Positions 1 to 64,000 of a stretch of DNA of 64,000 nt are shown piece by piece. Positions within the stretch are counted from its first letter, which is position 1; the number at the start of each line of letters is the position of its first letter. The DNA lies in contig JAPHQU010000001.1 in assembly GCA_026195275.1 (NCBI GenBank), positions 12,318 through 76,317 on the forward strand, written 5' to 3'. The stretch comes from Minisyncoccota bacterium. GTDB taxonomy: Bacteria; Patescibacteriota; Minisyncoccia; Phycocordibacterales; JABMNX01. Made by a program: the position numbers and the translations under genes. The notes below the pieces were generated by a model. That model saw nothing but the letters and a program-made list of their open reading frames with translations. It had not been told where the DNA came from and did not search any database.

Positions 1-913
1 CGAGAAGAGTCGCGCAAGCGTTGGAAACGCAGCAACCGAATAACTCACTCCGATGATTGCAAGTGGTACCGCCTGAAGATTAAATGAGAGACTAAAGACC
101 GTGATCGATCCTTTCGCCATAAGAGAGGCGATGGAGATCAAAAAGAGAAGTGCGATATGTTGCGCTGAGAGTGCAAGGGTTCTTGGGAGTGAGAGAGTGA
201 CAACGTCCTTTAACTCACGCATATTGAAACGCACAGTGATTCGTGAAAGGAATCCGCGCGCCGCAACGAACGGAAGCTGAATCCCTGCGTGAAGTACGGC
301 ACCGAGGAGCACACCATACCCAAGTCCAAGTAAGCCAAGCGAGGGATAGAAGAAGAGTACTCCGATTATGATACCGAGATTATAGAGAAGTGGGGTGATG
401 CCATAGAGCACAAAACGACCGTAGACCTGTGTTACACTCCCAAAAATATTCGATATACCGAGCACGATTGGTTGGAGAAGAAGAAGACGCGTAAGTATGA
501 TGAGGGTATCAAAATGTACCGAATCAACTAATCCGGGGAAGAGGCGCGGAAGTATGTAGGGTGCGAGAAAGAACAGCACCAAACTAACACCACTAATAAA
601 GAATAGAAACGCGGAGAGAATATGTCCGATAAAACGGCGCTGACCTTCCTCTCCATCCTCATTCCTGCTTAAAAACGGAATAAGGGCATAAATGGATACC
701 AGAGAAGCAACAGAGACAAAGACCATATCCGGTAAACGAAATGCGGCGTAGTATATATCGAGCACGTCTCCTGCGCCAAAATAGTGCGCAAGCAGTCGGT
801 CACGCACTAACGCCAATACAGCGGACAGGAGCGCAAAGATACCTAAGAAATATGCGGCCGCATGCAATCCTCGGATCTCTCGATGAAGCAGTGAAAGAAG
901 GTTGCGCACCATA
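1..913 (-). CDS. murJ: Lipid II flippase MurJ/MviN family, N-terminal part; gene runs off the window start
   Basis: Minus-strand ATG at 913. The translation MVRNLLSLLHREIRGLHAAAYFLGIFALLSAVLALVRDRLLAHYFGAGDVLDIYYAAFRLPDMVF matches the MurJ N-terminal signature (G-x-V/L-RD...FGA...D-AF/Y-x-AFRLP). Multi-TM protein. Not in the ORF track because it is open at the edge. Confidence 0.7.
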
Positions 914-920
914 ATATAAT

Positions 921-3269
921 CTACTCAGTAGCCGGCAGCGCTTCCAGTGGATCAACAGGAGGTGCGAAGTTCTGAAGTGGCGCTCGACCGGAGATTAGGT
1001 TCTCAATGATCACATTGACCTCTGTATTATTCGGGTCGAGCGATTGGATCGTAGTGAACTCCCGAGTTGCGTCAATCCGACGTCCTAGCTCATAGTATGA
1101 GAGTCCGAGGAAATATCGGGCGTTCGCGTACTGCTCATCAAGTACTACTGCTCGCTCAAGCGCTGCAACAGCATCCTCGTAGTCTGCCCTACCGTATCGC
1201 AACAATCCAAGCCGAAAGAAAACAAGTGGGTCGTTTGGTGCAAAGATCGCCGCAGTCTCAATGGATGAGATTGCGTTCTCGACATCGCCTTCCTGCACCT
1301 CTATCTGAGAGAGCAAAAAGAGTGCATCAGTGTAATCTTGCTTGATCTTTAGTGAAGCCGTAATGTGTGATCGTGCGTCTTGGTTATTCCCTGAAAGCAT
1401 CTCAACCCGAGCAAGATTAAGTTCCGAGAGCGGGTTGTGTGGATTGAGTGCAAGAACCTGCTCATAGCTTATCTTTGCGTTCTCATACGCTCCCTCAACC
1501 TTTAGTGGCACGAGTGACTCGTAGATACGCCCAAGGGCGATCCAGTTAAGATAATTCTGATTGTCGATTGAAACCGCGCGTCGGCCGCTCTCTATAGCAG
1601 AGCTAAGCACCGCTTGAGCCTGTTGCCCCACCTCCTCCGGGTCGCCGTTCTGATTGAGTATCTCGGAGAGTCGAAGGAGGAGAACCTCGGCTGCCGACCG
1701 GTATACCCGATCACTTTCATCCCACATACGTGCGCGACCTATCGACTCCTGGGCACCAGTAAGATTGCGATCTATGTTTGCTGCAATATGTGCTCGACTC
1801 AGATATATCCCCGAAGTGAATTTTGTGACCGAAACATACACACCGACGACCAAGAGAATACAGAGAGCAAAGAGAATAACCACTCCAGCAAAACCAGCCC
1901 TCACGTTCTCCTGAAAGACAATTTCTTTCTTGCGCACAACCCCAGCCTGCCCTTGTGCAGCGACAAAGACCCCGGTGAGAAGAAATGCAAAGAAAAACAG
2001 TGTTGGGTGTGGTACATAGAAGATTGAGAGTACCCACAAGAAAACCGCTCCGACAAATGATGAGAGTAAGAGATACGTGTCGAAGATCTTCTTCCTTGCT
2101 TGGGTCAAGACGCGTAGACCACTGAAGAGGAAGATGCCGAGGAGCACGACCCACGTAAAGACGCTGAGTATTCCCTGGGTAACAAAGAAAGTAGGAATCG
2201 TACCAACACCAAAGGAGAAGTCTGCATTCCAGAACGGTGTTTGGTTCACACTCAGTGGCTTATGGATCAGCCACTCTTTTGAGAAGTTGTTTGGTCCAAC
2301 ACCAAAGAATGGCGTTGTGTCATATGTCTTCTTCAATATCTCGGTTGTACTCTGCCAAGACGGTCGCGCCTCAATCTGATAGAGACTAAAGTATTTACTG
2401 ATGTGTGTCTCAAATACTGGTGCTGCGAAGATGCATACGGTCGAGATCACAAAGAGAGCGAGATACACCTTTGCGATACCCCTGGTCTTCTTCTGACTCA
2501 AATCTATTGAACCTCCTTCTCTTTCTTGATTAGTAGTAAGGACCCGGTTTTCAATAAAGGTGCGAATGAGAAGCGCGAATGAGAGGACTGCAAGGACAAC
2601 CCACACGAGAGAGAAATTAACCACCACAAGCATAAAGAGCGCGAGAAGGAATCCTGTATAGGCGAGTACACGGAACAGTCCACGAGGATTAAGTGTCTCG
2701 ATTGTTACCGAGGTGAGGAGTGTTATAAGTCCCGCGAAGATCGCGACATCGTTCCATTTTCCAATTAGATTGGCAGTACTTCCAGACAATACCGACAATG
2801 AAAGCATGTCCTCACCTAAAAAGAGTCGGGCCACCTGAAAGACAAAGAGTATTAATGCCGATCCAATCATGGCAAGATACAGTTTGATGATCTTGTCTTT
2901 CGAATTAAAAAGAAGCGCTCCAACACCAAAACCAAGAGAGAGAACTAACATCATAAAAGCGGTATCCATCGATAGACTCTGCCCAACAAGAGAGTGGATC
3001 ATATTCCCTGAGAAGACCGCAGCAACGAGAGCAATCAGCGGAAGGGCAAGGAAAGAGATTGACACAAGACTCATAGGGATTGATACCTTGTTCTCTTTAA
3101 GTCGCGCGACCACCCAAAGAAGCGCTACGATAAGGACACCAAAAGAGAGGGTGAATAATTTTGTCTCTTGCTGCGACACAAACAAAATCGGTACAAATAT
3201 AACCGGAAGAAGAAAGACCACGAACATCATAAGTCTTGTTGCAAACGAATCTATTTTTTCACTCATCAT
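921..3269 (-). CDS. Large polytopic membrane protein with C-terminal TPR repeats, possibly O-antigen-ligase/Wzy_C-like
   Basis: 782 aa ORF. The N-terminal about 450 aa are hydrophobic with many TM segments. The C-terminal about 300 aa carry several TPR-like repeats (AYENAKISYEQVLALNP, ARSHITASLKIKQDY, YEDAVAALERAVVLDEQYANARYFLGLSYYELGR). The Wzy assignment is a guess from this architecture. Confidence 0.5.
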   Translation of the reverse strand: MMSEKIDSFATRLMMFVVFLLPVIFVPILFVSQQETKLFTLSFGVLIVALLWVVARLKENKVSIPMSLVSISFLALPLIALVAAVFSGNMIHSLVGQSLSMDTAFMMLVLSLGFGVGALLFNSKDKIIKLYLAMIGSALILFVFQVARLFLGEDMLSLSVLSGSTANLIGKWNDVAIFAGLITLLTSVTIETLNPRGLFRVLAYTGFLLALFMLVVVNFSLVWVVLAVLSFALLIRTFIENRVLTTNQEREGGSIDLSQKKTRGIAKVYLALFVISTVCIFAAPVFETHISKYFSLYQIEARPSWQSTTEILKKTYDTTPFFGVGPNNFSKEWLIHKPLSVNQTPFWNADFSFGVGTIPTFFVTQGILSVFTWVVLLGIFLFSGLRVLTQARKKIFDTYLLLSSFVGAVFLWVLSIFYVPHPTLFFFAFLLTGVFVAAQGQAGVVRKKEIVFQENVRAGFAGVVILFALCILLVVGVYVSVTKFTSGIYLSRAHIAANIDRNLTGAQESIGRARMWDESDRVYRSAAEVLLLRLSEILNQNGDPEEVGQQAQAVLSSAIESGRRAVSIDNQNYLNWIALGRIYESLVPLKVEGAYENAKISYEQVLALNPHNPLSELNLARVEMLSGNNQDARSHITASLKIKQDYTDALFLLSQIEVQEGDVENAISSIETAAIFAPNDPLVFFRLGLLRYGRADYEDAVAALERAVVLDEQYANARYFLGLSYYELGRRIDATREFTTIQSLDPNNTEVNVIIENLISGRAPLQNFAPPVDPLEALPATE

Positions 3270-3401
3270 AAAAATGCTTATTTAAACAGTAGAATACACT
3301 TAACTATACCAAAAAAATCGATTAAAGGTGTCGACTATCTGTGGGTAGAGACACTTTTATCTCCCCTTCTTCTTACGGAGACTTGTGTATTTCATTTTAC
3401 A

Positions 3402-3411
3402 TGGTATAATT
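3402..3411 (+). promoter_or_regulatory. Extended -10 promoter element (TGG-TATAAT) for rnpB
   Basis: tggTATAAT at 3402-3410 lies 7-8 nt upstream of the predicted rnpB 5' end. The 5' end is defined by P1 pairing with the 3' end. Confidence 0.5.
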
Positions 3412-3417
3412 TTATCA

Positions 3418-3814
3418 GTCTGTATTGGGTAGTCGCTCTGCATCATCGTGATGCAGGGAGGAAAGTCCGAACACAGGCAGTAGATTATACTGCAGCAAGG
3501 TAGCGGGTAACGCCCGTCATCGTGCATTGTCTTGGCTTGATTGTCAGAACAGTGCGCTATAGAGGTGCGAGCAGAGACGCTGAAGTTGGAAACAGCTTTA
3601 GGCGCTCCACATGGAGCGTAGTCCCTCACTTGCGAGCAAGTGAGGGGGTGAAACGGCTAAATCCTTACCCCTGTGCAAGGTCGTGTTACCACACCCCACA
3701 AGGTGCGGTAAAGTGCCGCTTGAGGTTGGTGGTAACACCAATCCCAGATAAATGGCTACACATCCATCAATGGAAACAGTGATGGAGGACAGAATTCGGC
3801 TTATAGATACAGAC
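3418..3814 (+). ncRNA. rnpB: RNase P RNA (bacterial type)
   Basis: Contains the universally conserved P4 strand GGAGGAAAGTCCGAACACAGGCAG (3459-3482) and GGGTAACGCCC. The 3' element ACAGAATTCGGCTTATAG matches the ACAGAAYCCGGCUUA consensus. The 5' gtctgtat (3418-3425) pairs with the 3' atacagac (3807-3814) to form P1. Followed by a strong hairpin terminator. No ORF track entry explains this about 400 nt gap. Confidence 0.85.
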
Positions 3815-3818
3815 AACA

Positions 3819-3858
3819 AAAATGAAAATGACTCGCTCAAAGCGAGTCATTTTCATTT
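3819..3858. terminator. Intrinsic terminator hairpin (bidirectional; rnpB and the nrdJ convergent end)
   Basis: Near-perfect inverted repeat aaatgaaaatgactcgct-caa-agcgagtcattttcattt with flanking A/T runs on both strands. Confidence 0.6.
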
Positions 3859-3896
3859 GCCTACGAATGATTGGCTATTGGTTAGATAGCTATACT

Positions 3897-6302
3897 CTAG
3901 ATCTCGCAAGTGCCCGCAAAGCACGCGAGTTCCTTTTTCATCTCAGTCTCATCCTGAAGTTCGTAGGTCATAAGCTTCGAGAAGTCGACGTTCTCAAACT
4001 TCTTAACCATGTCTTCGTATTGTTCTTTTGTGATCTCCTCATACGGTGCGAGTTGGTAGACGAAATTACTTCGCGGGAGGAATGAGAGTCCACCGATGAT
4101 ATCCCAGTTCTCATATACCCAGTTGGCTACCTTAACCCACTCGTCATCCCCAACTGAGATTGTGGTTGACGGATTGTGCTCAGTATAATTTTCTTTCACC
4201 ACCTTCCAGTGTTTGAGCTGGTCAAGTGAGGAGAGGTCATTCTTGAAGACAACACCTTTTGGTGACTTCACCGGGAACTCAAGCACAAACGTGTTTGCGC
4301 TCTCCATGGTCTGCCCCACCTCTGGGTGAAACGGCACCCCTTGATCGCGAAGCATCTTGAAGAGTGAGTCGGTTGCTGAGATTCGAATGCGACGGATGTA
4401 GTATGGTGCGTGGCGCGGGTGCATACCGGACGCACAGTTCACTGTCTGAGAAACTGTTCCTGATGGCTTCACCGCTGTAATCGCGTTTGATGGGTTGACG
4501 CCAAACTTCTTTGAATATTTTTTGTTTACCTTTATTGTCTCTGCTTTGAGTCTTTTGAGTACTGCGTCCTGGCGAACAGTCTTTGAGTCCCACTGCCCCG
4601 TGAGTGACACGCCGAGAAGTCGTTCCGCCTCACAGTTCTCAGTCCACTCCTTTGAGAGATATTGGAACTTTGTGAGTGTTGACTGGTAGGTCCCGAGAAT
4701 GGTTGCCACACGAACCTTTCGGATGAGTGTCTCCTCGGTGTCAGTTGCACGACAGATTACCTCAGAGAGATTACAGAACTGTTTTGACTGCAAGATGATC
4801 TCGCCACACGGGTTAGTCCCTGGGCGATCAATACCGTGTCGCCCGGCGCGATCTGGGTCGTTCTCATATTTGCCTTTAAGATACTCCACGCGGCGCTCAG
4901 GAAGCTGTTTAATCAGGCTACCACGGTTGAAAATACCACGCTCTCCCGCTTGAGACTTCATAAGTGAAAACCATTCCTCCATAAAGTCCATATTTGATGG
5001 CTTCTCTTCATACACTGCCGAGTTATTCGCAAGTGCGCGCTGTGGATCGGTAAGCCAGAATTGCCCAGTCTTTGAGTTTCGAATATTTTCATCATCGAGA
5101 TCAGAGAGCGAAATCATGGCTGAACGACGGACCCCACCAGAAACGATCGCCTCCCCTATCTTACAGAGAATATCGTGTGCATCGATGTTGCGAAGTCGTC
5201 GACCTTGCCGTGAGAGGATACGCTCACGGGTGAAATCAAGAAGCTGACGAAGCGGCTCAGGACCAGACGCCTTACCACCCATGGTCTTGAGGCGTGTGCC
5301 AGACGGGCGCACCTTTGAATAGTCAAAAGAAATATCCTTCCCCTCGAACCATGTCTCCATTCCCAGAACAAGCGCGTCCGCCCACCCTTCCGCTGAGTCG
5401 GGAACAACAAATGCATTCACGGTCTTACCGGTTTGTGGCTTGATCTGTGGTAGCTGCCCCACGTTCCAGCTCTCGACACCAAAGCCAACACCGGCACCAC
5501 GCGACGAGAGGTAGAGCACCTCACCAAAGTCACGAAGTTTAGTTGGTGCAATGTATGAACAGTTGTACGCACAGACGTTACACTTCCGTGCGGCATCTCC
5601 TGCAAATTGCATGAGTCTCATCGAAGGCATCACTTCTTGTTTGAGAATTGTCTCGCGCACCTCCGCATATTCCTTTGCCGAGAGTTTCTTGCCAAGATTC
5701 TCTTTCATAAAGTCCATGTACCGATCAACGGTCTCAATCCATGTCTCGCGCCGACCTTCATCCGCAATCCACTTCGCATATGAACGAAGATACACGAAGT
5801 ATCCAAGTTCGTTACCTTTGAAATATCTTGCACTTTCCGTTGCAAGTTTTTTTACATGCTCAGGGACGACCACACCAAGATCGCGGAGCTTCGCGCGCTC
5901 GGCGCGGTAGAGGATATAGGCCTTCGCGGTCGCCACGTAGTCCCCTAAGATCAACTGACGCTCAACTTCGTCTTGGCAACCTTCAACGGTCGGCATAAAA
6001 TTCTTATATTTTCGCGCAATGCGAACCATATCTGACGCAACACGATGCGCAACCATCGCTGACTCCTCCGGAGACCCTTCCCCGGTAGCGAGCATCGCTT
6101 TGTGAATCGCACCCACGACCTTATCGAACTCAAATGAAACAATTCTGCCGTCCCGTTTCTGGATTTTCGGGATGAATTTTTTATAATCAGCGGCACCTAC
6201 CGCTGTCTTTTTCTTTGTATCGACTTTTGCGTTCATGATTTCATCAATCTTTGCCTGAACCTTGGCATTCTTATCTGTCTTGGCCATATCTAGGATGCTC
6301 AA
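3897..6302 (-). CDS. nrdJ: Ribonucleotide reductase with N-terminal ATP-cone, class II (adenosylcobalamin-dependent, NrdJ-type) suspected
   Basis: 801 aa. ATP-cone at the N-terminus (VQKRDGRIVSFEFDKVVGAIHKAM). Catalytic NPCGEI motif is typical of class II enzymes, whereas class I NrdA carries SNLCxEI. C-terminal Cys pair CFAGTCEI. No nrdB/nrdF partner nearby. The RNR assignment is firm; the class II assignment is moderate. Confidence 0.75.
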   Translation of the reverse strand: MSILDMAKTDKNAKVQAKIDEIMNAKVDTKKKTAVGAADYKKFIPKIQKRDGRIVSFEFDKVVGAIHKAMLATGEGSPEESAMVAHRVASDMVRIARKYKNFMPTVEGCQDEVERQLILGDYVATAKAYILYRAERAKLRDLGVVVPEHVKKLATESARYFKGNELGYFVYLRSYAKWIADEGRRETWIETVDRYMDFMKENLGKKLSAKEYAEVRETILKQEVMPSMRLMQFAGDAARKCNVCAYNCSYIAPTKLRDFGEVLYLSSRGAGVGFGVESWNVGQLPQIKPQTGKTVNAFVVPDSAEGWADALVLGMETWFEGKDISFDYSKVRPSGTRLKTMGGKASGPEPLRQLLDFTRERILSRQGRRLRNIDAHDILCKIGEAIVSGGVRRSAMISLSDLDDENIRNSKTGQFWLTDPQRALANNSAVYEEKPSNMDFMEEWFSLMKSQAGERGIFNRGSLIKQLPERRVEYLKGKYENDPDRAGRHGIDRPGTNPCGEIILQSKQFCNLSEVICRATDTEETLIRKVRVATILGTYQSTLTKFQYLSKEWTENCEAERLLGVSLTGQWDSKTVRQDAVLKRLKAETIKVNKKYSKKFGVNPSNAITAVKPSGTVSQTVNCASGMHPRHAPYYIRRIRISATDSLFKMLRDQGVPFHPEVGQTMESANTFVLEFPVKSPKGVVFKNDLSSLDQLKHWKVVKENYTEHNPSTTISVGDDEWVKVANWVYENWDIIGGLSFLPRSNFVYQLAPYEEITKEQYEDMVKKFENVDFSKLMTYELQDETEMKKELACFAGTCEI

Positions 6303-6445
6303 TTATTGAAGTGTAGTAATGTCCACCCATTGTACATCCTCGACCCACCCTTCTTGAAGTGGAAAACTGTTATAAAAAGACACCAGGGGATAAAAAAAAT
6401 CCTCGGTCAAACACTCCTTCCACAGAACCCCTAAATACAGCTATC

Positions 6446-7018
6446 TTATTGTCCAGCACTACCATCGCGAGGTTGTATGCGGTAGTCAATATGTGCAACA
6501 CTGCCGATTTCTATACCTGCTTCCTCCACTACACCCGCATTTACCTCAAGAATATAGCGTGCGGGCGTCTTGGGTCGATAGACCTGTGGGTACGACTCTG
6601 GAGTCACATTCTCCTCAAAAGCTATAACCCGAAATCGATCATCAAACCAGATAATATCGATAGGAAAGAGCATGCTCCTCATCCAAACACCGTATTCATC
6701 ACTCTTAGAGAACGCGAAGAAGAGACCGTGACCGTCTGGGAGTTTGGGAACGCCCGAAAGGCCTTGTTGTCTGAGGTGCGCGGTATCCGCAATAAATATG
6801 GATACATCTGCCGACTCAAGAGAAAGGCGTAGCTGTGGAGTCTGTAGTATGGTATTTTCCTTATGAGGAATCGAGACAAGTATCGCCGGCACACCAAATA
6901 TAATGGCGGTTGGTAACGAGAGTGCAAGTAAGATAAGACGATTCACGATACTCTTAGTATAATATAGAGCACTGAAGCAGAACAGACTACGTGGAGAAAA
7001 ACTTAAAGGAATAAGCAT
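6446..7018 (-). CDS. DUF192 (COG1430) family protein with N-terminal TM or signal
   Basis: 190 aa with an N-terminal hydrophobic segment. The core GLSGVPKLPDGHGLFFAFSKSDEYGVWMRSMLFPIDIIWFDDRFRVIAFEENVTPES resembles the DUF192 signature (MxFPIDxIFxD). Confidence 0.5.
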   Translation of the reverse strand: MLIPLSFSPRSLFCFSALYYTKSIVNRLILLALSLPTAIIFGVPAILVSIPHKENTILQTPQLRLSLESADVSIFIADTAHLRQQGLSGVPKLPDGHGLFFAFSKSDEYGVWMRSMLFPIDIIWFDDRFRVIAFEENVTPESYPQVYRPKTPARYILEVNAGVVEEAGIEIGSVAHIDYRIQPRDGSAGQ

Positions 7019-7748
7019 GAAACCAATAGACTACCCAATCCGTATCAACCGCTACCTCTACCTCAAGGGGTATTGTTCACGTCGCAAGGCAGATAGTTTC
7101 ATTGAAAAAGGTTTTGTCACTATAAATGGTAAGCGTGCAGAGGTTGGTGCAAAAGTTTTTGCACATGACAAAGTCGTGGTCGCTAAAGAGATGACCGCAC
7201 TCCCCCGCTCATACAAATATTTTATGTACAACAAACCAGTCGGGATTGTCTCGCACAATCCACAGAAAGATGAGGAGGGTGTCGAGGATGTCTCTGGCCT
7301 CAGCAAGGATTTTGTCTCTGTCGGTCGACTCGACAAGGCGTCACACGGACTCATGCTCCTCTCGAACGATGGGCGTATTGTCGATCGCATGCTTAATCCA
7401 AAGTTTGAACATGAGAAAGAGTACATAGTAAAAGTCGACAAACGCGTCACCGGCACCTTTGTAAACGGTATGAGCCGCGGTGTACATATCGAAGGGTATC
7501 GCACGAAACCCGCAATCGTAAAGAAAACTGGCGAACGCACCTTTACAATCATTCTTACTGAAGGTAAGAAGCATCAAATCCGCCGCATGGTCGCCGCGTT
7601 CGGCTACCAGGTCCTTGACCTTAAGCGCACGCGTATCATGAGCATCAAACTCGGCGCTCTCAAAGAGGGTGCGACCCGTGAGCTCTCAGAAGGCCAGCGC
7701 AAAAAACTCCTCGATGTGCTTAACGTGGAGAATCCAATCTCAACTTAG
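7017..7748 (+). CDS. rRNA pseudouridine synthase, RsuA/RluB family (S4 domain plus PseudoU_synth_2)
   Basis: N-terminal S4-like segment (IRINRYLYLKGYCSRRKADSFIEKGFVTING) and the catalytic motif VGRLDKASHGLMLLSNDG, which contains the family's conserved Asp. Confidence 0.8.
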   Translation: MKPIDYPIRINRYLYLKGYCSRRKADSFIEKGFVTINGKRAEVGAKVFAHDKVVVAKEMTALPRSYKYFMYNKPVGIVSHNPQKDEEGVEDVSGLSKDFVSVGRLDKASHGLMLLSNDGRIVDRMLNPKFEHEKEYIVKVDKRVTGTFVNGMSRGVHIEGYRTKPAIVKKTGERTFTIILTEGKKHQIRRMVAAFGYQVLDLKRTRIMSIKLGALKEGATRELSEGQRKKLLDVLNVENPIST

Positions 7749-7790
7749 TCTAACTAAGTTGAGATGGTAAAAGGCAACCTGTGCGTACCC

Positions 7791-8192
7791 TTACTTCTCT
7801 TTCTTGAAATCAAGTGCGCAGGAGTTGATGCAGTAACGCTTGCCACCCTTCTCTTCTGGCCCATCGTCAAAGACATGTCCAAGATGCCCGCCACACTTCT
7901 TACACACCACTTCGGTGCGGTGCATACCGTGACTGGTGTCTTCTTTAGTCTCAATCGCTTCGGCAACGACCGGGTCAGTAAACGACGGCCAACCGGTCCC
8001 TGAATCAAACTTTGTTTCTGAGGGGAAGAGTGATGCTCCACACGCGGCGCAGTGGTACATCCCCGATTCTTTATTCTCGAGGTATGCTCCACTAAATGGC
8101 GCCTCGGTCGCCTTCTCGCGCAATACCGCGTACTGCTCAGGAGTGAGATCCTTCTCCCAATCGTCTTTGGTCGTATCTTTCATATCATCCAT
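7791..8192 (-). CDS. msrB: Peptide-methionine (R)-S-oxide reductase MsrB
   Basis: SelR fold motifs: CAACGASLF...GWPSF...[10 protein letters not shown], CxxC...CxxC zinc site and the catalytic Cys near the C-terminus. Confidence 0.85.
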
Positions 8193-8258
8193 ATGATCAC
8201 TCTTTATATAGTGATAATCTTCTTTACATCAGTATAAGATATATCCTATCCTAAACAT

Positions 8259-8636
8259 ATGACATGGTATCACCACACCCTCTGGGAACAGCCCTACCTT
8301 GACCTCTGGTCAACGGTACATTTCTCCGCCGGCACTCTGCTTGGATTGATACCGATATTCATCGAGCTCTCCATTGTGGCACTCATCCTCGTTGTCCTTG
8401 CAATCACTGTCGGATGGGAACTCGTGGAGGTCTTTTACGGTATTAAAGAGCACTTCTCAAATCAGATTATTGATGTGGTTGTTGCGGTATTCGGACTCCT
8501 TACGGTCAGCCTTCTTCTCACCACGCTTCCGAAATTACGTAGACGAAAAAAACTGCTAATTAGCATCCTCTTTGGTGTCTTCCTCCTGCTCAACCTTATC
8601 GGTTGGCTCGCGTATCAAAACTATTCTGGGTTGTGA
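8259..8636 (+). CDS. Small integral membrane protein, hypothetical
   Basis: 125 aa with 3-4 predicted TM helices. No recognisable motif. Confidence 0.4.
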   Translation: MTWYHHTLWEQPYLDLWSTVHFSAGTLLGLIPIFIELSIVALILVVLAITVGWELVEVFYGIKEHFSNQIIDVVVAVFGLLTVSLLLTTLPKLRRRKKLLISILFGVFLLLNLIGWLAYQNYSGL

Positions 8637-8673
8637 GTGTAATTTTCTTACACACTATGCGCGTTCCCGCCCA

Positions 8674-8761
8674 TGGCGGAGGAGACAGGATTCGAACCTG
8701 CGATACCTTGCGGTATACCCGCTTTCCAAGCGAGCGCATTCGACCACTCTGCCACTCCTCC
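8674..8761 (-). tRNA. tRNA-Ser (anticodon GGA), long variable arm
   Basis: Minus-strand read: GGAGGAGTGGCAGAGTGGTCGAATGCGCTCGCTTGGAAAGCGGGTATACCGCAAGGTATCGCAGGTTCGAATCCTGTCTCCTCCGCCA. The 7-bp acceptor pairs perfectly. Anticodon stem CTCGC/GCGGG with loop TTGGAAA gives anticodon GGA. Long variable arm, T-loop GGTTCGAATCC, CCA encoded. Confidence 0.8.
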
Positions 8762-8862
8762 GCCATGGGCGGGATCATGATTTACCTTACAATCGCTTCG
8801 CTCTTGTGTAAATCGAGAATAATCTTCTTACACCTTCAATAGCGCGACCATCTCTCTAAGCC

Positions 8863-9585
8863 TTATCTCTCCTTTCTACGAAACGCACCGAGTATCTTCG
8901 CGCGTACCGTCTTATTATGCAATCGATCCTCGATTTCCGAGGACCATACTACTACACGGTTGCGCCCGGTGTCTTTGGCAACATAAACCGCACTATCGGA
9001 ACGGCGCATGTGCTCATCGAACATTCGATCGATTCGCCCCTCTTGCTTGTCCTCATCAATGACCTCATCTTCGGTTGACGACACACCAATACTCACTGTC
9101 ACATTAAGCTTTGGATACTCATCAAACGAAAGTCCTTCAATCCCTGCACGCAGCTTCTCGGCAACCTGTCTTGCTTCTTCTTTGGAGACATCGAGGAGTG
9201 CAACCACGATCTCTTCGCCACCAAAGCGAGCGACAATATCAATGTCGCGAACAGTCTCTTCAAGTGTTCGCGACACACGCTTAAGCACATGGTCACCAGC
9301 TGCATGCCCAAGTGTATCGTTCACCTTCTTAAAGAAGTCAATATCACAAAAAAGAAAGCCAACATGCCGCCTTCTACCGGAGGTATCGAGCTCTCGGTGT
9401 TTATCGCGAAGCGGAAAGAGGAACTTGAGCCGGGATTTCACACTCTCGACAAAGTACTTCCTGGTTTTAAGTTGTGTAAGCTCGTCGTGAATAAGGTCGT
9501 GCTCAAGCTGCTCAACTCGTTTTTTAAGTTTCTTATTTTCTCTTTGAAGCGCGACACAGCTTTGAGGATCTGATTGTCTTTTCAT
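8863..9585 (-). CDS. GGDEF-domain diguanylate cyclase with N-terminal coiled coil
   Basis: N-terminal leucine-zipper-like region (ENKKLKKRVEQLEHDLIHDELTQL). GGDEF domain with active-site RFGGEEIVV (GGEEF) and DxLT ahead of it. Confidence 0.8.
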   Translation of the reverse strand: MKRQSDPQSCVALQRENKKLKKRVEQLEHDLIHDELTQLKTRKYFVESVKSRLKFLFPLRDKHRELDTSGRRRHVGFLFCDIDFFKKVNDTLGHAAGDHVLKRVSRTLEETVRDIDIVARFGGEEIVVALLDVSKEEARQVAEKLRAGIEGLSFDEYPKLNVTVSIGVSSTEDEVIDEDKQEGRIDRMFDEHMRRSDSAVYVAKDTGRNRVVVWSSEIEDRLHNKTVRAKILGAFRRKER

Positions 9586-9600
9586 ATATAATATCTGACC

Positions 9601-10518
9601 TTATTCTAATTCTTGTCTACTTTGGGTATGTTGGCGCAAAGCGAGGACCCTTTCTTCGACTGGTGGGTGGGTTAAGAAAAGCTTATTCAAGAATTTTCCA
9701 CTCTTGTCTCCCCCAAAAGGATTCGAGATAAAGAGATGCGCGGTCGCGTGGTTCGCTCGCTTCATCGGGGCGTTGTACCCACTGATCTTCTCGAGCGCCG
9801 AGGCAAGCCCGTCTGGGTAGCGTGTGAGAAGCGCTCCTGACGCGTCAGCCAAGAACTCTCGCTTGCGAGATATCGCGAGCTGAATGAGTTTCGCGACAAT
9901 GGGCGAGAGAAGTGCGAGCGCAAAGCCGGCAACAATCAATACAAGCTGTGCGCGACCATCACGGTCTCCATTGTGATTCCCAAACAACGTCATGCGTAAG
10001 AAAAAGTCAGAGAGCAGTGTCACAAACCCAAGGAGCACCACGACGACGGTCATGAGGAGCATGTCGCGATTCCCGATGTGTGAGAGCTCATGTGCGATCA
10101 CCCCTTCGAGTTCATCGCGCTCAAGTATCGAAAGAAGCCCACTCGTCACCGCAACCACTGCGTGCTCTGGGTCGCGACCGGTTGCAAATGCATTGGGTGC
10201 AGTATCATTAATAATGTAGAGCTTCGGCATTGGAAGCCCTGCAGTGATTGAGAGATTCTCAAGGATATTCCACAATTCGCGGTGTGAATCGCGCGAGACT
10301 GGTTGCGCACCAGACATCTTGAGTACCACCTTGTCTGAAAACCAGTATGCACCGATATTCATAAGAACACTAAAGGCAACTGCCACCCAGAGAATGACCG
10401 GACTCTCAAGGATATATGAAAAACTCCACGCCACACCGACTATCACAAAGAAGAACGCAAGCATGAGAAACCACGTCTTTCTGATATTACTGTCCTTGTG
10501 TGTGTACGCTGTTGCCAT
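9601..10518 (-). CDS. htpX: Zinc metalloprotease HtpX (peptidase M48)
   Basis: HELSHIGNRD (HExxH) zinc motif with TM helices on either side and about 300 aa length, typical of HtpX. Confidence 0.8.
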   Translation of the reverse strand: MATAYTHKDSNIRKTWFLMLAFFFVIVGVAWSFSYILESPVILWVAVAFSVLMNIGAYWFSDKVVLKMSGAQPVSRDSHRELWNILENLSITAGLPMPKLYIINDTAPNAFATGRDPEHAVVAVTSGLLSILERDELEGVIAHELSHIGNRDMLLMTVVVVLLGFVTLLSDFFLRMTLFGNHNGDRDGRAQLVLIVAGFALALLSPIVAKLIQLAISRKREFLADASGALLTRYPDGLASALEKISGYNAPMKRANHATAHLFISNPFGGDKSGKFLNKLFLTHPPVEERVLALRQHTQSRQELE

Positions 10519-10527
10519 ACTGAAGTG

Positions 10528-10854
10528 TTACCTGGTCGATTCGAGGAAAATACGCTGTTCGAAACCGCCGCGCTTTTCCAACTTTTTTTTCTGCGCTTGA
10601 TCAATCTCCGCTCGATCAAGTGCAAACCCTTTCACGATCGCATCGATAACCTCAAAAACATCTGCAAGTTCCTCGATAAGCTCCTTGGGATCGTCTGCTG
10701 CTAAACGCACCTCGATAATCTCCTCCTCAAGTTTCTTTATGAGTTCAATGCGATACTCGTCATCATCAAGGACGCGCGTCACACAGGTTTCTCCGTTTGC
10801 TTCGATCTTCTCGGGGATGCGATCGCGCACTAACTTATTGAATACTTGCTTCAT
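10528..10854 (-). CDS. MazG-like nucleoside triphosphate pyrophosphohydrolase (small all-alpha type)
   Basis: KLVRDRIPE...EEIIEV...ELADVFEVIDAIV matches the small MazG/HisE-like NTP-PPase family pattern (EExxE...ELADV). Confidence 0.6.
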   Translation of the reverse strand: MKQVFNKLVRDRIPEKIEANGETCVTRVLDDDEYRIELIKKLEEEIIEVRLAADDPKELIEELADVFEVIDAIVKGFALDRAEIDQAQKKKLEKRGGFEQRIFLESTR

Positions 10855-10859
10855 AATGC

Positions 10860-11366
10860 TTATGAATACAATTTTATCGTCTTGAGGATGTCCGTGTCGA
10901 TCCCCTCAATATGATCGTATCCTCCAATCTCCTCCGCGTCCACCCACGCAAAGTCAGTGAACCCGTGCTCTGGCACCACGCCCCCTTCCTTATATGCGAC
11001 TGCGAATCGCACTAAGACCGATGGCGTACCGTCGCTGCGCACAAAGAACACACTCTCAAGATACTGCGGCTTATTCGCGACCTCAATTCCGGCGCGCTCG
11101 CGGACAACTTGCTTTACATGCTCCTCAATCGGGCTATTGAAGTTGAGTACACCATCACTTCTTGAATCAGGCTGATCGAGATTAAACTTACCCCACGAAA
11201 GCCTGCCGCCAGGAAGCCCCCACTTGCCGGGGTACACATCATCGCGCTCATCTCGCTTGAGAATCAGACACTTTTGGTCACTCTCTCGGAAGACCACAAT
11301 GGTCGTCACAAAGTAAAAGAGCTTGTCTTCCTCTGCAGACTTGATTGATATATGCCGGCCGGACAT
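10860..11366 (-). CDS. NUDIX hydrolase
   Basis: Nudix-box-like GKWGLPGGRLSW...EEHVKQVVRERAGIEV (GX5EX7REUXEEXGU approximated). Confidence 0.5.
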   Translation of the reverse strand: MSGRHISIKSAEEDKLFYFVTTIVVFRESDQKCLILKRDERDDVYPGKWGLPGGRLSWGKFNLDQPDSRSDGVLNFNSPIEEHVKQVVRERAGIEVANKPQYLESVFFVRSDGTPSVLVRFAVAYKEGGVVPEHGFTDFAWVDAEEIGGYDHIEGIDTDILKTIKLYS

Positions 11367-11377
11367 ACCTTGCCGTG

Positions 11378-11938
11378 CTAGAACGAAACCTTTACCGGGT
11401 CCTTTGCCGCCTGCTCGTCCTCACCAAGCTCAAAGAATTCCTGCTTATCAAAGCGAAATACGTTTGCCACAATATTCTGTGGGAACGATTCGATTGCAGT
11501 GTTGAGGTCGCGCACATTACCGTTGTAGAAACGACGCGCCGCCTGAATCTTATTCTCAGTGTCGGAGAGTTCACGCTGAAGCTCAAGGAAGTTTTCGTTT
11601 GCTTTGAGGTCCGGATAGTTCTCTGAAACAGCGAAGAGTGATTTGAGCGCGCCGGTCAGCATGTTCTCCGCCTCTGCGCGCTCCTCGAGCGAACCTCCTT
11701 GCATTGCCTTTGCACGCATCTCGGTCACCTTCTCGAGTGTTTGCTTCTCATGCGCGGCATACCCCTTCACAGTATTGATAAGGTTCGGAATCAGATCATA
11801 GCGACGCTTAAGCTGGACATCGATGTCCGCCCACGCTTCCTTTGCGCGATTGATCATGCGCACAAAACTGTTGTACGCGAAGACTACCCAGAGGGCAACT
11901 ACCGCAACAACACCAATAAGAATGTAGACAATAGTCAT
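11378..11938 (-). CDS. LemA family protein
   Basis: N-terminal TM followed by YNSFVRMINRAKEAWADIDVQLKRRYDLIPNLINTVKGYAAHEKQTLEKVTEMRAKA, the canonical LemA core. Confidence 0.8.
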   Translation of the reverse strand: MTIVYILIGVVAVVALWVVFAYNSFVRMINRAKEAWADIDVQLKRRYDLIPNLINTVKGYAAHEKQTLEKVTEMRAKAMQGGSLEERAEAENMLTGALKSLFAVSENYPDLKANENFLELQRELSDTENKIQAARRFYNGNVRDLNTAIESFPQNIVANVFRFDKQEFFELGEDEQAAKDPVKVSF

Positions 11939-12071
11939 GTTTTTGTAGGTTTAGATACTAAGTATCTCTAGTATACCATTCTCTAAAACGGGACAGCAAC
12001 AACCAGAAGAACCCTCGCTGTTTACCAAGACGCCACTCTCCATTCCCTCAAATAAACCTTGTAACGAAGGG

Positions 12072-14058
<1,987 letters not shown>

Positions 14059-14191
14059 AACTGTGAGAAATGCTTAATTAAGAGGTTAATAAAGCTTGAT
14101 TTGCAGTAGTATTATACGTTCACGAGACACGCTGTCAATCCAGAATGGATATGTTTACAATCTTTCTTGCCCCTGCTATACTGCGGAGCAA

Positions 14192-14425
14192 ATGGAAACA
14201 CTTACAGCAATATTGCCGTATATCCAAATTGCGCTCTCCATCCTTCTCGTTCTTGCGGTACTGCTTCAGCAGACCGGAGCGGGACTCGGAGGTGCATTCG
14301 GTGGAGATAACTTCTCAAGCGGATTCCACACGCGACGCGGATTTGAAAAGACACTTTTTAACGCAACAATCGTTATTGCGGTTCTTTTCGCGCTCTCGGC
14401 ATTTATCGCGCTCATTATTCAATAG
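14192..14425 (+). CDS. secG: Preprotein translocase subunit SecG
   Basis: METLTAILPYIQIALSILLVLAVLLQQTGAGLGGAFGG then a second TM segment. The LLQxxKGxGLGGAFGG motif is diagnostic. The likely start is the internal Met at 14192 inside ORF 14096-14425. Confidence 0.7.
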   Translation: METLTAILPYIQIALSILLVLAVLLQQTGAGLGGAFGGDNFSSGFHTRRGFEKTLFNATIVIAVLFALSAFIALIIQ

Positions 14426-14493
14426 CAATCTCTCAGCAAACGAAACCGAGACACTGAAAATATTCAGGTACTCTGAGAAACTCTTTTTCTCTT

Positions 14494-16230
14494 GTGAAAA
14501 AACTCCACCCACTCTTTCATATGCATTTTCATCTTCCGCGTGCGGCTACATTCGAGCGTGTCTTCACTTCTTTTTCACCCTCTGAGAAGATACTCTTCTG
14601 GGGCCTCACTGGACTCCTCGTATTCAGTACCCTTGGATTAATTGCAGAGGTGAACGACTCGATCCTTATTGAGACTGAAGCACGTGGCGGTAGTTTCGCT
14701 GAAGGTATCCTTGGATCGCCTCGGTTCATCAATCCGGTCCTCGCACTCTCAGATGCCGATCGTGACCTGGTGTCTCTCATATATTCAGGGCTCATGCGTC
14801 CAACCGCTGATGGTTCATTATCTCTCGACCTCGCGGAGTCATACACCGTCTCCGAAGACGGTTTGGTGTATGACTTTACGATCAAGGATAATGCGCTATT
14901 TCATGACGGCACACCAGTAACGGCAGATGACGTAATCTTCACCATAGGGAAGACGCTTGACCCAACACTGAAGAGCGCGCAACGGGCGAACTGGGACGGT
15001 GTGCGTGTGGAGAAAATCTCCGACCACTCAATCCGCTTTACGCTTGCGCGTCCGTATGCGCCATTCCTTCAGAACACCACTCTGGGGATCCTTCCCAAGC
15101 ACCTTTGGGAAGATATCGACGCAGAACAGTTGCCATTCAGTCAGTTTAACGTCGAACCGGTTGGCTCCGGGCCATATCGAATAAAGAAAATAGCGAAAGA
15201 TTCTTCCGGGATTCCTGAAACATATATACTTGATTCATTCAAAGAATACGTGCTCGGTCGCCCATTCATCAATTCAATAACTCTACACTTCTACAAAAAC
15301 GAATCCGATCTGATTGTTGCATTTAACAAGGGGCGCATTGACGCACTCAACAGCATCTCTCCCGAGCACGTAAGCGAGCTTGAAGATGCGAAAGTGTCAC
15401 GCACACCACTCTTGCGTATATTCGGCGTTTTCTTCAACCAAAATACCGCGCAGATATTCTCTCACATAGAGGTTCGTAAGGCGCTCGATATAGCAGCTAA
15501 CAAGACCGCGATTGTTGAGCAGGTTCTTGCTGGCTATGGTACAGAAATCGACAGTCCAATCCCCCCGGGAAGTATTGGTCGCACCACAGTCAACACACGT
15601 GAAAATGGACACCGAGGCAATATCGAAGAAGCTCGCGACATATTAGACCGCAATGGTTGGACATTTGACGAAGAGGAGGGTGTGTGGGTCTCTGAAGACG
15701 ACGAGCCACTCCGATTTTCACTCTCAACATCGAACGTGACTGAGTTGAAGTCGGCCGCCTACCTACTAAAAGAGGTGTGGAATGAACTCGGCGCACAGGT
15801 TGAAGTGAAAGTTTTTGAAGCCGGCAACCTCAACCAGAATGTCATCCGTCCACGCGAGTATGACGCTCTTCTCTTTGGCGAAGTCATTGGACGCGAGCTT
15901 GATCTTTTTGCTTTCTGGCACGCTTCGCAACGCAATGACCCCGGACTCAACATCGCACAATACGCCAACATCACTGCTGATGCACTGCTTGAGAGGGGGC
16001 GCACAACCCTTGATCGTGAAGCTCGAGATGAGGTGTACTTGCAGTTTGAGGACGAGGTGCGACAAGATATACCAGCAGTCTTCCTCTACTCACCGGACTT
16101 TATTTACGTACTACCAGAGAAAATACGCGGTGCAGACCTCGGCTCGATTACCACATCAGCTGACCGATTCATGGACGTACATCAGTGGTTTATACGAACA
16201 GATAAGGTGTGGAGTATCTTCTCTCGATGA
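14494..16230 (+). CDS. ABC transporter substrate-binding protein, family 5 (oligopeptide/nickel type), membrane-anchored
   Basis: N-terminal TM/signal. ILGSPRFINPVLALSDADRDLVSLIYSGLMR is typical of SBP_bac_5. Length 578 aa. Confidence 0.75.
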   Translation: MKKLHPLFHMHFHLPRAATFERVFTSFSPSEKILFWGLTGLLVFSTLGLIAEVNDSILIETEARGGSFAEGILGSPRFINPVLALSDADRDLVSLIYSGLMRPTADGSLSLDLAESYTVSEDGLVYDFTIKDNALFHDGTPVTADDVIFTIGKTLDPTLKSAQRANWDGVRVEKISDHSIRFTLARPYAPFLQNTTLGILPKHLWEDIDAEQLPFSQFNVEPVGSGPYRIKKIAKDSSGIPETYILDSFKEYVLGRPFINSITLHFYKNESDLIVAFNKGRIDALNSISPEHVSELEDAKVSRTPLLRIFGVFFNQNTAQIFSHIEVRKALDIAANKTAIVEQVLAGYGTEIDSPIPPGSIGRTTVNTRENGHRGNIEEARDILDRNGWTFDEEEGVWVSEDDEPLRFSLSTSNVTELKSAAYLLKEVWNELGAQVEVKVFEAGNLNQNVIRPREYDALLFGEVIGRELDLFAFWHASQRNDPGLNIAQYANITADALLERGRTTLDREARDEVYLQFEDEVRQDIPAVFLYSPDFIYVLPEKIRGADLGSITTSADRFMDVHQWFIRTDKVWSIFSR

Positions 16231-16271
16231 ACTTACTAAATATTGATTCATTATTATAAAAATTATCAAAC

Positions 16272-18149
16272 ATGACACCTAGAAAGAAAACAACAACACA
16301 AAATACCAGACCAACGACACGCACAAATAGTCAATCGCGCACTACCACTAAGAAGACATCGGCTGGGCGCAGCGGCGCACGGAAGAACACACGACGACAG
16401 TCATCAACCCGGCGTGTCATTCATCGCACATCTGCTCCACGCGACTCACGTGAAAAGAAACGCGAACCGATACCTGAGATCAAAGATGGTGTACGCATCA
16501 TCCCACTTGGTGGTGTTGAAGAAGTTGGTCGTAATATGACCATTGTCGAGACAAAAGATGACATTGTTATTGTCGATGCTGGTTTCCAGTTTGTCTCTGA
16601 AGAAGCACCTGGCGTTGACTACATCCTCCCCAACACCCACTACCTTGAGGAGCGTAAGGACAAGATCCGCGCAATCCTTATCACACACGGCCACCTCGAC
16701 CACATCGGAGGTATCCCGTTCATTCTCGACCGTATTGGCAACCCGCCGATCTACACCGGTGAGCTTACCGCGTTCATGATCAAAAAGCGCGCGGAAGAAT
16801 TCCCAAGTGTGAAGCATACCGTAAAGACTCTGGATCCAGATGTCCCGGTGACTCTTGGTAGCCTTAAGGTGCGCACTTTCCCTGTCACCCACTCGATCCC
16901 TGACTCGACCGGCATGCTCATAGAGACGAAAGATGGCAACATTGTCCTCAGTGGCGACCTAAAACTTGAACACAAAGACGGTGTTCCTTCAGAGCGTGAA
17001 GAGAAGGTCTGGAGCAAGGTCGGTTCGGGTAAGAACCTTATGTTCATTGCCGACTCAACGAACGCGGAGCGTGGTGGTTTCTCGGTCCCTGAACAGGTCG
17101 TCTTTGACACTCTTGAAGACATCATTAGAAAAGCTGATGGGCGTATCATTATTGGTACGTTTGCCTCACAGTTTGAACGCATGATCCGAATCATCGAAAC
17201 TTGTGAGAAACTCGGAAAGAAGGTTGCTGTTGAAGGCCGCAGCATCAAGACGAACCTTGAGATCGCCAAGAAAGCAGAGCGTCTTAAGGCGGCAAAAGCG
17301 ACACTCATCCCAATCCAAGAGGTTGATAACTATCCTCCAGACAAACTCGTAGTTCTCGCAACAGGTGCCCAAGGTGAGAAATTTGCTGCTCTTATGCGTA
17401 TCGCGACCGGACAGCATAAATTCCTCAAAATGACGAAACGTGACACAGTCGTCCTCTCATCTTCGGTCATTCCGGGCAACGAAGTATCCGTCCAACGCCT
17501 GAAGGACAACCTCTACCGCCATGCTGGGCACGTCATTCATTATCGTACTTCAGATGTTCACTCGACCGGACACGGCAACACCGGGGAGCTTGTGTGGATC
17601 AACCAGAAAGTCGGCGCGAAATTCTTCATGCCCGCGTATGGATACTACTCAATGACTCGCTGTCACGCAGACGCCGTGATCGAGTCCGGCTTCCCGGAGA
17701 AAAATATCGTTGTTGCAGACAACGGGACCATTGTCGACATTGTCGATGGTGGTGAGAGGATGATCGTACAGAAAGCTTCCGCTCCATCAGGACCAATGAT
17801 GGTAGATGGATTCTCAGTCGGCAACGTGCAAGATGTGGTTATCCGTGACCGCCAGAACATGGCACAAGACGGCATGTTTGTCGTTATCGCGACAATCAAC
17901 CTCAAAACCGGAAAGCTCCGCAAGTCACCTGATATCATTTCACGCGGATTCGTCTACCTCAGAGAATCCCAAGACCTCTTGCAGCAAACACGTCTTATTG
18001 TAAAGAAAAGTGTTGAAGAGACGACAAAGGGCATGCGTCCAGTCAACTTCGATATGGTAAAAGACAACATCACGGACACAGTGAGTGCGTTCCTCTTCCA
18101 GAAGACGAACAAACATCCAATCGTGATACCGGTCCTCCTTGGAGTATAA
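16272..18149 (+). CDS. rnj: Ribonuclease J (metallo-beta-lactamase/beta-CASP) with about 70 aa basic Thr/Arg/Lys-rich N-terminal extension
   Basis: IPLGGVEEVGRNMTIVE start of the MBL domain. HGHLDHIGG (HxHxDH). beta-CASP and C-terminal domain present. The N-terminal MTPRKKTTTQNTRPTTRTNSQSRTTTKKTSAGRSGARKNTRRQSSTRR tail is low-complexity and basic. Confidence 0.9.
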   Translation: MTPRKKTTTQNTRPTTRTNSQSRTTTKKTSAGRSGARKNTRRQSSTRRVIHRTSAPRDSREKKREPIPEIKDGVRIIPLGGVEEVGRNMTIVETKDDIVIVDAGFQFVSEEAPGVDYILPNTHYLEERKDKIRAILITHGHLDHIGGIPFILDRIGNPPIYTGELTAFMIKKRAEEFPSVKHTVKTLDPDVPVTLGSLKVRTFPVTHSIPDSTGMLIETKDGNIVLSGDLKLEHKDGVPSEREEKVWSKVGSGKNLMFIADSTNAERGGFSVPEQVVFDTLEDIIRKADGRIIIGTFASQFERMIRIIETCEKLGKKVAVEGRSIKTNLEIAKKAERLKAAKATLIPIQEVDNYPPDKLVVLATGAQGEKFAALMRIATGQHKFLKMTKRDTVVLSSSVIPGNEVSVQRLKDNLYRHAGHVIHYRTSDVHSTGHGNTGELVWINQKVGAKFFMPAYGYYSMTRCHADAVIESGFPEKNIVVADNGTIVDIVDGGERMIVQKASAPSGPMMVDGFSVGNVQDVVIRDRQNMAQDGMFVVIATINLKTGKLRKSPDIISRGFVYLRESQDLLQQTRLIVKKSVEETTKGMRPVNFDMVKDNITDTVSAFLFQKTNKHPIVIPVLLGV

Positions 18150-18162
18150 ACACTAGACAATA

Positions 18163-19347
18163 ATGGATCTTCTGAAAAGCACCAACAGTGAAAAGAGCCA
18201 CCAATTTGGGTTGTTGTACGTCATCAACTTCATCATCTCTTTCCACCTCTTCTTCATTGTCTACTTCAACTCAAGCCACTTAAAAGAGATAGGGTTCTCA
18301 GAAGAAAGCTTGAGTGGCATATACATCCTCGGCTCAGCAGTCGGTATCTTGGGAATGCTTACCTTTGCCCGCGTCTTGCGTCGAGTTGGTTGTTACCGTG
18401 CTGCGCTTGTCCTCCTCTCGCTTGAGATGTTTGCTCTCGGAACACTGGCATTTACCCAAGACCTGCTGATCTCCCTCATAGCGTTCGTTGGTTACCTCCT
18501 TATCTTCCCACTGATTCTCCTCTCGCTTGACGTCTTCTTGGAGAGCATGACCAAGCAAGAAGGTTCCACGGGGAGCATCCGCGGCATCTTCCTCACCGTT
18601 ACAAACGCCGCACTCATCATCTCCCCACTTGCCGCAGGCTTCCTGCTTAATGGTGATGGTTTCAGTAAAATGTATCTGGTCTCCGCTTCGTTCCTGCTAC
18701 CCGTTATCATCATCGTTGGTTGGTACTTTAAAGGATTCTCTGACCCGGTGTACGAACCACTCCGTCTTAAGGACGTGCTCCATGATTTCTCACAAGACAG
18801 AAATCTACGCAACATCTTCCTGGCACACCTTGTCCTCAGGATTTTCTACGTATTTATGGTTATCTATACCCCATTGTATCTCCATAACACAATCGGTTTC
18901 TCACTTTCAACAATCGGTATTATGTTCGCAATCATGCTTCTGCCGTTTGTCCTCTTTGAGATTCCGCTCGGAAAGATAGCCGACCGATTGCTTGGAGAAA
19001 AAGAGATCATGATCGTTGGATTCCTTATCGCAGGAGCAACCACCCTACTAATGTCTCTTATTTCAATACCTGCCTTTGCTCTCTGGACAGCGGTCTTGTT
19101 TGCAACACGAACCGGCGCTAGCGCGATTGAGATCACCACCGAGAGCTATTTCTTCAAACACGTCGGCGGGAAAGATGCTGACACAATCAGTCTCTTCCGC
19201 ACCCTACGCCCGCTCAGCTACATCATTGGAGCTACACTTGGCGGTGTCGCACTTCTCTTTACAACTATTCACTACTTATTCATTATTCCCGCAGTCTTTC
19301 TCTTTCTTGGTATCATACCCGCGTCTCGTATCAGAGACACAAAGTAG
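18163..19347 (+). CDS. MFS-type transporter
   Basis: 394 aa, about 12 TM helices, central loop. Confidence 0.6.
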   Translation: MDLLKSTNSEKSHQFGLLYVINFIISFHLFFIVYFNSSHLKEIGFSEESLSGIYILGSAVGILGMLTFARVLRRVGCYRAALVLLSLEMFALGTLAFTQDLLISLIAFVGYLLIFPLILLSLDVFLESMTKQEGSTGSIRGIFLTVTNAALIISPLAAGFLLNGDGFSKMYLVSASFLLPVIIIVGWYFKGFSDPVYEPLRLKDVLHDFSQDRNLRNIFLAHLVLRIFYVFMVIYTPLYLHNTIGFSLSTIGIMFAIMLLPFVLFEIPLGKIADRLLGEKEIMIVGFLIAGATTLLMSLISIPAFALWTAVLFATRTGASAIEITTESYFFKHVGGKDADTISLFRTLRPLSYIIGATLGGVALLFTTIHYLFIIPAVFLFLGIIPASRIRDTK

Positions 19348-19354
19348 CGCACAA

Positions 19355-20161
19355 CTACGCAATGCGCGCAGTCGTCTTAGTTAAGACGATCATTCCCTCT
19401 CTTTTGAGTGCATCGAGTTGCTCGCGCACCCGCGACTCCTCAAAGTGTCTAAGTGCATTGAGAAGCCTTTTAATAGAGATCAGCTTGTATTTTGTGAGCT
19501 CTGTCATGATTGCACCACGAATCTCTCGATTGGAACCTTTAAAAGGAGTCTGTTTTATGTGGTGGCGACTCTTTTGTGATGGATTCTTCCCTTCTCGTTT
19601 GAGTCTTGTGCCATAGTCCATGAGCGCGTAGTACCACTCACGTGGATCTTCTCGGTCTAGTGTTTTCTCTACGTACGGAAGAAGTTCCTTATCGGACACA
19701 TTCTTACTGTCTGAAAAGAAAAAATGAATGAACACCGAACGAATATTTGTCTCAATGAATACACTGGGAGCATTCCACGCAAACGCCATTACGGCACCTG
19801 CAGTGTATGGTCCGATGCCGGGAAGTTCTTCCAGTCTCTGTATATCTCTTGGTATACGACCATTATGCTCTTGTACGATCTCCTTTGCACACGCTAAGAG
19901 CATCTTTGCCCGCCGATTGTACCCAAGCCCTTGCCACACAGAGAGTACGTCACGAAGTGGTGCATCTGCAAGTATCGTGATTGTCGGAAATCGATCAAGG
20001 AATGATTGGTACTTTGGTACCACTCGATCGACCTGCGTCTGCTGCAGCATGATCTCAGATACGAGAATACGATATGGGTCATTCGTCTCACGCCAAGGGA
20101 GCTTCCGGCCATGCGTGCGATAGTATGTGAGAATGTGTTGTTTAAACCTCCGCGGTGTCAT
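19355..20161 (-). CDS. mutY: HhH-GPD DNA glycosylase, MutY-like (A/G-specific adenine glycosylase), apparently without the 4Fe-4S cysteine cluster
   Basis: RILVSEIMLQQTQVDRVVPKYQSFLDRFP (MutY signature VSEIMLQQTQV). HhH-GPD LPGIGPYTAGAVMAFAW. The likely start is MTPRRF at 20161 (the ORF track extends to 20335). No C-x6-C-x2-C-x5-C block follows the HhH. Confidence 0.75.
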   Translation of the reverse strand: MTPRRFKQHILTYYRTHGRKLPWRETNDPYRILVSEIMLQQTQVDRVVPKYQSFLDRFPTITILADAPLRDVLSVWQGLGYNRRAKMLLACAKEIVQEHNGRIPRDIQRLEELPGIGPYTAGAVMAFAWNAPSVFIETNIRSVFIHFFFSDSKNVSDKELLPYVEKTLDREDPREWYYALMDYGTRLKREGKNPSQKSRHHIKQTPFKGSNREIRGAIMTELTKYKLISIKRLLNALRHFEESRVREQLDALKREGMIVLTKTTARIA

Positions 20162-20378
20162 GACTTTCTTCCTCAAAGACGATCGAAGGTCTCTGTGGCA
20201 CAATGAAGAGTGCGATGACATAGATGAGCAGCCCGGGGACAATGCCGCTAAACACCGTGACCACGACCCACACGAGTCGTAATAGCGTTGGGTCAATATC
20301 AAAGTGCTCCCCCAGACCCCCGAAGATTCCGGCAAATATCTTATTCTCCGCTGATCGATAGAGTTGTTTCTTTTTCAT
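20142..20378 (-). CDS. PspC-domain membrane protein
   Basis: LYRSAENKIFAGIFGGLGEHFDIDPTLLRLVWVVVTVF matches the PspC domain consensus (R..KxxxGVCGGLAEYFGIDPTLVR). Confidence 0.7.
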   Translation of the reverse strand: MKKKQLYRSAENKIFAGIFGGLGEHFDIDPTLLRLVWVVVTVFSGIVPGLLIYVIALFIVPQRPSIVFEEESHDTAEV

Positions 20379-20389
20379 GGTATGTATTC

Positions 20390-21076
20390 TTATGAGATTG
20401 TATAAATAACATCTTTACGCTCAACAACAACCTCCCACCCAAGACGCTTCGCATGACGGTAAAGATTGTTGTTGGGGTTAAAGCAGATCGGCCGCTCAAC
20501 CGCTTCAAGTATGGGAATATCGCTTTCGGTGTCCCCCACTGCGACTGATCCCTCAAGTGTCAGTCCTTCTTTCGCTACCGCGCGCCGAAAGATGTTCGCC
20601 TTGTTCATGATGAGGTGCTCATCAGTCACCTCACCGGTGCAGAGGTCTTGCGGCCCGATCTCATAGATCCGGCCGTACACCTTGTCAAAACCCAAGTGGG
20701 TGCAGAACGGGTCAACAGTTGTCTTTGGGGACTGTGAGATAGCAAGAAGAAAGTACCCTTCTTGCTTAAGCTCAGCAACCAGATCGCGAGTATAACGATA
20801 TACGCGCTTCTTCTGCTCGTCAACTACCTGCTTTGAAACATCGCTAAGAATGCCGTAATGCACCCCTTTGATATTCTCACGAAAAGTACGAACAACCGCG
20901 TTGATATACTCTTCATATCCCCCTTCGCGCTCAAACCAAGAACGGTACTCGTTTTCATACTTTTGCGCCACGTCAGGCGGGAACACTTCTTCTCGGATAA
21001 ACGCTTCGACGAGCTCAATAAGCAGACTTGAGCGAAATATCGTTCCATCAATATCAAAAACGGCAACTTTTTTCAT
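20390..21076 (-). CDS. HAD-superfamily hydrolase (subfamily IB-like)
   Basis: Motif I VAVFDIDGTIF. Motifs III/IV GDTESD near the C-terminus. Confidence 0.75.
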   Translation of the reverse strand: MKKVAVFDIDGTIFRSSLLIELVEAFIREEVFPPDVAQKYENEYRSWFEREGGYEEYINAVVRTFRENIKGVHYGILSDVSKQVVDEQKKRVYRYTRDLVAELKQEGYFLLAISQSPKTTVDPFCTHLGFDKVYGRIYEIGPQDLCTGEVTDEHLIMNKANIFRRAVAKEGLTLEGSVAVGDTESDIPILEAVERPICFNPNNNLYRHAKRLGWEVVVERKDVIYTIS

Positions 21077-21107
21077 AGACTCATTTTAGCACACCTGGTC
21101 TCCGGTC

Positions 21108-21788
21108 TTATTTTGACTTTGGCCAGATGTGTGCCGCCTTGGGATAAATGACGGTAAGCGGATGTTCTGTGCAGTCATGTTTATGAGCCGTACAAATGTA
21201 ACGCCCAAACATAACCAGTGCGTGATTCACGTATTTCCAGTCTTTCTTCGGGATTATCTCCATGAGGTCTCGTTCAATCTTCACCGGATCTTTATGAGAA
21301 GTCAGGTCGTACTTGAGTGCAAGGCGCCTGACATGCGTATCAACTGCGATTCCTTCATAGATCCCGTGCGCCTCTCCGAGAACAACGTTCGCGGTCTTCC
21401 GCGCAACACCAGGGATGGTGAGCATTTCCTCCATGGTATTTGGGATTCTGCCGCCAAAATCATTCTTTATAACCTTCGCAGCCGCAAGAATATTTTTTGC
21501 CTTGTTGCGATAAAAGCCAGTTGGTTTGATGTCCTGCTCAAATTCACGAAGCGATGCATGCACGTAGTCATCGAGTTTTCGATATTTCTTGAAAAGTGTC
21601 TTTGTCACTTCATTCACACGCTTGTCGGTACATTGTGCAGAGAGTATGACCGCAACGAGAAGTTCCCAATTCGTGGAGTAATTGAGTTCTGTTTGTAAAT
21701 CCGGGTAGAGCTTCTTCAGTACGCGAAGCATTTTCTTCATCCGTTCACTGCGTTCTCTTTTCTTTTTGGGAGACATGGTATTCGCCAT
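21108..21788 (-). CDS. nth: Endonuclease III (Nth), with a degenerate Fe-S ligand set
   Basis: ELNYSTNWELLVAVILSAQCTDKRVNEVTKTLF. HhH-GPD IPGVARKTANVVL. C-terminal C-x6-C (CTAHKHDC) present, but the following x2-C-x5-C is absent. The likely start is MANTMSPKK at 21788 (the ORF track extends to 21983). Confidence 0.8.
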   Translation of the reverse strand: MANTMSPKKKRERSERMKKMLRVLKKLYPDLQTELNYSTNWELLVAVILSAQCTDKRVNEVTKTLFKKYRKLDDYVHASLREFEQDIKPTGFYRNKAKNILAAAKVIKNDFGGRIPNTMEEMLTIPGVARKTANVVLGEAHGIYEGIAVDTHVRRLALKYDLTSHKDPVKIERDLMEIIPKKDWKYVNHALVMFGRYICTAHKHDCTEHPLTVIYPKAAHIWPKSK

Positions 21789-22072
21789 AATACCACGTGT
21801 AGATACCGGGCAGGAAAAGAGCGGTCGCAAGTCTGGCGGCCGCTCTAAAGAGGTCGGGTTGATGATGTCAGTCGCGATTACCGCCGCGACATGCAACATG
21901 GTCGATACTGTCATCATCTGGCTTCGCTTCCTGTTCTTTGGCGAGACCTTCTGGCACCGGCTCTTGATCCTTGCGCTCATCATCCATGACCACCTCCTGC
22001 TCTTGGTGTTCCTCTTCTCAGTATAAAATAGCCTTCAAGAAGGTACAGAGGAGTTATCCACCTGCCCACGTG

Positions 22073-22795
22073 TTAGTAATCCGCCTCTTCTACCTTCTCA
22101 ATCTTCTTCTCTTCTCGTTCAACACGACGCTCTTCTTTCTCGATAGCGCTCGCCGCAACTTTTCGCTTACCGTGTACATCCATGAGTGAAAAACTCACCA
22201 TTGCTGCAAAGATGATACCAACAATATTAACCAAAAAGAGCACAAGAGATCCCGCAACCACATCCCAGTCGACATTTGCAATACCCACACCAACAGTAGC
22301 GAGCGGTGGGATGAGTGCGACCGAGACGGCAACACCCGGGAGCGTCTCAGAGAGCTTTGGCTTTACGAGTGAATACGAGACCGCTATGCCGGAGATGACC
22401 GCAACGACAAAGTACAGAAGTGACGGTGTCGTGCGCGCAACGACCTCAGAAGTAAGATACTCTCCCGTGTTTGCAAAAAGCGTCACCAAGACAGCGCCAA
22501 TAATCCCCAAGAGCATCGCCTTTACCACTGCGGAAAAGGAGCGACCAATAAGCTTGTAGTCAGAGAGCGACACACCAAGCCCAAGGCTCACTGTTGGATA
22601 GAGGATTGGTGCGATAAGCATACTTCCGATCACGATTGCTGCACTATCAAGAAGAAGCCCAAAAGTAGCCATGAGGACCGAAAGTGTCGCCATAAGGAAG
22701 AAATCGAAATCCGGCGTACTATCCGTAATCAACTTCTCAATCGCTTTGGTCTTATCTGCTTCGCTCACAACGCGAAGATGCGAAATAAATCCCAT
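22073..22795 (-). CDS. DUF389-like integral membrane protein
   Basis: 240 aa, about 6 TM helices. GSMLIAPILYP and the Gly-rich TM pattern resemble DUF389/TIGR00341. Family recalled from memory, not verified. Confidence 0.45.
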   Translation of the reverse strand: MGFISHLRVVSEADKTKAIEKLITDSTPDFDFFLMATLSVLMATFGLLLDSAAIVIGSMLIAPILYPTVSLGLGVSLSDYKLIGRSFSAVVKAMLLGIIGAVLVTLFANTGEYLTSEVVARTTPSLLYFVVAVISGIAVSYSLVKPKLSETLPGVAVSVALIPPLATVGVGIANVDWDVVAGSLVLFLVNIVGIIFAAMVSFSLMDVHGKRKVAASAIEKEERRVEREEKKIEKVEEADY

Positions 22796-22944
22796 AATAT
22801 CTAGAGTATATCATATGCCACAGGTCGCACGGTCATTCTTTTGTGCATACTGCCAGTGGTATTCTTCGGTCTCTCAGAAACATCCCGCTGCAAATATTGC
22901 TTTTGTGTCCTCTCCTCATTCATATGAATACCCTCTCACAAAAC

Positions 22945-24189
22945 CTATTCATACCGCAGTGCTTCGATCGGACTCTTCTTTGCGGCCTGGCGCGCCGGAT
23001 AGAGGCCGAAGACCACACCAACCAATGTCGATACACCAACCCCAAGGAGTGCCCCAACAACAGGGAACGTGAACGTCCATGAGAGTTCAAGCCCCTTCGA
23101 GAGGACGAGAGACACAAGGAACGCGAGGGCCGAGCCGAGCAAGACCCCAACGACGCCACCTACCGCAGTGAGAAGCACCGACTCAAGAAGAAACTGACGC
23201 ATAATGTCCTTTTTCGTAGCACCAATTGCCTTTCGCAGACCGATCTCTTTTGTGCGCTCAGTCACCGAGACGAGCATGATGTTCATCACCCCGATTCCAC
23301 CGACAACCAGTGCGATTGCGACAACTGAAGAAAGGAACGCAGTAAGAACCGAGAGAATCGTCCCGATCTGTTCAACAAGCCCTTCTTGGGTTACTACAAA
23401 GAAATCATCTTTCTCTGGATCGGTGATATTGTGTGATTCGCGGAGCGTCGCTTCGATGTCGCGAACGGTACGGTCAACATACACAGGGTCATCCGCACGC
23501 ACCATGATCTCTTGGTAGTGATCCGTACCAGTCAGATACGTCTGCGCGGATGTGTATGGAATCACCACAACTTTGTCTGGATTGAAAAATGATGACTGTC
23601 CATACGACGGCAACACACCTACCACACGAAAGTTTCGGTCTCTTATCTTTATGTTCTTTCCGACTGCATCGCTACCCCCGAAAAGTTCCTGTTTTACTTC
23701 ACTCCCGATAACCGCAACGCTCGCCTTCTGCCTAATATCAATGTCGGTGAAGTATGCACCCTCGCTCGGGTAAAGATCAAATACACTCCCCATGAATTCT
23801 GCTGACCAACCAAATATCTCCGGGCGATACGTCTCACCTCGATACGAGACCGAGCCGGGGACCACGACAGCTGGCGCAATATCAGAGAGATGAGGCACGT
23901 TCTCACGCCGCTTGAGTGCCTCAAAATCACGCTCTTTCAGCGAGTCACTAAACAATGTCTCAGCAAAATCAGTCGGTCCGGTCGGCTCCTGACCTGGGCG
24001 GATGACGATAAGGTCGGCACCAAGCCCGCCGAGTTCAGAGAGCACAAGGTTCTCTGCACCCTTCCCAATCGAGACGATGAGGATGATTGCGGCGATACCA
24101 ATCACAATACCAAGAACAGTGAGCATGGAGCGTACCTTGTTGGTGAGCAGTGCGAGCCGTGACGTATGAAGAAGGAGAAGTGGTTTCAT
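22945..24189 (-). CDS. ABC transporter permease, MacB/FtsX family (MacB periplasmic domain plus FtsX C-terminal 4-TM)
   Basis: N-terminal TM, large extracytoplasmic domain, C-terminal FtsX-like region ending in GLYPARQAAKKSPIEALRYE, typical of MacB-type permeases. Confidence 0.8.
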   Translation of the reverse strand: MKPLLLLHTSRLALLTNKVRSMLTVLGIVIGIAAIILIVSIGKGAENLVLSELGGLGADLIVIRPGQEPTGPTDFAETLFSDSLKERDFEALKRRENVPHLSDIAPAVVVPGSVSYRGETYRPEIFGWSAEFMGSVFDLYPSEGAYFTDIDIRQKASVAVIGSEVKQELFGGSDAVGKNIKIRDRNFRVVGVLPSYGQSSFFNPDKVVVIPYTSAQTYLTGTDHYQEIMVRADDPVYVDRTVRDIEATLRESHNITDPEKDDFFVVTQEGLVEQIGTILSVLTAFLSSVVAIALVVGGIGVMNIMLVSVTERTKEIGLRKAIGATKKDIMRQFLLESVLLTAVGGVVGVLLGSALAFLVSLVLSKGLELSWTFTFPVVGALLGVGVSTLVGVVFGLYPARQAAKKSPIEALRYE

Positions 24190-24194
24190 AATAG

Positions 24195-24932
24195 CTACTT
24201 TATCTCATGTTTATGCCGGATATCATCTGGTGTCTTCTCATCACTAACGACTCGTCCGTCTTTAATACGAATGATTCGATCGGCGTAGCCGGCGGTGTAG
24301 GTCTCGTGGGTTACCAAGATGATTGTGTGTCCATTGTTATGCAGGTTCTCAAGCACCTCAAGCACTTGTTTCCCCGACTTTGAGTCGAGGTTCCCGGTTG
24401 GCTCATCAGCAAAGATCACGTCCGGTTTGTTGACTAACGCGCGCGCAATCGCAACCCGCTGCCGCTCACCACCAGAGAGACGCGCCGGCTCGTGTTTAAC
24501 ACGGTGCTCCATACCCACCGCACGGATCGCTTCCTGCGCCCGTGACTCCCATTCACTCTCCGGCACCTCTGAATACAAAAATGGAAGCATAACGTTCTCT
24601 AGGACCGATACGCTCGGAAGTAGGTTAAATGTCTGGAAGACAAAACCTAGTCGATCATTGCGGACAAAGGCTGCCTCATCATCCGAATACTCCTGCACCA
24701 ACTTCCCGTCAAAAAAGTACTCGCCAGCTGTTGCACGATCAAGGAATCCGAGAATATGTAAAAGTGTCGACTTTCCCGAGCCAGACGGCCCCATGATTGA
24801 GACGAACTCTCCTTTAGCAATCTTGAAAGAAACATCGAGTAGCACAGTGAGCGGCAGAGCATCTCTGCTCTGATAGGTCTTTGTGAGGTTGCGTACATCA
24901 ATTAGATCCATACGCTGTCGATTATTCCCCAA
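24195..24932 (-). CDS. ABC transporter ATP-binding protein (MacB/LolD type)
   Basis: Walker [11 protein letters not shown]-loop, signature [15 protein letters not shown], Walker [14 protein letters not shown]-loop. Confidence 0.9.
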
Positions 24933-26469
24933 AGAAGAGGATCACCCGCTCACCGGCCGAAATTCCCGAGAAAACCTCGATACGACCACCCGAGCCGCGT
25001 AGTCCGGTCTCGATTTTCCGTTCTTCAAAACCACCGTTCTCCGTTACCACCTGTACATATTTATCCCCGTCGCGGTATTCAATTGCGCGCGCAGGAATTG
25101 TGACCACATCCTCCTTCCTGCCGGTGAGAATATCAACGTTCGCGGTCATGCCTGAGCGCCCTAAACCTTCCGGATCAATGAACTCGAGTACTACTTTGTA
25201 TGTTGATACCCCCTCAAGCACGGTCTCCGCTGACTCGACTGAAACTACGTTTGCATTAAAATATCGACTCGGATCATACGCGTCGAGTGTTACGCGCGCA
25301 CCATCCCCAAGCACCACCTTCGCGATATCCGCTTCAGGTACAAAAGTCTCGATCTCAAAATTAGCCGGTGTGATCAAAGAGATGACCGGAGTGTTTGCGG
25401 CAACCGTCTCTCCGCGCTCGATATTCATCTTGGTCACCGTACCACTAAACGGCGCGACAATAATAGTCTTTGCAAGCTCGGCTTGCGCGGCAAGTACCGC
25501 CGACTTTGCTTGCTCGACACTCGCTTCCTGTGCATAGATCTCTTCGTCTGTCGCACCTGCTTGAGCAAGCGCCAGCTCCTGCTTAGCGAGCGTAAGTGCT
25601 GCCACAGCTGTATTTACCGACCCTCTCGTTGAGACAAGGTTGCTCGCCGAAGTGCTCACCGCAGTCCGCGCAGCGGATATGTCTACGCTATATGCGTCAA
25701 TCGTGCTCTGCGAAAGCGACGAATATGAACTCGCGACACTGAGTGCGTACGCCACGTTCGCGAGAAATGACTTTACCACCTCAACAGCGGCAACCGAGCG
25801 ATCAGCAAGTGTTGTGAGATCCTCATTATCAACAATTGCGACATGCCACTCACTAAAGATCGTCTCGAGCTCTCGTCGACCGGATTCAATATCACGCTCA
25901 AGTGTTGACTCTGTAGCAAAAGAAAGCTGCGGGTGTTCTGAGCGCGCGCTACTGATAAACTGGTCGGCTTGCGTACGCACCGCGTCATCGGATTTGATGT
26001 ACGCGTCAGAGATGCGCTCGCGGAGCGCTTCCCGCGCTTCATACAAATCAGTCTCTGCGGAGGCGACTCTCGCCTGAGAGACCGCGAGCTCCTCTGCGCG
26101 CGTACCACGACGAAGCTCATCGAGTCGTGCTTCTTCATTCTTTTGTACTGACTGAGCCTCTGAAACTTTCGCGACCAGATCTGCGTTTGCGAGCGATGCA
26201 AGCACTTGACCCGCGTATACCTCTTCACCGGAAGCAACCATAATGCGCGCAACGCGCCCGCTGCGCTCGAAGGAAAGATCCGCCGCTTCAGCTGCTTTGA
26301 GCTTCCCGGTCACGCTCACTTCCTGCACCAACTCACCACGCTCTGCCATTGTTGCTTCGTATACTACCTCCTGTTGCCCACCGAAGAAGAACCATGCAAG
26401 CACGACCAACAAGACAGCGCTGATAACGATGACGCTTTTCTTGTTTTCTTTGAGGTAGTAAGTATCCAT
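24922..26469 (-). CDS. HlyD/MacA-family membrane-fusion (periplasmic adaptor) protein with extended coiled coil
   Basis: N-terminal TM. About 250 aa of coiled coil (AEELAVSQARVASAETDLYEAREALRERISDAY). C-terminal beta-barrel/lipoyl region (IIVAPFSGTVTKMNIERGETV). Overlaps the ABC ATPase start, suggesting an operon. Confidence 0.75.
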   Translation of the reverse strand: MDTYYLKENKKSVIVISAVLLVVLAWFFFGGQQEVVYEATMAERGELVQEVSVTGKLKAAEAADLSFERSGRVARIMVASGEEVYAGQVLASLANADLVAKVSEAQSVQKNEEARLDELRRGTRAEELAVSQARVASAETDLYEAREALRERISDAYIKSDDAVRTQADQFISSARSEHPQLSFATESTLERDIESGRRELETIFSEWHVAIVDNEDLTTLADRSVAAVEVVKSFLANVAYALSVASSYSSLSQSTIDAYSVDISAARTAVSTSASNLVSTRGSVNTAVAALTLAKQELALAQAGATDEEIYAQEASVEQAKSAVLAAQAELAKTIIVAPFSGTVTKMNIERGETVAANTPVISLITPANFEIETFVPEADIAKVVLGDGARVTLDAYDPSRYFNANVVSVESAETVLEGVSTYKVVLEFIDPEGLGRSGMTANVDILTGRKEDVVTIPARAIEYRDGDKYVQVVTENGGFEERKIETGLRGSGGRIEVFSGISAGERVILFFGE

Positions 26470-26488
26470 ACTATATATTTCTTAGTTT

Positions 26489-27022
26489 CTATGTATTCCA
26501 GGGCATCTTTGAGAGCACCCATGACATCGTGCAAATGCCGGAAACTCCCGCGAAAAGCAGGCCGGCACCGACAAATGCAGAGAGCGCAAACCAGTACAAA
26601 TGAACAAAATAGCCGAGCCCGGCACCCAAGAGGATAAGCACGCCGGCAGTGATCATAACCTGACGGATGATTGGGATGCGGATCTTCCCGCTCCCAACGA
26701 CATGGAATCCGCTGTTCTGCCATGCACGAAGCCCTCCTGAGAGGTTCATCACCGCAATGCCGCGTGCGCTGAGTATCTGGCACGCACGCGCACTTCGAGC
26801 ACCAGATCCACACATTACGTAGACAATTCCCACTTTCCTTAAGCGCTCAATGTTCTTTTCTTCTTCAATCGTCTGAATTGGTATATTGACCGCACCGATG
26901 AGGTGCGCGCTTTGGTACTCAGGAGGCGTGCGCACATCGACAAGGAGCTCGTCCTGATTGTTGTCGTGCAAGAGTAAGTCGAGCTCTTTTGGGGATACGT
27001 TCTTCATATATACAGTATACAA
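26489..27022 (-). CDS. Rhodanese-domain sulfurtransferase fused to a C-terminal 2-TM (YgaP/DUF2892-like) segment
   Basis: Rhodanese with active-site loop CGSGARSARAC. C-terminal hydrophobic hairpin. Confidence 0.7.
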   Translation of the reverse strand: MYTVYMKNVSPKELDLLLHDNNQDELLVDVRTPPEYQSAHLIGAVNIPIQTIEEEKNIERLRKVGIVYVMCGSGARSARACQILSARGIAVMNLSGGLRAWQNSGFHVVGSGKIRIPIIRQVMITAGVLILLGAGLGYFVHLYWFALSAFVGAGLLFAGVSGICTMSWVLSKMPWNT

Positions 27023-27025
27023 GAC

Positions 27026-27586
27026 CTACCCCAAAAGAGGGAATACCTCTTCGACCTCCCACCTGCCCGAGATGTGTCGGAAGAGCGTGATGTTGTTGAG
27101 CACAAGATCAAATTGCGGCAATGAGATATTCTTAAGATATTCCTGAACGTGCCCCATATCCTCAGGTGAGAGAAAACGTGCCACTGACACATGGAGAGTG
27201 AGAGGTCGCCTAAGAAGGTTCTTTCCTTCGCCAAATTCAGCAATTCTATCAACGATACGCTCAGCGTGTGCTTGAATAACTCCGCTTTTACGTACGGCGA
27301 GGTATACGATCCCGCCACCGTCTTTCTGTGTAAAGGAACCAAATCCCTCAATAGTGAGTGGGATCGAGCGCTCCTCTCCTGCAATCTCTCCGAGAAGTTC
27401 CTTGAACAAGGCAGTATCCCCACTCTCAAACGGTGGTTTAAGAGTGAGGTGCGGCGGAGTGTGAAGTGAGAGATTTTTTATACCGAAACGTTCTGAGAGA
27501 TTTGTAGTGAGATGTTTGTAGTACCGAGCCACCACTTCATCAGTAATCAGATGTCCAACGAAATAGCGATCGGTTTTGTGACGCAT
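27026..27586 (-). CDS. 2H phosphoesterase, ThpR/LigT (2'-5' RNA ligase) family
   Basis: Two H-x-T/S-x motifs about 80 aa apart: HLTLKP and HVSVAR. Confidence 0.7.
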   Translation of the reverse strand: MRHKTDRYFVGHLITDEVVARYYKHLTTNLSERFGIKNLSLHTPPHLTLKPPFESGDTALFKELLGEIAGEERSIPLTIEGFGSFTQKDGGGIVYLAVRKSGVIQAHAERIVDRIAEFGEGKNLLRRPLTLHVSVARFLSPEDMGHVQEYLKNISLPQFDLVLNNITLFRHISGRWEVEEVFPLLG

Positions 27587-27592
27587 ACTTCC

Positions 27593-28288
27593 TTACTCGA
27601 GCAGTTCGCACGTGAACGCGCATGCCGCAATACAGACCTCGGCCGAAGTGTCACACGGCGAGCCACACGATTGGAATACGCCACTGCGTGCGCGGCAGTC
27701 AGATCGAAACGGTTCCTTGTCCAGACCAACGTCTGATGTATAGACGATGTGTGTTTGGTATTCTGCTTCGATAGGAACACGTGAGTGTGGCGCACCTGGA
27801 CCGTCATTGAGTTGCCAGATCGACACATTAAGCACGGTCGCGAACGATACCCAGAGGAGATATGGAATAAGCAAGAGCGCTGCCCAACGGTCAATGTGCC
27901 ACGAGAATGCGATAAGTGCCGCGATCATAAGCCAGAGGATCACAATAACAATAATCGAGAGGAAGAGCTCCTGCATCCCAAAGAAGACAAGCGACCATAG
28001 TATGTTTACCCCCAGGTGGACAAGAAAAAGATAGAACACCCACCGATTCCGCGCTTCTTTGAGTCCCCGCTCCCATATAAGGAAAAAGGAGAAACCCATA
28101 GCAAGATACAGCAAGAACCATACCGGACCAAAGACTTCACTCGGTGGCATGAATACCGGCTTTAAGAGACCTGCGTACCAGACTGAAAGCGATTGTGCGG
28201 TAAAACACGAACCAATGACTCCCGCTCCTTGTGCGAGAATCACAGATAAGATGAGGCGATGCAGGTTGTTCTTGTTGATGATATTCAT
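27593..28288 (-). CDS. TspO/MBR (tryptophan-rich sensory protein) with about 65 aa Cys-rich C-terminal extension
   Basis: SVWYAGLLKPVFMPPSEVFGPVWFLLYLAMGFSF and the following 5-TM, Trp-rich pattern match TspO. The C-terminal tail is CRARSGVFQSCGSPCDTSAEVCIAACAFTCELLE (six Cys). Confidence 0.7.
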   Translation of the reverse strand: MNIINKNNLHRLILSVILAQGAGVIGSCFTAQSLSVWYAGLLKPVFMPPSEVFGPVWFLLYLAMGFSFFLIWERGLKEARNRWVFYLFLVHLGVNILWSLVFFGMQELFLSIIVIVILWLMIAALIAFSWHIDRWAALLLIPYLLWVSFATVLNVSIWQLNDGPGAPHSRVPIEAEYQTHIVYTSDVGLDKEPFRSDCRARSGVFQSCGSPCDTSAEVCIAACAFTCELLE

Positions 28289-28292
28289 GGTT

Positions 28293-28841
28293 TTATGTTA
28301 CTGGACACGTAAGCGGCTTACTGATGTTCTCAAGAATGAACCAGGTTGAATACAAGAGCGCTACTCCACCGAGCACACCGAATTCAGCGCCACCAAACGG
28401 CAGAAGCGCCACCAACCCCGCGCCACCAAGTAGCCCGAGTAGTGAGGTGAGGATTATGGTGCCACACGCCGCACAACCAATACCGAGAAAGCTCGCAACG
28501 ACCCCGCCAATACTCAACACCGTGCTACCGCCGCCGAGCCCACCTTGTCGTACTTTTATGTAGTATGCCAACAGCGCAGCGTTGATCCCAAAGAGCACCG
28601 ACGCAACAACAATAAATACCACTGACACCGTGGGTACGCTCGCACTAAATGATGTGAGTAGACTCATCAAGAGCCCTGCCTTCTGGGAAAGTGGTGCATC
28701 TAGATGGATAACAATACTGTTGATCAGAGATGCATTCAAAATCCATACAGAGATCGCAAATGTAAGAGCGCCGACACAAAGTGCGATTAGGATATATGCG
28801 ATCCGAGAGAACACCTGAAAGAATGTAGTAAATAAAGACAT
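28293..28841 (-). CDS. Integral membrane protein, Gly-rich, hypothetical
   Basis: 182 aa, 4-5 TM helices, GIGCAACG motif inside a TM segment and a C-terminal CPV. Confidence 0.4.
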   Translation of the reverse strand: MSLFTTFFQVFSRIAYILIALCVGALTFAISVWILNASLINSIVIHLDAPLSQKAGLLMSLLTSFSASVPTVSVVFIVVASVLFGINAALLAYYIKVRQGGLGGGSTVLSIGGVVASFLGIGCAACGTIILTSLLGLLGGAGLVALLPFGGAEFGVLGGVALLYSTWFILENISKPLTCPVT

Positions 28842-28885
28842 GTTTCTTGTTTTAGATAATAGAGGCCATTGAATAGGAAGTTCTG

Positions 28886-29010
28886 CTAGGCTTCCCCTTT
28901 CGGCTCCTGCTTCTTTGGCTTGATACCTCTGTTCTTGTCGACACCACGAAGACGCGACGCCTGCTTTGGGCGAAAGAATATTCCTGCCATCTTTTCCTTG
29001 AATTTCTTCA
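28886..29010 (-). CDS. Possible small basic protein (41 aa), hypothetical
   Basis: Below the ORF-track cutoff. Minus-strand ATG at 29010. Encodes MKKFKEKMAGIFFRPKQASRLRGVDKNRGIKPKKQEPKGEA*. Sits in a 200 nt gap that is otherwise unexplained. Confidence 0.25.
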
Positions 29011-29040
29011 TGTCCTCAGTATACCAAAGGTGCCTGGAAA

Positions 29041-29598
29041 CTACTCAAACACAACGGGGATTTCAAGCGCGTCGTCGTACTGCTGAAGGCCCGACGCGTT
29101 GTGTCGCTTGAGGATAAGCGTCCCGCGCTTCATGAACTCAGGGTCACCAACGTCGTATGGACGCTCGAACTCAAGAGTCGATTCAAACGGCACAAACCCC
29201 TCGGTCATCCACTCACCATTTGCCTCAGCGTAGTGCTCAGCAATGATACGCCCATCCCAGTCGGTGAGCACTACGGGGAATGATGCTTCAAAGAACCAAT
29301 ACCCGCGCGCTTCTCCAGCAATCTCAAGTGGACTCACGATACGTCCGTTCGGTCGGGGCGCACTAATACGGATCAGGTCAACCTTTTCAAGTTCATTGCC
29401 TATATACTCAATGAAGTGCTCGCCGCTTCTGGTGCGGCACTGTCGGGGGTAGCTCTCCATGACCGGATTCCCCGCCTCGACACACTCCTCAAAAGTGGTG
29501 ACTCGCGACTCCTCACTCCACCCGACAATCAGATCAACAACGAAAAAAATAAGCGTAATGAAAACAGCCGCGGCGGTGATCTGAAGCAACTTTCGCAT
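29041..29598 (-). CDS. Secreted or membrane-anchored protein with Gmad2/GerMN-like immunoglobulin-like domain
   Basis: Likely start MRKLLQ (signal/TM). LIRISAPRPNGRIVSPLEIAGEARGYWFFEASFPVVLTDWDGRIIAEHYAEANGEWMTEGFVPFESTLEF resembles the Gmad2 domain. Confidence 0.5.
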   Translation of the reverse strand: MRKLLQITAAAVFITLIFFVVDLIVGWSEESRVTTFEECVEAGNPVMESYPRQCRTRSGEHFIEYIGNELEKVDLIRISAPRPNGRIVSPLEIAGEARGYWFFEASFPVVLTDWDGRIIAEHYAEANGEWMTEGFVPFESTLEFERPYDVGDPEFMKRGTLILKRHNASGLQQYDDALEIPVVFE

Positions 29599-29600
29599 AA

Positions 29601-30014
29601 CTAACGGGTGAGACGTCGAAGCGCGATCACAAAACAGAGAATAAAGAAGAGGGACCCGTAGATGCACGTCGAGAGTCCGAGGGTGTAGAAGGTCGGATCG
29701 GTAAAGAGTCCAACGATCTCAGGGATCGCAAAAGAACCTGAGAAAACAACTCCAATTCCCGCAACTACTACATGGAGGATGCTCATCCGGTACATTGAGA
29801 TCACTCCGGTAAGGCCGAGTAGCGTCACCACAAAGAGAGTCACAAAGAGCGCGAAGCCATACCAGCACGCGGGATACCCGAGAAAATAGGGACATGTTTC
29901 TCCAAACGCACACGTTTTTGTGAATAATTTCACCGCGCTGAGGTACCCAGAGAAAAGCGCGCCGGCAGCGCTGAGGATAAGCATCTGTATAGGGTGTGTC
30001 AGATATTGTTTCAT
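29601..30014 (-). CDS. Small 4-TM membrane protein with conserved Cys (C-x5-C-x7-C), hypothetical
   Basis: 137 aa with KTCAFGETCPYFLGYPACWYG in the first loop. Possibly a thiol-disulfide-related (VKOR/DsbB-like) membrane protein, unproven. Confidence 0.4.
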   Translation of the reverse strand: MKQYLTHPIQMLILSAAGALFSGYLSAVKLFTKTCAFGETCPYFLGYPACWYGFALFVTLFVVTLLGLTGVISMYRMSILHVVVAGIGVVFSGSFAIPEIVGLFTDPTFYTLGLSTCIYGSLFFILCFVIALRRLTR

Positions 30015-30114
30015 ATACAGTGATTATACCAAGACATCAAGAAATGAATATCAGCGTTGCCCACAACTCCACCCGACCATATAATGGACATATTACCGAC
30101 CTAAAAATACCACG

Positions 30115-30312
30115 ATGCACAATAACAACGCCTACAACCTTATGGCGCAGATCGTCACTGAGTCAAAGAGTATCTACCAGATGAAAGAGTACTATTGCAA
30201 CGATGCTAAGGAAGCTGCTGAGTGCAAACAAGTCTGGGAAGACCTTATTAGAGATAAAGAGGAACACATTGCGCTCCTCACCGGACTCCTCAAGAAAGAG
30301 CTCAACAACTAA
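30115..30312 (+). CDS. Small hypothetical protein (65 aa)
   Basis: The ORF ends 12 nt before a strong plus-strand intrinsic terminator. No motif recognised. Confidence 0.4.
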   Translation: MHNNNAYNLMAQIVTESKSIYQMKEYYCNDAKEAAECKQVWEDLIRDKEEHIALLTGLLKKELNN

Positions 30313-30324
30313 TCGTTAGAGAAG

Positions 30325-30353
30325 AAACGCCAGGCAATGCCTGGCGTTTTTTA
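30325..30353. terminator. Intrinsic terminator hairpin aaacgccaggc-aat-gcctggcgtttttt
   Basis: Perfect 10-bp GC-rich stem followed by a T6 run on the plus strand. Confidence 0.7.
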
Positions 30354-30707
30354 TTCTGCGTCGTGAATAGTATTCTGTCTGAGGACATCCGGGTCGCCTG
30401 AGTCGATTGCTTCAAGCTCCGGCTCAAGTTCACTTCGTACCCGATCGCGGTCAACGAGCTCAAATGCTGAGTAACCTTCTGCGTCGTTGTTGTAGCGAAG
30501 CGCGAGGTTCTCGCGTTCAAACCAATCAAAGAATTCTTCCCACTCAATCCGCTCGACCTCAGTATTATTTGGGTCAAATGCAATGTCCATCACAAGCGGT
30601 CGGTCAGTATCCTCGTCCGTAACCCCTGAGATCACAACCGGGAAACCACCATGGCTTTCGATCCACTTCTTCACATTGCTAAAATTTTTCGTGTATCTAT
30701 CTCTCAT
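30351..30707 (-). CDS. Hypothetical acidic protein
   Basis: Likely start MRDRYTKNF at 30707 (the ORF track extends to 30854 and would overlap the helicase). No recognisable motif. Confidence 0.4.
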   Translation of the reverse strand: MRDRYTKNFSNVKKWIESHGGFPVVISGVTDEDTDRPLVMDIAFDPNNTEVERIEWEEFFDWFERENLALRYNNDAEGYSAFELVDRDRVRSELEPELEAIDSGDPDVLRQNTIHDAE

Positions 30708-30756
30708 ATTCGTACGCCCATAGTACTCCTTTGATCTGAAGTCGACAAGCTCACGC

Positions 30757-32442
30757 TTATACAAACAACCGCGCAATGCGAAGCTCCTCGTAGGTGTACT
30801 CCCCTTTAAGCGCGCGGTGGACTGGAGCGAGCTTGGTGTCCTTTGCTTTCTCAAAGGCCGCTTTTATCTTCTTGAGGTCTTTTGCCTTCGGTTTGAAGCG
30901 CGCAAGGTCGATGTCCGCACCGAGCTTCTGGAGTTTTTCAAGATGTGAGACGATCGTGCTGAGCGTCATGCCGCGCGCCTTTGCGATATCCTTAAGAGAG
31001 AGACCCTCTTCGATAAGTAGCCGCGTCTGTTCGTGCGTGGGGACCTTTTCTCGTACACCCTCCCGTTTCATGTCTGCATTCCGTGCGGCGTTCTTTAGGA
31101 TTTCCTTTTCATCTACCGTGCCGCCCATACGCTCAACAAACTCTTTGTGCATCTCTGCAACCTCACCTGCTGAAAAACGCGAGATGACCCGCTCCCATTT
31201 CGCTGACTCGCGGCGCAGGTGAGAATCATACTCAAGCACCTCACGGTTGACTTCAAGCGCCTGGTCATTCAGCCCGCGTAGAGTAAGCCCCTTAAGGGTA
31301 CGCAAACGTGAGAGTGCAACGTACCCTTGGCCGGATACGAAACATTTTGAAAGGTCAATCTCAGCAGCGTCCAGACTCATCCCCTGACTCTTATGAATCG
31401 TGATCGCCCAGGCAAGCCGAAGCGGAAGCTGAGTCACCTGCGCGACGGTCTTCTCCCCCTCTTCGACACGCCACTCAGCCGGGAGCACGGTGATCTCGTC
31501 TCCATAAAACGTACGCACGACTGGGAAGCCGTCTTCAAAACCGGTGATCACGCCGAGTGTACCGTTCACGTAGCCCGCCTCAAAGTTGTTCTTCACAAAC
31601 ATCACCACCGCATCTTCCTTGAGTGAGAGTGTCTCAGGTGCGAGAAGTCCCTTCTTGAGGGACGCGACAACACTCGCTTTGCCCTTTGATTCCATATCGT
31701 ACTCGCGCTCTTCACCCGGCAGTTTCTTGAGCTCAGCGGCATTGAGCGCATCCACGTCCAGGTTGTGGGTGTAGAGCCGTGTCGGCCGCACCTTACCTTC
31801 AGGCTCACCTTCCTCCCCCATACACCCCTCAAGAAGTGAACATGACTCGTTTGATACGTCACCACTCCGCATCTCGTTTAAGATATTCAAAAGCGCGTCG
31901 TCACTCTGTCTGAACTGCTCGTCGAGGTAGCACACACGAATGTCTGCCGCACCCCAAGCATCAGACGCGTATGCAAACTCGATCATCCGACTCCCGCGCA
32001 CCACTGGTGGCAACTGAAAGAAGTCTCCCGAGAGAACAAGCTGCATACCGCCAAACGGTTGATCGACTTGCTTCATTGCACGTGCCAGCCGATCAAGCGA
32101 GTCGAAGATCGCGGGTGTGAGCATCGACACCTCATCGATGATGAGCACCTTCGTCTTGTCATAACGCTTAAAGAGGTACTCCTTCTGCACGAGCGCGTCG
32201 ATGTCCATGTCGGAAAGGAAATCTTTGATGCCAATACCGGACCATGAATGAATGGTCACCCCACCAAAGTGCGTTGCGGCAATGCCTGTCGAGGCAGTGA
32301 GCCCGACTGCAACTCCGCGGTCTTTCAAAAAGGAGATGTACTCGCGGAGCACATGCGTCTTACCTGAGCCGGCCGGCCCAGTGAGGTAGGCATTGCGTCC
32401 CGCCTTCAAGATATCAAGTGCTTGCGCTTGCTTCATGAACAC
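30757..32442 (-). CDS. Pif1/RecD-family (SF1B) DNA helicase with C-terminal helix-turn-helix domain
   Basis: Walker A LTGPAGSGKTHVL. Walker B LIIDEVSM. QFRQ motif. TIHKSQGMSLD and VALSRL motifs typical of Pif1/RecD/TraA helicases. C-terminal LSLKDIAKARGMTLSTIVSHLEKL HTH. Confidence 0.8.
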   Translation of the reverse strand: MFMKQAQALDILKAGRNAYLTGPAGSGKTHVLREYISFLKDRGVAVGLTASTGIAATHFGGVTIHSWSGIGIKDFLSDMDIDALVQKEYLFKRYDKTKVLIIDEVSMLTPAIFDSLDRLARAMKQVDQPFGGMQLVLSGDFFQLPPVVRGSRMIEFAYASDAWGAADIRVCYLDEQFRQSDDALLNILNEMRSGDVSNESCSLLEGCMGEEGEPEGKVRPTRLYTHNLDVDALNAAELKKLPGEEREYDMESKGKASVVASLKKGLLAPETLSLKEDAVVMFVKNNFEAGYVNGTLGVITGFEDGFPVVRTFYGDEITVLPAEWRVEEGEKTVAQVTQLPLRLAWAITIHKSQGMSLDAAEIDLSKCFVSGQGYVALSRLRTLKGLTLRGLNDQALEVNREVLEYDSHLRRESAKWERVISRFSAGEVAEMHKEFVERMGGTVDEKEILKNAARNADMKREGVREKVPTHEQTRLLIEEGLSLKDIAKARGMTLSTIVSHLEKLQKLGADIDLARFKPKAKDLKKIKAAFEKAKDTKLAPVHRALKGEYTYEELRIARLFV

Positions 32443-32457
32443 ATTTTATCACACATA

Positions 32458-32490
32458 CAAAAACCGCCTGCTCGTGCAGGCGGTTTTTGT
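32458..32490. terminator. Bidirectional intrinsic terminator aaaaaccgcctgc-tcgtg-caggcggttttt
   Basis: Perfect 9-bp GC stem with A/T runs on both sides, 6 nt after the small ORF stop. Confidence 0.7.
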
Positions 32491-32495
32491 ACGTA

Positions 32496-32684
32496 TTACG
32501 AATTCACTGTCGTGCGTTTGCGGTATGCGTGCACCACTTTGCGCTGTTCCTCATTTGCTTCTCTTAACACCTGAGTAATGACCTTTTTCTTATCACCAGC
32601 AGATCTTGAGAAAAACTCTGAAAAATCGTTCTCTCTCGCCTCTGACTGTCCGAAGGAAGAGAAAAACCTAATGAATTTCGTCAT
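32496..32684 (-). CDS. Small hypothetical protein (62 aa) translationally coupled to the zeta-toxin-like gene
   Basis: ATGA start/stop overlap with the upstream gene, followed immediately by a terminator. MTKFIRFFSSFGQSEARENDFSEFFSRSAGDKKKVITQVLREANEEQRKVVHAYRKRTTVNS. Confidence 0.4.
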   Translation of the reverse strand: MTKFIRFFSSFGQSEARENDFSEFFSRSAGDKKKVITQVLREANEEQRKVVHAYRKRTTVNS

Positions 32685-33394
32685 ATAAGTAACGTGTTTA
32701 AATCATCTACAGAATACCTCCCATCAGCCAAACGGTCAATATCCGCTACAGACCCGTTCAGTTTAAGCTTCTCGGTACCTGTTTCGTAGTCCTTGATGAG
32801 CACATTAATCTTAATAGCATCTCCAAGCTTCCTTTTCACCGATTTTACATTTTCCCGAGAATCAAAGAACGCTCTCACAAACACGTCTTTGGATACGTGT
32901 CGCGCCTCCTCCAGTTCTCTCGCCTTAGTGAACTCCCATGCATGACGCGGATCTTGATATACAAACCACACCTCCACCCGGCGTCCTCTTTTTAATGAAC
33001 GCCTGATGTTATCCTCCACACCACCATACGCAAAGGTCCCGTCCATGATGCAGTTGATATCATTGCTCAGCGCATGATCATACAGAAAGTTGACACCTTT
33101 GTTTGCCGCTCTCTGAAATACGTGAGCGTTGTCTCCTGTATACCCGGGGCAAAATGCGCGTATTTCATCTGCGTCGATACGCACCGGGGCGTCCTTAATA
33201 AACCTCTTCATCAGCCCTTTTGACACTTCTGTCTTCCCTGCGCCAGGGGACCCGGCCATGAACAATGAAACTGGTTTACTCACAGAATGACACACTTCGG
33301 TCGGACAGAACCTCTCGATGAGTTCTTTCTTGTGGGTTTTGATATATTCAAGCGCTTCGTCTTCCAGCTTCTTCTCTTCTTCAGTCATGCTCAC
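32681..33394 (-). CDS. Zeta-toxin family P-loop kinase
   Basis: Walker A MAGSPGAGKTEV. RIDADEIRAFCPGY matches the zeta/PezT xIDxDxFR..HP phosphotransfer motif. Length 237 aa. Confidence 0.7.
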   Translation of the reverse strand: MSMTEEEKKLEDEALEYIKTHKKELIERFCPTEVCHSVSKPVSLFMAGSPGAGKTEVSKGLMKRFIKDAPVRIDADEIRAFCPGYTGDNAHVFQRAANKGVNFLYDHALSNDINCIMDGTFAYGGVEDNIRRSLKRGRRVEVWFVYQDPRHAWEFTKARELEEARHVSKDVFVRAFFDSRENVKSVKRKLGDAIKINVLIKDYETGTEKLKLNGSVADIDRLADGRYSVDDLNTLLI

Positions 33395-33435
33395 AGTGTA
33401 TCATGCATACTACACTCCATTTTCTAAACTCTATT

Positions 33436-33476
33436 AAAAACAACAAACACCGCTTGCGCGGTGTTTGTTGTTTGCC
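33436..33476. terminator. Hairpin aacaacaaacaccgc-ttgc-gcggtgtttgttgtt
   Basis: Perfect 15-bp inverted repeat in the typA to zeta intergenic region. Confidence 0.5.
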
Positions 33477-33654
33477 CAAAGCGTCTATTCAGTCCTGTTA
33501 CATACTGCGCGGTATCACTCCGAGGAGATCAACCGTAGGCGCTAAGGTATGTAAGATAGTACTCTTCCAAAGAAATATGTGCAAACTCGATTTGTGCACA
33601 AACCTGTGGATACGCTGTGTATAAAAAATCGCTGTAAAGTGGCTCAGCAGAGGC

Positions 33655-33689
33655 AAAATAAACGCCAGGCACGGCCTGGCGTTTATTTT
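33655..33689. terminator. Hairpin aaaataaacgccaggc-acgg-cctggcgtttatttt (typA terminator)
   Basis: Perfect inverted repeat with A/T flanks directly after the typA stop. The stem sequence is related to the hairpins at 30325 and 40782. Confidence 0.6.
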
Positions 33690-35478
33690 ACCCGCGTTTA
33701 CTGTGCTTTACGCGCTCGCCTTCCTTGAGGTACTTCTTGCGTAAGCGCACCGAGAGTGGCGTCACCTCGAGGTACTCGTCCTCGGTCATAATCTCAAGCC
33801 CGCTCTCGATCGAGAGCGCCTGGTGCGGGATGAGGGTGATCGCCTCTTCAGACCCGGACGCGCGAATGTTGGTGAGCTGCTTGCCCTTGGTTGGGTTGAC
33901 CACCATCTCGTCGCCCTTTGAAGTGTTCCCGATCACCATACCTTCATATACCTCCGTTGCGTGCCCGATGTAGAGTACGCCGCGCTCCTGCAAATTCCAG
34001 AGCGCGAAGGCAACCGCTTTGCCGGTGACCATTGAGGTCATCGAGCCGACGAAACGCTTCTTGATCTCACCGGCGTATGGCCGGAACCCGAGCACCTGCG
34101 AGCAGAGGATACCCTCGCCCTTGGTATCAATAGTGAACTGTCCGCGATAGCCAAGGAGCCCGCGTGTCGGTCCTTCGAAGATGAGACGCACCTGATTCTC
34201 GTGTGTGATCATGTTCTGCATCACGAACGCGCGGTTTGAGAGTCGCTCAATGACCGCCCCCTGAAACTCCTGCGGAATATCGATCGTGACCTCCTCGAAC
34301 GGCTCGTGCTTTACGCCGTCAATCTCACGAATGATTGCCTGCGGCTGTGAGACCATGACCTCGAATCCTTCGCGGCGCATATTCTCAAGCAAGATGGCAA
34401 TGTGCATCTCGCCGCGGCCGTATACATTGAAAATACTTCCCTCGGAGAAATCCACCTGGAGCCCCACGTTGATCTCGAGCTCTTTTTCCAGGCGTGCCTT
34501 GATCTCGCGGCTGGTGACCTGCTTGCCTTCGCGACCCACAAACGGCGATGAGTTCGGGAGGAACTGCAGCCCGATTGTCGGCTCATCAACCGCAATCATC
34601 GGGAGCGGCTCAGCACCTTCGCTATCAGTGAGGGTCTCGCCGATGTTAATATCCGCAAAACCAGCGATGAGCACAATATCCCCGGCAAGCGCTTCTTTCG
34701 ATTCAATCCGCTCAAGTCCTTTAAAAGTAGAGAGCTTGGTGACCTTTCCTTTGCGCGTGTTTCCCTTAGCGTCCTTTATGAAAAGCTGCGCACCGTCAGT
34801 GATCTTTCCTTCATAAATTCGCGCAACGGCAAGTCGGCCAGTGTAATCGTCGTACCCAAGGTTAAAGACCTGCGCGCGAAGCGCATCGCCTTCGTTGTAT
34901 GGTTTTGCCGCAGGGACCGTCTCAAGTATCGTATCGAGGACCGGCGCAAGGTCTTTAGCCTCGTCTTCCATCTTCCGCTTCGCGACGCCATCGCGCCCAA
35001 TGGCGTAGACCACCTCGAAGTCGCACTGCTCGTCGCTCGCCCCGAGCTCCATAAAGAGCTCAAGCACCTGCTCCTCGCAGTGCGCCGGGTCGGCTGCCGG
35101 TTTGTCGATCTTGTTGATGATCACAATCGGCTTGAGGCCAAGCTCAAGTGACTTCTTCAAGACAAAACGCGTCTGTGGCATCGGGCCTTCTTGTGCATCG
35201 ACCACCAAGAGCACCGAGTCGATCGAGCGCAAGACGCGCTCTACCTCCGAGCCAAAGTCGGCGTGTCCTGGCGTGTCGATGATGTTGATCTTCGTACCTT
35301 TGTACTCAACAGACGTGTTTTTGGCGTAAATGGTGATACCACGCTCCTGCTCGAGTGCGTTTGAGTCCATTGACGCACCCTCTTCTCGGGCACCGGTAAA
35401 TTCCATCAACCCGTCAGTAAGAGTTGTTTTCCCGTGGTCAACATGGGCAATTATGGCAATGTTTCGTATTTCGTTCAT
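33688..35478 (-). CDS. typA: Translational GTPase TypA/BipA
   Basis: MNEIRNIAIIAHVDHGKTTLTDGLM. G-domain motifs DTPGHADF and NKIDK. About 600 aa with the BipA C-terminal domain. Likely start at 35478. Confidence 0.9.
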   Translation of the reverse strand: MNEIRNIAIIAHVDHGKTTLTDGLMEFTGAREEGASMDSNALEQERGITIYAKNTSVEYKGTKINIIDTPGHADFGSEVERVLRSIDSVLLVVDAQEGPMPQTRFVLKKSLELGLKPIVIINKIDKPAADPAHCEEQVLELFMELGASDEQCDFEVVYAIGRDGVAKRKMEDEAKDLAPVLDTILETVPAAKPYNEGDALRAQVFNLGYDDYTGRLAVARIYEGKITDGAQLFIKDAKGNTRKGKVTKLSTFKGLERIESKEALAGDIVLIAGFADINIGETLTDSEGAEPLPMIAVDEPTIGLQFLPNSSPFVGREGKQVTSREIKARLEKELEINVGLQVDFSEGSIFNVYGRGEMHIAILLENMRREGFEVMVSQPQAIIREIDGVKHEPFEEVTIDIPQEFQGAVIERLSNRAFVMQNMITHENQVRLIFEGPTRGLLGYRGQFTIDTKGEGILCSQVLGFRPYAGEIKKRFVGSMTSMVTGKAVAFALWNLQERGVLYIGHATEVYEGMVIGNTSKGDEMVVNPTKGKQLTNIRASGSEEAITLIPHQALSIESGLEIMTEDEYLEVTPLSVRLRKKYLKEGERVKHSKRG

Positions 35479-35626
35479 TGTGTCTGTATTCAAAAAAAGA
35501 AGCCCGGCCATCCCGAGCAATGAGAAGATTATGCATTAAATTCAGCAGAAAAGCAATGTTCCCACCCGTAATTCTACTATATAAAACTCCCAAGTTTAGG
35601 ATAATAAATATTTCAGGTGTGCGACT

Positions 35627-37099
35627 CTACTCTGCTCTTCCTTGAGTGATGTTGAGTGCTGGTCTATACAAGAATGGGATCCAAAATGTAGGTGTATCTT
35701 TATTTCCTCTTTTCTCAAAAAAACCCACGTTTGTTAGTTTTATTGCAATCTTTTCTGTTTCATCATCATCTACGCTCCATATCTTCTTTAAAGTAGCTAG
35801 GGTATGCTCCGCTTTCTCGCCTTCAAGTTTTTCTATGTAAGGTTTTGATTTTGGAAATTCAGCATATAGAGTCTGATGAAGTCTGGTTCGAGAGACTTGA
35901 GGCAATGCTTCTTTCACTGAAGTCCTACTAAATAATGGTTCTTTATCCTCACTAGCTTGCCCCATTTCGAAACTCCTTGTTTCTTCCTCTCTGATTTGAT
36001 TAAGCAACTGAATAAGCTCCCTGGGGGCTACAGTATCTGTCCCATCGGTGCATCTCGTTACCATCCACTTGAAAGTTTCAGGTTTTTTGGGTCCCAGGTC
36101 CACTTGTTTGGGGAAGATTCTATAAAATAACTCTTGTTGCTTTGTATAATCAGACAATACATCATTTGGATTAACCCCAAAATATTCACTAATCTGAGGA
36201 TTGATGAGTATTCGACGCATTATCAAATTCAATAACTTTGCTTCACTCCAGTCAATGGTCACGTGTCGTGTAATATGGCTTGCTTCTCTGAAGCCTTGTT
36301 CAGTAATCCTTTTCCATATATCGGTGCGAAGAAAGATTTTAAGTTTTATGCTTTCTGCACTGAGTAAACTTAGGTAACAATGAAACAATGCTCGAAGCGC
36401 ATTTTCTTCAAGATTATGGTTCTCCTTAAACGCGACATCTAATCTGTCAATTGCAATCCAGACTATAAGATTTTCCATCCTTAATGCCTGATTGGCGTAA
36501 GTGATGAGTTGGTCGATAGATATATTAACCTTTGAATCGTCCGTAGGATCACCTTCAAGAGATGCTTTGCCAACACATGAGACCATTCCCGTATTAGGGT
36601 CAAATGTTAACATTCCTTCTAGCGATTGAAGTTTTCGTTTATTGATAAAGTCTAGAATTCTCGAAATCAAAGTCTTCTTATCTTGCTCTAAAAAGCCGGC
36701 CCTCCTCAACACTGCTGTAAGTTCATTCGCAGGGTTATTCTTAACTTTTGCTTCTTGTAAGAAAAGACCAACCAAAGAAACGAAGTAAAGTTTCCAGAGT
36801 GACTGGAAATCTACCTCACTTGTAGGTGGTTTTATCTCAATATTTTGAAATGCCGTGTCTCCTCGTGGATTTTCAGCGGATATAATAGAGGCCTCTTCTA
36901 TCTTGTCGTTCTTTTCAAGCAACAGAGTGTAAAGAGCGCTCTTTCCTGAACCTTTATGGCCGTAGACAATATCAATCTCTCCTGCAATAACTCGATTCCA
37001 CTGATCTGTTTCCACAAAATATTTTGAGAGGTCGCTGCTCTCGCTTTCGGCTACCCCTTCACCAAATCTTAATGACTTAACTAGTTCGCTTCTTTCCAT
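35627..37099 (-). CDS. P-loop NTPase of unknown function, encoded directly downstream of the R-M pair
   Basis: Walker A IVYGHKGSGKSALYTLL. Candidate Walker B LIVWIAIDRLD. 490 aa, no TM, no nuclease motif recognised. AT-rich codon usage like the neighbouring R-M genes. Confidence 0.6.
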   Translation of the reverse strand: MERSELVKSLRFGEGVAESESSDLSKYFVETDQWNRVIAGEIDIVYGHKGSGKSALYTLLLEKNDKIEEASIISAENPRGDTAFQNIEIKPPTSEVDFQSLWKLYFVSLVGLFLQEAKVKNNPANELTAVLRRAGFLEQDKKTLISRILDFINKRKLQSLEGMLTFDPNTGMVSCVGKASLEGDPTDDSKVNISIDQLITYANQALRMENLIVWIAIDRLDVAFKENHNLEENALRALFHCYLSLLSAESIKLKIFLRTDIWKRITEQGFREASHITRHVTIDWSEAKLLNLIMRRILINPQISEYFGVNPNDVLSDYTKQQELFYRIFPKQVDLGPKKPETFKWMVTRCTDGTDTVAPRELIQLLNQIREEETRSFEMGQASEDKEPLFSRTSVKEALPQVSRTRLHQTLYAEFPKSKPYIEKLEGEKAEHTLATLKKIWSVDDDETEKIAIKLTNVGFFEKRGNKDTPTFWIPFLYRPALNITQGRAE

Positions 37100-37256
37100 T
37101 TCTACATAATATACTTAATTTCATGGATTAACCACCTGTATTATTGGTATCCTTTCTAGAAAATCTGTAGTTTTATTACCTCTTAAATCCCCTTCTTCAT
37201 GTTTCTCTGGATCTGTTCCACCCCACACTCCCAAAATACATAAACCTTCCAGTCGG

Positions 37257-38576
37257 CTATGCTTCGTACTCGTCGACATACTTGATGAGGTTCTTCCCTA
37301 TCTTGGCGATAATACCCGTCACCAAAGCATTACCGATGAAGAATGCTCGTGTGTTGTCAGACACAGGGCCATTCACTCCCTCTGCGGTGTGATTATCTGG
37401 GAACATGCTCAGCCGCTCTAACTCGACCGGAGTGAGCCTCCTCATCTTCCCACTTTGAGGAGATTGTACCACATGCTTGAAACGTGAAGGTCCACTACCG
37501 CCCTCGCCCGTAACAACTGTCCGAGACGGTTTGTCCAATGAGTCGGGAAATGACATGCCACCTTCCGAGAAAACATACGATTCACCGGTGTGTTTATTAA
37601 CACGCTCTATCTTCTTTGCGCCTTTCTGCTTCTTCCATTTCTTTATGACCTCTTTGTCGTCTATGAAATATTCCTCACCAACCTCCTTGTCGGCAAGCAG
37701 CACATCCCCAAGAACCACGGTCGTCTTTGCTGGTTTGGGTGTGACCTTTGCAGTATATACATCACCGTTTATCATCACACCCGCATTATGAAAAGGTGAC
37801 ACCTTCAAACCGCGCCCAAAATGATCTGATATCTGTTTCTCGTCTTCGTGTAGGAGTATCTCGTTGAGCTCATGTTCTTGAACACGCTTGATTGGGAATG
37901 CTTTACCAAAGACGCCCTCATGCAACCACCTAAGATGCCCCTTTGAACGCATTTGTTTTGCTATACCACTATTGTTCTTGTAGGCAAGGATGAATATCCT
38001 TCTTCGGCGCTGCGGGAAACCATGGTCAGCCGCATTGATAACACGCCACTCAACGTCATACCCAAGAGTCTCAAGGGAGCGAAGCATAACAGCAAAGTCG
38101 CGACCCCGCTGTGTCCCCGGTGACTTCAGCAAACGGTCGACATTCTCGAGGAGTAGTATCTTTGGGGCTTTGCGACCGCGCTTCTCCTGTAACTGCTGCA
38201 CAAGCGACACAATCGACCACCACAAGACCCCTTTCTTCCCAATAATGCCGGCCGACTGTCGAAGTGGCTTTGCTACAGAATAGTCTTGGCATGGGAAACC
38301 ACCAACAAGAATGTCGTGATCAGGAACCGAATCTATATGATACTTCACAACCTCTTCGATGTTGGTGTTGGTATGCAAAAGGTTCTCCACGCCCCAATTC
38401 TTTGAATACACATCATGAGCGTGCTGTTGTTTCTTGCCGGGCTCCCACTGATTGAACCAAACTGTCTCAAAGCGATTCCGTGACGCCTTCTCAAAGCCGA
38501 CACGAAATCCACCAACTCCCGCAAAGAGTTCTGCCACGCGCAATTTATTGTCGGACATTCCAGGCTTTTTCTTCAT
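37257..38576 (-). CDS. DNA (cytosine-5)-methyltransferase
   Basis: Motif I ELFAGVGGFRVGF (FxGxGG). Motif IV GGFPCQDYS (PCQ). Motif VI ENV (LLENVDRLL). C-terminal GNAL (motif X). Confidence 0.9.
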   Translation of the reverse strand: MKKKPGMSDNKLRVAELFAGVGGFRVGFEKASRNRFETVWFNQWEPGKKQQHAHDVYSKNWGVENLLHTNTNIEEVVKYHIDSVPDHDILVGGFPCQDYSVAKPLRQSAGIIGKKGVLWWSIVSLVQQLQEKRGRKAPKILLLENVDRLLKSPGTQRGRDFAVMLRSLETLGYDVEWRVINAADHGFPQRRRRIFILAYKNNSGIAKQMRSKGHLRWLHEGVFGKAFPIKRVQEHELNEILLHEDEKQISDHFGRGLKVSPFHNAGVMINGDVYTAKVTPKPAKTTVVLGDVLLADKEVGEEYFIDDKEVIKKWKKQKGAKKIERVNKHTGESYVFSEGGMSFPDSLDKPSRTVVTGEGGSGPSRFKHVVQSPQSGKMRRLTPVELERLSMFPDNHTAEGVNGPVSDNTRAFFIGNALVTGIIAKIGKNLIKYVDEYEA

Positions 38577-38606
38577 GCCCCTATTCTACCAAGCAGAGAA
38601 AAAAGA

Positions 38607-40133
38607 TCAATCTTGATCTTTGTCGTTTTCTATTGCATGCTGAATATATTTGGCATTGAGCCAGAATCCTTGTTTTGTAAAGGTTTTCCAGCCAGTGAGC
38701 TGGTCAGGGACCGGTAGCTCATTTGTTATACCCCTGTTTGTGGTGTGAGGGCGCACGTGCGCTACACCATTGAAGGTGCTACCTGGAAAATGATTATATA
38801 TTCTCCCGTCGGCTTTTTGGGGGACTTTCTTTATTATTTTCCCTTCATTCAGCAACTCAATAGTCTTCTCCCAAGTCTCCCGCGCCTTACCCATGTCTTC
38901 CGCAGGGAAATTCCAGAACATTGTCTTTTGCAAGATAATCTCATCAGATTCTTCTTGTTTCTGGAAAACAACAAAGAGGAACTTTTTCTCTTCAAGTTGT
39001 GCATGAAAATCACTCATTTGCTCTGCTTCTTCGTCATACCACACTTGTGTAACGAGGTCTTTGAAATTAAATGCCGGGAAAGAAACAGACTCTTTTAGGG
39101 AGCCGTCCGGTTCTAGCGCCAACACCTTCAGCGTCACATCTGCTTTCTCAAGCTCCTCTACCTTGTTTGACCCTGTGCCCGTAAGGATATGGTTAGCTAT
39201 GAGTCGTTTGTAATTCTTTGGTTTCACTTTTGGCTTCCATTTAAGCATCTTGAGAATCTCGGTATCAGTCTTTCCGATGAATTTCCTAAATCTATCTTCG
39301 ACAACCTGGTCGATAGTTTTCGTCTTTGGTGCTCCTTTATATATAGAAACCTCGTCTGGAGAGACCCCGAGCAGCTTCGTCTGTATAAGATAATTCAGGT
39401 ACGCCTGCTTCAAAGAAAACGCGCGTGGCTTTGCTGGAATGCGCGATTTTGGCTGGTCGCGAACCACACGGCTGTGCGCCGCTTTTGTACACGCACCAAG
39501 ATAGAATGTATCGCCTTCAGATAGCTCGTGCGCCTTACCGTCCCGAATCTTGTCGACAATGCACTCCCAGTCCTTCTTGATTTGCACAACATCCTCTTGA
39601 GAAAGCCCTTCGAGTAGATCGAGAAAATGTACGAACTTGAATTTATAATCCAAAAGACTTGCTTCTTTCAGCCAAAGATAAAAGATGAGCAGGAGGAAGC
39701 GGTTCTTCTTGAGAAAAGAGCTGGTCTCCCACTTTTCGCTAATCACTGTGTCGTAATTAATCATAGAGAAGACGAGACGCTCCTTCGAAACAAACCGCTT
39801 CTTGTTGTGCTTCTTTAGCGGGGTTGCTTTAAGCTCAACATTTGCAACTTTGAAGTCCGCCTCCGCTCTACCATTATTCTCTAGGTCAAACACATATTGC
39901 TCAACAAGGTCACCAAAAAAACCCTTTCGGCGGGTTCCGTATTTCCCGAGCTGTTTCTCAATATCATCTGCTTCCTCTTTCGACACAATATCTCGAAGAG
40001 TCTTCCCTAGGACTGCTTCTGCTGCTGTTATGACATCTTCTGCTGTCTGATACTGTGTGTCTTGCATACTTAGATTTATACACCAATCATAGGACACTCG
40101 TCCAACCACCTCTTGAGACGATGACGTGGTCAA
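38607..40133 (-). CDS. Sau3AI/MutH-family type II restriction endonuclease (predicted GATC-type)
   Basis: 508 aa, size like R.Sau3AI. N-terminal MutH-like catalytic motif GRAEADFKVANVELKATP (D...E-x-K), which parallels the MutH D70...E77-L-K79 block and resembles the MutH/Sau3AI PDFxxLGVELKTIP block as recalled from memory. Adjacent and co-oriented with an m5C MTase, as in the Sau3AI system. The start may be the internal Met at 40067. Confidence 0.6.
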   Translation of the reverse strand: MTTSSSQEVVGRVSYDWCINLSMQDTQYQTAEDVITAAEAVLGKTLRDIVSKEEADDIEKQLGKYGTRRKGFFGDLVEQYVFDLENNGRAEADFKVANVELKATPLKKHNKKRFVSKERLVFSMINYDTVISEKWETSSFLKKNRFLLLIFYLWLKEASLLDYKFKFVHFLDLLEGLSQEDVVQIKKDWECIVDKIRDGKAHELSEGDTFYLGACTKAAHSRVVRDQPKSRIPAKPRAFSLKQAYLNYLIQTKLLGVSPDEVSIYKGAPKTKTIDQVVEDRFRKFIGKTDTEILKMLKWKPKVKPKNYKRLIANHILTGTGSNKVEELEKADVTLKVLALEPDGSLKESVSFPAFNFKDLVTQVWYDEEAEQMSDFHAQLEEKKFLFVVFQKQEESDEIILQKTMFWNFPAEDMGKARETWEKTIELLNEGKIIKKVPQKADGRIYNHFPGSTFNGVAHVRPHTTNRGITNELPVPDQLTGWKTFTKQGFWLNAKYIQHAIENDKDQD

Positions 40134-40731
40134 TAAGGTCTATGCCAAGCAGCTTACTCGCGTGCTGAAGTTGTTTTGTAATCTCAACATCCTCATGCGA
40201 ACACTCACTGTCCCCCGACGGGTGGTTGTGAGCGACAATAATTGAGGCGGCTGAGTGACGGAGGGCGGGTTCAAAGACCTCGCGCGGGTGAACTAGGCTG
40301 GCGTCAAGTGTCCCGATTGAGATGATTTCACGTGCAATGAGCGCGCCGCGTGAGTTGCAATAGAACGCCACAAAATGCTCTTTACGAGAGTTGCGAAAGT
40401 CTGCGCAGAGCTCAAAGACCTTTTCGGGAGTCATAACAACTTCATCTTTGGCCGCATGCTGCCTGCGACCATACTCAAGAGCAGCGAGCACTTGTCCTGC
40501 TTTGACCATACCAAGACCTTTGATTGAAGTGAGGTCTTTAATAGTGAGACTCTCAAGACCAACTTCCTCCACCTTATTCACAATCTTCTTTGCAAGCTGC
40601 ACAACATTTGTGCCTTGCGTGCCCGAACCAAGCACAATAGCGAGCAGTTCGTGATTGGTTAATTTACCAACCCCATAGCGTGCAAGCTTCTCACGTGGTC
40701 GCGCGTACTTGGGCGCATCTTTCATCTTCAT
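40087..40731 (-). CDS. radC: RadC-like JAB/MPN domain protein
   Basis: N-terminal HhH region (GVGKLTNHELLAIVLGSG). C-terminal JAMM motif HNHPSGDSECSHEDVEITKQL. Confidence 0.85.
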   Translation of the reverse strand: MKMKDAPKYARPREKLARYGVGKLTNHELLAIVLGSGTQGTNVVQLAKKIVNKVEEVGLESLTIKDLTSIKGLGMVKAGQVLAALEYGRRQHAAKDEVVMTPEKVFELCADFRNSRKEHFVAFYCNSRGALIAREIISIGTLDASLVHPREVFEPALRHSAASIIVAHNHPSGDSECSHEDVEITKQLQHASKLLGIDLIDHVIVSRGGWTSVL

Positions 40732-40781
40732 ACTCTAAATAATATCAGATAACCTGCTAAAACATTGTCACCTATTGGGAA

Positions 40782-40815
40782 AAATAAACGCCACACACGT
40801 GTGAGGCGTTTATTT
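40782..40815. terminator. Hairpin aaataaacgcc-acacacgtgtgag-gcgtttattt
   Basis: Inverted repeat with A/T flanks downstream of radC. The stem is related to the 33655 hairpin. Confidence 0.5.
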
Positions 40816-40848
40816 TGCCTGCCTGTCGGCAAACTGAGATGAAATCGG

Positions 40849-41091
40849 TTAGTTTCCCTGTATCAGAGCAAGTTTCTTGGTGCGCGTCAGCTTCTTGATC
40901 TCCGCTTCGCGCTTGAGCGCGGACGATCTGTCGGCGCACTCTTCGGTGTAGACAATGCTCCCTGCTCCTTTTGCGCGCGTGTAGTTGGAACCGGTGCCGT
41001 CCTTGTGTTGCGCGAGCCTGCGCTTGAGGTCAGTGGTAATGCCGGTATAGAGCGTGCTGTCGTTACATTCAAGAATATAGAGGAAATACAT
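40849..41091 (-). CDS. GIY-YIG nuclease-domain protein (YhbQ-like, 80 aa)
   Basis: MYFLYILECNDSTLYTGITTDLKRRLAQH has the GIY...YIG and R, E core. Confidence 0.75.
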   Translation of the reverse strand: MYFLYILECNDSTLYTGITTDLKRRLAQHKDGTGSNYTRAKGAGSIVYTEECADRSSALKREAEIKKLTRTKKLALIQGN

Positions 41092-41298
41092 ATATCATGC
41101 ACCTTGGCTACACGCCTCGGTACTAGAAAATTCTAAAGTGCTACAGCACTAAGAATTTTTGCTAGCTGGCCGAGTCGAGCCAGAACCGTGGTCGGTCAAG
41201 TCCCGTAAGGTTATTTCTAACTATTTTATTTTACCAATTCGACGGATCTCGAGCACCTCTATTCCAAAATAAATTTTAAAAGACGTTTATAAAATCTA

Positions 41299-42192
41299 TT
41301 ATTCTCCCTTAGTGTCTTTTGTTTTATCCTCGTCTTTCTTTTGTTCAGCCGCTTCTTTCTTTGCTTCGCCAAGGCTGCGTAGACTTTTTATGGTGTCCTC
41401 ACACGGAGCAATAGATGTAATCATACTAACTCCCGGTAACGAGTCCCCTGAGCTTCTCCGATTCGGTATGTAAGCAGTGATTACACCTGCTATTTTTGGT
41501 CTATTTGAGTTAGCATCTATATAAAAAACTGGTCCACCACTAACACCATTAATCGCGACACCATCTATTAGGTAGTCCCCTGAAATATGGCAACTAATAA
41601 ACCCGTGAAAGAAACATAATTGACCACTCATTAACCCAGGGTAACCACACCAGGCAACATCAACACCAGGCACAAGATAGCTACCTGAAGGTATTAATTC
41701 AATTTGAGTTTTTGGAAGGTTAAATTTTTTCGGCTTCACAAAAAGCATAACGGCTAGATCTTTTTTGGGATAAGTAAATACCGCTCGATCTTTTTCTTTA
41801 AGTAAAATTTCTTCTCCAGTAGCCTCATGTACAACCTTTATGGGTTCGCCCCATTCATGGACCCCGTCAACAACGTGATAGGCTGTAGCAATTGCACATA
41901 AATTATCATTGGTGCCAAAATTTCCTATATGGAATCCGGTGCCGTGGCCCCTTGGAGTATTCAATTTAACTACTCTATCATTTACTAGTCTCAAAGCTCC
42001 TTGCCATGTCAAAGCAATTTTTTTAGGTATTTGTGGCTGTAAAGGTTTCCTAACTGCTTTTTTAGTTGTTTTCTTTACGGTCTTCTTAGCAGTTGTCTTT
42101 CTTTTTGTTGTTCTTCTCTTTGCTGGTGCCTTCTTTGCTGCTTTTTTAGTTGTTTTCTTTTGTGCTTTTGCCATGATTTCATTATATCGCAA
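41299..42192 (-). CDS. Trypsin-like serine protease with histone-H1-like Lys/Thr-rich N-terminal tail
   Basis: N-terminal about 55 aa are AKAQKKTTKKAAKKAPAKRRTTKRKTTAKKTVKKTTKKAVRK. Protease domain with His (ATAYHVVDG) and Ser (GVSGGPVF, GDSGGP-like) motifs. Confidence 0.7.
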   Translation of the reverse strand: MRYNEIMAKAQKKTTKKAAKKAPAKRRTTKRKTTAKKTVKKTTKKAVRKPLQPQIPKKIALTWQGALRLVNDRVVKLNTPRGHGTGFHIGNFGTNDNLCAIATAYHVVDGVHEWGEPIKVVHEATGEEILLKEKDRAVFTYPKKDLAVMLFVKPKKFNLPKTQIELIPSGSYLVPGVDVAWCGYPGLMSGQLCFFHGFISCHISGDYLIDGVAINGVSGGPVFYIDANSNRPKIAGVITAYIPNRRSSGDSLPGVSMITSIAPCEDTIKSLRSLGEAKKEAAEQKKDEDKTKDTKGE

Positions 42193-42274
42193 CCATCATA
42201 TTTATATAGCAAGTTGCCTACAACGCTCTCTGAGCGCACGAGGTCGCTACGCGACTTGAGCTAGCTCTAACGGG

Positions 42275-42325
42275 CTGCCCGGCAGGGAATCGAACCCCGA
42301 TTTTTGGTGCCAGAAACCAACGTCC
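42275..42325 (-). other. tRNA-Gln(CTG)-like 3' fragment (positions about 22-73 only)
   Basis: Minus-strand GGACG-TTGGT-TTCTGGC-ACCAA-AAAT-CGGGG-TTCGATT-CCCTG-CCGGGCA-G has an intact anticodon arm (CTG), T arm and 3' acceptor strand. No matching 5' acceptor or D-stem lies upstream. Confidence 0.45.
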
Positions 42326-42376
42326 TATAAGTGAGCGAGTGAGCGTCATAAACAAGTGAATATTTCCCGCTCAAAG

Positions 42377-42447
42377 CTGCCGGACTTGGACTCGAACCAA
42401 GATTAACTGGACCAGAACCAGTCGTCCTACCATTAGACGATCCGGCA
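42377..42447 (-). tRNA. tRNA-Gln (anticodon CTG)
   Basis: Minus-strand TGCCGGA-TC-GTCT-AATGGTA-GGAC-G-ACTGG-TTCTGGT-CCAGT-TAAT-CTTGG-TTCGAGT-CCAAG-TCCGGCA-G. All stems pair and U1-A72 is present as in bacterial tRNA-Gln. CCA not encoded. Confidence 0.75.
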
Positions 42448-42510
42448 GCTTTGAGCACGAAGCGGGTGTATGAAGTTATTTATGACCGAGCGATCGAAAC
42501 TTATATAGTT

Positions 42511-42534
42511 TCTATACCGTTAGACGACCAGGCA
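42511..42534 (-). other. tRNA-Gln-like 5' fragment (acceptor 5' strand plus D arm, positions about 1-21)
   Basis: Minus-strand TGCCTGG-TC-GTCT-AACGGTA then diverges. Near-identical to the 5' end of the complete tRNA-Gln. Its acceptor 5' strand would pair (one G-U) with the 3' strand of the fragment at 42275-42325. Confidence 0.4.
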
Positions 42535-42623
42535 ATTTTTCTAAAGAATCCTAAAGAAAAAGCGCTACCAAGCGCATAGCTATAGTAGCACATTTTTTCT
42601 TTTTGTTGAGCCCCCTGATTCGC

Positions 42624-42899
42624 CTAGCTACGCTCCTTCTTGAAACAGTCGAGGCACTTGAGGTTGCCGGTGTCACGTGGCTGGAATGGAAGCTCGGTGA
42701 TCGCTCCTCCGCAGCCGGCGCATTTCCAGTCGCCCTTGTGCATGGTGCGCTCGGCACGAGGTGTGTCATTTCCACCATTTCCACCAGCTCCTTTGGCGAA
42801 GCATGACTTGCATTTCAAACCTGCGGTGTTCCGCGGCTCGAATGGAAGCTCGGTGATCGCTCCTCCACATCCACTACATGTCCAATTTCCTTGATGCAT
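42624..42899 (-). CDS. Small protein with two tandem CxxC...CxxC zinc-ribbon repeats
   Basis: MHQGNWTCSGCGGAITELPFEPRNTAGLKCKSCF / MHKGDWKCAGCGGAITELPFQPRDTGNLKCLDCF is an internal duplication of about 40 aa, each copy with four Cys. Chosen over the overlapping plus-strand ORF 42640-42894 because of the repeat and Cys conservation. Confidence 0.5.
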   Translation of the reverse strand: MHQGNWTCSGCGGAITELPFEPRNTAGLKCKSCFAKGAGGNGGNDTPRAERTMHKGDWKCAGCGGAITELPFQPRDTGNLKCLDCFKKERS

Positions 42900-42941
42900 A
42901 TTTCTATTTACGTTCTTCTTTAATGGTTTCTACTATATCAC

Positions 42942-44621
42942 TTATTTGCGCTTCGTGCGTTTTGCTCCCTTTTTCTTATCACCCATTGCCGTCTTAATAA
43001 ACGCGGTGAAGAGCGGGTGCGGATCAAGTGGACGCGCCAGAAACTCCGGGTGAAACTGCGTCCCGAGGAAGAACGGGTGGAGACTCGAAGGAAGCTCGGC
43101 AATCTCCATAAGCCGCTTGTCCGGTGAGACACCCGAGAAGACAAGGTCGCGCGAGGCGAGCTCTTCGGCATACTCCGGGTTCACCTCGTAGCGGTGACGG
43201 TGTCGCTCGTGGGCAATCTCTGTGCCATACGCGCGACGCGCGATAGTGCCCTTCTTGAGATATGCCGGGTAGGTGCCGAGGCGCATAGTGCCGCCGTAGT
43301 CTGCCTTGGCGAGCTTTTTCTTCTGGTCGGGCATGATATCGATAACCAGACTCTCTCCTTTCGGATCAATCTCGGCGGTCTGAGCGTTTTTTATACCAAG
43401 CACATTGCGCGCGTACTCGATCACCAAGAGCTGCATGCCGTAGCAGAGTCCAAAGTACGGGATCTTGTTTTCGCGCACATACTCAATCACATTAAGCTTG
43501 CCTTCTATTCCAGACTCGCCGAAGCCACCCGGCACAATAACACCGTCATACTTTTTGAGTTCCGTAAGCTTGCGCTTGTTCTTCTCAAAGTCACGCGAGT
43601 TGAGCCAGTGAATGTCTGGTGTTGCGCCGAGCTTGTAGGCGGAATACTTGATCGCTTCGATAACCGAGATGTACGAGTCCGAGAGCGTAAAATCGCCCGT
43701 GCCAAAATACTTGCCGACGATTGCGATCTTAACCGGGTGCGAGGTCCCCTTCACCTTCTTTACAAAATTTTTCCAGCTGGTGAGGTTGGTCTTCTTTACG
43801 CGCTCACGAAGCCCGAGTTTCTCGACGAGGATGTGCCCGAGATTGTCGCGCTCGAAGTTGATCGGCACATCATACACACTCTCAATGTCGGGGGCTGAGA
43901 TAACATCCTCGGTGCGCATACTGCACGAGACCGCAATCTTTTCTTTGCGCCGTTTATCAAGCGGAACCTCCGAGCGCGCAATCACCACATCGGGTTGCAC
44001 GCCGTACGAATAGAGTTGGCGAATGGCGTTCTGGGTCGGGCGCGTCTTCATCTCACCGAGCTTGCCGGGGATCGGGAGGTAAGAAACCATTACAAAAATA
44101 ACATTGTCCGGGTGCATCATCCGCATGACGCGCCCCGCCTCGAAGAAAAGTGAGTTTTGAAAATCGCCGATGGTGCCGCCAATCTCAATGACCGAGATCT
44201 CGGATCCATTTACATCAGCTGCCGCCTGAATGCGGCGGACGATCTCATCGCGAATGTGTGGGATCGCCTCAACACACTTGCCGCCATAGCCTAAGTTACG
44301 CTCCTTCTCGATCACGTGCTTGTAGACCATGCCGCTGGTGATGTAGTTCTCTTCGCCGAGGCTCTTGCCTAAGAAACGCTCGTAGTTGCCCATATCCTGG
44401 TCGGTCTCAAGGCCGCTCTCAAGCACAAACGCTTCGCCATGCTCGGTCGGGTTCATGGTGCCGGCGTCCACATTGAGGTACGGGTCGACTTTGACGAGGT
44501 TCACATTAAAACCCCTCGATTGGAGGATTTTTCCTATCGAGGATGTGGCGATACCTTTCCCGACACCAGACATGACTCCCCCGACAACGAAAATATACTT
44601 GTGATCCTTCTTTTTTGGCAT
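42942..44621 (-). CDS. pyrG: CTP synthase PyrG
   Basis: MPKKKDHKYIFVVGGVMSGVGKG. GATase C-terminal domain with GLCYGMQ. Lys-rich C-terminal tail. Confidence 0.95.
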   Translation of the reverse strand: MPKKKDHKYIFVVGGVMSGVGKGIATSSIGKILQSRGFNVNLVKVDPYLNVDAGTMNPTEHGEAFVLESGLETDQDMGNYERFLGKSLGEENYITSGMVYKHVIEKERNLGYGGKCVEAIPHIRDEIVRRIQAAADVNGSEISVIEIGGTIGDFQNSLFFEAGRVMRMMHPDNVIFVMVSYLPIPGKLGEMKTRPTQNAIRQLYSYGVQPDVVIARSEVPLDKRRKEKIAVSCSMRTEDVISAPDIESVYDVPINFERDNLGHILVEKLGLRERVKKTNLTSWKNFVKKVKGTSHPVKIAIVGKYFGTGDFTLSDSYISVIEAIKYSAYKLGATPDIHWLNSRDFEKNKRKLTELKKYDGVIVPGGFGESGIEGKLNVIEYVRENKIPYFGLCYGMQLLVIEYARNVLGIKNAQTAEIDPKGESLVIDIMPDQKKKLAKADYGGTMRLGTYPAYLKKGTIARRAYGTEIAHERHRHRYEVNPEYAEELASRDLVFSGVSPDKRLMEIAELPSSLHPFFLGTQFHPEFLARPLDPHPLFTAFIKTAMGDKKKGAKRTKRK

Positions 44622-44623
44622 GA

Positions 44624-45550
44624 TCAGACCTTCAGGTATCTACGGACTGCCAAGAAACTTGATACTGCACCAAGAACAACGCCGGTGCCAACAATAATGA
44701 GGAAGATCTGCCCGAAGTTGTCGAGGTAGTACTGGAATATATTGATGTCATTAAAGAAACCTTCGGTGATCGGCCCGAGCCAAAGCGTGAGTGGGTAGAA
44801 AAGAATAAGCGTGAGGAACGCTGCCGCAACGCCATAGAGTACACCCTCGAACATGAATGGGCCGCGCACATACCAGTTGCCGGCACCGACGAGCTTCATC
44901 ACTGAAATCTCATCACGTGCGGTGTAGATTGCGAGTCGAATCGTATTAAAGGTAATCATGACCGAGGCGAGCAAAAGGAAGAGAATGATTGCAATACCGA
45001 AGCGCTCGGACGTGTCGATAACACTGGTGAGGCGATCGATTGCAACTTTATTCTGGAAATAGTTGATCTTCTCGACAATCGGCTCTTCACCGGCTGATAC
45101 GGCGACATCGTGCTGAAGAAAATTCGCGATCCCCTCATACTGCGAGGTCTCTCTTGCGCGAATGGAGAGCGATGCACCGAGCGGGTTCTCACCGAGCTCG
45201 TCGAGTGCCTGGAGGGTGAGCTGGTCACCTTCGTGGCGCAAACGGAAGTCCTCGAGCGCCTGCTCTCGTGAGGTGTATTCAGCTGATTTCACTTCGGGAA
45301 GCGCCTCGATCTGTTTCTTTAATGAAAGGATGTTCCCCTCGGGCGCGGTCGTGACAAAGTAGACATTGATGTCGACCTTATCTCTGACCTGCTCGAGCGT
45401 AGTGTTAAGCAGTGCGCCAATAAAGATAAGTGAACCAATCACAAAGAGTGTGATCGCCATAACAACAATAGCGGAGAGGGAGACGAAGCTATTTCGGATG
45501 AATCCGACTGAACCGTATTTGATGATTCGCTTTGCGTTCGTCCACCACAT
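44624..45550 (-). CDS. ftsX: Cell-division ABC permease FtsX
   Basis: Four-TM FtsX architecture with a periplasmic loop, downstream of ftsE. Likely start MWWTNAKRIIKYG at 45550. Confidence 0.8.
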   Translation of the reverse strand: MWWTNAKRIIKYGSVGFIRNSFVSLSAIVVMAITLFVIGSLIFIGALLNTTLEQVRDKVDINVYFVTTAPEGNILSLKKQIEALPEVKSAEYTSREQALEDFRLRHEGDQLTLQALDELGENPLGASLSIRARETSQYEGIANFLQHDVAVSAGEEPIVEKINYFQNKVAIDRLTSVIDTSERFGIAIILFLLLASVMITFNTIRLAIYTARDEISVMKLVGAGNWYVRGPFMFEGVLYGVAAAFLTLILFYPLTLWLGPITEGFFNDINIFQYYLDNFGQIFLIIVGTGVVLGAVSSFLAVRRYLKV

Positions 45551-45739
45551 GATGTCTCTAGTATACCTCGATAGTCCTGCCTGGTGAAGTGTTGATACCT
45601 CTTCACCCCGCAGACTCAGAGCATGTCTCAAAAATCACCCATTCCAAGGCGCCGAGCCGCTGCTGTACGAGACGTATCGGGCATACGATGAGTATAGCGC
45701 GGCATTGGCAACGCAGGAATTGGTGTTTTTTGAACGTGC

Positions 45740-46420
45740 TTATAATGAATAGCGGCCGCTTTTGTCGTCCCTCACCACTCGCCCGCTATCCATGGTGACC
45801 ACACGGCGACCGAGAGAGTCGATCACGCCCTTGTTGTGGGTTGTAAGGATAACCGTGGTGCCGAGGTCGTTGATTTTCTTAAGGATCTGTACGATATCAA
45901 ACGTGCTGACCGGGTCGAGGTTGCCGGTCGGCTCGTCAGCAATGACAACGTCCGGCTGGTTCACGATTGCGCGCGCGATCGCAACACGTTGCTGCTCACC
46001 GCCGGAGAGTTCACGCGGGAAATTCCAGATCTTATCACCCAAATCAACAAGGTCGAGTACATACGGCACATCAGTCGCGATTTCTTCTTCACTTCTCCCT
46101 GCAGCCTCCATGGCAAATGCGATATTCTCATACGCGGTCTTATTCGGGATGAGACGAAAATCCTGAAAGACCATCCCCATCCGCTGACGAAGCTTGTTGA
46201 GGTCACCTCGAGCAAGGTTGTTGATGTTGGTTGATTCGAAGAAGATTGAGCCTTCGGTTGGGTGGTCTTCCGCGAGAAGCATCTTAAGGAGTGTGGTCTT
46301 GCCGGCGCCGGAGTGCCCAACAATAGAAACGAACTCGGACGGCTCGATAGAGAGTGTTACCTCTTCGAGTGCCGACTCGCCACCGTTGTAGATTTTTGAA
46401 ACGTTATCGAAGTAAATCAT
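45740..46420 (-). CDS. ftsE: Cell-division ATP-binding protein FtsE
   Basis: [14 protein letters not shown]. Walker [27 protein letters not shown]. Walker [13 protein letters not shown]. Confidence 0.9.
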
Positions 46421-46567
46421 GTCTAGGGATTAAGTGTTAGCCCGACGCTCCGGGTCGGGATCCCGACTTCACGTCGGAAGTTTTAGGTGATTAGGAACGT
46501 TCAAACCTTATTACGCTATTCTACTAAAGGTGGAGGCGAGAGTCTAGGAAACGGCGAGCACATACGT

Positions 46568-47446
46568 CTACAGTTCCCTCTCTGCGTCAATGAATTCTTG
46601 CACATCCCCATCAAGAACTGCATCAACGTCGCGCACCTCAGTGTTCGTGCGGTGGTCTTTGACCATCTGGTAGGGATGGAGTACGTAGGATCGAATCTGG
46701 CTCCCCCACTCAATCTCAGTGGTCTTTGAGACAGCAAGTCCGCGCGCTTCGCGGTCGCGGTCTTCTTCAGCTTTACGCGCGAGTTTACCTTTAAGGATCT
46801 CGAGCGCCTTCTCTTTGTTCTGCGCTTGTGAGCGCTCGGACTCGACATGGACTGCGATATTAGTCGGGGTGTGTACGATTCGCACCGCCGTGTCGCGCTT
46901 ATTCACGTTTTGCCCGCCGGGGCCACTTGAGCGCGCAAAGGAAATGTCGAGCTCTGATTCATCGAGTTCAACACCGGCCGTCTTGGGGATCTCGGGCACC
47001 ACCTCAACCATTGAAAATGATGTGTGCCGCTGCTTCTTAGAACTAAAAGGTGAGATACGTACGAGCCGGTGCACGCCGGACTCGTTCTTGAGTGCGCCGT
47101 AGACATTCTTACCGACTACCTCGAAGGTGATGTTGCGATAACCGCCGTGGTCATTCTCGTTTTGATGTAGGATACTCGTCTCCCATCCACGACCCTCACA
47201 GTACTTGAAATACATCCGAAGAAGCATTGCTGAGAAATCTTCAGCATCATCGCCGCCCGCACCGGAGAAGATCGTGATGATCGCGTTCCCACGGTCGTAC
47301 ACGCTGCCTCCCTCAGCTTCTGCTTTGAGTTCTTGAAGCTCTTTGATAATGGCTTGTGCACGGTCTTTATCGGCCCAGAAGTCGGACTTCAACATCTCCG
47401 CTTCAAGCTCGTCGATCTTCTTTTGTAGGTCTGCTTTCTCGGTCAT
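46568..47446 (-). CDS. prfB: Peptide chain release factor 2 (RF2), short N-terminal domain, no programmed frameshift evident
   Basis: SPF tripeptide (RISPFSSKK) specific to RF2. GGQ motif (SSGPGGQNVNK). 292 aa in a single ORF, about 70 aa shorter at the N-terminus than E. coli RF2. Confidence 0.85.
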   Translation of the reverse strand: MTEKADLQKKIDELEAEMLKSDFWADKDRAQAIIKELQELKAEAEGGSVYDRGNAIITIFSGAGGDDAEDFSAMLLRMYFKYCEGRGWETSILHQNENDHGGYRNITFEVVGKNVYGALKNESGVHRLVRISPFSSKKQRHTSFSMVEVVPEIPKTAGVELDESELDISFARSSGPGGQNVNKRDTAVRIVHTPTNIAVHVESERSQAQNKEKALEILKGKLARKAEEDRDREARGLAVSKTTEIEWGSQIRSYVLHPYQMVKDHRTNTEVRDVDAVLDGDVQEFIDAEREL

Positions 47447-47482
47447 AATATAGATATATCAAGTATAACAGACTTAAATACA

Positions 47483-47522
47483 CAAGGACCGCCCTTGTAT
47501 TTTGTACAAGGGCGGTCCTTGT
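47483..47522. terminator. Hairpin caaggaccgcccttgta-tttt-gtacaagggcggtccttg
   Basis: Perfect 17-bp inverted repeat between the tRNA-Thr genes and the prfB start. Confidence 0.6.
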
Positions 47523-47536
47523 ATACGCTTCGTTTC

Positions 47537-47611
47537 GGAGCCACCTCGCGGGTTCGAACCGCGGACCTTCTCGTTACGAGTGAGATGCTCTACCAACTGA
47601 GCTAAGGTGGC
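47537..47611 (-). tRNA. tRNA-Thr (anticodon CGT)
   Basis: Minus-strand GCCACCT-TA-GCTC-AGTTGGTA-GAGC-A-TCTCA-CTCGTAA-CGAGA-AGGTC-CGCGG-TTCGAAC-CCGCG-AGGTGGC-T-CC. All stems pair. Confidence 0.8.
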
Positions 47612-47647
47612 ATCGGAGCGCACGGAGAATCACGCACCGACGCTTCC

Positions 47648-47723
47648 TGGAGCCACCCGCCGGGATTGAACCGGCGACCTCACCCTTACCATGGGTGCGC
47701 TCTACCAACTGAGCTAGGGCGGC
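47648..47723 (-). tRNA. tRNA-Thr (anticodon GGT)
   Basis: Minus-strand GCCGCCC-TA-GCTC-AGTTGGTA-GAGC-G-CACCC-ATGGTAA-GGGTG-AGGTC-GCCGG-TTCAATC-CCGGC-GGGTGGC-T-CCA. CCA encoded. Confidence 0.8.
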
Positions 47724-47805
47724 TTATTTCAATACTTTGATAGCAGCTGCTATCATAGCATGTAATTTTTTATTGTAAAAATATATCGTAATAATGTCAT
47801 AAACC

Positions 47806-47850
47806 AAGAAAAATAAATACCCCGCACATGCGGGGTATTTATTTTTCTTG
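47806..47850. terminator. Hairpin caagaaaaataaataccccgc-acat-gcggggtatttatttttcttg
   Basis: Perfect 21-bp inverted repeat immediately 3' of tRNA-Met on the minus strand. Confidence 0.6.
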
Positions 47851-47921
47851 TTGCGGGGCCTGGAATCGAACCAGGGTCTGGAGGTTATGAGCCTCCCGAG
47901 GTACCTCTCCTCTACCCCGCG
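47851..47921 (-). tRNA. tRNA-Met (anticodon CAT), initiator-like (C1·A72 mismatch)
   Basis: Minus-strand CGCGGGG-TA-GAGG-AGAGGTA-CCTC-G-GGAGG-CTCATAA-CCTCC-AGAC-CCTGG-TTCGATT-CCAGG-CCCCGCA-A. The first acceptor pair is the C-A mismatch characteristic of bacterial initiator tRNA. Confidence 0.75.
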
Positions 47922-47960
47922 ATATAACTATTTTTAGAGAGTATTTCTCCTTGATCAGTC

Positions 47961-48028
47961 CATAACCTCCAGAGGTTATGAGTCATTTGATCTTTCTGCG
48001 AGGTACCTCTCCTCTACCCCGCGATATA
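47961..48028 (-). pseudogene. Partial duplicate of tRNA-Met (5' acceptor strand plus D arm, then rearranged anticodon-arm remnant)
   Basis: The 30 nt cgaggtacctctcctctaccccgcgatata at 47999-48028 is identical to 47897-47926 (tRNA-Met positions 1 to about 26 plus leader). It is followed by a degenerate segment containing CTCATAACC and a perfect palindrome ccataacctc/gaggttatgg. Confidence 0.5.
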
Positions 48029-48180
48029 TCTTCATGCTTCGAGTTGAGGAGCTCATAAAAACGCTCTACGAGCGCTTGAAGAAAAGATACCACAGTATCA
48101 AACATGACGCAATGAAACGTTGAACAATCCCTGGTTTAATGGTATTTTATTGATACGAGCTCGAAAGAGCTCTTTTCCTT

Positions 48181-48257
48181 GCCGGGGTAGCTCAGTTGGT
48201 TAGAGCGTAGGACTCATAAACCTAAGGTCGGCAGTTCAATTCTGCCCCTCGGCACCA
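48181..48257 (+). tRNA. tRNA with anticodon CAT (elongator Met or Ile2-lysidine type)
   Basis: GCCGGGG-TA-GCTC-AGTTGGTTA-GAGC-G-TAGGA-CTCATAA-ACCTA-AGGTC-GGCAG-TTCAATT-CTGCC-CCTCGGC-A-CCA. CCA encoded. Confidence 0.75.
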
Positions 48258-48294
48258 AGACAGAGCCTACTTTTTTTGGTAGACTTTGTCTCAT

Positions 48295-48368
48295 GCGGGT
48301 GTAGCTCAGCTGGTTAGAGCGTCCGCCTGTCACGCGGAAGGCCGTGGGTTCAAGTCCCATCACTCGCG
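48295..48368 (+). tRNA. tRNA-Asp (anticodon GTC)
   Basis: GCGGGTG-TA-GCTC-AGCTGGTTA-GAGC-G-TCCGC-CTGTCAC-GCGGA-AGGCC-GTGGG-TTCAAGT-CCCAT-CACTCGC-G. Confidence 0.8.
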
Positions 48369-48371
48369 CAT

Positions 48372-48417
48372 AAAACACTTAGACCCCAACGCATCCGCGT
48401 TGGGGTCTAAGTGTTTT
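48372..48417. terminator. Hairpin aaaacacttagaccccaacgc-atcc-gcgttggggtctaagtgtttt
   Basis: Perfect 21-bp inverted repeat between tRNA-Asp (+) and the convergent minus-strand gene. Confidence 0.6.
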
Positions 48418-48474
48418 ACAGAGACGTCGCACGTAACGAGGAGGACAACACCACCGCTTGCGCATCTTCTTGTG

Positions 48475-49068
48475 TTACTCTTGGATGAAGAAGAACTCCT
48501 TGAAGACCTGGCGGTAGAGATCGATGATGCGGAGCGCTTCGCGCTTATTAAGCGGGTATGCTGATCCTTCATGCGCAATCCGGTTGCGCACCTTGTGCGC
48601 CTCCCATGCTTGGTCAATAGTGCGGAAGTCGCTCCTCTCGATGCCCTTCATCCGCTCGCCAAGCGTATCCCCAGGGTAGCCTGCACGCAGCACAATATCA
48701 TCAAGGATCGTGTCTGCTTCAATGATTGCGTGTCGCCAGTCGTTCGGATTCTCCGAATGTATGTGCTGCAAGACACCTTGCCATCTCTCATCGGGCGCCA
48801 CTCTGCTAGCAGTCTCCTCGACCACGTCCCTTTCCTTGGGACCATACTGTGAAAACTCAGCCCTGCGTATCTGTTTGAGTCTGATGTATGAATATATAAT
48901 ACCCGTGAGAAGCAGAAGCGAGACAAGAGTTGATACTATCTTCACTCCATCCCAGAAGAGGATCAATTCACGAGGAATAGCAAGCCCGTCAGCCGCGCTA
49001 CCTTGCCCGGTGATAAACCGATAGATCAGAAGGAAGAGATACTCAAGATTGAGGTAGAATAATTCCAT
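48475..49068 (-). CDS. Membrane-anchored hypothetical protein with possible HEPN-like R-x4-H motif
   Basis: N-terminal TM (LVSLLLLTGIIYSYI). The C-terminal soluble domain contains AHKVRNRIAHEGSAYP (R-x4-H-x-G). Confidence 0.4.
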   Translation of the reverse strand: MELFYLNLEYLFLLIYRFITGQGSAADGLAIPRELILFWDGVKIVSTLVSLLLLTGIIYSYIRLKQIRRAEFSQYGPKERDVVEETASRVAPDERWQGVLQHIHSENPNDWRHAIIEADTILDDIVLRAGYPGDTLGERMKGIERSDFRTIDQAWEAHKVRNRIAHEGSAYPLNKREALRIIDLYRQVFKEFFFIQE

Positions 49069-49094
49069 TCGTTTTATTATACCGCGTGGGCGCG

Positions 49095-50525
49095 TTACGC
49101 TTCAACGGATCGCCCTGCGTCAAAAAGATACTTCTCGTGAAATGCGGGTGCAAGGAACTGAATCCCAACAGGAAGCGAACTCCCCTCTCGATCAACTGTA
49201 CCCGACGGTACCGAGATTGCCGGCATGCCGGTAAGGTTTGCGGTCACCGTAAAGATGTCGAGAAGGTACATTGAAAGCGGGTCACTCTTCTCACCAATCT
49301 TAAATGCGGGGATCGGGCTCGTTGGTGTTGCAATCACATCAACCTTCTCAAGTGCAGCCTCATAATCTTTGCGAATGAGTCCACGAAGCGCCTGTGCTTT
49401 GTTGTAATACGCGTCGTAGTACCCGGCGGAGAGTACGTGGGTACCGAGAAGTATTCGGCGGCGCACCTCAGGGCCGAACCCAGCACTGCGACTCTTCGCA
49501 TATTCGTCATCAACCCCGGTACCATCAAAGTGAAGTCCATAGCGCACCCCGTCGAAACGCGAGAGGTTTGTGGAAACTTCTGCAGGGATGATGATGTAGT
49601 ACGCGGCGAGCGCATATTTAGCGTTCGGTAGCTCAATATCAACAATCTCATACCCGTCAGCTTCGAGTTTGGCAAGCGTTCCTTCAAAATTCTCAAGCAC
49701 ATCAGGGTCAACACCCTCCTCGAGAAGCGCACGTGGCACACCAATCTTCTTTGGTTTCTTTGACACTTCTGTATAAAAACTATCCGGAGTGGATGTGCTG
49801 TCTTTTGGATCGTTCCCCCGAATCGCGTTGAAGATCATCTCTGCACCATCAACAGTGTGTGTGATTGGTCCGATCTGATCGAAGGAAGAACCCATCGCGA
49901 TAAGACCAAGACGGGAAACTGCTCCGTAGGTGGGTTTGAGTCCGACGACTCCACAGAGACTTGCCGGCTGACGGATCGAACCACCAGTGTCCGAGCCAAG
50001 CGCTGCAAGCGCAAGCACACCGCCGACCGCTGCAGCGGAGCCGCCCGATGAACCGCCTGCGACACGAGTTTCATCATGCGGATTCTTGGTCACCCCAAAG
50101 GCGGAGTTCTCGGTCGAAGCTCCCATAGCAAACTCATCTAAATTGGTCCGCCCCAAGAAGACTACTCTTTGTTCCTTTAGCTTCTTGATCACGGTTGCAT
50201 CGTATGTCGCAGTGTAGTTCTCAAGCATCTTCGATGCTGCGCTCACTTTTCTTCCTTTGATAAGAATGTTGTCTTTAACACCGAGCGGGATTCCGGTGAG
50301 CGGACCCGGTTTCCCCTCTGCAATCAACTCGTCAGCGGCATTCGCCTGCTCAATGACATCATCAAATACTTCAAGGTACGCATTGAGTCCTTCGCGCTCT
50401 TTTATCCTCGCCAGAAATGCTTCAGCGAGCGCTACTGCAGAATATTCACCAGCATCAAGAGCTGCGCGCACTTTCGGTATGGTGAGTTTCTCTATATCTA
50501 TAACTGCCATACTACCTTTGATCAA
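49095..50525 (-). CDS. gatA: Glutamyl-tRNA(Gln) amidotransferase subunit A (amidase family)
   Basis: Amidase signature GGSSGGSAAAVG and the Ser-cisSer-Lys triad context, about 476 aa. Overlaps the gatC stop. Confidence 0.9.
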   Translation of the reverse strand: MIKGSMAVIDIEKLTIPKVRAALDAGEYSAVALAEAFLARIKEREGLNAYLEVFDDVIEQANAADELIAEGKPGPLTGIPLGVKDNILIKGRKVSAASKMLENYTATYDATVIKKLKEQRVVFLGRTNLDEFAMGASTENSAFGVTKNPHDETRVAGGSSGGSAAAVGGVLALAALGSDTGGSIRQPASLCGVVGLKPTYGAVSRLGLIAMGSSFDQIGPITHTVDGAEMIFNAIRGNDPKDSTSTPDSFYTEVSKKPKKIGVPRALLEEGVDPDVLENFEGTLAKLEADGYEIVDIELPNAKYALAAYYIIIPAEVSTNLSRFDGVRYGLHFDGTGVDDEYAKSRSAGFGPEVRRRILLGTHVLSAGYYDAYYNKAQALRGLIRKDYEAALEKVDVIATPTSPIPAFKIGEKSDPLSMYLLDIFTVTANLTGMPAISVPSGTVDREGSSLPVGIQFLAPAFHEKYLFDAGRSVEA

Positions 50526-50796
50526 GAATCTTCTTTACCTCGATATAGTTATCACGTGTCTTCGGCGCCTCGGCGAGGAGCTCCTCGGTGTAAATACCCG
50601 GAGCATGCGGCTCTCCGTCTTCTCGCATGATGTTGCGAAGCGTGTCCACCTCTGGTGTGAGGTCAGCCGGAATCGATTGGATCTGCTCGACGTACCCCAA
50701 GATGGCGCCGATGTCTTCTTTAAGCGCTAACCGTTCCTCTGGAGTCAGAGAGATGCGGCTGAGTGTCGCAAGTTTTTCAATGTGGGCTTCGTCCAT
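50512..50796 (-). CDS. gatC: Glutamyl-tRNA(Gln) amidotransferase subunit C
   Basis: 94 aa. MDEAHIEKLATLSRISLTPEE matches GatC. Translationally coupled to gatA. Confidence 0.8.
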   Translation of the reverse strand: MDEAHIEKLATLSRISLTPEERLALKEDIGAILGYVEQIQSIPADLTPEVDTLRNIMREDGEPHAPGIYTEELLAEAPKTRDNYIEVKKILDQR

Positions 50797-50827
50797 ATGT
50801 GGTCATTAAGTAATATAGAGCATACCG

Positions 50828-52873
<2,046 letters not shown>

Positions 52874-52991
52874 TCAAAATGAGCAGATCCAACGAGCAGA
52901 AACGCTCTGACACGAAATACTCCTGTCTGTAAGCAGGCTTTTGTCTAAACAATATTGAAAAACACAGAAACGGTGCCCCTTTGAGGACTCG

Positions 52992-53483
52992 CTAATAGGT
53001 CACGCGTATCGCGCGCTCAATTCGGCGTGGGTTCTCGGTATTCCCACATGACGTGTTGTATCCTTTCGACTCTATTTTTGTGCGTGGGTGCGTCTCCTTT
53101 TTCGTTACAGAGACGATTGTACAGAAGCCATCCACCTCAAACTGAAATATACTCGGCACGTCATAACCCAGACCCCCAACATCGACTATTGATGCCCTGT
53201 TGCAGCTTATAGACGCCGTTGATGAGGTTGCAAAACTGTCCTGTTTCTGATCCCAGTAGAGCGCACACTCAGCACCAGTGTCTGCTGCGTAAAACGCGAA
53301 CTGTGAGTCTCGCCCCGAGGATGAGAGGAGAAGCCCCTTGATGGTGATATTAAAGATTGCGAGTCCGATAGCAAGCAAAATACCAGCGATCAATACGGCA
53401 AGCAACAACGTAAATCCATCCTGGTCTCGGGTGGTATCGCGACATGATCCTGTATTCCTTTGTAATATTTTTTTTATCATCAC
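52992..53483 (-). CDS. Type IV pilin-like minor pilin or pseudopilin
   Basis: N-terminal class III signal with GFTLLLAVLIAGILLA hydrophobic helix. Confidence 0.55.
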   Translation of the reverse strand: MMIKKILQRNTGSCRDTTRDQDGFTLLLAVLIAGILLAIGLAIFNITIKGLLLSSSGRDSQFAFYAADTGAECALYWDQKQDSFATSSTASISCNRASIVDVGGLGYDVPSIFQFEVDGFCTIVSVTKKETHPRTKIESKGYNTSCGNTENPRRIERAIRVTY

Positions 53484-53493
53484 TGGTGACTAT

Positions 53494-54021
53494 TTACTGC
53501 CAATCAAATATATTCTCAGTAATACTAAAGGTTCGGCTGAACACTCCTGCACTCCACGAGAGAGTGATTGTTATCACCGCTTCTTGGGTATCGATGACCT
53601 CGACTGAAACCGATCGAACGAAATAACTCTCCTGGGCACCGCTATCGCCATAGCCATAGAAACCTGTCTCGGCGTTGTACTCAAGCGGCGGACACCCATC
53701 GACCGGACAAAGCTCCATATCACCGTCGATTGTATCAATCGTAAACGCCGCGCCATCCGTGCTGGCAAGACCATTGAGCCAGGAGAGTCCCGAGAGCGAA
53801 TTTTCATCGCGCAGATTGCGAATATACTCAACTGCATCCTGTGCGAGATAAAAGGCAATAACCTGGTCTCGGGCAAATTGCGCCGTTGCGAGCCCGCGAG
53901 ACGCGATAGTAAGCGGCGCACTAATTGAAAGAAGCAAGATTGATATTGCCACCAGGGTCTCGATTAAGGTAAATCCTCGTTGCTTTCCTTCAGTATTCTT
54001 TTGTAGTGTTTTCCTTCTCAT
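53494..54021 (-). CDS. Type IV minor pilin (prepilin-type N-terminal cleavage/methylation domain)
   Basis: KQRGFTLIETLVAISILLLSI (G-FTLIE motif). Confidence 0.7.
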   Translation of the reverse strand: MRRKTLQKNTEGKQRGFTLIETLVAISILLLSISAPLTIASRGLATAQFARDQVIAFYLAQDAVEYIRNLRDENSLSGLSWLNGLASTDGAAFTIDTIDGDMELCPVDGCPPLEYNAETGFYGYGDSGAQESYFVRSVSVEVIDTQEAVITITLSWSAGVFSRTFSITENIFDWQ

Positions 54022-54044
54022 AACGTATTGGTAGGCAGTGTTTA

Positions 54045-54620
54045 CTACAAATCAAGAACGCGTTGCGATATTGTTGACTGCAAATTGAAATTGGTAACCG
54101 TCCGAGCACTCACTCCTGCAGAACCCTGAATAGTCATCACAATGCGTGGCTGCTTTGTGTCACCCTGTGTGGTGCCGACAACGTAAAATTTCATATCCTC
54201 AATAACCACCTCACTGGCAGTGATTGGAATAAATGTCGAACCACCATCTACCGACTTTTCAATACGGTTCGCAACGAAGCGATAAACGACCTGGTCCCCC
54301 GGATCGGCCGGATCACCATCAAACTTCTCAAACGCGACCAATACACCACCGCTCGCGCAATCCTCCGGTGAATCAAGGTCGGACGGCACCAATGTGTTGG
54401 TGCTGCAGTGGTACGTTGTACCGGCGCGCATATTTCGCGACATGTTTTCAAGTGCAAAATTCAGGTTGTCCTTAATCGAGTTAAGCGCCTGTGCTTTCCG
54501 GTTTGCTTCAACCAAAGAAAGAAGCGCACCAATACTAATGGTCATTACCACCGCAAAGAGCGCGACCGCGACCATGATCTCGATGAGTGTAAAACCTCTC
54601 TGTTTTCTTATCTCCTTCAT
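54045..54620 (-). CDS. Type IV minor pilin (prepilin-type N-terminal domain)
   Basis: KQRGFTLIEIMVAVALFAVVMT. Confidence 0.7.
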   Translation of the reverse strand: MKEIRKQRGFTLIEIMVAVALFAVVMTISIGALLSLVEANRKAQALNSIKDNLNFALENMSRNMRAGTTYHCSTNTLVPSDLDSPEDCASGGVLVAFEKFDGDPADPGDQVVYRFVANRIEKSVDGGSTFIPITASEVVIEDMKFYVVGTTQGDTKQPRIVMTIQGSAGVSARTVTNFNLQSTISQRVLDL

Positions 54621-54623
54621 ATA

Positions 54624-55235
54624 TTAAGATCCGGGCACAACGGATATCTGACCCGTAGATTCTACCGTCACCTCTCGTTCAGCCCCTTGCGGCGACCCCA
54701 CAACAACTCGCGCACTCTGGTAGACTGTGCCTGCGTCGCCATCTACCCGAATATACGCATCTGGGTCAGGTCGCACAAACGTGATGTCCAGCACGTTGAT
54801 ATTGTCAGTGTCTGAGCATAGCTCGGTAGAGGATACTGTTGTCACACACACGCGTTTGATAGAAAAACCGCGACCGATATTGAAGACTTCTTGAGCTCCA
54901 TCGTCAGCGTTGTAGATATAATTCTTATCGAGGTCGGCATAGATAAAGTAATCTTGCGGGCTATCCATGTCGAAGTGCACCCCGTAGCCAACATCAAACT
55001 GCCCAGAACCAAACCCAAACTCCCGAACCGAAAGACCAAATACCTGCGCCTGCCTAATCGAGAGCCCCACATCATATGCCAAGCTCCCAATGAGGACACT
55101 GCCACCAAACGCAGCATAGTTCACCAGCACCACAAGCGTAATCACAACCAGAATCCCAACCGAGACCACAAGCTCGATCATGGAGAAACCACCTTGTGGG
55201 TGCTTTGGTCTGATTCGTTGTACGCCGGTGTTCAT
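54624..55235 (-). CDS. Type IV minor pilin (prepilin-type N-terminal domain)
   Basis: QGGFSMIELVVSVGILVVITLVVL. Confidence 0.65.
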   Translation of the reverse strand: MNTGVQRIRPKHPQGGFSMIELVVSVGILVVITLVVLVNYAAFGGSVLIGSLAYDVGLSIRQAQVFGLSVREFGFGSGQFDVGYGVHFDMDSPQDYFIYADLDKNYIYNADDGAQEVFNIGRGFSIKRVCVTTVSSTELCSDTDNINVLDITFVRPDPDAYIRVDGDAGTVYQSARVVVGSPQGAEREVTVESTGQISVVPGS

Positions 55236-56035
55236 AAGAGACCAAGGAGATTACCAATTGAGATATGCGAAAAATAAACAATAAAGAAGCTTACGATGAT
55301 GAAGGGTGCGAACGGTATTTCATTTTTTATTGTAAGCGGTTTCATGCGGAAATACAATTTTCTTTTCCGCAAAAACTTTAAAAGTGCAAGCAAGAAGAGA
55401 CTTACTGCCGCACCGATCCAAAAAGAAAATACGAATACGGTGATCCCTGCTTCAAGACCCAGCAACCACCCGATACCCAAAAAGAGTTTTGCGTCACCGA
55501 GACCAATCCACTTCCCGGAAGAGATATGCCAGAGCAACCACAAAGGGAAAGCGAGAAGCAAACCCGCACTTGCGTCAGAAGGTGTTGGTAAGACCAATGA
55601 ATAATTTGCAAAATCAATAAAAAGAGAGAGGAATGCGAGAATGATAAAAGAGAATACGAACCTATCGGGAATGATTTTGTGTCGCAGATCATAGACAAGT
55701 ATGACGACAAGCAACGAACTTACGAGAAACATGCTGAAAACCTCCAGTATTGGGCCGCCTTTGGAGAAGATCAGAAAGAAAAGTGTTGCGGTAGTTATCT
55801 CAACGAGTGGGTATTGCCATGAGATCAGACTCCCACATGCACGACATCTCCCTCGCTGAATCGCAAAAGAAAGCACCGGCAAGAGCTCAAGTGAAGAAAG
55901 TGTCTTCCCGCATGAAGCACATTGCGATCGCCCACCCAGATCTGTGCCGGTGTTGTGCCTCAATATGACCACATTGAGGAAACTCCCAATGATTGCACCG
56001 AAGATGAAGACAAATACGCTGAGCAGTATTTCCAT
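55232..56035 (-). CDS. pilD: Prepilin peptidase PilD (A24 family)
   Basis: N-terminal Zn-binding CxxC...CxxC (CASCGKTL...CRACGSLISWQ). DUF1967/peptidase A24 TM core with conserved Asp residues. Overlaps the upstream minor pilin stop. Confidence 0.85.
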   Translation of the reverse strand: MEILLSVFVFIFGAIIGSFLNVVILRHNTGTDLGGRSQCASCGKTLSSLELLPVLSFAIQRGRCRACGSLISWQYPLVEITTATLFFLIFSKGGPILEVFSMFLVSSLLVVILVYDLRHKIIPDRFVFSFIILAFLSLFIDFANYSLVLPTPSDASAGLLLAFPLWLLWHISSGKWIGLGDAKLFLGIGWLLGLEAGITVFVFSFWIGAAVSLFLLALLKFLRKRKLYFRMKPLTIKNEIPFAPFIIVSFFIVYFSHISIGNLLGLL

Positions 56036-56125
56036 TGGTATTGATTATACCACCCACCAATGAAAAACAGCTTGCCTGCGCAAGCTGTTTTTCTAGAATC
56101 CGAGTCCTATAGATCTAAAGACAAC

Positions 56126-56572
56126 CTATGGTTTTACGTCGTAGATCGGATCAGTGCCGGCAAAGTCAGTGCCGCCATTGGTACACTCAGTGCCTGCTGA
56201 TGCGTCAATGTCTGCGTTAAGCGCGGTATGAGAGGTGTTCTCGAGAGTCGCACCAAGGTGGTAGCTTGAACACGTTGAACCTGAACCAAGTGCCGCGTAT
56301 GAGTACGCTGATCCACTCTGTGGATCGGTTGGTATTGCCGCGATGTAAGTTGATACCAAAGAAGCGGTTGAGGTTGGATAGTTTGCGTTTGAGTCGAAGT
56401 AGAGCTCAAGTGCGAGTTGTAGCTGTTTGACATCTGAGATGCGACGCGCATCGCGCGCCTTTTCTCGCGCACTATTAAGTGATGCGAGGACAACTGATGA
56501 GAGAATTCCAATAATAGCAATCACGACCAAGAGCTCAATGAGCGTGAATCCTTGTTTGTTTTTATGGGTCAT
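56126..56572 (-). CDS. Type IV major pilin (PilA-like)
   Basis: KQGFTLIELLVVIAIIGILSSVVLASL. Classic type IVa pilin N-terminus with Glu5. C-terminal Cys pair (C...C) for the D-region. Confidence 0.8.
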   Translation of the reverse strand: MTHKNKQGFTLIELLVVIAIIGILSSVVLASLNSAREKARDARRISDVKQLQLALELYFDSNANYPTSTASLVSTYIAAIPTDPQSGSAYSYAALGSGSTCSSYHLGATLENTSHTALNADIDASAGTECTNGGTDFAGTDPIYDVKP

Positions 56573-56794
56573 ATTATCTATAAGATGTTTAAGTATGGAG
56601 CAAAAGTATCACTCCGAATATTTCAAGCAAAATACCTGCTGCTTTTACTATAGTATACGCCTTTGTGCCCGAGGATACATTGAGCGCTTTGTGGATAACT
56701 AGGCACGACTATCGAAGAATCAATCATTAGAAAGCCGGCAAAACGCAACTTGGTGCGCTAAATGAGTTCGCTAACCGGTGATTAACAACGATTC

Positions 56795-58003
56795 TTAAAT
56801 ACCAGCAGAGATGTTATAGATTGGAATCAACACTGAGGCGAGAAGGAAACCAACCCCCAGGCCAAGAAGCACTATCATTATTGGCTCTATGAGATTGACT
56901 AGCGTATCCACTGCCGAATCAACCTCACGTCGGTAGAATTTAGCTAGCGTCTCAAGGATAGATCCAAGCTCGCCGGTCTCCTCGCCCACCTTGACCATCT
57001 GCACAAAGATGCCGGGGAATTCTTCGTGTTCTTGAAGTGCTTCTGAGAGTTGCACACCTCCTTTCACTTTTTCATTGATGTCGGAAAGTAGGTCTTCGTA
57101 AAGCGGGTTATTGACCACTGATGCGGTAATCTCAACTGCGCGCACCATCTGAATACCACTGGTGAGCATGGTGCTGAAGTTATCAGCAATTCGCGAGAGG
57201 AAGAGTGTTCGATAGAGGTCTCCGACATACGGTACTGAAAGTTGGAGCTCTGCGAGCGACAATTTACCGCGGCGCGTTCCTAAGAATCGCCATACGAAGA
57301 ATGCACCAACTAAAAGTAGGATGATCAGAAACGCGCCGTAGTCGACTAGGAAGGTGCTCATGCCGATAACCACCTTTGTGTAAAAGGGGATGTCCTGCCC
57401 TGACTCAAGCAAAATGGCGGTCAGACGCGGAATGACCAACGTAAGCATGAGGATCATCACTGCAACAAACGTCGTGATCACAAATGCCGGATAGATGAGT
57501 GCGTTGCGTGCTTTCCTGCCAACCTCATATGATCGGTCGAGATAATCGGCAAGAAAGGTAAATGTCTTGTCTAACTTTCCAGTCTCCTCACCGGCACGCA
57601 CCATGCCAACATAGAATGGGGAAAAGATCTTTTGATGTTTTGAAAACGCATTTGAGATTGTTGAACCACTCTGAAGGTCGTCAGCTACGGTAGCGAGTTT
57701 CTCGCCAAGTTTTTTATTTGGAGTCTCTGCTGAAAGCAATCGAAACACCCGAAGCGCTGAGACTTGCGCTTCAAAAAGAGTTGCGATCTGTCGTGAGAGG
57801 ATCACGACGTCCTTGTTTGAGATCGGGTTAAAAATCGTGATTTCTTTATCAAGGATTCCCCCCGTCTCGCCTGCGGGCTTAATCGAAGTGATAGTCAGCC
57901 CACGACGCTGGAGAGAGTTGATTGCAACATCAACATTAATCGCGTCAATACTCCCCGACGACGTTTTTCCACTTTGGTCAATGACTTGATAAGTAAAAAG
58001 CAT
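56795..58003 (-). CDS. pilC: Type IV pilus inner-membrane platform protein PilC (GspF family)
   Basis: Two GspF repeats, three TM segments, 402 aa. Confidence 0.85.
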   Translation of the reverse strand: MLFTYQVIDQSGKTSSGSIDAINVDVAINSLQRRGLTITSIKPAGETGGILDKEITIFNPISNKDVVILSRQIATLFEAQVSALRVFRLLSAETPNKKLGEKLATVADDLQSGSTISNAFSKHQKIFSPFYVGMVRAGEETGKLDKTFTFLADYLDRSYEVGRKARNALIYPAFVITTFVAVMILMLTLVIPRLTAILLESGQDIPFYTKVVIGMSTFLVDYGAFLIILLLVGAFFVWRFLGTRRGKLSLAELQLSVPYVGDLYRTLFLSRIADNFSTMLTSGIQMVRAVEITASVVNNPLYEDLLSDINEKVKGGVQLSEALQEHEEFPGIFVQMVKVGEETGELGSILETLAKFYRREVDSAVDTLVNLIEPIMIVLLGLGVGFLLASVLIPIYNISAGI

Positions 58004-58007
58004 AGGA

Positions 58008-59069
58008 TTATAGGTATTTCTCTAAAATCTGCGGGCTGAGCGATCGTGTATACGCGTTCTCGACACTAACTTCACCGCGTCTGACCAGTTCTGCAAGAGA
58101 ACGATTCAGGTCGATCATGCCCTCTTCAGCACCAGTCTCGATAACTGTATTAATCTCATGGGTCCGCCTCTCGCGGATAAGGTTCGCAACGGCTTTGTTG
58201 TTGATTAAGAGTTCATACGCAGGAATAAGCCCGCCAGAGATACGGGGTACCAACCGCTGTGAGAAGATGCCCGCAAGCGAGACGGAAAGCTGAATGCGAA
58301 TCTGCTCCTGCTGTCCGGGAGGAAAGGAATCTATGATGCGGTCGATGGTCTGCGCGGCGTTGTTTGTGTGAAGTGTTGAGAATACCAAGTGTCCGGTCTC
58401 GGCTGCGGTAACCGCTGCTGCCATGGTCTCCGGGCCACGCATCTCACCGATCATGATAACGTCAACGTCTTGTCTGAAGCTTGAGCGCAGCGCGGTCTGG
58501 AAGTCTTTGGTATCGATCCGCACCTCTCGCTGGTCGATCATTGCTTTCTTTTGCTCAAACACGTACTCGACCGGGTCTTCGATCGTAATAATATGCTCAG
58601 CCCGTTGTGTATTGATAAGCTCAATGAGTGAAGCGAGAGTCGTCGACTTCCCTTGCCCCACCGGACCAACCACAAGGAAGAAACCTTGCTCGCGCTGAGC
58701 GAAGTCCATCAAGACTGGCGGCAAACTAAGCTCTTCGAGGGTGCGGATCTCCTTTGGAATGAGGCGCAGCGCGATACTCACCGCACCGCGTTGAAAATAA
58801 CCGTTACAGCGAAGGCGCGCCTTGCCTTCAAAGTCATATGAAAAATCGATCTCCTGGTCTCTGAGGAACCGCTCACGCTCCTCCTCGTTGATGAGCACTG
58901 AGATCAACCCGAGGGTGTCGTCTGCAGTGAGTACCGGTCGTGTGGTAAGCGGCGTCAACACACCTGAGACACGAATCGTCGGGTGGTTCTCCGCCGAGAG
59001 GTGCAGGTCCGAACCTCCCTCTTGCATGAGCGTGTCTATGAGATTCTTGATTTCTGATGCGTACTCCAT
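58008..59069 (-). CDS. pilT: Type IV pilus retraction ATPase PilT
   Basis: 353 aa. Walker A GPVGQGKST. IITIEDPVEYVF. Asp box. His box (HLVFSTLHTN). AIRNLIRE-like motif (AVANLIRERR). Confidence 0.85.
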   Translation of the reverse strand: MEYASEIKNLIDTLMQEGGSDLHLSAENHPTIRVSGVLTPLTTRPVLTADDTLGLISVLINEEERERFLRDQEIDFSYDFEGKARLRCNGYFQRGAVSIALRLIPKEIRTLEELSLPPVLMDFAQREQGFFLVVGPVGQGKSTTLASLIELINTQRAEHIITIEDPVEYVFEQKKAMIDQREVRIDTKDFQTALRSSFRQDVDVIMIGEMRGPETMAAAVTAAETGHLVFSTLHTNNAAQTIDRIIDSFPPGQQEQIRIQLSVSLAGIFSQRLVPRISGGLIPAYELLINNKAVANLIRERRTHEINTVIETGAEEGMIDLNRSLAELVRRGEVSVENAYTRSLSPQILEKYL

Positions 59070-59100
59070 TCTATATGTTCGTTATCATTATATTTGCGCG

Positions 59101-60918
<1,818 letters not shown>

Positions 60919-61059
60919 CCTGTTTGGAGACAGGTCGCGACCCTGGTGACCTGTGTTGGGTTATTGTTTGTAATTCTCTCGACCATATCCATTGTGTCTA
61001 TTATTTATTCCGTGTGAGTGTGGTCTCTGACGGAATCCATGAATCTTTGGTGCTTTTTG

Positions 61060-61386
61060 CTACTCTCCTGTACCAACCGGTGCGAACGGATTCGGTCTTC
61101 CGGTTGGCTGCGGAATCAACTCTTGACCAAAGTCGGTCAGACTCTGAAACGCAGCATCATCAAAGAGTGCCTTATCGAGTCTGATTGACTTAAGGTTCAC
61201 AAGAAGTATAGGAAGCTCATTGCCCTCGCGGGCTGCACCGGAAGGTTTTTGAGATACGAGCACCGAACCATCATTGCCACTAGTGAAAAATAGTGAATAC
61301 AAGACAAAACCAATAACAATAAGCACTAAGACAATGATGAGCGTTTTATATTTTTGCAGAAGTTCCATCATGATTATTTGAGCCAA
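61060..61386 (-). CDS. Small single-TM protein in the pilus-assembly operon (PilP-like role?)
   Basis: 108 aa, N-terminal TM, positioned between pilO-like and pilB. No motif. Confidence 0.35.
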   Translation of the reverse strand: MAQIIMMELLQKYKTLIIVLVLIVIGFVLYSLFFTSGNDGSVLVSQKPSGAAREGNELPILLVNLKSIRLDKALFDDAAFQSLTDFGQELIPQPTGRPNPFAPVGTGE

Positions 61387-61913
61387 TATGTTCGTAAACT
61401 TACACCAAAGGTATATGCGTCTCCCTCATCAGATTTGAACGACAAGCCGACAACATCGACAATGCGCAGACTGGATTCGAGGTCTTTCAGGAAGCGGATA
61501 AAATCATCATACCGTGCCGCAACTGAGAAACTGAGCACAACAGAATCAGTCGCACCGGCGCCAGCTGCAATAATATTTGTTGCCTCGGAGCCCGCGCCCG
61601 AGACGGTTACATTACGTGTGCGCATGTTGTATTTCGACGCGATGCTATCGATATCAAGGATAAGTCGCACATTATCAACATTGTCAGGAAGTAGCTTCTC
61701 AAGGCGGTTGAGGTCGTTTTGAGAAAAGGTGTTATACCGAGAAAGAAGTGAGTCACGAAGGTCTTGCAACTCGCGCGACTGAGTCAACGCCTCATCATAC
61801 TGCGCTTCTTCAACCCGAAGCTTTTGGATACCTTCGTATGATGGTCGCACATACCCAAAGAAAAGTCCGAGTGCGGTAGCGACGAGTATGATTGGTGTGA
61901 TTGTGCGCAACAT
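61374..61913 (-). CDS. PilO-like pilus assembly protein
   Basis: N-terminal TM, coiled coil, C-terminal alpha/beta domain. Synteny pilM-pilN-pilO. Confidence 0.5.
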   Translation of the reverse strand: MLRTITPIILVATALGLFFGYVRPSYEGIQKLRVEEAQYDEALTQSRELQDLRDSLLSRYNTFSQNDLNRLEKLLPDNVDNVRLILDIDSIASKYNMRTRNVTVSGAGSEATNIIAAGAGATDSVVLSFSVAARYDDFIRFLKDLESSLRIVDVVGLSFKSDEGDAYTFGVSLRTYWLK

Positions 61914-61914
61914 A

Positions 61915-62526
61915 CTATTGTTCTATGTTTAGTGATCCGGCGGCCACCTGCTCGGTGTACTCGAGCTCAGATGGGTCAAGAATCGCCGTTACATTAAAGA
62001 CAGCTCTTCCTTCTTGATTGATGTTTAGGTTTGAGAATATCGGCTCACGGATCATTCTGCTCTTCCCGAAGATGTCAGCCTGAAGTGCAACCCCGCTGAA
62101 ATCATCAGCCACTCCCTTCATGCTGATACTGATACGCCCTTCGCCAATACGCGTTAGACTGAACTCACTGAAACGCACACTCTTGAGCGTAAGCCCTTCG
62201 AGCTCTTCGAAAAATGCAGAGGGGCTCAAGTGTTCATCAAGAATGCCTTCTGCTTCCTTGATCCGTGAATCAAGCCGAACAAGCTCACGGATAAGTGCCG
62301 GCTCAAACGCAGCCTGGGCACGCGTAAGAGTCTCTGACTTACGGGTAATACTGGCATCAAGCAACTGCGCGTAGAGAAATGTGCCAACAGAGAGCACTAC
62401 CGCACCAAGCGCAAGGGTTAGCGCAAGAAGAGAGAGGATGCCGAGCGAACCGGCACGTCGTTTCTCTACCGTTGCGGCGGCGAGAGTCTTCTTGGGGATG
62501 AATGATGTCCGGAATTTCGGCTCCAT
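61915..62526 (-). CDS. PilN-like pilus assembly protein
   Basis: Short cytoplasmic N-terminus, a single TM (LGILSLLALTLALGAVVLSV), and a periplasmic coiled coil. Directly downstream of pilM. Confidence 0.5.
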   Translation of the reverse strand: MEPKFRTSFIPKKTLAAATVEKRRAGSLGILSLLALTLALGAVVLSVGTFLYAQLLDASITRKSETLTRAQAAFEPALIRELVRLDSRIKEAEGILDEHLSPSAFFEELEGLTLKSVRFSEFSLTRIGEGRISISMKGVADDFSGVALQADIFGKSRMIREPIFSNLNINQEGRAVFNVTAILDPSELEYTEQVAAGSLNIEQ

Positions 62527-62556
62527 ACTCTGTAATAAATGTACCTTATTGGTCTA

Positions 62557-63705
62557 TTATTTAAGCTCTTCGAGTTTGCGAAGTGCGGCACCAACCGCGA
62601 CAGCGAACTCCGGCCCAACCTGCTTCAAAACGTTTTCAAGGAATGCGGGTGTTTGTGTCTTTGCGAACGGATCTGCGATGATGACATCGGTACTAAAGTG
62701 ATTTTTTGCTTCTTCTTGCAATCCTTTCAGTACCGCACCACCTCCAGTGAATATTACTTTGCCAATACTGCGATTATACTTTCGCTGGTAATTTAATAGT
62801 ACCCTATTCGCTTGTGAAAATATATATTCAAGTGTTAATAAAATAGTTTTGCGCGTCTGCGGATTGTTAGTGTCATTCAATAGCCCAACCTCACGCTTTG
62901 TTTTCTCTGCATTAATAACACTTGTGCTGTCCGAGCGCGAGAGCGCGAGGGTAATATCTTGCGACCCCTTGTTAATGAGGTGCGATACCTTCACGATACC
63001 GAACTCAACGATGTACACTTTGGTGGATGCTGCACCAATATCGATGACCATGACTGGCTCAACCCCCTGTCCGAGAACCGCGCGAATGGTACTAAAGATC
63101 TCTATCTCGTAAAAAGAGACATCGAGCCCAACATCCTTTAATACCTGCTGATATTTATTGAGTGTCTCCTTATGTATCGCAACAAGGAGTACCTGGACCT
63201 TCTCTTGAGCTGACGCGCTCTGCTCTGCCTCTTCTCTCGAGAGATACTGCTCCTCTTCTTCGGGGATAACGAACCAGTCGAGCGTTACCTCAGAAATCGG
63301 GACAGGGATATATTTACGAGCTTCAATCGGTATCATATTCGCGAGTTGTCCTTTATCCACCTTCGGAAGTGTGATCACGGTAATAAGGCTCGCACTAAAC
63401 GGTATCGAAACGCCGCAGGAAGTTGCGGTAACGTTCGCCTCCGCAATAATATCCTTGAGTGCTTCAGCGAGTTTCTCGGGCGACAGGTTTGTCGCACGAC
63501 CCACCTCCATATCGGCATAAGGACCGAGGGCGAGCTCACCATAGGTCTCTAAAACTGCGGTACCTCGTCTACGCTTAAGCTGTACCACTTTGATCGAAGA
63601 CGATCCAACATCAACACCGAGGATGCTTTTCGTGTCCTTGCCGGGCACCAACGATTGAAAGAGAGAGGTTGCCGTCTGAACGATTGTCTGTAGGGGGTTT
63701 TCCAT
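62557..63705 (-). CDS. pilM: Type IV pilus assembly protein PilM (actin-like ATPase fold)
   Basis: ILGVDVGSSSIKVVQLKRRRG N-terminal phosphate-1 motif. DIGAASTKV. 382 aa. Confidence 0.8.
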   Translation of the reverse strand: MENPLQTIVQTATSLFQSLVPGKDTKSILGVDVGSSSIKVVQLKRRRGTAVLETYGELALGPYADMEVGRATNLSPEKLAEALKDIIAEANVTATSCGVSIPFSASLITVITLPKVDKGQLANMIPIEARKYIPVPISEVTLDWFVIPEEEEQYLSREEAEQSASAQEKVQVLLVAIHKETLNKYQQVLKDVGLDVSFYEIEIFSTIRAVLGQGVEPVMVIDIGAASTKVYIVEFGIVKVSHLINKGSQDITLALSRSDSTSVINAEKTKREVGLLNDTNNPQTRKTILLTLEYIFSQANRVLLNYQRKYNRSIGKVIFTGGGAVLKGLQEEAKNHFSTDVIIADPFAKTQTPAFLENVLKQVGPEFAVAVGAALRKLEELK

Positions 63706-63800
63706 AACACTTAGTATAAAGTTAAACCTTGAAAGTTGAAAGTGGATGACAATAAGAGGAGGGTTTAAAAAACTGGAATATTCTCTGTTATGCTAGATAC

Positions 63801-64000
63801 ATGATGCACTCCTTTTTCGAGAGATTGTTCAACCTTATATTTCCGCCGACAGCGATTGAGCGAGAGATCCGCTCACTCACACCAGCATCGCTCGCCGAGA
63901 GGTTTAACCCAATCGAAGCGCATGGCGTAACTGCACTCTTCTCGTACCATGATCCGCTGATTAAACAGATGGTCTGGCGTCTTAAATATAAAAATGACCG
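63801..64000 (+). CDS. ComF-family (phosphoribosyltransferase-type competence) protein, N-terminal fragment; continues beyond the window
   Basis: MMHSFFERLFNLIFPPTAIE resembles the ComFC N-terminus (LLxLLFPP...). Divergent from the pilus operon. Weak because only 66 aa are visible. Confidence 0.45.
   Translation, partial: MMHSFFERLFNLIFPPTAIEREIRSLTPASLAERFNPIEAHGVTALFSYHDPLIKQMVWRLKYKND

What the first reader, a model, noticed from the sequence alone, without database searches (positions are those of the whole stretch)
32496..33394. Zeta-toxin family kinase with no upstream epsilon-type antitoxin but a translationally coupled 62 aa downstream ORF
The 237 aa protein has the zeta/PezT Walker A (GSPGAGKTEV) and the D-x-D-x-[FI]-R phosphotransfer motif (RIDADEIRAF). 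Classical epsilon/zeta and PezAT operons put the antitoxin upstream. Here the upstream region is an intergenic stretch with two hairpins. The only candidate partner is a small ORF overlapping the toxin stop by ATGA, followed 6 nt later by a strong terminator. This is either a reversed-order toxin-antitoxin pair, a solitary zeta kinase (possibly with an antitoxin domain fused or absent), or a housekeeping UNAG-kinase-like enzyme.
Basis: partly seen in the sequence, partly recalled or inferred. Interest (0 to 1): 0.55.

Follow-up and report, generated by a model that had tools for sequence, protein, structure and literature searches.

The report
Zeta-like kinase with conserved downstream partner
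A zeta-toxin-type kinase gene and the tiny gene that overlaps its stop codon form a two-gene cassette that recurs in hundreds of Patescibacteria genomes, in prophages and on plasmids; it is most likely an undescribed toxin–antitoxin or defence pair with the neutraliser encoded after the toxin.

Summary
On the minus strand a 235-aa Zeta_toxin-family kinase (32681-33388) overlaps by ATGA a 62-aa ORF (32496-32684), followed by a strong terminator. No antitoxin-like gene lies upstream.

The small ORF is not chance. In 80 of 81 loci (the one without it ends at the kinase stop), most labelled Patescibacteria, a 43-67 aa homologue follows the kinase, with a 4-nt overlap in 56. The same holds in 45 of 47 prophage-type contigs, two proteobacterial plasmids and one unverified wastewater phage contig. 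The two genes co-diverge, and the small ORF is under purifying selection. Flanking genes are not conserved. They often include restriction-modification genes or, in prophages, repressor, anti-repressor or integrase genes.

The kinase keeps the Walker A lysine and the catalytic Asp. The Arg of the GTXR motif that binds UDP-N-acetylglucosamine is never present in 124 sequences, so the substrate is probably different. The small protein matches no known family or structure.

Best reading (about 0.55): a mobile toxin–neutraliser pair ordered like AvrRxo1–Arc1, with a new partner family. Toxicity, binding and substrate are untested. The main rival is a non-toxic kinase with an obligate small subunit.

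The parts
32681..33388 (-). Gene for a 235-aa zeta-superfamily P-loop kinase, the putative toxin or effector. An alternative GTG start lies at 33394.
   Evidence: ORF. Pfam Zeta_toxin E=2.6e-38. It is 100% identical to NCBI 'zeta toxin family protein', Candidatus Pacebacteria. AlphaFold2 pLDDT 91.3. Top Foldseek hits are PezT, zeta, Neisseria gonorrhoeae zeta1 and AvrRxo1.
33227..33253 (-). Walker A motif, GSPGAGKTE (aa 46-54).
   Evidence: Read directly from the sequence. K52 is invariant in 124 family members.
33167..33175 (-). D72-A-D74. D74 aligns with the catalytic Asp66 of PezT (Asp67 of zeta).
   Evidence: HMMER alignments to PezT 2p5t. Both Asp residues are invariant in 124 sequences.
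33026..33040 (-). GTFAY (aa 117-121), at the position of the GTXR UNAG-binding motif. Ala replaces the Arg and Tyr replaces the Thr.
   Evidence: Alignments. Motif definition from PMC6362051. Position 120 is A, S, T, Q or H and never R in 124 sequences.
32496..32684 (-). Gene for a 62-aa helical protein, the putative neutraliser. Conserved motif: DFSxFF ... EKKKV..V.R.AN.(D/E)Q.
   Evidence: ORF. Homologues occupy the same position in 80 of 81 loci and in 45 of 47 viral contigs. dN/dS is 0.11-0.29. The library holds 1130 representatives at 50% identity, nearly all 55-67 aa among the 150 listed. No known family or fold matches.
32681..32684 (-). ATGA overlap of the kinase stop codon and the small-ORF start codon (translational coupling).
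   Evidence: The 4-nt overlap occurs in 56 of 80 loci and some overlap in 64 of 80.
32451..32496 (-). Intrinsic terminator hairpin that ends the two-gene operon. Its A and T runs on both sides make it bidirectional.
   Evidence: -35.3 kcal/mol, z = -10. Also seen. A terminator-like hairpin follows the small ORF in 29 of 80 loci.
33389..33478 (-). 5' region of the operon. It holds a terminator-like hairpin at 33436-33478 that would insulate the operon from upstream transcription. A -10-like TGATACACT lies at 33395-33403, directly before the ATG, which suggests a leaderless or very short-leader mRNA.
   Evidence: Hairpin. The -10 box was read. -10-like boxes abut the ATG in other loci, and a Shine-Dalgarno core is present in only 3 of 75. 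The promoter assignment is inference.

Best explanation
This is a self-contained, mobile two-gene operon. Gene 1 encodes a zeta-superfamily P-loop phosphotransferase. It has an intact ATP site and catalytic base, but its substrate pocket differs from that of the UNAG kinases zeta and PezT.

Gene 2 is translated by termination-reinitiation at the ATGA overlap. It encodes a roughly 60-aa protein made of a flexible N-terminus, a short aromatic DFSxFF turn and one long charged helix.

The proposed mechanism is that the small protein binds the kinase stoichiometrically and keeps it inactive. It could do this as epsilon, PezA and Arc1 do, by occupying or occluding the nucleotide or substrate cleft. 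When the small protein is lost or displaced (loss of the element, phage infection, stress), the kinase would phosphorylate an essential nucleotide-type metabolite and arrest growth. That makes it a toxin-first type II toxin–antitoxin or abortive-infection module.

Shown here: family membership, catalytic residues, the strict pairing and coupling, co-inheritance, purifying selection, and the mobile and defence-associated contexts.

Inferred: physical binding, inhibition, toxicity, the trigger and the substrate.
For: - Kinase identity: Pfam Zeta_toxin E=2.6e-38. The AlphaFold2 model (pLDDT 91) is closest to PezT, zeta, N. gonorrhoeae zeta1 and AvrRxo1. K52, D72, D74, D116, T118 and W151 are invariant and R157 and R163 are 123 of 124 across CPR, prophage and plasmid members.
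- Pairing: a 43-67 aa homologous ORF follows the kinase in 80 of 81 loci, starting at -4 in 56. The same is seen in 45 of 47 IMG/VR contigs, on the Shewanella pSA70-4 and Polaromonas plasmids, and on a wastewater phage contig.
- One evolutionary unit: Mantel r = 0.59 between the two proteins' identity matrices, with 0 of 999 permutations reaching it.
- Real coding gene: dN/dS is 0.11-0.29 in unsaturated pairs.
- Autonomy and mobility: no flanking gene family recurs, and no conserved upstream partner exists.
- CPR contexts: the pair lies next to restriction-modification or other defence-type genes in P0058 (type II RM in one sample, type I RM in another), P0118 and P0030. In this window an RM pair and a PDC-M28C-like ATPase lie one gene away.
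- Prophage contexts: the pair lies beside the CI-type repressor, the Ant anti-repressor or the integrase.
- Precedent for toxin-first order in this superfamily: AvrRxo1–Arc1 (PMC4938570).
- Partner shape: a small, mostly helical protein with a disordered N-terminal part, as is usual for proteinaceous antitoxins.
Against: - No experiment or co-folding result shows binding, inhibition or toxicity.
- The kinase is unusually well conserved for a toxin: mean column identity 58% in A1 and mean pairwise identity 47% across 75 loci.
- Obligate ATGA coupling limits the small protein to about one copy per kinase. That suits a stable complex subunit better than a labile antitoxin made in excess.
- The small protein has no recognisable DNA-binding domain for autoregulation.
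- One context (P0026) is purely housekeeping.
- No pseudogenised kinase with an intact partner was seen apart from the one degenerate fusion, P0280.
- PADLOC has no model for the pair.
Confidence: 0.55

Rival explanations
1. The pair is a non-toxic, beneficial kinase holoenzyme. The small protein is an obligate regulatory, adaptor or stabilising subunit. The kinase would act on, for example, a nucleotide, cofactor or polynucleotide, or modify a phage or host component, and there is no poison-antidote logic.
For: - The kinase is highly conserved and has strong purifying selection (dN/dS 0.06-0.10).
- ATGA coupling gives about 1:1 synthesis.
- The pair is widespread in reduced Patescibacteria genomes, with at least 515 species genomes carrying a relative.
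- Housekeeping neighbours occur in P0026 and partly in P0032.
- The pocket is not of the UNAG type.
- Structural neighbours include polynucleotide kinases and PFKFB kinases.
Against: - Neighbourhoods are not conserved, and the cassette moves among prophages, plasmids and defence islands.
- The closest solved structures are all toxins of toxin–antitoxin systems or effectors.
- No metabolic operon context is seen anywhere.
Confidence: 0.3
2. The roles are reversed, as in type VII-like systems. The small protein is the harmful component and the kinase neutralises it, for example by phosphorylating the frequently conserved Ser of the DFS motif.
For: - Kinase antitoxins exist in other systems (TakA–TglT; from general knowledge, not tested here).
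- A Ser in the DFSxFF motif is common.
- The small protein has an amphipathic N-terminal helix.
Against: - The Ser is not invariant. It is Ala, or absent, in several prophage and Gracilibacteria-type variants.
- The small protein has no membrane segment or enzymatic fold.
- The small protein is encoded second and is translationally dependent on the kinase, which would be normal for a neutraliser in toxin-first pairs.
Confidence: 0.05
3. This is a canonical epsilon/zeta or PezAT-type UNAG kinase toxin whose antitoxin has simply moved downstream.
For: - Zeta_toxin Pfam hit, Walker A and catalytic Asp.
- Top structural hits are PezT and zeta.
Against: - The GTXR arginine and threonine are replaced (GTFAY here). 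Arg is never present in 124 members.
- Glu99/100 aligns with Asn or His.
- The NCBIfam PezT model scores 12 bits against a cut-off of 470.
- The partner shows no similarity to epsilon or PezA.
Confidence: 0.07

Closest known systems
AvrRxo1–Arc1 (Xanthomonas and relatives): a zeta-superfamily kinase toxin with a small antitoxin/chaperone encoded downstream
   Same: - Toxin-first gene order with a small helical protein encoded immediately downstream (PMC4938570).
- The kinase belongs to the zeta structural superfamily (Foldseek E about 1e-6, TM 0.59-0.60).
- The kinase is not a UNAG kinase (AvrRxo1 phosphorylates NAD; PMC5087710 and PMC5491322, listed).
- Flanking genes vary.
   Different: - AvrRxo1 is about 420 aa with a secretion-related N-terminus, against 235 aa here.
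- Arc1 is 81-121 aa with a KExFD...YExxYY motif. The partner here is about 60 aa with DFSxFF...AN(D/E)Q, and its profile gives no hit to any PDB chain.
- Kinase sequence identity is only about 14%.
Epsilon/zeta and PezAT toxin–antitoxin systems (Firmicutes plasmids and chromosomes)
   Same: - Pfam family, fold, Walker A, the catalytic Asp and the conserved downstream arginines.
- A bicistronic module on mobile elements.
   Different: - The antitoxin is upstream in those systems. Here nothing conserved lies upstream.
- The GTXR UNAG motif is not conserved here.
- The partner is unrelated to epsilon or PezA.
- Identity to PezT is about 20%, and single-sequence phmmer gives only E=0.024.
Rv0366c–Rv0367c, the non-canonical PezAT-like pair of Mycobacterium tuberculosis
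   Same: A zeta-family kinase that keeps the nucleotide-binding and catalytic residues but lacks the GTXR motif, so its substrate is unknown (PMC6362051).
   Different: - The paper treats that pair as PezAT-like; its gene order was not checked in the passages read.
- Homology to that kinase was not tested here.
- The partner families were not compared here (the Rv0367c sequence was not examined).
EzeT of E. coli (antitoxin domain fused in cis to a zeta kinase)
   Same: It shows that zeta kinases tolerate non-classical arrangements of the neutralising element (PMC4826407, listed; otherwise from general knowledge).
   Different: - EzeT is a single polypeptide with an N-terminal inhibitory domain.
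- Here the neutraliser candidate is a separate downstream gene. Only one degenerate fusion was seen among the 150 best of 1130 representatives.

Membership tests
Zeta_toxin (Pfam PF06414) P-loop kinase superfamily | Scores above the Pfam gathering threshold. | tested here: met
   131.9 bits against a cut-off of 22.3, E=2.6e-38, covering profile positions 9-181 of 199.
Zeta_toxin (Pfam PF06414) P-loop kinase superfamily | Walker A GxxGxGK[ST], and a catalytic Asp in the D-x-D segment after strand 2. | tested here: met
   GSPGAGKTE and RIDADEIR are present. D74 aligns with PezT D66. K52, D72 and D74 are invariant in 124 members.
Zeta_toxin (Pfam PF06414) P-loop kinase superfamily | Zeta/PezT-like three-dimensional fold. 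| tested here: met
   The AlphaFold2 model has pLDDT 91.3. Foldseek top hits are 2p5t, 3q8x and 1gvn with E about 2e-9 and TM 0.63-0.67.
UNAG-kinase toxins sensu stricto (zeta, PezT, N. gonorrhoeae zeta1) | GTXR motif that binds UDP-N-acetylglucosamine (Gly117-Thr121 in zeta). | tested here: not met
   The sequence here is GTFAY. The Arg position is A, S, T, Q or H and never R in 124 sequences. The motif is as defined in PMC6362051.
UNAG-kinase toxins sensu stricto (zeta, PezT, N. gonorrhoeae zeta1) | Substrate-site Glu100 (zeta) / Glu99 (PezT). | tested here: inconclusive
   In the phmmer alignment PezT E99 faces Asn, and this column is N or H in the family. The alignment around an indel is uncertain.
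UNAG-kinase toxins sensu stricto (zeta, PezT, N. gonorrhoeae zeta1) | Phosphorylates UNAG at the 3'-OH and blocks MurA and cell-wall synthesis. | not testable with these tools
   This needs an enzyme assay or metabolomics.
Epsilon/zeta and PezAT operons | An epsilon- or PezA-type antitoxin encoded immediately upstream. | tested here: not met
   The upstream 299 nt has only ORFs with no family match. No upstream gene family recurs across 75-80 loci. NCBIfam PezT scores 12.3 bits against a cut-off of 470.
AvrRxo1–Arc1 modules | The kinase gene is followed immediately by a small co-oriented ORF. | tested here: met
   An ATGA overlap is present here. A small co-oriented ORF follows immediately (overlapping or within 19 nt) in 78 of 80 loci, and overlaps the kinase stop in 64.
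AvrRxo1–Arc1 modules | The partner is homologous to Arc1 (81-121 aa, motif KExFD(x25-27)(Y/L)ExxYY). | tested here: not met
   The profile of the small protein finds no PDB chain of Arc1, epsilon or PezA at E<=10. The motif is absent from the alignment. The motif is taken from PMC4938570.
AvrRxo1–Arc1 modules | The kinase is an orthologue of AvrRxo1 (about 400 aa, an NAD 3'-kinase). | tested here: not met
   The kinase is 235 aa. There is no sequence-level hit to 4z8q, only fold-level similarity. Activity is not testable here.
Type II toxin–antitoxin systems (generic) | Two small adjacent co-oriented genes, inherited as a pair in variable and mobile contexts. | tested here: met
Type II toxin–antitoxin systems (generic) | The toxin arrests growth, and the antitoxin protein binds and neutralises it. 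| not testable with these tools
It needs a toxicity-rescue assay and a pull-down.
Type II toxin–antitoxin systems (generic) | The antitoxin carries a DNA-binding domain for autoregulation. This is common but not universal. | tested here: not met
   No HTH, RHH or AbrB hit in Pfam or NCBIfam. The model is one long helix with a short turn. Epsilon also lacks such a domain.

The most novel reading that the evidence does not exclude
The pair is a previously unrecognised and very widespread abortive-infection or toxin–antitoxin family. It would be among the commonest conflict cassettes of Patescibacteria and would be shared with proteobacterial prophages and plasmids. Its zeta-like kinase would phosphorylate a target other than UNAG, and its 60-aa partner would be a new antitoxin fold. 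The partner would inhibit by inserting the DFSxFF aromatic turn into the kinase cleft and would be released on phage attack.
Probability: 0.35. Interest if true: 0.72.

Novelty: new variant of a known kind. Interest (0 to 1): 0.55.

Why it matters
Zeta-family kinases are a major toxin class, but many are listed as 'orphans' because antitoxins were sought only upstream (PMC10532202). This finding supplies a candidate partner family for a large orphan clade: 1130 representatives at 50% identity, with no Pfam model.

It also shows that the toxin-first order known from AvrRxo1–Arc1 is widespread. It points to a kinase clade whose substrate is probably not UNAG.

The pair gives a concrete, easily cloned two-gene system for studying conflict systems in Patescibacteria. 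Almost nothing about their toxin–antitoxin or defence biology has been tested, and close relatives exist in cultivable Proteobacteria (Shewanella and Polaromonas plasmids, prophages).

Tried and rejected
- Known-family searches for the small protein all returned nothing meaningful: Pfam, NCBIfam, PADLOC and PHROGs on the single sequence, Pfam on 35 members, a profile against PDB sequences, and Foldseek of the model. The single Sec7 hit (E=0.004, below cut-off) was not shared by other members.
- The afdb50 fold library was unavailable.
- Rfam and tRNA scans of the upstream intergenic region gave only sub-threshold sRNA hits.
- A Shine-Dalgarno comparison, meant to judge whether the small ORF can be translated independently, was uninformative. 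The kinase genes also lack the motif (3 of 75).
- dN/dS was saturated for most pairs. Only five close pairs were usable.
- E. coli genomes and GenBank phages hold no DNA match to a prophage copy.
- Literature searches for zeta toxin with CPR, Patescibacteria, phage defence or prophage found no description of this pair.
- The idea of a fused or absent antitoxin was rejected. The one fusion found (P0280) is a degenerate kinase with an internal deletion.

Full report
**1. What is in the window**

Both ORFs lie on the minus strand. The larger runs 32681..33394 from a GTG. The identical database protein (P0001, 'zeta toxin family protein', Candidatus Pacebacteria MAG, 235 aa) and all homologues begin at the ATG at 33388.

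It carries GSPGAGKTE (aa 46-54) and RIDADEIR (aa 70-77). The 62-aa ORF (32496..32684) starts with the ATG of an ATGA that contains the kinase stop codon.

After its stop codon comes a very stable hairpin (-35.3 kcal/mol, z = -10) with A and U runs on both sides. Immediately beyond it the next gene begins, a Pif1-type helicase with a C-terminal HTH_40 domain.

Upstream, 33389-33687 separates the kinase from typA/bipA. This stretch holds two terminator-like hairpins. Its ORFs match no family, and it has no Rfam family at gathering score and no tRNA. The window holds a single copy of each gene.

**2. The kinase**

Pfam Zeta_toxin scores 131.9 bits (E=2.6e-38). At sequence level the only solved relative is PezT, at E=0.024 with the single sequence and 1.3e-5 with a family profile.

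An AlphaFold2 model built on 29 homologues is confident (pLDDT 91.3, pTM 0.87). Its best PDB matches are PezT (2p5t), zeta (3q8x, 1gvn), N. gonorrhoeae zeta1 (6epg) and AvrRxo1 (4z8q), followed by PFKFB and polynucleotide kinases.

The alignments put D74 on the catalytic Asp66 of PezT. In 124 family members from all sources, K52, D72, D74, D116, T118 and W151 are invariant, and R157 and R163 are conserved in 123.

The GTXR motif that binds UDP-N-acetylglucosamine in zeta and PezT (PMC6362051) reads GTFAY here. The Arg position is A, S, T, Q or H and never Arg in the 124 sequences. The NCBIfam PezT equivalog model scores 12 bits against a cut-off of 470. So this is an active-looking zeta-superfamily kinase, but not a demonstrable UNAG kinase.

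**3. The small ORF is a real, conserved partner**

Most of the best 80 are labelled as Patescibacteria or candidate phyla placed in that group (Parcubacteria, Microgenomates, Gracilibacteria/Peregrinibacteria, Doudnabacteria and others); about ten carry other labels (Gammaproteobacteria, Bdellovibrionales, Burkholderiales, Moraxellaceae, Planctomycetota, Omnitrophica) that were not checked.

In 80 of 81 loci, counting the window, a 43-67 aa ORF follows on the same strand; the one exception, L031, ends at the kinase stop. It starts at -4 in 56 loci and overlaps the kinase stop in 64. These products align into one family with the motif DFSxFF...(A/S)S..EKKKV..V.R.AN.(D/E)Q.

In the five close locus pairs whose synonymous sites were least saturated (dS 0.44-0.95), dN/dS is 0.11-0.29. 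The kinase gives 0.06-0.10 in the same pairs.

Pairwise identities of the two proteins are correlated across 75 loci (Mantel r = 0.59, 0 of 999 permutations), so they are inherited together.

An exhaustive profile search finds 1130 representatives at 50% identity. Of the 150 best listed, nearly all are stand-alone proteins of 55-67 aa, and the only kinase fusion (P0280) is a degenerate kinase read through into the partner.

The family has no Pfam, NCBIfam, PADLOC or PHROG model, no PDB relative by profile and no Foldseek match. Sources call it 'hypothetical protein'.

The predicted structure has a weakly predicted N-terminal helix, a disordered linker, a short helix over DFSEFF and a confident long helix at residues 29-61.

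**4. Context**

Nothing but the pair recurs around the kinase. The largest flanking gene family is shared by only 4 of 80 loci, and no upstream ORF family is shared beyond two pairs of loci.

Pfam-annotated contexts in Patescibacteria are often of the defence-island type:
- The identical kinase P0058 lies beside an EVE gene and a type II RM system in one metagenome, and beside the same EVE gene and a type I RM system in another.
- P0118 lies between an N6/N4 methylase with DUF6996/6997 and a NERD protein.
- P0030 lies near an SRA-Mrr nuclease, DUF3800, PRiA4_ORF3 and a Y1 transposase.
- In this window, a C5 methylase, a MutH/Sau3AI-like nuclease and an ATPase matching PADLOC PDC-M28C lie just beyond typA.
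- P0026 is surrounded by housekeeping genes, and P0032 follows pilus genes.

Outside Patescibacteria, the kinase with its small partner occurs on the 19-kb Shewanella plasmid pSA70-4, on a Polaromonas plasmid and on an unverified wastewater phage contig. It also occurs in 45 of 47 IMG/VR contigs at 34-42% kinase identity.

In those prophage-type contigs the pair sits directly downstream of a CI-type repressor (L093, L123), near one (L116), between Ant and the cI/cro/cII switch (L089, L103), or after a serine integrase (L090). From general knowledge, these are the usual places for lysogen-expressed exclusion, toxin–antitoxin and defence genes.

**5. Interpretation**

The data fit an autonomous, horizontally mobile bicistronic cassette. 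A zeta-type kinase would be the effector, and a translationally coupled small helical protein would be its cognate neutraliser.

The toxin-first order has a precedent inside the same structural superfamily. In AvrRxo1–Arc1 the downstream Arc1 protects against the kinase (PMC4938570). A recent survey of 'orphan' PezT/zeta toxins looked for partners only upstream (PMC10532202). This may explain why the partner has gone unnoticed, and no paper found describes it.

This step, the toxicity and the trigger are inferences.

The missing GTXR arginine argues that the target is a phosphoacceptor other than UNAG. AvrRxo1 acts on NAD and the GTXR-less Rv0366c has no known substrate, so such divergence has precedent.

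**6. Rivals**

The serious alternative is a non-toxic kinase holoenzyme with an obligate small subunit. Points in its favour:
- The kinase is highly conserved.
- ATGA coupling gives about 1:1 synthesis.
- The small protein has no DNA-binding domain.
- Inactivated kinases were not seen apart from P0280.

The mobile and defence-associated contexts and the identity of the nearest structural relatives count against it.

A reversed-role (type VII-like) reading and a canonical UNAG-kinase reading are each given low weight. In the first, the motif Ser is not invariant. In the second, the GTXR test fails.

**7. Verdict**

Its 'reversed-order pair' option is the best supported, and the 'solitary' and 'housekeeping UNAG kinase' options are not supported.

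The finding is a new variant of a known kind: a zeta-superfamily toxin–antitoxin-like module with a new, widespread downstream partner family and a probably different substrate. Function remains to be shown. The decisive tests are co-folding, toxicity-rescue and substrate identification.

Noticed in passing
window 35627-40133 (-): A 490-aa P-loop ATPase matches the PADLOC candidate-defence model PDC-M28C (E=4e-20). It is followed by a C5 cytosine methylase (37257-38576) and a MutH/Sau3AI-like nuclease (38607-40133). This restriction-modification/defence cluster is one gene (typA) away from the kinase pair.
   Followed up: partly
window 30757-32442 (-): A Pif1-family helicase with a C-terminal HTH_40 domain starts right after the terminator of the pair. 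A similar helicase lies downstream of the pair in two other loci (L003/P0030 context and one more). It also hits PADLOC RecD-like and PDC-S68 models.
   Followed up: partly
window 33479-33650 (-): About 170 nt lie between two terminator-like hairpins upstream of the kinase. The stretch has no credible ORF and no Rfam family, but the whole intergenic region folds far better than shuffles (z = -5). It could be a small RNA gene or a remnant.
   Followed up: partly
L136 and L137 (contexts of P0058): The identical kinase-partner pair and the same downstream genes are preceded by a type II RM system (Vsr, C5 methylase, MvaI/BcnI) in one metagenome. In another they are preceded by a type I RM system (HsdS, HsdR). 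This looks like a swap hotspot typical of defence islands.
   Followed up: no
L001-L080, start regions of the kinase genes: Only 3 of 75 kinase genes have a Shine-Dalgarno core. In several loci a TAGAAT/TATAAT-like -10 box lies within about 10 nt of the ATG; in the window it is TGATACACT at 33395-33403. This suggests leaderless or near-leaderless transcripts.
   Followed up: no
L089, L093, L103, L116, L123, L090 (IMG/VR contigs): In prophage-type contigs the pair sits beside the CI-type repressor, the Ant anti-repressor, the cI/cro/cII switch or a serine integrase. These are lysogeny-control regions where exclusion and defence genes usually reside.
   Followed up: yes
P0280 (237 aa, metagenomic protein): A kinase with an internal deletion of about 60 residues is fused in frame to the small partner. 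It is probably a decaying copy or an assembly or frameshift artefact. It is the only kinase fusion among the 150 best of 1130 representatives.
   Followed up: partly
L062, L066, L067, L070 versus L081, L085 and prophage loci: Some loci labelled Patescibacteria (L062, L066) carry the small-protein variant (EFSxFIREASSGEKKKVF) that is typical of proteobacterial plasmids and prophages. This hints at transfer between phyla or at mis-binned contigs.
   Followed up: no
window 30351-30854 (-): A 167-aa ORF overlaps the 3' end of the helicase gene by about 100 nt and has no Pfam match. Its real start is probably further downstream.
   Followed up: no

What the first reader, a model, noticed from the sequence alone, without database searches (positions are those of the whole stretch)
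35627..41091. Sau3AI/MutH-like endonuclease plus m5C methyltransferase followed by an uncharacterised P-loop NTPase, flanked by RadC and GIY-YIG genes: candidate three-gene defence module in an AT-rich islet
Three co-oriented genes. (i) A 508 aa protein whose N-terminus carries a MutH/Sau3AI-type D...ELK catalytic block (GRAEADFKVANVELKATP). (ii) A canonical m5C MTase (FxGxGG, PCQ, ENV motifs). (iii) 157 nt downstream, a 490 aa soluble P-loop NTPase (GHKGSGKSALY; IVWIAIDRLD) with no recognisable effector domain. The known Sau3AI-type systems are two-gene, so a tightly linked third NTPase gene is not explained by the textbook R-M model. It could be a novel accessory component (abortive-infection ATPase, KAP-like sensor, or an anti-restriction-resistant backup). 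The block looks more AT-rich than the flanking typA/pyrG regions and sits beside a RadC JAB protein and a GIY-YIG mini-nuclease, both common passengers of mobile or defence islands.
Basis: partly seen in the sequence, partly recalled or inferred. Interest (0 to 1): 0.72.

Follow-up and report, generated by a model that had tools for sequence, protein, structure and literature searches.

The report
Ordinary restriction system plus unrelated ATPase
The three genes are real, but they are a standard two-gene Sau3AI-type restriction-modification system with a separately acquired, stand-alone ATPase of unknown function next to it, not a new three-gene defence system.

Summary
All three genes exist on the minus strand of a Candidatus Pacebacteria (CPR) contig. 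Two are a textbook pair: a Sau3AI-family endonuclease (NCBIfam equivalog 454 bits; full-length match to Sau3AI PDB 4PXG) and an m5C methyltransferase. The third belongs to a curated but uncharacterised family, the 'P-loop ATPase, Sll1717 family' (210 bits, cut-off 75). It has an Orc1/Cdc6-like AAA+ fold with a winged helix and no effector domain.

No Sau3AI or m5C gene lies within 10 kb of the ATPase in 83 homolog loci from many phyla. No ATPase lies near 80 metagenomic loci (±6 kb) or 4 further looked-up contexts (±7 kb) of REase relatives. The ATPase has no conserved neighbour at all. Only the ATPase is AT-rich (GC 0.39 against 0.49; MTase 0.49). The family averages 10 GC points below its flanks in 65 genomes, so it is a serially transferred solitary gene.

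The gene that does recur next to the R-M pair in CPR genomes is RadC, directly upstream (31 of 58 loci). RadC's 3' flank holds other defence genes elsewhere, which suggests a radC-anchored defence slot.

The ATPase is a remote relative of DS-41, a validated single-gene anti-phage ATPase, so an independent defence role is plausible but unproven. Interest is low.

The parts
38607..40067 (-). Sau3AI-family type II restriction endonuclease, 486 aa. The ORF is extendable to a TTG at 40133 (508 aa), which is probably not the real start.
   Evidence: NCBIfam NF040973 'restrict_Sau3AI' equivalog: 453.9 bits against a cut-off of 300. Pfam MutH: 88.7 bits. PADLOC REase_II: 295 bits. phmmer against Sau3AI PDB 4PXG: E 2.8e-63 over residues 43-480, and against the C-domain entries 2REU/7XM0: E ~1e-23. 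The D...E-L-K residues are invariant in 21 homologs. NCBI annotates 486 aa.
37257..38576 (-). Cognate C5-cytosine DNA methyltransferase, 439 aa, 30 nt downstream of the REase
   Evidence: Pfam PF00145: 193 bits. TIGR00675 dcm: 214 bits. PADLOC MTase_II PDLC03329: 506 bits. An MTase sits immediately downstream of REase relatives in 52 of 57 loci with room. GC 0.489, the same as the genome.
37100..37256 (-). 157-nt spacer between the MTase and the ATPase
   Evidence: No terminator-like hairpin and no promoter match above chance in this spacer. Co-transcription can be neither shown nor excluded.
35627..37099 (-). Stand-alone Sll1717-family P-loop (AAA+, Orc1/Cdc6-like) ATPase with a C-terminal winged helix, 490 aa. 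Independently acquired.
35502..35518 (-). Terminator-like GC hairpin plus T-run, lying after the ATPase and before the probable typA start
   Evidence: GCTCGGGATGGCCGGGC followed by TTCTTTTTTT. It lies between the ATPase stop (35627) and the MNEIRN... start of TypA (about 35478).
40087..40731 (-). Canonical RadC (HhH N-domain + JAB domain), 214 aa. It is the conserved gene directly upstream of the R-M pair and the likely anchor of the variable slot.
   Evidence: NCBIfam PRK00024 equivalog: 211 bits against a cut-off of 180. Pfam RadC + UPF0758_N. The HNHPSGDSECSHED JAMM motif is present in the translation. RadC is directly upstream of REase relatives in 31 of 58 loci with room, always on the same strand. 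RadC also occurs without the R-M pair.
40849..41091 (-). Small stand-alone GIY-YIG protein, 80 aa. A bystander.
   Evidence: Pfam GIY-YIG: 70 bits. A 46%-identical copy lies near typA in the syntenic relative L084/L092.
33688..35520 (-). TypA/BipA GTPase, a housekeeping gene that forms the downstream boundary
   Evidence: Translation. It is 74% identical to TypA in relative L084/L085. GC 0.555.
30757..32442 (-). PIF1-type helicase with C-terminal HTH_40. In some CPR lineages its ortholog is the next conserved gene after RadC.
   Evidence: Pfam PIF1: 128 bits; HTH_40: 77 bits. It is 46-48% identical over its full length to the gene that follows RadC in L172-L174. L136 has the order RadC-R-M-PIF1.

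Best explanation
The locus holds two unrelated units that sit side by side in a variable, defence-gene-collecting slot downstream of the chromosomal radC gene of a Candidatus Pacebacteria (CPR) bacterium.

Unit 1 is an ordinary two-gene Type II restriction-modification system of the Sau3AI family.
- The MTase methylates cytosine C5 in the recognition site. By family, that site is presumably GATC.
- The two-domain MutH-like endonuclease cuts unmethylated incoming DNA.
- The pair has host-like composition. It has diverged from its closest syntenic relative about as much as the housekeeping TypA, so it is an old resident. The arrangement RadC -> R -> M recurs widely in Patescibacteria.

Unit 2 is a solitary gene of the Sll1717 P-loop ATPase family.
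- It has an Orc1/Cdc6-like AAA+ core, a helical lid and a C-terminal winged helix. It has no nuclease, protease or other effector domain.
- It was acquired separately by horizontal transfer and does not need the R-M genes.

Inferred, not shown: the ATPase acts on its own as an ATP-dependent, oligomerising nucleic-acid- or protein-sensing switch in genetic conflict (phage or mobile-element defence). This would resemble its remote relative DS-41, a single ~500-aa AAA+ protein that protects E. coli from phages. I give that functional sub-claim about 0.4. I give the structural claim (two independent units, not a three-gene system) about 0.85.
For: R-M identity:
- REase: Sau3AI equivalog HMM 454 bits against a cut-off of 300. 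MTase: PF00145, TIGR00675 and PADLOC MTase_II.
- The REase matches Sau3AI 4PXG over nearly its full length (residues 43-480), E 2.8e-63.

Independence of the ATPase:
1. 83 loci carrying ATPase homologs (45-53% identity) have no Sau3AI-like or m5C MTase gene within 10 kb by tblastn. The hosts include Paenibacillus, Acidobacteriota, Actinomycetota, Alphaproteobacteria, Saccharibacteria and Saganbacteria.
2. The largest cluster of its neighbours spans 4 of 79 loci. No Pfam or PADLOC family occurs in more than 2 of its 143 nearest neighbours, and most of those neighbours are housekeeping genes. Individual contexts show single-gene insertions between sigma-70 and a cupin gene, and between chorismate synthase and def, plus one copy in an integrase-bearing element.
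3. 80 metagenomic loci of REase relatives contain no ATPase. 52 of 57 have the MTase directly downstream. In four looked-up contexts the gene after the MTase is Endonuc_Holl, Vsr, Vsr or DNA_alkylation.
4. Composition: ATPase GC 0.393 (z -3.2), MTase 0.489, RadC 0.506. The family averages 0.10 below flank GC in 65 genomes; 55 of 65 are lower by more than 0.05.
5. The syntenic relative L084/L085 has RadC-R-M and, 5.4 kb further on, TypA. Identities to the window are 73, 70, 78 and 74%. Different genes occupy the place where the window has the ATPase.

Slot model:
- RadC is directly upstream of the REase in 31 of 58 loci, always co-oriented.
- Where it is not adjacent, an SF1 helicase, NOV_C, AIPR, an OLD-family nuclease or HATPase genes sit in between.
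- RadC without Sau3AI is followed by PIF1 after a short spacer (L172-L174) or by a Type I R-M plus AbiEii (L175).
- L136 is a filled site, RadC-R-M-PIF1.

Nature of the ATPase:
- NF047389: 210 bits against a cut-off of 75.
- DS41_1 HMM: E 2e-12 but only 46.8 bits. PADLOC PDC-M28C: 70 bits.
- DS-41 is a validated single-gene system (PMC13092281).
Against: - Adjacency and co-orientation in this genome are real. No terminator-like site separates the MTase from the ATPase, so co-transcription and a lineage-specific functional interplay cannot be excluded.
- A defence role for the ATPase is not demonstrated. Most of its neighbours elsewhere are housekeeping genes. It is absent from phage records and nearly absent from plasmids. 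It is unusually well conserved for a defence gene: mean column identity 55% across phyla.
- Its similarity to DS-41 is remote: hhalign probability 17%, and BLASTP finds motifs only.
- The RadC..PIF1 frame holds only for some lineages. PIF1 was not found downstream in 34 other REase loci.
- The tblastn screens could miss very divergent MTases.
Confidence: 0.85

Rival explanations
1. R, M and the NTPase form one three-gene defence system, and the ATPase acts as an accessory sensor, abortive-infection backup or regulator of the Sau3AI-type R-M.
For: The genes are co-oriented and adjacent, with a 157-nt gap and no predicted terminator between the MTase and the ATPase. A terminator-like hairpin appears only after the ATPase.
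Against: There is no co-occurrence in either direction: 0 of 83 ATPase loci, and 0 of 80 plus 0 of 4 REase loci. Base composition is discordant, 0.393 against 0.489. The closest syntenic relative has the R-M pair without the ATPase. The ATPase occurs as a single inserted gene between housekeeping genes elsewhere.
Confidence: 0.05
2. The functional unit is RadC-R-M. The RadC JAB-domain protein is a working partner of the Sau3AI-type system, for example a nucleic-acid-processing or regulatory component, and is co-transcribed with it.
For: RadC lies directly upstream of the REase in 31 of 58 loci, always on the same strand, with gaps of about 0-40 nt or overlaps. The same order is seen in 4 of 4 annotated contexts with differing outer flanks. 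[quoted passage not shown]
Against: This RadC is the canonical full-length HhH+JAB housekeeping type (equivalog HMM). Equally similar RadC genes occur without Sau3AI, followed by PIF1 or by a Type I R-M. Other defence genes can sit between RadC and the REase. REase relatives below 50% identity mostly lack RadC: 1 of 12 have it. Sau3AI itself works as a two-gene system (established knowledge).
Confidence: 0.12
3. The ATPase has no defence role. It is a selfish or regulatory DNA-binding AAA+ protein that merely landed here, for example a remnant of a mobile-element maintenance or targeting ATPase (TnsC/MuB/IstB-like), or a chromosome-associated switch.
Against: No transposase, integrase or partner gene is conserved next to it. 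Its distribution is sporadic across phyla and its GC is consistently 10 points below the host's, which is typical of accessory conflict genes. It has remote but significant HMM similarity to a validated single-gene anti-phage protein (DS41_1, E 2e-12) and to a PADLOC candidate. Occasional neighbours are Mrr, Type III R-M, PemK or a Schlafen-like helicase.
Confidence: 0.35

Closest known systems
Sau3AI restriction-modification system (Staphylococcus aureus; R.Sau3AI PDB 4PXG/2REU, with its m5C MTase)
   Same: Two-gene R + m5C-M organisation. The REase has the N-terminal MutH-like catalytic domain with D...ELK plus the C-terminal allosteric MutH-like domain. It scores above the equivalog HMM cut-off and aligns over nearly its full length with 4PXG.
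   Different: The host is a CPR bacterium. The pair is embedded directly downstream of radC. No Vsr gene is present, although 13 CPR relatives have one. Specificity (GATC) and the methylated base are assumed from family membership and were not tested.
NCBIfam NF047389 'P-loop ATPase, Sll1717 family'
   Same: The window ATPase scores 210.5 bits against a cut-off of 75, covering model positions 1-423 of 454. It has the same ~490-510 aa stand-alone architecture as 730 clusters found at E<=1e-30.
   Different: Nothing distinguishes it from other family members except the CPR host and the R-M neighbour. I found no literature describing any function for the family.
DS-41 ('AAA2', WP_033812887.1), a single-gene anti-phage AAA+ protein validated in the DefensePredictor study (PMC13092281)
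   Same: A single ~500-aa P-loop protein with no effector domain. The N-terminal motif, Walker A, Walker B and a 'PRELI' motif are collinear between the two. The DS41_1 HMM gives E 2e-12.
   Different: The score is only 46.8 bits against a cut-off of 370. hhalign probability is 17%, and BLASTP finds only short motifs. It is a remote relative, not a member, and no activity data exist for the Sll1717 family.
Orc1/Cdc6 initiators and archaeal 'ATPase_2' proteins (SSO1545 2FNA, PAB2304 2QEN); more broadly STAND/BrxC/RdrA-type defence ATPases
   Different: Sequence matches to the Pfam models fall below their cut-offs (PF24389: 15.9 bits against 27). It has a family-specific N-terminal motif and a low-confidence insert at residues 157-190. 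It has no sensor repeats, no effector domain and no partner genes.
Core-gene-anchored defence hotspots, such as hotspots between conserved genes in Pseudomonas or enterobacteria and in P2/P4 prophages
   Same: A conserved anchor gene (radC, and in some lineages PIF1 on the other side) borders a slot whose content varies between relatives and is dominated by defence genes.
   Different: It is seen here in Patescibacteria. The inserted genes are always co-oriented with radC and often abut it. No integrase or repeat boundary was detected. The survey is small and was not done as a formal pan-genome analysis.

Membership tests
Sau3AI-family type II restriction endonuclease (NF040973) | Whole-protein score above the curated equivalog cut-off | tested here: met
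   453.9 bits against a cut-off of 300, covering model positions 2-474 of 475.
Sau3AI-family type II restriction endonuclease (NF040973) | N-terminal MutH-like catalytic domain with D...E-x-K, plus a second C-terminal MutH-like allosteric domain | tested here: met
   Pfam MutH matches residues 82-188 of the 508-aa ORF. D71, E78 and K80 (486-aa numbering) are invariant in 21 homologs. The C-terminal half matches the Sau3AI C-domain entries 2REU/7XM0 at E ~1e-23, and the full length matches 4PXG at E 2.8e-63.
Sau3AI-family type II restriction endonuclease (NF040973) | Adjacent cognate m5C methyltransferase | tested here: met
   The MTase lies 30 nt downstream. The same arrangement occurs in 52 of 57 relatives with room.
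Sau3AI-family type II restriction endonuclease (NF040973) | Cleavage at GATC, blocked by C5 methylation of the cytosine | not testable with these tools
   Requires enzyme assays or methylome data.
C5-cytosine DNA methyltransferase (PF00145 / TIGR00675) | HMM above cut-off, and motifs I (FxGxGG), IV (PCQ) and VI (ENV) | tested here: met
   PF00145: 193 bits (cut-off 22). TIGR00675: 214 bits (cut-off 100.65). FAGVGGF, GFPCQDYS and LLLENV are present in the translation.
P-loop ATPase, Sll1717 family (NF047389) | Whole-protein score above the curated cut-off, with intact Walker A and Walker B | tested here: met
   210.5 bits against a cut-off of 75. G47-x-K49-G50-x-G52-K53-S54 and D218-R219-L220-D221 are invariant in 25 family members, including the window protein.
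DS-41 anti-phage protein (NF053860 DS41_1_antiphage) | Whole-protein score above the equivalog cut-off (370 bits) | tested here: not met
   46.8 bits, E 2e-12. hhalign probability 17%. BLASTP finds motif-only matches.
DS-41 anti-phage protein (NF053860 DS41_1_antiphage) | Protects against phage as a single gene | not testable with these tools
   DS-41 was validated in E. coli (PMC13092281). No data exist for the Sll1717 family.
PADLOC candidate system PDC-M28 (component C) | Full-length match to component C, with the other components of the multi-gene candidate encoded nearby | tested here: not met
   The match is partial: 70 bits, residues 195-301 against profile positions 154-259 of 480. None of the seven neighbouring proteins scanned hits any PDC-M28 model.
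   0 of 83 ATPase loci have a Sau3AI or m5C gene within 10 kb. 0 of 80 REase loci and 0 of 4 annotated contexts have the ATPase.
   GC is 0.393 for the ATPase, 0.489 for the MTase and 0.446 for the REase.
Orc1/Cdc6 - archaeal ATPase_2 - STAND AAA+ ATPases | AAA+ core, lid and winged-helix fold | tested here: met
Orc1/Cdc6 - archaeal ATPase_2 - STAND AAA+ ATPases | Sequence-level membership of a Pfam family (PF24389, PF01637) | tested here: not met
   PF24389: 15.9 bits against a cut-off of 27. PF01637 does not match the window protein.
Canonical RadC (PRK00024 / TIGR00608) | HhH-type N-domain plus a JAB domain with the HxH...S..D metal motif, and an HMM score above cut-off | tested here: met
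   211 bits against a cut-off of 180. Pfam UPF0758_N + RadC. HNHPSGDSECSHED is present in the translation.

The most novel reading that the evidence does not exclude
The Sll1717-family ATPases are a widespread, so far unrecognised, effector-less single-gene immune or conflict system. They would be a distant sister of the validated DS-41. They spread as solitary AT-rich genes across bacterial phyla, and here one has been captured in a radC-anchored defence slot of a CPR bacterium. The family comprises 730 clusters at 50% identity and has relatives in at least 314 species representatives. If this is right, an Orc1/Cdc6-like AAA+ core plus a winged helix is sufficient for defence.
Probability: 0.3. 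Interest if true: 0.55.

Novelty: new member of a known kind. Interest (0 to 1): 0.22.

Why it matters
As posed, the finding does not stand. There is no new three-gene R-M architecture here, so this is a routine annotation: a Sau3AI-family R-M pair plus a member of an existing NCBIfam family.

Two by-products have modest value.
1. The Sll1717 ATPase family behaves like a serially transferred accessory gene. It is solitary, sits about 10 GC points below every host, is sporadic across phyla, and is remotely related to a validated single-gene anti-phage ATPase. That makes it a reasonable candidate for experimental defence screening.
2. In Patescibacteria, which have tiny genomes and an episymbiotic lifestyle, the 3' flank of radC appears to be a recurrent, co-oriented landing site for defence genes, most often this Sau3AI-type R-M. 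This could help in mapping defence content in CPR genomes.

Tried and rejected
- Literature searches for 'Sll1717' and 'PDC-M28' returned nothing. 'RadC + Sau3AI' returned only irrelevant papers.
- The PDB sequence search with the ATPase profile found only generic P-loop hits at E>0.01.
- The AFDB50 fold library was unavailable.
- I looked for insertion scars around the ATPase. Only short direct or inverted repeats at chance level were found.
- The promoter scan was not above the shuffled expectation, 7 against 9.2. It therefore gives no evidence for or against a separate promoter in the 157-nt spacer.
- I looked for effector fusions in longer family members. Their extensions are miscellaneous (Methyltransf_11, IF2_N, HEAT repeats, a tandem duplicate), so they give no functional hint.
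- I looked for the family in phages (none) and on plasmids (6 distant hits at <=26% identity).
- I considered that RadC..PIF1 might frame a universal slot. This was rejected as a general rule because PIF1 was not found downstream in 34 other REase loci.
- I considered DS-41 membership. This was rejected on score.

Full report
**What is in the sequence**

All genes in the finding lie on the minus strand. In transcription order they are:

| Gene | Coordinates | Size |
|---|---|---|
| Small GIY-YIG protein | 40849-41091 | 80 aa |
| RadC | 40087-40731 | 214 aa |
| MutH/Sau3AI-like ORF | 38607-40133 | 508 aa as an ORF |
| m5C methyltransferase | 37257-38576 | 439 aa |
| Spacer | 37100-37256 | 157 nt |
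| P-loop ATPase | 35627-37099 | 490 aa |
| TypA | 33688-35520 | — |

- The ATPase is 100% identical to a hypothetical protein of a Candidatus Pacebacteria MAG on a 144-kb contig, so the window comes from a CPR/Patescibacteria genome.
- One correction concerns the REase start. NCBI annotates it as 486 aa, and all close homologs are 460-490 aa. The start is therefore most likely the ATG at 40067, 19 nt after the RadC stop, and not the TTG at 40133 that overlaps RadC.

**Identity of the three proteins**

- **REase.** It passes the curated Sau3AI equivalog model (NF040973, 453.9 bits against a cut-off of 300) and has a Pfam MutH domain and a PADLOC REase_II match. It aligns over nearly its full length with Sau3AI itself (PDB 4PXG, E 2.8e-63), including the C-terminal allosteric domain (2REU/7XM0). 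The D...ELK residues are invariant among 21 homologs.
- **MTase.** It is a standard C5 methyltransferase: PF00145 193 bits, TIGR00675 214 bits, PADLOC MTase_II 506 bits.
- **ATPase.** It is not an orphan. It belongs to NCBIfam NF047389, 'P-loop ATPase, Sll1717 family' (210.5 bits against a cut-off of 75). It has weak matches to the anti-phage model DS41_1 (46.8 bits against a cut-off of 370) and to PADLOC candidate PDC-M28C (70 bits, partial).

**Is the ATPase a third component of the R-M system?**

I tested linkage in both directions.

*Starting from the ATPase.*
- The protein database holds more than 2,500 homologs. The best 120 are all full-length, at 45-53% identity, and come from unrelated phyla.
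- A scan of one genome per species found relatives in 314 species, and I fetched 80 loci with up to 10 kb on each side.
- tblastn with the window's REase, MTase, RadC, GIY-YIG, zeta toxin and PIF1 found no Sau3AI-like gene and no m5C MTase gene in any of the 83 loci.
- Clustering the four ORFs on each side across 79 loci gave no neighbour family present in more than 4 loci.
- No Pfam or PADLOC family occurred in more than 2 of the 143 nearest substantial neighbours. Most of those neighbours are housekeeping genes such as RNR, SHMT, gyrase and chorismate synthase. A few are integrases, transposases, Mrr or Type III R-M genes.
- Annotated contexts show the gene inserted on its own between sigma-70 and a cupin gene, between chorismate synthase and def, and inside an integrase-bearing element.

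*Starting from the REase.*
- Its close relatives (57-70% identity) are almost all Patescibacteria.
- In four annotated contexts the gene after the MTase is a Holliday-junction resolvase, Vsr, Vsr, or a DNA-alkylation repair gene on the other strand. It is never this ATPase.
- In 80 metagenomic loci, none contains the ATPase, while 52 of the 57 with room have the MTase directly downstream.

*Composition.*
- Against 50 window ORFs (mean GC 0.497, sd 0.032), the ATPase is a strong outlier (0.393, GC3 0.347, z -3.2).
- The MTase (0.489) and RadC (0.506) are typical of the genome, and the REase is mildly low (0.446). The 'AT-rich islet' is therefore one gene, not the block.
- This is a property of the family. 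In 65 host genomes the ATPase gene averages 0.10 below its flanks; 55 of 65 are lower by more than 0.05, and only one is higher.

*Closest syntenic relative.* L084/L085 has RadC, R, M and TypA at 73, 70, 78 and 74% identity to the window. A different 5.4 kb of genes lies between M and TypA, and there is no ATPase.

The only residual support is local. The genes are adjacent and co-oriented, no terminator-like site lies in the 157-nt spacer, and one appears after the ATPase at 35518-35502. Co-transcription in this one genome therefore remains possible.

**What is actually conserved: RadC**

- The gene that recurs with this R-M pair is RadC, directly upstream. This holds in 4 of 4 annotated contexts and in 31 of 58 metagenomic loci with room upstream. 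It is always on the same strand, with gaps of about 0-40 nt.
- By REase identity, RadC is adjacent in 22 of 32 loci at 55% or more, and in 1 of 12 loci below 50%.
- This RadC is the canonical HhH+JAB protein (equivalog PRK00024, 211 bits against a cut-off of 180) and has an intact JAMM motif.

I then asked whether RadC is a partner of the R-M pair or an anchor for it.
- Where RadC is not adjacent, co-oriented defence-type genes sit between it and the REase. These are an SF1 helicase, NOV_C, AIPR, an OLD-family nuclease and an HATPase.
- RadC homologs of similar identity (about 60-63%) occur without Sau3AI. In three contexts RadC is followed, after a short variable spacer, by a PIF1+HTH_40 helicase. 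In a fourth it directly abuts a Type I R-M followed by AbiEii.
- The window has the orthologous PIF1+HTH_40 gene (46-48% identity) further downstream on the same strand.
- One locus, L136, reads RadC-R-M-PIF1. It is a filled site matching the empty site in L174.
- Other recurrent neighbours of the R-M pair are Vsr (13 loci), HTH_3, Fic/RhuM, AIPR, GmrSD and PemK.

The simplest reading is that radC is a chromosomal anchor whose 3' flank collects defence genes, and that the Sau3AI-type pair is the most frequent occupant. The RadC..PIF1 frame is restricted to some lineages, since PIF1 was absent downstream in 34 other loci. A functional RadC-R-M coupling is not excluded, and I keep it as a low-probability rival. 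The papers I could search describe RadC as a probable nucleic-acid-processing JAB domain that is sometimes fused to anti-restriction ArdC. None of them reports this linkage.

**What the ATPase probably does**

- An exhaustive profile search found 730 clusters at 50% identity with E<=1e-30, and 3,523 with E<=1e-3, among 1.84 billion representatives. Nearly all are stand-alone proteins of 490-510 aa.
- The few longer members carry unrelated extensions, so there is no recurrent effector fusion.
- The family is absent from phage records, and on plasmids there are only six distant relatives.
- It is unusually well conserved: 75 invariant columns among 25 sequences from different phyla, spread from an N-terminal motif through Walker A and B to the winged helix.
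- DS-41 is the source of NCBIfam's DS41_1 model. It is a single 502-aa protein ('AAA2', WP_033812887.1) that the DefensePredictor study validated as protecting E. coli against several BASEL phages (PMC13092281). A direct comparison shows collinear motifs but only remote similarity. It is a relative, not a family member.

I therefore infer, at about 0.4, that the Sll1717 family acts as a self-contained ATP-driven switch in genetic conflict. The supporting observations are its solitary and sporadic distribution, its consistently foreign composition, and its fold kinship with BrxC, Avs and RdrA. The main rival is a non-defence DNA-binding or selfish ATPase, at about 0.35.

**Verdict**

The interpretation as a three-gene system is not. 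The locus is a known kind of R-M system next to an independently acquired member of a known but uncharacterised ATPase family, and both sit in what looks like a radC-anchored defence slot of a CPR genome. Novelty: new member of a known kind. Interest: low.

Noticed in passing
window 40087-40731 with 38607-40067; loci L084-L091, L092-L171, L172-L175: In Patescibacteria, canonical RadC lies directly upstream of, and co-oriented with, the Sau3AI-type R-M pair (31 of 58 loci). In other genomes, Type I R-M, AIPR, OLD-family, SF1-helicase or NOV_C genes occupy the same position after RadC. This suggests that the radC 3' flank is a defence-gene hotspot. I found no report of it in the searchable literature.
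   Followed up: partly
L136:3303-7026 compared with L174:5001-7559: A natural pair of filled and empty sites. L136 reads RadC-REase-MTase-PIF1, and L174 reads RadC-(70-aa ORF)-PIF1.
   Followed up: partly
window 40067-40133: The 508-aa REase ORF starts at a TTG that overlaps RadC by 47 nt. NCBI's annotation and all homologs support the ATG at 40067 (486 aa), which leaves a 19-nt gap after RadC.
   Followed up: yes
window 41299-42192 (-) and tRNA-Gln 42376-42447 (-): A second strongly AT-rich gene (GC 0.395, GC3 0.286, z -3.2) encodes a trypsin-like protease with a lysine-rich, histone-H1-like N-terminal tail and a weak PADLOC LmuA-like match (E 7e-9). It sits immediately downstream of tRNA-Gln(CTG), so it may be another recent insertion at a tRNA.
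   Followed up: no
window 42624-42899 (-): A 91-aa ORF made of two tandem copies of a CxxC...ELPFxPR...CxxC zinc-ribbon-like module. It was not identified further.
   Followed up: no
window 32496-33394 (-): A zeta-toxin family kinase (237 aa; Pfam Zeta_toxin E 2.6e-38) is followed by a 62-aa ORF that overlaps its stop by 4 nt. This may be a toxin-antitoxin pair with an unusual gene order. It lies between TypA and the PIF1 helicase.
   Followed up: no
L004-L083 (65 loci with at least 5 kb of flank): Sll1717-family ATPase genes average 10 GC points below their flanking DNA, in hosts whose GC ranges from 33% to 74%. Only 1 of 65 is above its flank. This consistent signature of foreign origin comes with about 50% protein identity across phyla.
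   Followed up: partly
L078:9350-16255 (Candidatus Saccharibacteria UBA5150): In another CPR genome the ATPase is packed between an HhH-GPD glycosylase and a MazG-like pyrophosphohydrolase. A GIY-YIG + Schlafen-group-3 helicase follows, and a PemK toxin lies a little further on. This context is partly defence-like and contains no R-M genes.
   Followed up: partly
window 37257-38576 and downstream: The window's m5C MTase has no Vsr very-short-patch repair gene next to it, whereas 13 CPR relatives of this R-M pair carry Vsr, usually directly after the MTase.
   Followed up: no

What the first reader, a model, noticed from the sequence alone, without database searches (positions are those of the whole stretch)
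42275..42534. tRNA-Gln locus built from a complete tRNA-Gln(CTG) flanked by a 5'-third fragment and a 3'-two-thirds fragment that would together make a second tRNA-Gln
On the minus strand the order is: a 24 nt tRNA 5' fragment (acceptor 5' strand plus D stem-loop), a spacer, a complete tRNA-Gln(CTG), a spacer, then a 51 nt fragment with an intact anticodon arm (CTG), T arm and 3' acceptor strand. The two fragments are complementary in their acceptor strands (TGCCTGG / CCGGGCA, one G-U), and the D-stem halves also match (GTCT...GGAC). They look like one tRNA gene interrupted between positions 21 and 22 by about 185 nt that carries another complete tRNA-Gln. In addition, the complete tRNA is embedded in a 16-bp extended leader/trailer helix (gctcaaagcTGCCGGA ... 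TCCGGCAgctttgagc). Possible explanations are a split or permuted tRNA, an insertion of a tRNA-bearing mini-element into a tRNA gene, decay of a tandem triplication, or att-site scars at the end of the accessory region.
Basis: seen in the sequence. Interest (0 to 1): 0.6.

Follow-up and report, generated by a model that had tools for sequence, protein, structure and literature searches.

The report
tRNA gene inserted inside another tRNA gene
In this candidate-phyla-radiation (CPR) bacterium, a 189-bp cassette carrying its own complete glutamine tRNA gene has inserted cleanly into the D loop of the resident glutamine tRNA gene, and it belongs to an apparently undescribed family of such self-replacing tRNA cassettes.

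Summary
On the minus strand, 42515-42534 and 42275-42325 are the two halves of one tRNA-Gln(CUG) gene. They are separated between A21 and G22 by a 189-nt insert (42326-42514) that holds a second, complete tRNA-Gln(CUG) at 42377-42447.

With the insert removed, the outer gene is 72/72 identical to an uninterrupted tRNA-Gln at the orthologous site (pyrG, Zn-ribbon gene, hairpin, tRNA) of relative L082. That relative is an empty site. The inner tRNA is identical to the single tRNA-Gln of the nearest relative, L081.

The insert belongs to a family. In 11 loci, tRNA-Gln genes are clamped by a covarying leader/trailer helix. At least eight of these lie inside decayed remnants of older tRNA-Gln genes, sometimes in several layers. 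A third locus, L058, has a GIY-YIG (UPF0213) ORF between a 5' fragment and an unclamped tRNA-Gln, as do clamp-type L090 and L092.

Best reading: a mobile cassette that targets tRNA-Gln and repairs the damage by bringing its own replacement gene. The outer gene is a recently killed pseudogene. How the cassette moves (homing-like, possibly GIY-YIG-driven) is inferred, not shown. A functional split outer tRNA is unlikely, because outer halves decay in relatives. No publication describing this was found.

The parts
42515..42534 (-). 5' piece of the resident (outer) tRNA-Gln(CUG) gene: acceptor 5' strand, D-stem 5' strand and D loop up to A21
   Evidence: Read. It is identical to positions 1-20 of the intact gene L082:5653-5724. 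It sits where the tRNA starts in relatives, just after the conserved hairpin and T-run.
42326..42514 (-). 189-nt inserted cassette: left arm, complete tRNA-Gln and right arm. The arms are an imperfect inverted repeat, and the boundaries are ambiguous by the dinucleotide TA.
   Evidence: It is absent from L082, where the two flanks are contiguous. There is no other copy of either arm in the window or in the loci held at that point (L001-L095; blastn). The minimum-free-energy fold forms one long hairpin capped by the cloverleaf.
42496..42512 (-). Small hairpin GAAACT-ATATA-AGTTTC at the left end of the cassette
   Evidence: Several other cassettes of the family (L001, L087, L090, L093) also begin with a hairpin (and sequences).
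42448..42456 (-). Leader strand GCTCAAAGC of the clamp helix. It pairs with the discriminator base and the trailer.
   Evidence: Inverted repeat I1. Covariation of this helix across 10 cassettes. Of 131 tRNA genes, only the tRNA-Gln cassettes and one tRNA-Ser have such a helix.
42377..42447 (-). Inner, complete tRNA-Gln(CUG); presumed to be the functional gene
   Evidence: ARAGORN and Rfam, 58.8 bits. It is identical to the only tRNA-Gln at this locus in L081 (the nearest relative, pyrG 90% identical) and in L085.
42369..42377 (-). Trailer strand GCTTTGAGC of the clamp helix (includes discriminator G73)
   Evidence: The GCTTTG(A/G) trailer is shared by all cassettes of the family.
42469..42486 (-). 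Distal left arm, GTCATAAATAACTTCATA
   Evidence: Inverted repeat I2, 78% complementary to 42345-42362. It is paired in the minimum-free-energy fold.
42345..42362 (-). Distal right arm, TATTCACTTGTTTATGAC
   Evidence: Inverted repeat I2.
42275..42325 (-). 3' piece of the resident (outer) tRNA-Gln(CUG) gene: D-stem 3' strand from G22, anticodon arm (CTG), T arm, acceptor 3' strand and discriminator
   Evidence: Partial Rfam tRNA match. It is identical to the 3' 51 nt, through the discriminator base, of the intact L082 gene. About 110 nt of downstream flank is homologous to L082.
40849..41091 (-). UPF0213-type GIY-YIG ORF, 1.3 kb downstream. It is a possible trans-acting partner; whether it belongs to the element is uncertain.
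   Evidence: Pfam GIY-YIG, 1.8e-19. PDB matches to UPF0213 proteins 1zg2 and 1ywl. It is in the same family as the ORFs that sit between the 5' tRNA-Gln fragment and the complete tRNA-Gln in L058, L090 and L092. Homology to L081 is confined to the ORF itself.

Best explanation
The window comes from a Paceibacteria/Kaiserbacteria-like CPR bacterium. Its resident tRNA-Gln(CUG) gene lies downstream of pyrG and a Zn-ribbon gene. It has been cut in two at the D loop (A21|G22) by a 189-bp cassette.

The cassette is a self-contained replacement gene. It holds a complete tRNA-Gln(CUG) of the type usual for this clade. Its leader and trailer pair with each other, extending the 7-bp acceptor stem by 9 bp and then by further imperfect arms.

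How it most likely works:
- The cassette tRNA now supplies tRNA-Gln(CUG).
- The outer halves are a freshly inactivated pseudogene.
- The clamp helix acts in the transcript. It isolates the inner tRNA from the near-identical outer 5' piece and probably marks it for excision.

The cassette belongs to a family of tRNA-Gln cassettes that repeatedly insert into whichever tRNA-Gln gene is present. They leave nested 5' and 3' remnants behind. Two longer members (L090, L092) carry a small GIY-YIG (UPF0213) ORF in the left arm, and L058 has the same layout without a clamp.

Shown:
- the insertion and its empty site;
- the identity of both tRNAs with intact genes in relatives;
- covariation of the clamp;
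- nesting and layering in relatives.

Inferred:
- the inner gene is the expressed one and the outer gene is dead;
- spread is by homing-like gene conversion using the outer halves as homology arms;
- the GIY-YIG protein may make the initiating cut.
For: Empty site. L082:5653-5724 is an uninterrupted tRNA-Gln(CTG) at the same place. It is 72/72 identical to the window's 5' plus 3' fragments, and its flanks are homologous, with many substitutions and gaps.

Inner tRNA. It is identical to the sole tRNA-Gln in L081 (pyrG 90% identical) and in L085.

Family.
- L001 (identical in three further contigs from other samples: L097, L098, L099) and L083 came from an unbiased pyrG-anchored search. L087, L088, L090, L092 and L093 came from a metagenome scan that specified only the AAAGC leader and the tRNA 5' end.
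- At least eight of these loci contain a complete clamp-type tRNA-Gln within 5' and/or 3' tRNA-Gln fragments.

Clamp helix.
- Of 16 pairs, 9 show changes on both sides, and 85.6% of cells are paired. None of 500 shuffles reaches the observed score, and slid controls collapse.
- G-U pairs outnumber A-C mismatches 14 to 3, which favours pairing in the tRNA-sense RNA.
- Twenty-two simple tRNA-Gln genes, and about 119 of the 131 tRNA genes, lack the helix.

Layering. L092 has three successive 3' ends, L088 has three 3' pieces, and L091 has a cassette inside a cassette.

Junction. The 3' remnant starts at TA|GG(AC), tRNA position 22, in the window, L090 and L092.

GIY-YIG. The ORF lies between the 5' fragment and the inner tRNA in L058, L090 and L092. 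None of these was selected for that ORF.

Outer halves are decayed in L001, L083, L088, L090 and L092, with mismatches, an internal deletion or a 55-nt insertion.

No integrase lies between 30.7 and 42.2 kb. No Rfam ribozyme or intron matches 42100-42700 at E up to 10.
Against: - No donor and no second copy of this particular cassette's arms was found. Mobility of this exact 189-bp unit therefore rests on the empty site and on the family pattern.
- The window cassette has no ORF.
- UPF0213 proteins are about 80 aa with no known DNA-binding domain and no demonstrated homing activity.
- A nuclease that recognises the tRNA-Gln D-arm region should also see the inner copy.
- The outer gene here is perfectly intact (0 of 72 changes). 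That fits a recent insertion, but it also fits continued selection.
- Expression was not measured.
- L089 shows no remnants, and L086 is cut by the contig end.
- In the L001 group the break points (about positions 24 and 29) do not match a clean 21/22 insertion.
Confidence: 0.75

Rival explanations
1. A working nested or split tRNA. The whole unit is transcribed and RNase P and 3' processing release the inner tRNA. The two outer pieces are held together by the leader/trailer arms, and perhaps ligated, and serve as a second tRNA-Gln(CUG). This would be a bacterial counterpart of archaeal split or intron-containing tRNAs.
For: All four outer stems are intact, and the outer sequence is 72/72 identical to a functional allele although the flanks have diverged. 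The insert is self-complementary from end to end, so the fold brings the outer halves together. The clamp helix shows RNA-type covariation.
Against: - In relatives with the same architecture the outer halves are visibly decayed or internally deleted or interrupted (L001, L083, L088, L090, L092). No lasting selection therefore acts on them.
- End-to-end arm pairing is not general. Left arms are far longer than right arms in L001, L090 and L092.
- No bulge-helix-bulge motif appears in the fold.
- From general knowledge, bacteria are not known to have the archaeal tRNA splicing endonuclease.
- The intact outer sequence is equally explained by a recent insertion.
Confidence: 0.07
2. Scars of site-specific integration by an integrase (att sites) at the edge of the neighbouring accessory region. 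The fragments would be displaced parts of the tRNA left by integrations and deletions.
For: The DNA downstream (35.6-42.2 kb) has lower GC and carries a restriction-modification pair, RadC and a GIY-YIG ORF. It differs from the downstream content of L081 and L082. Relatives do show classical-looking direct repeats of the tRNA-Gln T-loop-to-3'-end segment 85-190 nt downstream (L002, L018, L036, L057, L084, L113).
Against: - Here the two fragments do not overlap. Apart from TA nothing is duplicated, whereas att integration duplicates the crossover segment.
- The site is the D loop, not the anticodon loop, T loop or 3' end.
- The insert supplies a whole tRNA with non-tRNA arms.
- No integrase was found in 12 kb.
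- No further tRNA-Gln end copy exists anywhere in the 64 kb.
Confidence: 0.06
3. Decay of a tandem array of three tRNA-Gln genes, the first losing its 3' two-thirds and the third losing its 5' third.
For: In L001 the 3' fragment and its trailer (GCTTTGAGYRCAAACARGCGATAG) look like a tandem copy of the inner 3' part plus trailer.
Against: - In the window, the two deletions would have to end at exactly complementary positions, with no base lost or duplicated.
- The outer pieces are one allele (identical to L082) and differ at about 17 positions from the inner gene.
- An intact single outer-type gene exists at the same site in L082.
Confidence: 0.02
4. An assembly chimera between two strains that carry different tRNA-Gln alleles at this locus.
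For: Allele swapping within one species does occur. L084 and L085 have the same pyrG protein but different tRNA-Gln 3' parts.
Against: - The longest exact matches between the two alleles are 8-9 nt, too short to bridge an assembly graph.
- The 118 nt of arm sequence belong to neither allele.
- The same architecture was assembled independently from different samples and by different assemblers (L001 = L098, plus L097 and L099).
Confidence: 0.02

Closest known systems
Integrative elements (phages, islands) that insert into tRNA genes and restore them with a carried copy of the displaced part
   Same: The inserted DNA sits inside a tRNA gene. Function is preserved because the insert brings tRNA sequence with it. 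Displaced pieces of the old gene remain as fragments. The same tRNA is hit repeatedly.
   Different: The insert brings a whole tRNA gene rather than the displaced 3' part. Nothing but TA is duplicated. The site is the D loop. The insert is only 189 bp and has no integrase. The comparison with att systems rests on general knowledge, not on a test made here.
Archaeal disrupted tRNA genes: split tRNAs, non-canonical introns, and the Caldiarchaeum tRNA-Thr locus where a mobile element left a 5' fragment (Sugahara 2012, PMC3293823)
   Same: A tRNA gene is interrupted outside the anticodon loop and a 5' fragment is left upstream of a working copy. A mobile element is implicated. A leader/trailer helix recalls the complementary leaders of split tRNA halves.
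   Different: This is a bacterium (U1-A72 tRNA-Gln, Patescibacteria neighbours). No bulge-helix-bulge motif was seen and no splicing machinery is known. The interruption carries its own tRNA, and the outer halves decay in relatives.
[quoted passage not shown]
   Same: The phylum is the same. Both are insertions within tRNA genes that neutralise their own damage. Some are linked to homing endonuclease genes.
   Different: Those introns sit in the anticodon loop (for example at 35/36) and self-splice. Here there is no ribozyme match, only 118 nt of non-tRNA sequence, and a D-loop site. Damage is neutralised by a replacement gene rather than by splicing.
Free-standing GIY-YIG homing endonuclease genes near tRNA genes, e.g. 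phage T4 SegB (PMC2330249)
   Same: A GIY-YIG ORF lies next to, or within, tRNA gene DNA. There is presence/absence polymorphism, and the ORF's homology ends at the ORF borders.
   Different: The ORFs here are about 80-aa UPF0213 proteins with no demonstrated endonuclease specificity. In the window the ORF is 1.3 kb away and not inside the cassette.

Membership tests
Integrase-type integration into a tRNA gene (att sites) | Direct repeat of the crossover segment of the tRNA at both ends of the insert | tested here: not met
   The 5' and 3' fragments are complementary parts with no overlap. Only the dinucleotide TA is ambiguous.
Integrase-type integration into a tRNA gene (att sites) | Tyrosine or serine recombinase gene in or beside the insert | tested here: not met
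   The 189-bp insert has no ORF. A Pfam scan of ten of the largest ORFs between 30.7 and 42.9 kb found no recombinase. The rest of the genome was not available.
Integrase-type integration into a tRNA gene (att sites) | Site in the anticodon loop, the T loop or the 3' acceptor end | tested here: not met
   The site is the D loop, between A21 and G22.
Group I intron in a tRNA gene | Recognisable group I ribozyme core | tested here: not met
   A permissive Rfam scan of 42100-42700 (E up to 10) gives only tRNA and noise hits. Only 67 + 51 nt of the insert are not tRNA.
Archaeal-type spliced or split tRNA | Bulge-helix-bulge motif at both exon-intron junctions | tested here: inconclusive
   The minimum-free-energy fold shows no such motif at the junctions. 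No dedicated bulge-helix-bulge search was run.
Archaeal-type spliced or split tRNA | Splicing endonuclease and ligase encoded by the organism | not testable with these tools
   Only 64 kb of the genome is available.
Archaeal-type spliced or split tRNA | Both halves kept functional by selection across relatives | tested here: not met
   The outer halves are mismatched, internally deleted or interrupted in L001, L083, L088, L090 and L092.
Homing-endonuclease-driven insertion | Filled and empty alleles at the same site of a homologous target gene | tested here: met
   The window is filled and L082 is empty, with homologous flanks.
Homing-endonuclease-driven insertion | Endonuclease gene inside the inserted segment | tested here: not met
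   The window cassette has none. L090 and L092 (cassette family) and L058 (same layout, no clamp helix) have a GIY-YIG ORF in the left arm.
Homing-endonuclease-driven insertion | The enzyme cleaves the empty allele near the insertion site | not testable with these tools
   This needs biochemistry.
Miniature transposon (MITE) | Terminal inverted repeats | tested here: inconclusive
   The arms are inverted repeats as a whole. The extreme ends (TAGAAAC... / ...CACTTA) are not inverted copies of each other.
Miniature transposon (MITE) | Target-site duplication | tested here: inconclusive
   TA occurs on both sides. It could be a 2-bp duplication or microhomology. The right junctions of L090 and L092 are also TA|GG.
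Miniature transposon (MITE) | Multiple copies in the genome | tested here: not met
   There is no second copy of either arm in the 64-kb window or in the loci held at that point (L001-L095). The whole genome was not available.

The most novel reading that the evidence does not exclude
A new class of bacterial mobile element, a "tRNA-in-tRNA" homing cassette. It specifically invades the D loop of tRNA-Gln genes and avoids killing its host not by splicing but by carrying a clamped replacement tRNA-Gln. In its autonomous form it is driven by a UPF0213 GIY-YIG nuclease, which would give that orphan protein family its first function. Successive invasions would produce the layered tRNA remnants seen in relatives. 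A bolder extension is that freshly split outer halves still work as a two-piece tRNA.
Probability: 0.3. Interest if true: 0.85.

Novelty: new variant of a known kind. Interest (0 to 1): 0.66.

Why it matters
- It would be a third way for selfish DNA to live inside an essential RNA gene, by bringing a spare copy. The two known ways are self-splicing introns and att-type partial duplication.
- It shows a bacterial tRNA gene cleanly split in the D loop, with the matching empty allele available. That gives a natural starting point for asking how split and intron-containing tRNA genes arise.
- It points to a testable role for the widespread small UPF0213 GIY-YIG proteins, whose function is unknown.
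- It flags a covarying leader/trailer clamp on pre-tRNAs, which suggests an unusual processing route in CPR bacteria.
- Practically, tRNA annotation in these genomes will miss or miscount such loci.

Tried and rejected
- Rfam at gathering and permissive thresholds, on the locus and on related loci: only tRNAs and noise. No intron, ribozyme or known RNA matched the cassette arms or the downstream mini-elements of relatives.
- blastn of the cassette arms against the window and the loci held at that point (L001-L095): no other copy and no donor.
- Viral contig scans for the cassette leader plus tRNA, for the outer T arm and for a cassette GIY-YIG protein: nothing relevant. The single hit to the inner 5' end (L100) is an unrelated phage tRNA cluster.
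- Exact look-up of the window's Zn-ribbon protein, to find other strains: not on record.
- Further pyrG relatives: P0017 and P0015 have no tRNA-Gln at the locus, and P0020 and P0021 have no clamp-type cassette.
- Promoter and terminator scan of 42100-42750: uninformative.
- Search for an integrase downstream: none found.
- Literature searches: no description of a tRNA gene nested in a tRNA gene, or of GIY-YIG plus tRNA-Gln cassettes in CPR bacteria.
- Considered and rejected: tandem-triplication decay, classical att scars and assembly chimera. Reasons are given under the rival explanations.

Full report
**What is in the window.** All positions below are on the minus strand. Reading 42000-42800 gives this order:
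- the end of a Zn-ribbon gene (42624-42899, Pfam zf_Tbcl_2), which lies downstream of pyrG (42942-44621);
- a GC hairpin with a T-run (42562-42575);
- TGCCTGGTCGTCTAACGGTA (42534-42515);
- 189 nt (42514-42326);
- GGACGTTGGTTTCTGGCACCAAAAATCGGGGTTCGATTCCCTGCCGGGCAG (42325-42275).

Inside the 189 nt, ARAGORN and Rfam find one complete tRNA-Gln(CTG) at 42447-42377, scoring 58.8 bits. The downstream piece gives a partial tRNA match of 20.4 bits. Coordinates were re-checked.

The 5' piece is 20 nt rather than 24, and the insert is 189 nt rather than about 185. The 16-bp continuous helix (7 acceptor pairs plus 9 leader/trailer pairs, including C-1:G73) is real, and a second pair of 18-nt arms lies further out. 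The minimum-free-energy fold of 42270-42540 pairs the outer acceptor strands, zips the arms and leaves the inner cloverleaf at the tip. The energy is -94.7 kcal/mol, z = -4.6, and none of 200 shuffles folds as well.

**Organism and synteny.** The pyrG protein places the window in Paceibacteria/Kaiserbacteria-like CPR bacteria. Both tRNA-Gln sequences start with U1-A72, the bacterial type; this last point is from general knowledge. In many relatives, pyrG is followed by the Zn-ribbon gene and then a tRNA-Gln(CTG). The locus is therefore orthologous across the group.

**The decisive comparison.** L082 is a 617-kb contig whose pyrG is 80% identical. After the same hairpin and T-run it carries an uninterrupted tRNA-Gln(CTG). 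Deleting 42326-42514 from the window gives a gene 72/72 identical to it. About 110 nt of downstream flank and the upstream flank align, with many substitutions and gaps. L082 is therefore an empty site, and the window's outer pieces are one resident gene cut between A21 and G22, with no base lost and none gained. The break point is ambiguous by 2 nt, because the insert begins and ends with TA next to GGTA|GGAC. This could be a TA target duplication or microhomology.

The inner tRNA differs from the outer one at about 17 positions, all compensated in the stems. It is identical to the only tRNA-Gln at this locus in L081, the nearest relative (pyrG 90% identical). L081 has no fragments and no clamp. 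The inner tRNA is also identical to that of L085.

These facts reject decay of a tandem triplication. They also do not fit att-type integration, because nothing is duplicated, the site is the D loop, and no recombinase lies within 12 kb. A chimeric assembly is unlikely for three reasons:
- The two alleles share at most 8-9 nt in a row.
- The 118 nt of arm sequence belong to neither allele.
- The same kind of architecture was assembled independently in L001/L098, L097 and L099.

**A family, not a one-off.** L001 and L083 came from the unbiased pyrG-anchored sets. Each has a 5' tRNA-Gln fragment after the hairpin, a spacer, a complete tRNA-Gln with complementary leader and trailer (CCGTTGTTTGTGAATAAAGC / GCTTTGAGCRCAAACAGGCG), and then a 3' fragment.

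A metagenome scan that specified only the AAAGC leader plus the tRNA 5' end returned 10 loci, 8 of them distinct. In every one carrying a complete tRNA, the trailer complements the leader well beyond those 5 bases, with different sequences in different loci. Examples are TCTCTCCAAAGC/GCTTTGGAGAGA and GTCTCTAAAGC/GCTTTAGAGAG.

The helix was tested on an ungapped alignment of 10 cassettes:
- Of 16 pairs, 9 have changes on both sides, and 85.6% of cells are paired.
- None of 500 shuffles reaches the observed values, and sliding the partners abolishes the signal.
- G-U pairs outnumber A-C mismatches 14 to 3, as expected for pairing in the tRNA-sense RNA rather than a pure DNA inverted repeat. Several of the rows are related, so this is a modest sample.

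Among 131 distinct tRNA genes in everything fetched, only 11 tRNA-Gln genes and one tRNA-Ser in this window have such a helix. Twenty-two simple tRNA-Gln genes have none.

**Nesting and layering.** At least eight clamp-type loci (the window, L001, L083, L087, L088, L090, L092, L093) lie inside remnants of another tRNA-Gln. L089 shows none, and L086 is cut by the contig end.
- L092 has three successive 3' ends after the complete gene. One has a cassette-type trailer (GCTTTGGAT) and one has an encoded CCA.
- L088 has a 3' fragment that is itself interrupted by 55 nt in the T loop, plus a further 3' end.
- L091 has a truncated clamp-type tRNA-Gln followed by another clamp-type tRNA-Gln.
- In the window, L090 and L092 the 3' remnant begins at TA|GG(AC), position 22.
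- In L090 the 5' and 3' remnants share a D stem (ATCT/GGAT) that differs from the inner gene. They are again two halves of one older allele.
- In the L001 group the break points look different (about positions 24 and 29), and the 3' fragment carries a copy of the inner trailer. Those loci have had additional rearrangement.

The outer halves in L001, L083, L088, L090 and L092 have mismatched stems, an internal deletion or insertions. Once split, the old gene decays.

**Link to a GIY-YIG ORF.** In L058, L090 and L092 an ORF of about 80 aa lies between the 5' fragment and the inner tRNA. None of these three loci was selected for that ORF. In L090 and L092 the ORF runs into the tRNA with no stop before it, and L092 has an in-frame TAA. 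L058 has no clamp helix.

The window has an ORF of the same family at 40849-41091, 1.3 kb downstream. L081 has one at the same distance, but the genes in between differ. Homology between the window and L081 starts at the ATG and ends at the stop codon, as expected for a mobile ORF.

The family is UPF0213 (PDB 1zg2 and 1ywl; Pfam GIY-YIG). NCBIfam gives only a sub-threshold similarity to group I intron endonucleases for the cassette ORFs. A 2006 survey noted prokaryotic Slx1-like GIY-YIG domains fused to the tRNA Gm18 methyltransferase TrmH (PMC1564403). This is a lead toward D-loop recognition, not evidence.

**How it most likely works.**
- Shown: a cassette was inserted into a resident gene. 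The cassette tRNA is a normal clade-type tRNA-Gln. The clamp is conserved by covariation. Insertion recurs at tRNA-Gln and leaves layers of remnants.
- Inferred: the inner tRNA is the working gene and the outer halves are a very recent pseudogene. With zero changes in 72 nt against clearly diverged intergenic flanks, a rough neutral estimate (assuming roughly 25-30% flank divergence, judged by eye) places the insertion in about the last quarter of the time since the split from L082. This fits L081 lacking the outer gene altogether.
- Inferred: the clamp keeps the inner tRNA from mispairing with the near-identical outer 5' piece and marks it for excision from a longer transcript.
- Inferred: spread could be by homing-like gene conversion, with the outer halves acting as homology arms. 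It would be initiated by a nuclease cut in the D-arm region of an intact tRNA-Gln gene. The window copy would be an ORF-less derivative.
- Weak points: UPF0213 proteins have no shown specificity and no DNA-binding domain. The inner copy would itself be a potential target. No donor was found for this cassette's arms.

**Comparison with what is known.** Four systems come closest:
- att-type integration into tRNA genes;
- archaeal disrupted tRNA genes, including the Caldiarchaeum tRNA-Thr case where a mobile element left a 5' fragment (PMC3293823);
- group I introns in Patescibacteria tRNA genes, which sit in the anticodon loop and self-splice (PMC13011429);
- free-standing GIY-YIG genes in tRNA regions, such as T4 SegB (PMC2330249).

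The present case shares with them the logic of living inside a tRNA gene without killing the host. It differs in four ways: the D-loop site, the absence of a ribozyme or recombinase, the lack of a duplicated crossover segment, and the means of compensation, which is a complete clamped replacement gene. Six literature searches found no description of it.

**Verdict.** I classify the finding as a new variant of a known kind: a mobile insertion into a tRNA gene that restores the function it disrupts. There is about a 0.3 chance that it is a distinct homing-type element driven by a UPF0213 nuclease. Interest is 0.66. The architecture is surprising, documented here by an empty site and a covarying family, and directly testable. 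The mechanism of movement remains inferred.

Noticed in passing
window 8639-8833 (tRNA-Ser GGA at 8677-8761, minus strand): This tRNA-Ser has a 13-bp leader/trailer helix (CCCGCCCATGGC | tRNA | GCCATGGGCGGG). It is flanked by a 14/15 direct repeat, GTGTAAGAAGATTAT (8819-8833) and GTGTAAGAAAATTAC (8639-8653). It is the only non-Gln tRNA among 131 examined with such a clamp. No tRNA-Ser fragments were seen nearby.
   Followed up: partly
L002:6825-7020, L018:5326-5500, L036:7364-7530, L057:5941-6100, L084:5869-6030, L113:4946-5055, L090 (downstream of the 3' fragment): A second kind of mini-insertion occurs at tRNA-Gln in relatives. A complete tRNA is followed by 85-190 nt and then a direct copy of the T-loop-to-3'-end segment. 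Several have an inverted copy of the T arm at the left end. L030, L036 and L057 share a GC-rich core (GAACGSCGGAGC...GAGCCGGTGMCCAGCCC...GAGAGGCGAGGGCGATTCCAAG). No Rfam family matches.
   Followed up: partly
L084:5797-5868 versus L085:3302-3373: These two contigs encode the identical pyrG protein and have identical upstream DNA, yet their tRNA-Gln sequences differ from about position 25 onward and their downstream DNA differs. This looks like allele replacement within one species.
   Followed up: partly
window 41165-41189 (minus strand): ACGGTTCTGGCTCGACTCGGCCAGC, just upstream of the GIY-YIG ORF, resembles an internally deleted tRNA-Gln 3' fragment (anticodon loop joined to the 3' end, as in L083). 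If real, the protease gene at 41299-42192 would lie between tRNA-Gln remnants. This was not tested statistically.
   Followed up: no
window 40849-41091 and L081:4496-4738: Homology of the UPF0213 GIY-YIG ORF between the two closest genomes begins at the start codon and ends at the stop codon, and both flanks are unrelated. In both genomes the ORF lies about 1.28 kb downstream of tRNA-Gln, with different genes in between.
   Followed up: partly
window 42553-42613 (minus strand) and the same position in L001, L002, L081-L085: A conserved TGTGGTATAAA-like box is followed by a GCGC...GCGC hairpin and a T-run, between the Zn-ribbon gene and tRNA-Gln. There is a weak Rfam PyrG_leader-like match (19.3 bits, far below threshold), although the element lies downstream of pyrG.
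   Followed up: no
L090 and L092 (GIY-YIG ORFs upstream of tRNA-Gln): These ORFs have no stop codon before the tRNA and read through it (...KELVSKA|AGSSNGRT...). The end of the ORF forms the leader strand of the clamp helix. L092 also has an in-frame TAA.
   Followed up: no
window 35627-42192: This is a lower-GC stretch (0.42-0.46). It holds a trypsin-like protease with a Lys-rich N-terminus, the GIY-YIG ORF, RadC, a MutH/Sau3AI-like endonuclease with a C5 cytosine methylase, and an ATPase with no Pfam match. The gene content differs from that downstream of tRNA-Gln in L081 and L082, and no integrase is present.
   Followed up: partly
L091 (minus strand, two tRNA-Gln about 90 nt apart): A clamp-type tRNA-Gln truncated at about position 31 is followed by another complete clamp-type tRNA-Gln with a different clamp (GGCTAAGC / GCTTAGTC). 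This looks like a cassette inserted into a cassette.
   Followed up: no
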